DNA of 860 nt from a phage. This document shows, piece by piece, positions 1-860 of this stretch; within the stretch, counting starts at the first letter, position 1; every line of letters starts with the position of its first letter. The stretch lies in the sequence record S81550.1. One strand, given 5' to 3'. Below the pieces are notes generated by a model that was not told the origin of the DNA, searched no databases, and was given only the letters and a program-made list of their open reading frames with translations. The position numbers and the translations under genes are program-made.

Positions 1-5
1 GGGTT

Positions 6-21
6 CCCCCCCGTAGGGGGG
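6..21 (+). promoter_or_regulatory. 5'-terminal stem-loop (C-run/G-run hairpin), presumed replication cis-element
   Basis: Seen directly: CCCCCCC (6-12) and GGGGGG (16-21) are perfectly complementary around a 3-4 nt loop (GUA), giving a very stable GC-only hairpin right after the terminal GGG. By established knowledge, Qbeta and MS2 carry an equivalent 5'-terminal hairpin whose complement forms the 3' end of the minus strand. Confidence 0.65.
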
Positions 22-46
22 TACTCTATGTAGTAGCAACCATTAC

Positions 47-52
47 TGGAGG
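47..52 (+). promoter_or_regulatory. Shine-Dalgarno sequence for the maturation protein gene
   Basis: TGGAGG at 47-52, with a 4-nt spacer (CAAC) before ATG 57-59. The spacing is slightly short but workable. Confidence 0.6.
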
Positions 53-56
53 CAAC

Positions 57-860
57 ATGCCACGTCTACCTAGGGGACTTCGATTCGGAGCGAACATGGA
101 GGTCTTAAATGACTTCCAGGAACTCTGGTATCCAGAGTCCCGCGTCGATTCCGATACGATTTTCCCTTTGTATACCTTCAAAGGTAACATGGGTGGCTCT
201 TTTTTCGACACTTACGGCACAAACAATATTGTCCGTCAGGTTCGAAGGACGCCACACCGTGCTACAGTTCCTATAGCCTCTTCTGGCTTAAGGCCCTGTA
301 CCTCTGTATGGTATGACCCATCCAGCTTGCTTTTCAGGATTCCTGAAATGAGAGCGGTTTGGGACAATGGCATGGGTGATACTGGAGATATTGTCTATAA
401 TGACTTTCTCTTCAATACGCCGGCACCTAAGGAGTTCGATTTCTCTAATTCCTTAGCGCCACGCTACAGTAATGCCTTCTCTGCTTTTAACGCTAAATAT
501 GGCGTTATCATTGGAGAAGGGCGCGAGACACTTAAGTATTTCGCGCTATTACTTCGCAGGCTACATAAAGCAGTCCGTGCCGTTCGGCACGGAGATTTAC
601 GAGGTCTCCGGAGGATCCTTGACTCTTACCATAAGGGTCATTGGAAGCCTGCTACTGCTGGTAATCTCTGGCTCGAATTTCGTTATGGCCTCGTCCCGCT
701 CTTCCATGACATCAAAGATGTCATGAACGACTGGACGCGCATTAACGATAAGATCCAGAAATATCGCCGATTCTCGGTGGGTCATGGTGAGGATTTTAAG
801 CTGTCTATCGACGGCTTATATCCTGGCCTTACTCATTTCCGATTATCTGGTGAGATTACC
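57..860 (+). CDS. A2: Maturation / lysis protein A2 (A-protein) of a Qbeta-like ssRNA phage; N-terminal 268 codons, 3'-truncated by the window edge
   Basis: My own translation from ATG 57 gives 268 sense codons with no stop through 860: MPRLPRGLRFGANMEVLNDFQELWYPESRVDSDTIFPLYTFKGNMGGSFFDTYGTNNIVRQVRRTPHRATVPIASSGLRPCTSVWYDPSSLLFRIPEMRAVWDNGMGDTGDIVYNDFLFNTPAPKEFDFSNSLAPRYSNAFSAFNAKYGVIIGEGRETLKYFALLLRRLHKAVRAVRHGDLRGLRRILDSYHKGHWKPATAGNLWLEFRYGLVPLFHDIKDVMNDWTRINDKIQKYRRFSVGHGEDFKLSIDGLYPGLTHFRLSGEIT. From memory, Qbeta A2 starts MPKLPRGLRFGA...NDFQELW and shares the blocks RQVRRTPHR, VPIASSGLRP, NDFLF, APKEFDFSNSL, AFSAFNAKYG, IGEG, LLLRRL, KPATAGNLWLEFRYGL, FSVGHGED and GEIT in the same order and spacing. 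Qbeta A2 is about 420 aa, so roughly 150 codons would lie beyond the window. Confidence 0.9.
   Translation, partial: MPRLPRGLRFGANMEVLNDFQELWYPESRVDSDTIFPLYTFKGNMGGSFFDTYGTNNIVRQVRRTPHRATVPIASSGLRPCTSVWYDPSSLLFRIPEMRAVWDNGMGDTGDIVYNDFLFNTPAPKEFDFSNSLAPRYSNAFSAFNAKYGVIIGEGRETLKYFALLLRRLHKAVRAVRHGDLRGLRRILDSYHKGHWKPATAGNLWLEFRYGLVPLFHDIKDVMNDWTRINDKIQKYRRFSVGHGEDFKLSIDGLYPGLTHFRLSGEIT

Follow-up and report, generated by a model that had tools for sequence, protein, structure and literature searches.

The 860-nt stretch of sequence analysed here (the window) is, with near certainty, nt 1–860 of the plus-strand RNA genome, written in cDNA letters, of the F-pilus-specific coliphage M11, a genogroup III phage belonging to Qubevirus durum in the Fiersviridae. 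A blastn search against 50,697 phage records aligned the window with nt 1–860 of AF052431.1 (Enterobacteria phage M11), plus strand, at 860 of 860 positions, and this was the sole record with 100% identity over 100% coverage. An exact string match likewise places the window as the opening 860 bases, or the first 20%, of this 4217-nt record. Nothing was found that contradicts the identification. The sequence is already known as part of the long-published M11 genome, and its biology is that of a textbook member of the Qbeta group. The proper label for the window is, accordingly, nt 1–860 of the phage M11 RNA genome, and not cellular DNA or an unknown element.

Identity and genome context of the window

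M11 is among the genomes sequenced in the 1990s to derive RNA structure models by comparison. Its record, AF052431.1, places it in Qubevirus durum (Fiersviridae, Qubevirus), and the phage is listed under the genogroup III F-specific RNA phages (PMC6963950). The original prediction, made from the letters of the window, had placed it at the 5′ terminus of a Qbeta-type single-stranded RNA phage, either a known isolate (M11, MX1, SP, FI or NL95) or an undescribed one. The full-length match beginning at nt 1 bears out the first of these statements; as for the second, the known isolate stands, in the form of M11, and the undescribed one is excluded.

In AF052431.1, the A-protein CDS occupies nt 57–1322 on the plus strand. 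It is followed, beyond the window, by the genes for the coat protein (1344–1745), the read-through A1 protein (1344–2333, by read-through of UGA) and the replicase beta subunit (2352–4118), and the record closes with ...CUCCUCCCA, a 3′ end of the CCCA type. For the source of the window, the coat, A1 and replicase genes and the CCCA end rest on its identity with AF052431.1. This is the downstream order that had been anticipated, and the roughly 150 A2 codons expected to follow the window number 153 in the M11 record. Findings named beforehand as speaking against the assignment, such as missing similarity to maturation proteins or an early stop in the A-protein frame, did not appear: the similarity is strong, and the A-protein frame of AF052431.1 stays open to nt 1322.

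The next-best nucleotide matches were the two MX1 records (AF059242.1 and NC_001890.1), at 87% identity, and then about thirty Qbeta-type isolates at about 73%, the blastn alignments of the latter being confined to that half of the window which is better conserved. Across whole genomes, the identity of M11 is 88.7% with MX1, 73.3% with Qbeta and 65.4% with FI. These distances bear on the possibility that the window comes from a different, undescribed Qbeta-like phage, or from another isolate of the M11 lineage, that happens to be identical to M11 across these 860 bases. The window samples 860 of 4217 nt, and M11-type reads have been reported from wastewater (PMC6963950), both of which leave some room for such an isolate. 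Against it, the identity is complete from the very first nucleotide of AF052431.1 onward, and RNA phages isolated independently usually differ at many sites. A distinct isolate is very unlikely because even MX1, the closest relative, differs at 13% of positions, and we retain the assignment to M11 itself.

We gave still less weight, to the point of treating it as negligible, to the idea that the window is a DNA copy, either a cDNA cloned in a plasmid or a phage-derived sequence in a bacterial chromosome. The sequence is indeed given in DNA letters, and database entries of RNA phages are themselves derived from cDNA. Searches of 72,556 plasmids and of 5,426 complete Escherichia coli genomes returned no match to the window, and on these empty searches a cellular origin or DNA copy was rejected, in keeping with the earlier statement that this is not cellular DNA. 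In addition, the 5′ edge of the window coincides with nt 1 of the genome, and neither promoter nor vector sequence precedes it. To our knowledge, the Fiersviridae have no DNA stage.

One of the two MX1 records calls for a remark on its labelling. NC_001890.1 is titled 'Enterobacteria phage Qbeta' and bears MX1p* locus tags. Compared on length and CDS coordinates alone, it is equal in both to AF059242.1 ('Bacteriophage MX1'), and its identity to genuine Qbeta isolates, AB971354.1 among them, is only about 73%. The same record also misnames the A2 protein, as 'head maturation protease'. Users who take NC_001890.1 as Qbeta would be misled.

The A-protein gene

The window carries codons 1–268 of the 421 codons of the A-protein (A2 maturation/lysis protein) gene, at nt 57..860 on the plus strand, as indicated by the CDS 57..1322 of AF052431.1, the Pfam family PF03863 and the structures PDB 5vlz and 5mnt. 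An A2-like maturation gene had been predicted to begin near nt 57 after a short leader; the leader measures 56 nt, the AUG lies exactly at nt 57 and the frame is open through all 268 codons, with 0 stops, the two remaining forward frames having 8 and 25. PF03863 (Phage_mat-A) was matched with 395.6 bits (E = 3.7e-118), the curated Pfam cut-off being 25 bits. All 268 residues are covered in the alignments with the Qbeta A2 chains 5vlz and 5mnt (E about 1e-113), and the MS2 maturation protein 5tc1 gave a weak match (E = 2e-4). The list of open reading frames that accompanied the sequence lacks this gene, the only real one, as had been pointed out, because the list skips ORFs running off the window end; an ORF track made in this way can hide the sole gene present.

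Over the window, the A-protein is 64% identical to Qbeta A2 (171/267 residues) and 89% identical to that of MX1. Identity to FI was 47.5% over a 257-residue local alignment and 40% by tblastn over the full 268 residues. The Qbeta comparison agrees with the earlier description of an identity that is high yet incomplete and distributed in blocks, as it ranges from 25% to 95% per 20-residue block.

The least conserved segment is residues 30–120, encoded by codons 30–120 at nt 144..416 on the plus strand and homologous to the MurA-contacting beta-region of Qbeta A2, where identity to Qbeta is 52% vs 67–74% in other segments. It is also the most variable segment between M11 and MX1, with 82% identity vs 91–98% elsewhere. 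In PMC12856241, which cites Cui et al. 2017, residues 30–120 of Qbeta A2 are described as making most of the MurA contacts, within a surface-exposed beta-region. Inhibition of MurA by A2 takes place via this beta-region, and residues 1–180 are enough for lysis (PMC12856241, PMC10610835). The literature searched contained no experiments on the M11 A-protein, MurA or the pilus; on homology, at 64–68% identity, we infer that the M11 A-protein acts on MurA, the F pilus and the genomic RNA.

A second gene overlapping the A-protein gene, for example one encoding a small hydrophobic lysis protein, was also weighed. The candidate is an 84-aa ORF at nt 472–726 on the plus strand, in frame +1 relative to the A-protein, which contains a hydrophobic LLLLVISG stretch, and embedded single-gene lysis ORFs are common in single-stranded RNA phages (PMC10610835). 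Its chance of being a gene is, in our estimate, vanishingly small. In six of six Qbeta-like relatives, the homologous frame contains two stops, and in MX1 it is shorter; the 472–726 ORF is not a conserved gene because of these stops in all the Qbeta-like relatives. The nucleotides that are conserved there are explained by the A-protein motif KPATAGNLWLEFRYGL together with a long-range helix, 31–38/653–660, treated below, and lysis in Qubevirus is carried out by A2 itself (PMC12856241). Neither the window nor the A2 gene of the relatives contained a conserved alternative-frame ORF, and a hidden lysis gene, at 472–726 or among the other alternative-frame ORFs, was rejected as not conserved and interrupted by stops in relatives.

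The 5′ terminus and the closure of the A-protein start site

The window opens with GGGUUCCCCCCCGUAGGGGGGUACUC. The GGG start noted in the original prediction is present at nt 1–3 on the plus strand, and, as nt 1 of AF052431.1, it is the 5′ terminus of the plus-strand genome, complementary to the ...CCC 3′ end of the minus strand. The same GGG start was seen in 10 of 12 Qubevirus records fetched, the other two, FrMerlot and FrBurgundy, lacking the first ~5 nt. The terminal GC hairpin that had also been noted is a G+C-rich hairpin at nt 1..26 (plus strand), in which an outer stem of 4 bp is separated by 1-nt bulges from a C/G stem of 6 bp with a CGUA loop. Folding of nt 1–26 gave ((((.((((((....)))))).)))) at -16.5 kcal/mol, accounting for 71% of the ensemble. 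Among 200 dinucleotide shuffles of nt 1–26, 10 reached an equally good fold (z = -2.0), since runs of C and G pair readily whatever their order; for nt 1–70, the deviation was not significant (z = -0.8). Energy alone is, therefore, weak evidence, and we relied on the conservation of the hairpin among relatives. The full hairpin was found in nine of the ten Qubevirus records with a complete 5′ end, its bearers including MX1, three of four Qbeta strains, two strains of FI and NL95, and in SP (X07489.1) only the outer stem is paired. In the hairpin alignment, 93% of cells are paired, and a single pair, 6/21, has changes on both sides, that is, a compensatory change.

Several records differ at this end. 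The SP record X07489.1 reads GGGGGUAGGGGGGAUAAAGGGGGCCUGCCC at nt 1–32, with no clean hairpin such as those in NL95 and FI (GGCCCCAUAAGGGGCC); this 5′ end looks like a G/C compression error in a 1988 sequence rather than biology. PP430144.1 (FrMerlot) and PP430142.1 (FrBurgundy), both deposited as 'complete genome', begin ~5 nt inside the hairpin and lack the GGGGA end. The C-run of the hairpin, at nt 6–12 of the window, has seven Cs in M11 vs six in MX1 (NC_001890.1 nt 6–11), and the extra C in M11 therefore enlarges the loop from 3 to 4 nt and moves all downstream coordinates by one.

The rest of the untranslated leader, nt 27..56 on the plus strand, includes a local hairpin at nt 31–48 that appears only in short folds of nascent length (nt 1–70 and 1–300); in longer folds, nt 31–38 pair instead with nt 653–660. 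A Shine–Dalgarno sequence, GGAGG, is read directly from the sequence at nt 48..52 (plus strand), 4 nt upstream of the AUG, and G49, A50, G51 and G52 are invariant across eight Qubevirus durum sequences. Its predicted surroundings change with the length of RNA folded. When nt 1–120 or 1–300 of M11 are folded, the start region lies only in weak local hairpins. When nt 1–500, 1–860 or 1–1343 are folded, nt 56–62 always pair with nt 368–374 and the Shine–Dalgarno region always pairs with nt 463–471.

Three plus-strand elements provide the partners. The first closure arm, UGGCAUG at nt 368..374 in the coding region, is complementary to CAUGCCA at nt 56–62 and comes from the folds. The core of this helix, 58–61/369–372, is paired also in a consensus fold of six Qubevirus durum genomes. 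Its four core pairs are kept in eight of eight sequences and its three outer pairs are found only in M11 and MX1, so that Qbeta-like strains have only the 4-bp core of the 7-bp start-codon helix. The second arm, at nt 458..471 in the coding region, is the partner of the Shine–Dalgarno region (nt 42–53) according to the folds and the alignment. The third element, at nt 653..660, is taken from the consensus fold and pairs with leader nt 31–38 in an outer long-range helix enclosing the 5′ domain. The six-genome consensus register comprises 49–53/458–462 and 42–48/464–470, plus the outer helix 31–38/653–660, and M11 folded alone gives 44–48/467–471 and 51–53/463–465. The register of the Shine–Dalgarno pairing is accordingly approximate, as the M11-alone fold places the partner at 463–471 and the consensus fold at 458–462. 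In M11, the consensus register contains an A-A mismatch at 50/461.

In an alignment of eight sequences, 87% of the cells of these helices overall hold standard pairs, as compared with 36–55% when the partners are slid by 1–3 columns. Both partners are changed in four pairs, of which three belong to the Shine–Dalgarno helix, in a sample that comprises two lineages only (M11 and MX1 vs the Qbeta-like strains) and with a structure derived from the same sequences. The Shine–Dalgarno helix (42–53/458–471) has 87.5% of its cells paired, and its double changes between M11/MX1 and the Qbeta-like strains are UG->GC at 43/469, GC->AU at 48/464 and CG->AU at 53/458. The outer helix 31–38/653–660 has 97% of cells paired with one-sided changes only (UG->CG), and it is therefore conserved, though not proven by covariation. 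An Rfam scan of the window at E values up to 1 matched no family, and thus the 5′ end of Qubevirus is not represented by a curated RNA family. Taken as a structural model, the folds and the alignment show a conserved long-range pairing, with nt 368–374 and nt 458–471, that is predicted to bury the A-protein start site.

Beekwilder et al., in 1996, reportedly presented a model of the Qbeta 5′ domain with long-range closure of the A2 ribosome-binding site. The closure modelled here for M11 is consistent in outline with the published Qbeta model (PMC2978339). It is conceivable, though on the whole improbable, that the M11 register differs from that of Qbeta, combining the pairing of the Shine–Dalgarno region with 463–471 and the perfect 7-bp CAUGCCA/UGGCAUG helix. 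Such a difference might mean that A-protein dosage, and with it the timing of lysis, is tuned by lineage, beside a diverged MurA- and pilus-facing surface (52% identity).

From what is known of Qbeta and MS2, the following sequence of events may be proposed. The GGG terminus and its hairpin would mirror the CCC(A) 3′ end of the minus strand, where, by analogy with Qbeta, the replicase would start plus-strand synthesis. The A-protein start (GGAGG at 48–52, AUG at 57) would be open only on nascent chains shorter than about 370–470 nt; past ~470 nt, it would be closed by pairing with 368–374 and 458–471, and the 31–38/653–660 helix would clamp the whole 5′ domain. As the start would be closed beyond short nascent chains, approximately one A-protein would be made per new genome. 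The protein would then occupy the capsid as a single copy, replacing one coat dimer (PMC10610835, PMC12856241, PMC4615214). Its N-terminal beta-region, facing outward, would bind the F pilus and block MurA, leading to cell lysis, and its alpha-helical part would bind the genomic RNA inside the capsid, as in Qbeta.

Comparison with known RNA phages

The M11 record AF052431.1 is identical throughout the window, and its A-protein CDS likewise starts at nt 57. The nearest relative, MX1 (AF059242.1), has an M11-like organization, with the 87% nucleotide and 89% A-protein identities over the window given above, and its 5′ hairpin and leader are nearly identical to those of M11. The MX1 hairpin has one C fewer in its C-run, and the MX1 gene therefore starts at nt 56. 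The two A-proteins differ by 29 amino acids in residues 1–268, and the differences are concentrated in residues 1–120.

Qbeta (AB971354.1; A2 structures 5VLZ, 5MNT and 5VM7) resembles M11 in its GGG start, its terminal hairpin, the position of A2 as first gene, the fold family of the protein, the long-range closure of the A2 start and the CCCA 3′ end. It differs in sequence, at 64% identity for A2 in the window and 73% at the nucleotide level genome-wide, and in its leader, which is 60 nt long vs 56 nt in M11. The MurA-contact region (residues 30–120) is 52% identical to that of M11, and three pairs of the Shine–Dalgarno helix are changed on both sides.

The MS2-type phages (Emesvirus) follow the principle proposed here for M11, in that the ribosome-binding site of the maturation gene is closed at equilibrium and translated only on nascent chains (PMC4615214), but the arrangement is different. 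MS2 has a leader of 129 nt, which forms a 5′ UTR cloverleaf and supplies the closing strand from upstream, whereas in M11 the leader is 56 nt long and the closing strands lie 310–415 nt downstream, inside the coding region. An MS2-type cloverleaf in M11 was rejected given the 56-nt leader, as against ~130 nt, the downstream position of the closing strands and the lack of an Rfam match. MS2 also differs in having a separate lysis gene and a maturation protein (5tc1) that is only weakly similar to that of M11.

Follow-up and report, generated by a model that had tools for sequence, protein, structure and literature searches.

The window, which is the whole 860-nt stretch of DNA that was analyzed (S81550.1), was compared with a phage collection by megablast and by direct string comparison. 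All 860 of its 860 positions were identical to nt 1–860 of the phage M11 (Qubevirus durum) record AF052431.1; no difference was found, and the two share the same 5' untranslated region (UTR) and an A-protein coding sequence that begins at nt 57. M11 is an RNA coliphage with a plus-strand genome, assigned to the old serogroup III, and its sequence reportedly stems from a 1996 paper by Beekwilder. The AF052431.1 record is 4217 nt long and ends, beyond the window, in ...CUCCUCCCA-3'. It starts with GGG and finishes with CCCA, so both canonical ends are present in the deposited genome, and its annotation runs from the A-protein (57–1322) through the coat gene and the A1 read-through to the replicase gene. 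Because the match to AF052431.1 is 100%, the window start coincides with nt 1 of that deposited genome, which appears to be full-length. The first-pass annotation had proposed from the letters alone that the window begins at the genome end, and both this identity and the similar hairpins that open full-length Qubevirus records bear it out.

All features described below lie on the plus strand. The 5'-terminal GGG (1–3) complements the CCC at the 3' end of the minus strand, the site of de novo initiation with GTP. It forms part of a complete 5'-terminal hairpin (1–26), delimited by RNAfold and by covariation among relatives, which is composed of a basal helix (1–4/23–26), a U5·U22 mismatch, a C:G stem and a tetraloop. 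Six of the seven C residues make up the 5' arm of the stem (6–11), and six G residues make up the 3' arm (16–21). The loop, CGUA (12–15), holds the seventh C, which is missing from phage MX1, where the loop is GUA. The remaining 5' UTR (27–56) carries a Shine-Dalgarno-like GGAGG at 47–51 and leads to the coding sequence start at 57. From there to the end of the window (57–860) run the N-terminal 268 codons of the A2 maturation/lysis protein, whose coding sequence (57–1322) continues past the window; this frame matches Pfam PF03863 (Phage_mat-A) with E = 3.7e-118. By the GenBank coordinates and the Pfam match, the hairpin is thus located upstream of the A/A2 maturation gene, the first gene of the genome.

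The start of the window reads G1–G3, U4–U5, seven C (C6–C12), G13 U14 A15, six G (G16–G21), U22 A23 and then CUC. The counts of GGG plus C7/G6 reported in the first-pass annotation are exact, but the C-run had been placed directly after GGG, whereas UU intervenes. RNAfold paired C6–C11 with G16–G21 in six C:G pairs around the loop C12–A15, left U5·U22 unpaired, and closed the base with U4-A23, G3-C24, G2·U25 and G1-C26. Folding of nt 1–60 gave this hairpin at 1–26, a larger helix than the 1–23 first assigned to it. The hairpin has a predicted energy of -16.5 kcal/mol and accounts for 71% of the ensemble. Since there are seven C against six G, a second, slipped register, C7–C12/G16–G21 with a GUA triloop, is also possible. 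The same hairpin was present in the minimum-free-energy folds of the first 60 nt, of the 860-nt window and of the 4217-nt genome. In the full-length fold, GGG pairs locally with nt 24–26, while the 3' CUCCC pairs with nt 4124–4128. A terminal helix between 5' GGG and 3' CCC was absent from this full-length minimum-free-energy structure, a prediction compatible with a transient form of such a helix. A search of Rfam with nt 1–60 returned no match even at E <= 10; elsewhere, an Rfam snoRNA match on the minus strand at 366–422 (E = 4) was dismissed as chance.

Predicted structure extends well past the terminus. The 860-nt window folds at -374.5 kcal/mol, compared with -257 kcal/mol for shuffles (z about -17). 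For the corresponding 860-nt starts of MX1, Qbeta, FI BR1 and NL95, z was -11 to -18, and because these are similar, strong folding is a genus-wide property. In the predicted folds, nt 30–60, with GGAGG (47–51) and the A2 start codon (57–59), are closed within a long-range domain whose partners lie at about 640–658; nt 30, for example, pairs with nt 658 in both the 860-nt and the full-genome folds. As modeled, this domain would fit the structural control that is known to act on A-protein translation. Within the A2 coding region, a perfect 9-bp hairpin, UCCGUGCCG-UU-CGGCACGGA, was found at 574–593; among the perfect local inverted repeats of the window, it is the longest.

To what extent the terminal hairpin exceeds chance was evaluated by dinucleotide shuffling. 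The energy z-score was -2.0 for nt 1–26, with 10 of 200 shuffles folding equally well, and -1.7 for nt 1–60. Energy is weak evidence here because dinucleotide shuffling preserves the CC and GG runs. Composition and position are more telling... the stem of the terminal hairpin is the only perfect GC-only stem of at least 5 bp in the 4217-nt M11 genome. Among 2000 dinucleotide shuffles of that genome, GC-only stems of at least 6 bp occurred at a mean of 0.06 per genome, and none of the 2000 placed such a stem within the first 8 nt.

Full-length records of MX1, Qbeta Anc(P1), five environmental Qbeta strains, four FI strains, NL95 and SP were compared at their 5' termini. With the exception of SP, every record opens at nt 1 with three to five G residues that lead into a similarly built hairpin. 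A 5' GG(G) start was found in M11 and 13 related records, and the full-length Qubevirus records carry GGG to GGGGG at the 5' end and CCCA at the 3' end. The closest relative, MX1 (AF059242.1 = RefSeq NC_001890.1), is 88.6% identical to M11 overall and shares GGGUU, the C:G stem, GUA and the basal helix; it has C6 where M11 has C7, a GUA rather than a CGUA loop, and a predicted energy of -16.9 against -17.7 kcal/mol. The two 5' UTRs are identical at 55 of 56 positions, the sole difference being that one C in the C-run, whereas the adjacent coding part is 86% identical. Either the entire M11/MX1 UTR, beyond the hairpin, is strongly constrained, or the ends were derived from shared primers.

MAFFT shifted the C and G runs relative to one another, which made the terminus alignments unusable, and a pair table counted outward from the loop-closing pair was generated by script in its place. 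Pairs 1–4 are C:G in M11/MX1, in the Qbeta strains and in FI/NL95. Pair 5 is C:G in M11/MX1 and the Qbeta strains and G:C in FI/NL95. Pair 6 is C:G in M11/MX1, A:U in the Qbeta strains and G:C in FI/NL95; pair 7 is U·U, G:C and A:U in the same order, and pair 9 is G:C in all three. Compensatory changes thus keep the helix across three lineages, as seen in a loop-anchored table of only eight distinct sequences. Because the arms change by compensatory substitution across the genus, selection appears to act on the structure and not on an isolate-specific sequence.

Qbeta (AB971354.1; strains HL4-9, TW18, BZ1, BR12 and VK) resembles M11 in having a G-run at nt 1, a C-run, a 4-nt loop and a G-run, and its hairpin likewise precedes the A2 gene, with the same predicted role. 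Its terminal G count is four to five, compared with three in M11. The M11 stem had been described as longer and purer in C/G than that of Qbeta. This holds for consecutive C:G pairs, of which M11 has six and Qbeta five, but not for the helix as a whole: Qbeta forms seven uninterrupted pairs (five C:G plus A:U and G:C), whereas M11 forms six C:G pairs and then meets U·U, and the Qbeta mismatch, G·A or, in BZ1, G·U, is displaced outward by one pair. The energies of M11 and Qbeta Anc(P1) over the first 34 nt are equal at -17.7 kcal/mol. The environmental Qbeta strains (-21.3 to -21.8 kcal/mol) and the group IV phages (-23.6 to -27.2 kcal/mol) are more stable, so the M11 hairpin is among the weakest in the genus, whose range is -16.9 to -27.2 kcal/mol among records that retain the hairpin.

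Beyond these close relatives, MS2, PP7, PRR1, AP205 and M carry an analogous GC-rich terminal hairpin of 10–13 bp with 5' GG or GGG (GAGG in M). Like M11, these phages and group IV (FI, NL95) have the GC-rich hairpin within 1–3 nt of 5' GG(G). The group IV arms, GGCCCC/GGGGCC, differ from those of M11, and the stems of group IV and the other single-stranded RNA phages, at 10–13 pairs, are longer than that of M11, with energies down to -27 kcal/mol. A stable GC-rich 5' hairpin is described as universal in single-stranded RNA phages and has been implicated in replication (PMC3561173), in agreement with the earlier description of this element as a signature of levivirus genome termini. No independent M11-like 5' end emerged from IMG/VR or the JGI metagenomes. 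In IMG/VR, the exact-pattern scan found no M11-like terminus, and the A2-protein scan found one Qbeta-like contig (IMGVR_UViG_3300019216_000421), which is uninformative as its nt 1 falls inside the hairpin loop. Two 18-nt matches from the exact-pattern scan of the JGI metagenomes lay on unrelated contigs and were attributed to chance.

Several database records of relatives were found to be anomalous. RefSeq NC_001890.1, titled 'Enterobacteria phage Qbeta, complete genome', equals MX1 AF059242.1 base for base and carries locus tags MX1p1-4; judging from the M11 comparison, it would be about 72% identical to Qbeta proper, and it labels the A2 protein 'head maturation protease'. M11 itself shares only 72% nucleotide identity with Qbeta Anc(P1), and M11, MX1 and Qbeta are all filed under Qubevirus durum. 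In SP, nt 1–30 of X07489.1 (also GQ153934.1) read GGGGGUAGGGGGGAUAAAGGGGGCC, compared with GGGGUAGGCCCCGUAAGGGGCC in FI/NL95, and the deposited sequence cannot form the 5' hairpin; a G/C compression error in the 1988 sequence, carried over into later records, is the probable cause. In GA (NC_001426.1), nt 1–40 show no hairpin at nt 1, unlike the other single-stranded RNA phages checked, and a hairpin is predicted from about nt 13, reflecting either a different terminus or an inexact old record. FrMerlot (PP430144.1), deposited as a 'complete genome', starts with UCCCCCC and is devoid of the terminal G run. Modern assemblies often lose the terminal GC hairpin.

These observations bear on how literally the M11 record should be taken. 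The hairpin could be real and the record inexact, with one or two terminal G missing or extra, or with C7 being in truth C6 as in MX1. The terminal G count does vary, from three (M11/MX1) through four (Qbeta Anc, FI) to five (environmental Qbeta strains, NL95); the 56-nt UTRs of M11 and MX1 differ by a single C in the C-run; the 1988 SP entry has GGGGGG for its relatives' GGCCCC, a broken hairpin that resembles a G/C compression error; and some 'complete' records, such as FrMerlot, are without their first nucleotides. Nevertheless, GGG is present in both M11 and MX1. The CGUA tetraloop of M11 is structurally more ordinary than the GUA triloop of MX1, which makes C7 plausible, and the Qbeta strains vary in an equivalent manner by substitution (UUUA or CUUA loop), indicating that nature tolerates one more C beside the loop. 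We consider an inexact M11 record unlikely, while exact homopolymer lengths and the first 1–2 nt of old records are not beyond question.

The replication role of the hairpin in M11 is proposed by analogy with the Qbeta literature. In Qbeta, both strands have 5'-GG and CCA-3', with de novo initiation by GTP opposite the penultimate C, and 5'-GG on the template favors addition of a non-templated 3' A (PMC4200798). Small replicable RNAs that are never exposed to cells need 5' stems, according to PMC4652763, citing Biebricher and Luce 1993. The small RNAs amplified by Qbeta replicase resemble M11 in having 5' GG(G) in a stem and 3' CCC(A); they are short non-coding replicons, whereas the M11 hairpin terminates a viral genome of 4.2 kb. 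In M11, the terminal G residues would be copied from, and into, the 3' CCC of the opposite strand, and it is there that the replicase would initiate de novo with GTP. The 5'-GG of the template would promote the non-templated 3' A with which every new strand is completed. The very stable local C:G hairpin would fold once the first ~26 nt of the nascent plus strand had emerged, and would act as the 5' stem on which Qbeta-type replicases depend to replicate efficiently in single-stranded, non-duplex form, helping to prevent product and template from pairing. A mirror hairpin would lie at the minus-strand 3' end; in it, the basal G·U becomes a C-A mismatch, and weaker pairing is predicted for the initiating CCC.

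This asymmetry was evaluated using local partition functions in a 60-nt context. Plus-strand nt 1–3 were paired with P = 0.98–1.0, whereas the terminal CCC of the minus strand was paired with P = 0.83/0.13/0.40, the lower values arising because the G·U wobble becomes a C-A mismatch. The difference between strands was also seen in MS2, NL95 and most Qbeta strains, but was not clear in Qbeta Anc, PP7 and PRR1. As a model-based result, the asymmetry fits a replication role and is suggestive only. One further, quite improbable idea is that M11 and MX1 have tuned the hairpin base (U·U, G·U to C-A) and the slippage-prone C6/C7 to set the freedom of the minus-strand CCC and hence the plus/minus ratio; on this view, the single C that separates M11 from MX1 would be a real, functional polymorphism, not a sequencing difference.

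A 5' hairpin might also serve the RNA in other ways. In E. coli mRNA decay, 5'-terminal stem-loops without a single-stranded 5' overhang stabilize RNAs, and the M11 hairpin might mainly protect against 5'-end-dependent decay (RNase E access, pyrophosphate removal) rather than act in replication. G1 of M11 is itself predicted to be paired (P = 0.98), and protection is compatible with a replication role. As the main function, protection seems improbable: the literature assigns the element to replication (PMC3561173, PMC4652763), and small replicable RNAs outside cells also require 5' stems, as stated in PMC4652763.

The details of the M11 hairpin, namely the extra C:G pair and the U·U mismatch, could instead encode recognition by the M11 replicase only, in line with the isolate-specific recognition raised in the first-pass annotation. 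The arm sequences do differ among M11/MX1, the Qbeta lineage and group IV. These differences are mostly compensatory, so that it is the helix that persists; MX1 carries the same hairpin in a UTR that matches bar one C, and its replicase gene is 86.8% identical to that of M11 at the nucleotide level; the stability of the M11 hairpin falls inside the genus range; and no sign of sequence-specific contact was found. Recognition restricted to M11 is accordingly very unlikely, and genus-wide compensatory change speaks against the isolate-specific version.

The notion that the G and C runs are a non-viral cloning artefact (dG/dC homopolymer tailing or an adaptor), which runs of 6–7 at the start of a 1990s cDNA-derived record might invite, is almost certainly wrong: tailing yields one homopolymer at the extreme end, whereas here two complementary runs lie inside GGGUU...UACUC, the terminal hairpin recurs in unrelated genera and is treated in the literature as a general feature (PMC3561173), and covariation in independent isolates, with homologous nt-1 hairpins carrying compensatory substitutions in the independently sequenced MX1, five Qbeta strains, four FI strains and NL95, effectively refutes it. 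We conclude that nt 1–26 are very probably the genuine 5'-terminal hairpin of the M11 plus-strand genome, with the window starting at deposited nt 1.

The M11 5' hairpin and its role are already known and are ordinary for RNA phages. Loose ends are limited to older database entries and their precise homopolymer and terminal-G counts. That a true genome terminus can be recognized from raw sequence is of value mainly as a quality check. The element has been reused in the design of artificial RNA replicons, and the combination of a 5' stem with 3' CCC(A) is what allows Qbeta-type replicases to copy both strands exponentially without becoming trapped in duplex.

What the first reader, a model, noticed from the sequence alone, without database searches (positions are those of the whole stretch)
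57..860. A2 homolog likely carries the single-gene lysis function (MurA inhibition) as well as maturation
In Qbeta, A2 is both the pilus-binding maturation protein and the lysis protein, inhibiting MurA, and the genome has no separate lysis gene. This window encodes a clear A2 homolog, so the same dual role is expected. That remains an inference, and it is the more uncertain because parts of the protein are diverged.
Basis: inference. Interest (0 to 1): 0.45.

Follow-up and report, generated by a model that had tools for sequence, protein, structure and literature searches.

The report
Phage M11 maturation/lysis gene A2
The window is the already sequenced and annotated 5' end of RNA coliphage M11, encoding the first 268 residues of its A2 maturation protein; that A2 also lyses the host by blocking MurA is the textbook expectation, but it appears untested for M11.

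Summary
Window 57-860 is an open frame of 268 codons behind a GGAGG ribosome-binding site. The whole window is 100% identical to nt 1-860 of Enterobacteria phage M11 (AF052431), where the frame is the 421-aa "A-protein". GenBank already annotates it as "involved in particle maturation and bacterial lysis".

The protein is 67% identical to Qbeta A2, hits Pfam Phage_mat-A at E=4e-118, and a model of it superposes on the Qbeta A2 crystal structure (TM 0.81). M11 has the same four genes as Qbeta, and I found no credible separate lysis gene.

It is still unproven. None of the papers I could search mentions M11 together with MurA. The divergence from Qbeta also falls where it matters:
- Qbeta residues 30-120, which make most MurA contacts, are only 53% identical.
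- Residues 26-60 are only 29% identical.
- Residues 26-60 are tightly constrained in Qbeta-type isolates (3 nonsynonymous : 20 synonymous changes) but not between M11 and MX1 (9:8).

Verdict: a known gene in a known phage, with a homology-based function call. The open question is modest: is the MurA interface conserved outside the Qbeta lineage proper? Low interest.

The parts
1..56 (+). 5' untranslated leader of the phage M11 genomic RNA. It starts at the physical 5' end (GGG...) and includes the 5'-terminal C-run/G-run hairpin at about nt 5-22.
   Evidence: 100% match to AF052431 nt 1-56. The terminal hairpin is predicted in M11 and recovered in the consensus fold of 11 Qubevirus 5' ends.
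48..52 (+). Shine-Dalgarno sequence GGAGG, 4 nt upstream of the A2 start codon.
   Evidence: Read directly from the sequence. GAG at 49-51 is invariant in the alignment of 11 genomes.
57..860 (+). A2 (A-protein, maturation protein) CDS, codons 1-268 of 421. It continues to nt 1322 in the full genome.
   Evidence: An AF2 model of the full protein matches Qbeta A2 5MNT at TM 0.81, although model confidence is low (pLDDT 62.9).
57..599 (+). Codons 1-181, the counterpart of Qbeta A2 residues 1-180, which is the shortest N-terminal fragment reported to be lytic in Qbeta.
   Evidence: Fragment definition from Cui 2017 as quoted in PMC12856241. Correspondence from the alignment. This segment is 63% identical to Qbeta.
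144..419 (+). Codons 30-121, the counterpart of Qbeta residues 30-120, the beta-region segment reported to make most MurA contacts.
   Evidence: for the definition. Identity is 53% to Qbeta and 22% to SP. Among Qubevirus lineages this segment is 16-53% identical, apart from closely related pairs (53-65%), versus mostly 46-72% for residues 121-420.
132..236 (+). Codons 26-60, the most diverged segment of the protein.
   Evidence: 29% identity and 42% BLOSUM-positive against Qbeta. Nonsynonymous:synonymous changes are 3:20 in Qbeta-type isolates, 9:8 in M11/MX1 and 36:12 in group IV. The variable hot spot within the M11-like clade lies at residues 29-36.
120..140 (+). Conserved RNA hairpin GAA-CUCUGG-UAU-CCAGAG-UCC inside A2 codons 22-28.
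   Evidence: The five loop-proximal pairs are invariant in 11 genomes of groups III and IV, including synonymous positions. The outer pairs show compensatory changes.
472..726 (+). +1-frame ORF of 84 aa with a hydrophobic stretch. It was considered as an embedded lysis-gene candidate and judged not to be a gene.
   Evidence: No Shine-Dalgarno upstream. Identity between M11 and MX1 is 72% in this frame against 93% in the A2 frame. The ORF is truncated in MX1, no open +1 stretch of at least 50 codons survives there in FrSangria, and SP and NL95 have no comparable open stretch (group IV FI does: A2 codons 128-228). The hydrophobic part is the +1 reading of the invariant A2 motif ATAGNLWLEFRYGL. 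No Pfam hit.

Best explanation
The window is the 5' end of the genomic plus-strand RNA of F-specific coliphage M11 (Qubevirus, genogroup III). It holds a structured 56-nt leader, a GGAGG ribosome-binding site and the first 268 of 421 codons of A2. Shown: A2 is the single-copy maturation protein of the Phage_mat-A family with the Qbeta A2 fold. Inferred: it binds the genomic RNA and the F-pilus. Also inferred: as in Qbeta, free and virion-bound A2 binds the UDP-GlcNAc-liganded closed form of E. coli MurA through its exposed N-terminal beta-region. That would stop peptidoglycan precursor synthesis, so growing cells would lyse at the septum, and A2 would be the phage's only lysis effector. The window contains the whole counterpart of the Qbeta minimal lytic fragment (residues 1-180) and of the MurA-contact segment (residues 30-120).
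For: Identity with M11 and its annotation 'involved in particle maturation and bacterial lysis'. 67% identity to Qbeta A2 and E=1.9e-194 to the A2 chain of the A2-MurA complex entry 5VM7. PF03863. Fold match to 5MNT at TM 0.81. The same four-gene genome as Qbeta, with no annotated lysis gene. No conserved, SD-preceded small membrane ORF in M11/MX1. The N-terminal ~100-140 residues are shared only within Qubevirus: 79 of 80 other leviviral Mat loci align only from residue 102 or later. Within the M11-like clade residues 37-120 are well conserved, so the region is under purifying selection (M11-MX1 dN/dS 0.14-0.27). M11-type strains are recovered as infectious F-RNA phages from wastewater. The literature states MurA binding by the maturation protein as a Qubevirus genus trait.
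Against: No experiment on M11 A2 was found. The MurA-contact segment is the least conserved part: 53% identity over residues 30-120 and 29% over 26-60. Residues 26-60 are almost frozen in nine Qbeta-type isolates (3 nonsynonymous: 20 synonymous) but change freely between M11 and MX1 (9:8; Fisher p=0.013, uncorrected for the 9 regions tested) and in group IV (36:12). That pattern would fit a constraint peculiar to the Qbeta lineage. With the nearest outgroup (P0003), 8 of 9 assignable changes in residues 26-60 fall on the Qbeta branch, but more distant outgroups do not reproduce this. Antillon et al. suggest that high A2-MurA affinity may be a recent acquisition of 'modern' Qbeta. In Qbeta a single MurA substitution abolishes lysis, so the interface is sensitive.
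Confidence: 0.7

Rival explanations
1. M11 A2 is still the lysis effector, but its beta-region surface is remodelled. It would then bind MurA in a different mode or with different affinity than Qbeta A2, or inhibit another step of cell-wall precursor supply.
For: 29% identity over residues 26-60 and 53% over 30-120. Clade-specific constraint on residues 26-60. A variable hot spot at residues 29-36 in the M11-like clade, where Qbeta-type isolates are invariant. The whole genus varies strongly in this segment, mostly 16-53% identity, yet no lineage examined has an extra gene. Convergence of unrelated lysis proteins on a few targets is documented.
Against: The host, and therefore MurA, is the same E. 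coli protein for all these phages. The beta-hairpin core at residues 61-87 is 85% identical, and G43, N56, T65-P66, T70-P72, G77, R79-P80, T82, V84, Y86, P88 and G105 are invariant across 14 A2 proteins. I could not obtain the exact contact residues, so the diverged positions may not be the contacting ones.
Confidence: 0.17
2. Lysis by M11 is carried out by a separate small protein embedded in another frame, and A2 is only the maturation protein. Candidates are the +1 ORFs at genome nt 472-726 or 1024-1245.
For: Embedded, out-of-frame, TMD-bearing lysis genes are the rule in other ssRNA phages. M11 and MX1 share two +1-frame ORFs with hydrophobic stretches inside the A2 gene. A frameshift-derived alternative lysis peptide has been described for Qbeta.
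Against: ORF 472-726 has no SD and is 72% identical between M11 and MX1, against 93% in the A2 frame. It is truncated in MX1, has no open stretch of at least 50 codons in FrSangria, and has no counterpart in SP or NL95. Its start codons are not conserved between clades, and its hydrophobic segment is the +1 reading of the invariant A2 motif. ORF 1024-1245 starts at TTG with no SD. M11 lacks the GAGGUUG frameshift site of Qbeta. Neither short ORF tested (window 109-273 and 472-723) has a Pfam hit.
Confidence: 0.06
3. M11 A2 has low MurA affinity, and the phage lyses poorly or is released in a chronic, leaky way, as described for the original isolate that gave rise to Qbeta.
For: Remark by Antillon et al. 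on the original isolate Q and on later gain of affinity. Weaker constraint on residues 26-60 outside the Qbeta-type clade.
Against: M11 is a classical isolate that is propagated and typed as a plaque-forming F-RNA phage (my own knowledge), and M11-type strains are recovered after culture enrichment. The N-terminal region is still under purifying selection within the clade.
Confidence: 0.05

Closest known systems
Enterobacteria phage M11 A-protein (GenBank AAC06249.1, record AF052431; UniProt O64302)
   Same: Identical. The window is nt 1-860 of that record, and the ORF is codons 1-268 of that protein.
   Different: Nothing. The record's note 'involved in ... bacterial lysis' is itself an annotation by analogy with Qbeta, not an experiment that I could trace.
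Phage MX1 A-protein (AAC14698.1; also RefSeq NC_001890)
   Same: Nearest relative: 91% protein identity, 87% nucleotide identity over the window, and the same gene layout.
   Different: The differences are concentrated in residues 26-60 (74% identity). The MX1 record mentions only maturation.
Qbeta A2, the maturation protein and MurA-inhibiting single-gene lysis protein (PDB 5MNT, 5VLZ, 5VM7)
   Same: Orthologue with 67% identity, the same length apart from one residue, the same fold, the same genome position and the same four-gene genome.
   Different: The beta-region segment that contacts MurA in Qbeta is 53% identical, and residues 26-60 only 29%. Selective constraint on that segment differs between the two clades. 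Lysis and MurA binding have been shown only for Qbeta.
Group IV Qubevirus A-proteins (SP, NL95, FI)
   Same: Same family and genome layout. NL95 and FI are annotated for maturation and lysis.
   Different: 42-46% identity to M11, an insertion of about 20-30 residues after residue 192, and only 22% identity over residues 30-120.
MS2-type maturation protein (PDB 5TC1, 6NM5), with lysis by the separate L protein
   Same: Shares the C-terminal two thirds of the Mat fold; the sequence match runs from M11 residue ~143 onward.
   Different: No detectable similarity to M11 residues 1-140. MS2-type phages encode a dedicated membrane lysis protein and have no read-through A1.

Membership tests
Phage_mat-A (PF03863) leviviral maturation proteins | Significant match to the family profile | tested here: met
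   E=3.7e-118, 395.6 bits against a cut-off of 25, residues 32-268.
Phage_mat-A (PF03863) leviviral maturation proteins | Mat fold: a beta-region plus an alpha-helical region | tested here: met
   The AF2 model gives Foldseek top hits to 5MNT chains at TM 0.79-0.81 and E about 1e-49. Model confidence is low (pLDDT 62.9).
Phage_mat-A (PF03863) leviviral maturation proteins | First gene of the genome, directly after the 5' leader | tested here: met
   The CDS starts at nt 57 of a genome that begins GGG....
Qubevirus (former Allolevivirus) A2-type maturation proteins | Genus-specific N-terminal ~100-140 residues | tested here: met
   Full-length alignment only with Qubevirus proteins. MS2-type and metagenomic Mat proteins align only from residue 102 or later.
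Qubevirus (former Allolevivirus) A2-type maturation proteins | Genome with a coat read-through protein A1 and no dedicated lysis gene | tested here: met
   M11 annotation lists A-protein, coat, A1 and replicase only. The ORF scan found no supported extra gene.
MurA-inhibiting single-gene lysis proteins ('protein antibiotic', Qbeta A2 type) | Expression of the protein alone lyses E. coli | not testable with these tools
   Needs an induction experiment. No report for M11 was found.
MurA-inhibiting single-gene lysis proteins ('protein antibiotic', Qbeta A2 type) | Direct binding and inhibition of MurA in its closed, UDP-GlcNAc-bound state | not testable with these tools
Only single-chain modelling was possible.
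MurA-inhibiting single-gene lysis proteins ('protein antibiotic', Qbeta A2 type) | Lysis blocked by the murA(rat) L138Q allele or by excess MurA | not testable with these tools
   This is a genetic test. The single-substitution sensitivity is known for Qbeta only.
MurA-inhibiting single-gene lysis proteins ('protein antibiotic', Qbeta A2 type) | Conservation of the MurA-contact segment (Qbeta residues 30-120) | tested here: inconclusive
   53% identity and 63% positives overall: 85% in residues 61-87 but 29% in 26-60 and 48% in 88-120. The exact contact residues could not be retrieved because the primary papers are not held.
MurA-inhibiting single-gene lysis proteins ('protein antibiotic', Qbeta A2 type) | Presence of the counterpart of the minimal lytic fragment (Qbeta residues 1-180) | tested here: met
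   M11 residues 1-181 align colinearly with one single-residue gap at 63% identity, and lie entirely within the window.

The most novel reading that the evidence does not exclude
The MurA-binding surface defined in Qbeta may be a lineage-specific adaptation rather than a genus-wide trait. M11/MX1 A2, and still more the group IV proteins, would then engage MurA through a substantially different set of contacts, bind it much more weakly, or act on another target. In that case 'A2 = MurA inhibitor' could not be transferred by homology within Qubevirus.
Probability: 0.17. Interest if true: 0.55.

Novelty: already known. Interest (0 to 1): 0.15.

Why it matters
As it stands the finding matters little. 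It re-identifies a gene deposited and annotated in 1998 and repeats the standard extrapolation from Qbeta. The useful residue is a sharper question. The segment of A2 that contacts MurA in Qbeta is the fastest-evolving part of the protein across the genus, and it appears tightly constrained only in the Qbeta-type clade. Testing M11 or MX1 A2, and a group IV A2, against MurA would show how much sequence change a moonlighting protein-antibiotic interface tolerates. It would also show whether MurA inhibition is ancestral to Qubevirus or was refined recently.

Tried and rejected
1. Exact A2-MurA contact residues. The primary papers (Cui 2017, Reed 2012, the JBC review) are not held, and a search for L138Q found nothing. 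I had to use the coarse 'residues 30-120' and '1-180' as quoted in PMC12856241.

2. Structural modelling. Only a single-chain AF2 model was possible, from an 8-sequence alignment. Its confidence is low (pLDDT 62.9) and it says nothing about the interface.

3. Embedded lysis-gene candidates. The +1 ORFs at 472-726 and 1024-1245, and the Nishihara frameshift ORF, were examined and rejected.

4. Rfam scan of the window at E<=1 gave no match.

5. More M11-like genomes for a better selection test. The metagenome scan returned only a Qbeta-like and a group IV-like contig. IMG/VR gave one Qbeta-like contig plus distant leviviruses. The M11-like JGI proteins were therefore available only as protein sequences.

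6. Relative-rate test. The result with the P0003 outgroup (8 changes on the Qbeta branch against 1 on the M11 branch in residues 26-60) was not reproduced with more distant outgroups, so I treat it as weak.

7. The por mutations of Qbeta (L28P, D52N, E125G, recalled from memory). The wild-type residues fit the Qbeta sequence. They are reported to act by raising A2 synthesis, not affinity, so I did not use them as interface markers.

Full report
WHAT IS THERE. The window begins GGG..., has GGAGG at 48-52 and ATG at 57-59, and stays open in that frame for 268 codons to its last base. The ORF list omits this frame only because it runs off the end. A blastn search of the phage collection gives a 100% match over all 860 bases to nt 1-860 of AF052431.1, Enterobacteria phage M11. 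The next best match, at 87%, is phage MX1 (AF059242 = NC_001890). Qbeta-type isolates match at about 73%, and only from nt ~390 onward. In the M11 record the CDS runs 57-1322 and encodes the 421-aa "A-protein", annotated [quoted passage not shown]. It is followed by coat, the read-through protein A1 and the replicase, and nothing else. The finding therefore concerns a known, annotated gene of a classical genogroup III F-specific RNA coliphage.

HOMOLOGY TO A2.
- The full M11 protein is 67% identical (79% positives) to Qbeta A2, with one single-residue gap.
- It matches the A2 chains of PDB 5VLZ/5VM7/7LHD and 5MNT at E about 1e-194.
- The window part hits Pfam Phage_mat-A at E=3.7e-118.
- An AF2 model from an 8-sequence alignment is of low confidence (pLDDT 62.9), yet its best structural matches are the 5MNT chains at TM 0.79-0.81.
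- MS2-type and metagenomic maturation proteins align only from about residue 102-150 onward. The N-terminal ~100-140 residues are therefore, at the sequence level, a Qubevirus-specific module.
- A search of 5.8 billion proteins found only eight 90% clusters related to the window ORF, all of them Qubevirus-like.

WHAT THE LITERATURE ALLOWS. For Qbeta, A2 alone causes lysis and does so by binding MurA. MurA contacts lie mostly in the beta-region at residues 30-120, and residues 1-180 are the shortest lytic fragment (Cui 2017, as quoted in PMC12856241). A2 binds the closed, UDP-GlcNAc-bound MurA. Reviews and a 2026 paper state maturation-protein lysis or MurA binding as a trait of Allolevivirus/Qubevirus as a whole. 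I found no searchable paper that mentions M11 together with MurA or reports a lysis test of M11, MX1 or group IV A2. Antillon et al. remark that the original isolate behind Qbeta behaved like a chronic phage, and that modern Qbeta likely arose by mutations that increased A2 affinity for MurA. A single MurA substitution abolishes Qbeta lysis.

WHERE M11 DIFFERS. I aligned 14 Qubevirus A2 proteins. Identity of M11 to Qbeta by segment (Qbeta numbering) is shown below.

| Residues | Identity to Qbeta |
|---|---|
| 1-25 | 80% |
| 26-60 | 29% |
| 61-87 | 85% |
| 88-120 | 48% |
| 121-180 | 73% |
| 181-267 | 67% |
| 268-420 | 73% |
| 30-120 (MurA-contact segment) | 53% |

This holds genus-wide: among eight lineages, residues 30-120 are mostly 16-53% identical (up to 65% between close relatives), against mostly 46-72% for residues 121-420.

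Selection analysis adds a twist. Minimal nonsynonymous:synonymous change counts for residues 26-60 are 3:20 among nine geographically diverse Qbeta-type isolates, 9:8 between M11 and MX1, and 36:12 in group IV. Fisher's test for Qbeta-type against M11/MX1 gives p=0.013, uncorrected for the nine regions tested. Pairwise dN/dS for this segment is 0-0.08 in Qbeta-type pairs, 0.27 in M11-MX1 and 0.43-0.73 in group IV.

Metagenomic M11-like proteins show that variation within that clade clusters at residues 29-36, while residues 37-120 are otherwise conserved. The stretch at 29-36 (FIESSDTH in Qbeta) is invariant in Qbeta-type isolates. With the nearest outgroup (P0003 lineage), 8 of 9 assignable changes in residues 26-60 fall on the Qbeta branch, but more distant outgroups do not confirm this. 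These results are suggestive, not decisive. They fit the idea that part of the Qbeta interface is lineage-specific. They fit equally well with differences in pilus binding, which maps to the same exposed region.

IS THERE ANOTHER LYSIS GENE? Two +1-frame ORFs inside A2 carry hydrophobic stretches and are shared with MX1: 472-726 (within the window) and 1024-1245.
- ORF 472-726 has no Shine-Dalgarno sequence.
- It is 72% identical between M11 and MX1 in its own frame, against 93% in the A2 frame.
- It is truncated in MX1, no open +1 stretch of at least 50 codons survives there in FrSangria, and SP and NL95 have no comparable open stretch.
- It uses different start codons in the Qbeta clade.
- Its hydrophobic core is the +1 reading of the invariant A2 motif ATAGNLWLEFRYGL.
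- ORF 1024-1245 starts at TTG with no Shine-Dalgarno sequence upstream.

The GAGGUUG site of the frameshift-derived alternative lysis peptide described for Qbeta is present in Qbeta but absent from M11. A divergent Qubevirus-like contig (L015) also has only mat, coat, read-through and replicase genes. No separate lysis gene is supported.

SURROUNDINGS. The 56-nt leader carries the 5'-terminal hairpin. A hairpin at 120-140 inside the coding region is conserved across groups III and IV, including synonymous positions, and its outer pairs show compensatory changes. Rfam has no matching family.

VERDICT. The tools available here could not test it, and the MurA-contact segment is the least conserved part of the protein. 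The finding is already known at the level of gene, phage and annotation, so interest is low. The open point is whether the Qbeta-type MurA interface is conserved in M11/MX1 and group IV phages. The experiments listed under next steps would settle that directly.

Noticed in passing
window 120-140: Hairpin GAA-CUCUGG-UAU-CCAGAG-UCC inside A2 codons 22-28. The five loop-proximal base pairs are invariant in 11 genomes of genogroups III and IV, including synonymous codon positions, and the outer pairs show compensatory changes. This points to an RNA-level function, but I did not establish which.
   Followed up: partly
window 132-236 (A2 codons 26-60): Selective constraint differs by clade. Nonsynonymous:synonymous changes are 3:20 in nine Qbeta-type isolates, 9:8 in M11/MX1 and 36:12 in group IV. 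In the M11-like clade the variable sites cluster at residues 29-36, a stretch that is invariant in Qbeta-type isolates.
   Followed up: partly
window 472-726: A +1-frame ORF of 84 aa with a TMD-like stretch, shared in truncated form with MX1 and open from a different start in most Qbeta-type genomes. I judged it a passenger of the conserved A2 motif rather than a gene.
   Followed up: yes
window 417-599 (A2 codons 121-180): Lowest synonymous divergence of the gene in both clades: dS 0.21-0.25 against a gene mean of 0.33-0.46. This suggests an RNA-structure or other overlapping constraint.
   Followed up: no
L001 2401-2604 and L002 2381: Qbeta carries the GAGGUUG site of the reported frameshift-derived alternative lysis peptide at the start of the replicase gene. 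M11 lacks that site, although the corresponding +1 frame is open for 67 codons from a GTG.
   Followed up: partly
P0003 cluster (L016, L017); P0004/P0008 (L015): Uncharacterised Qubevirus-like lineages in Logan/ENA assemblies. One is 58% identical to the M11 window ORF, with nine full-length variants; another is 44-46% identical. L015 has the mat, coat, read-through and replicase layout.
   Followed up: partly
L001 about nt 1308-1310 (outside the window): The GenBank M11 record has an ambiguous base that gives X at A2 residue 418. The UniRef/nr protein P0001 reads R there.
   Followed up: no
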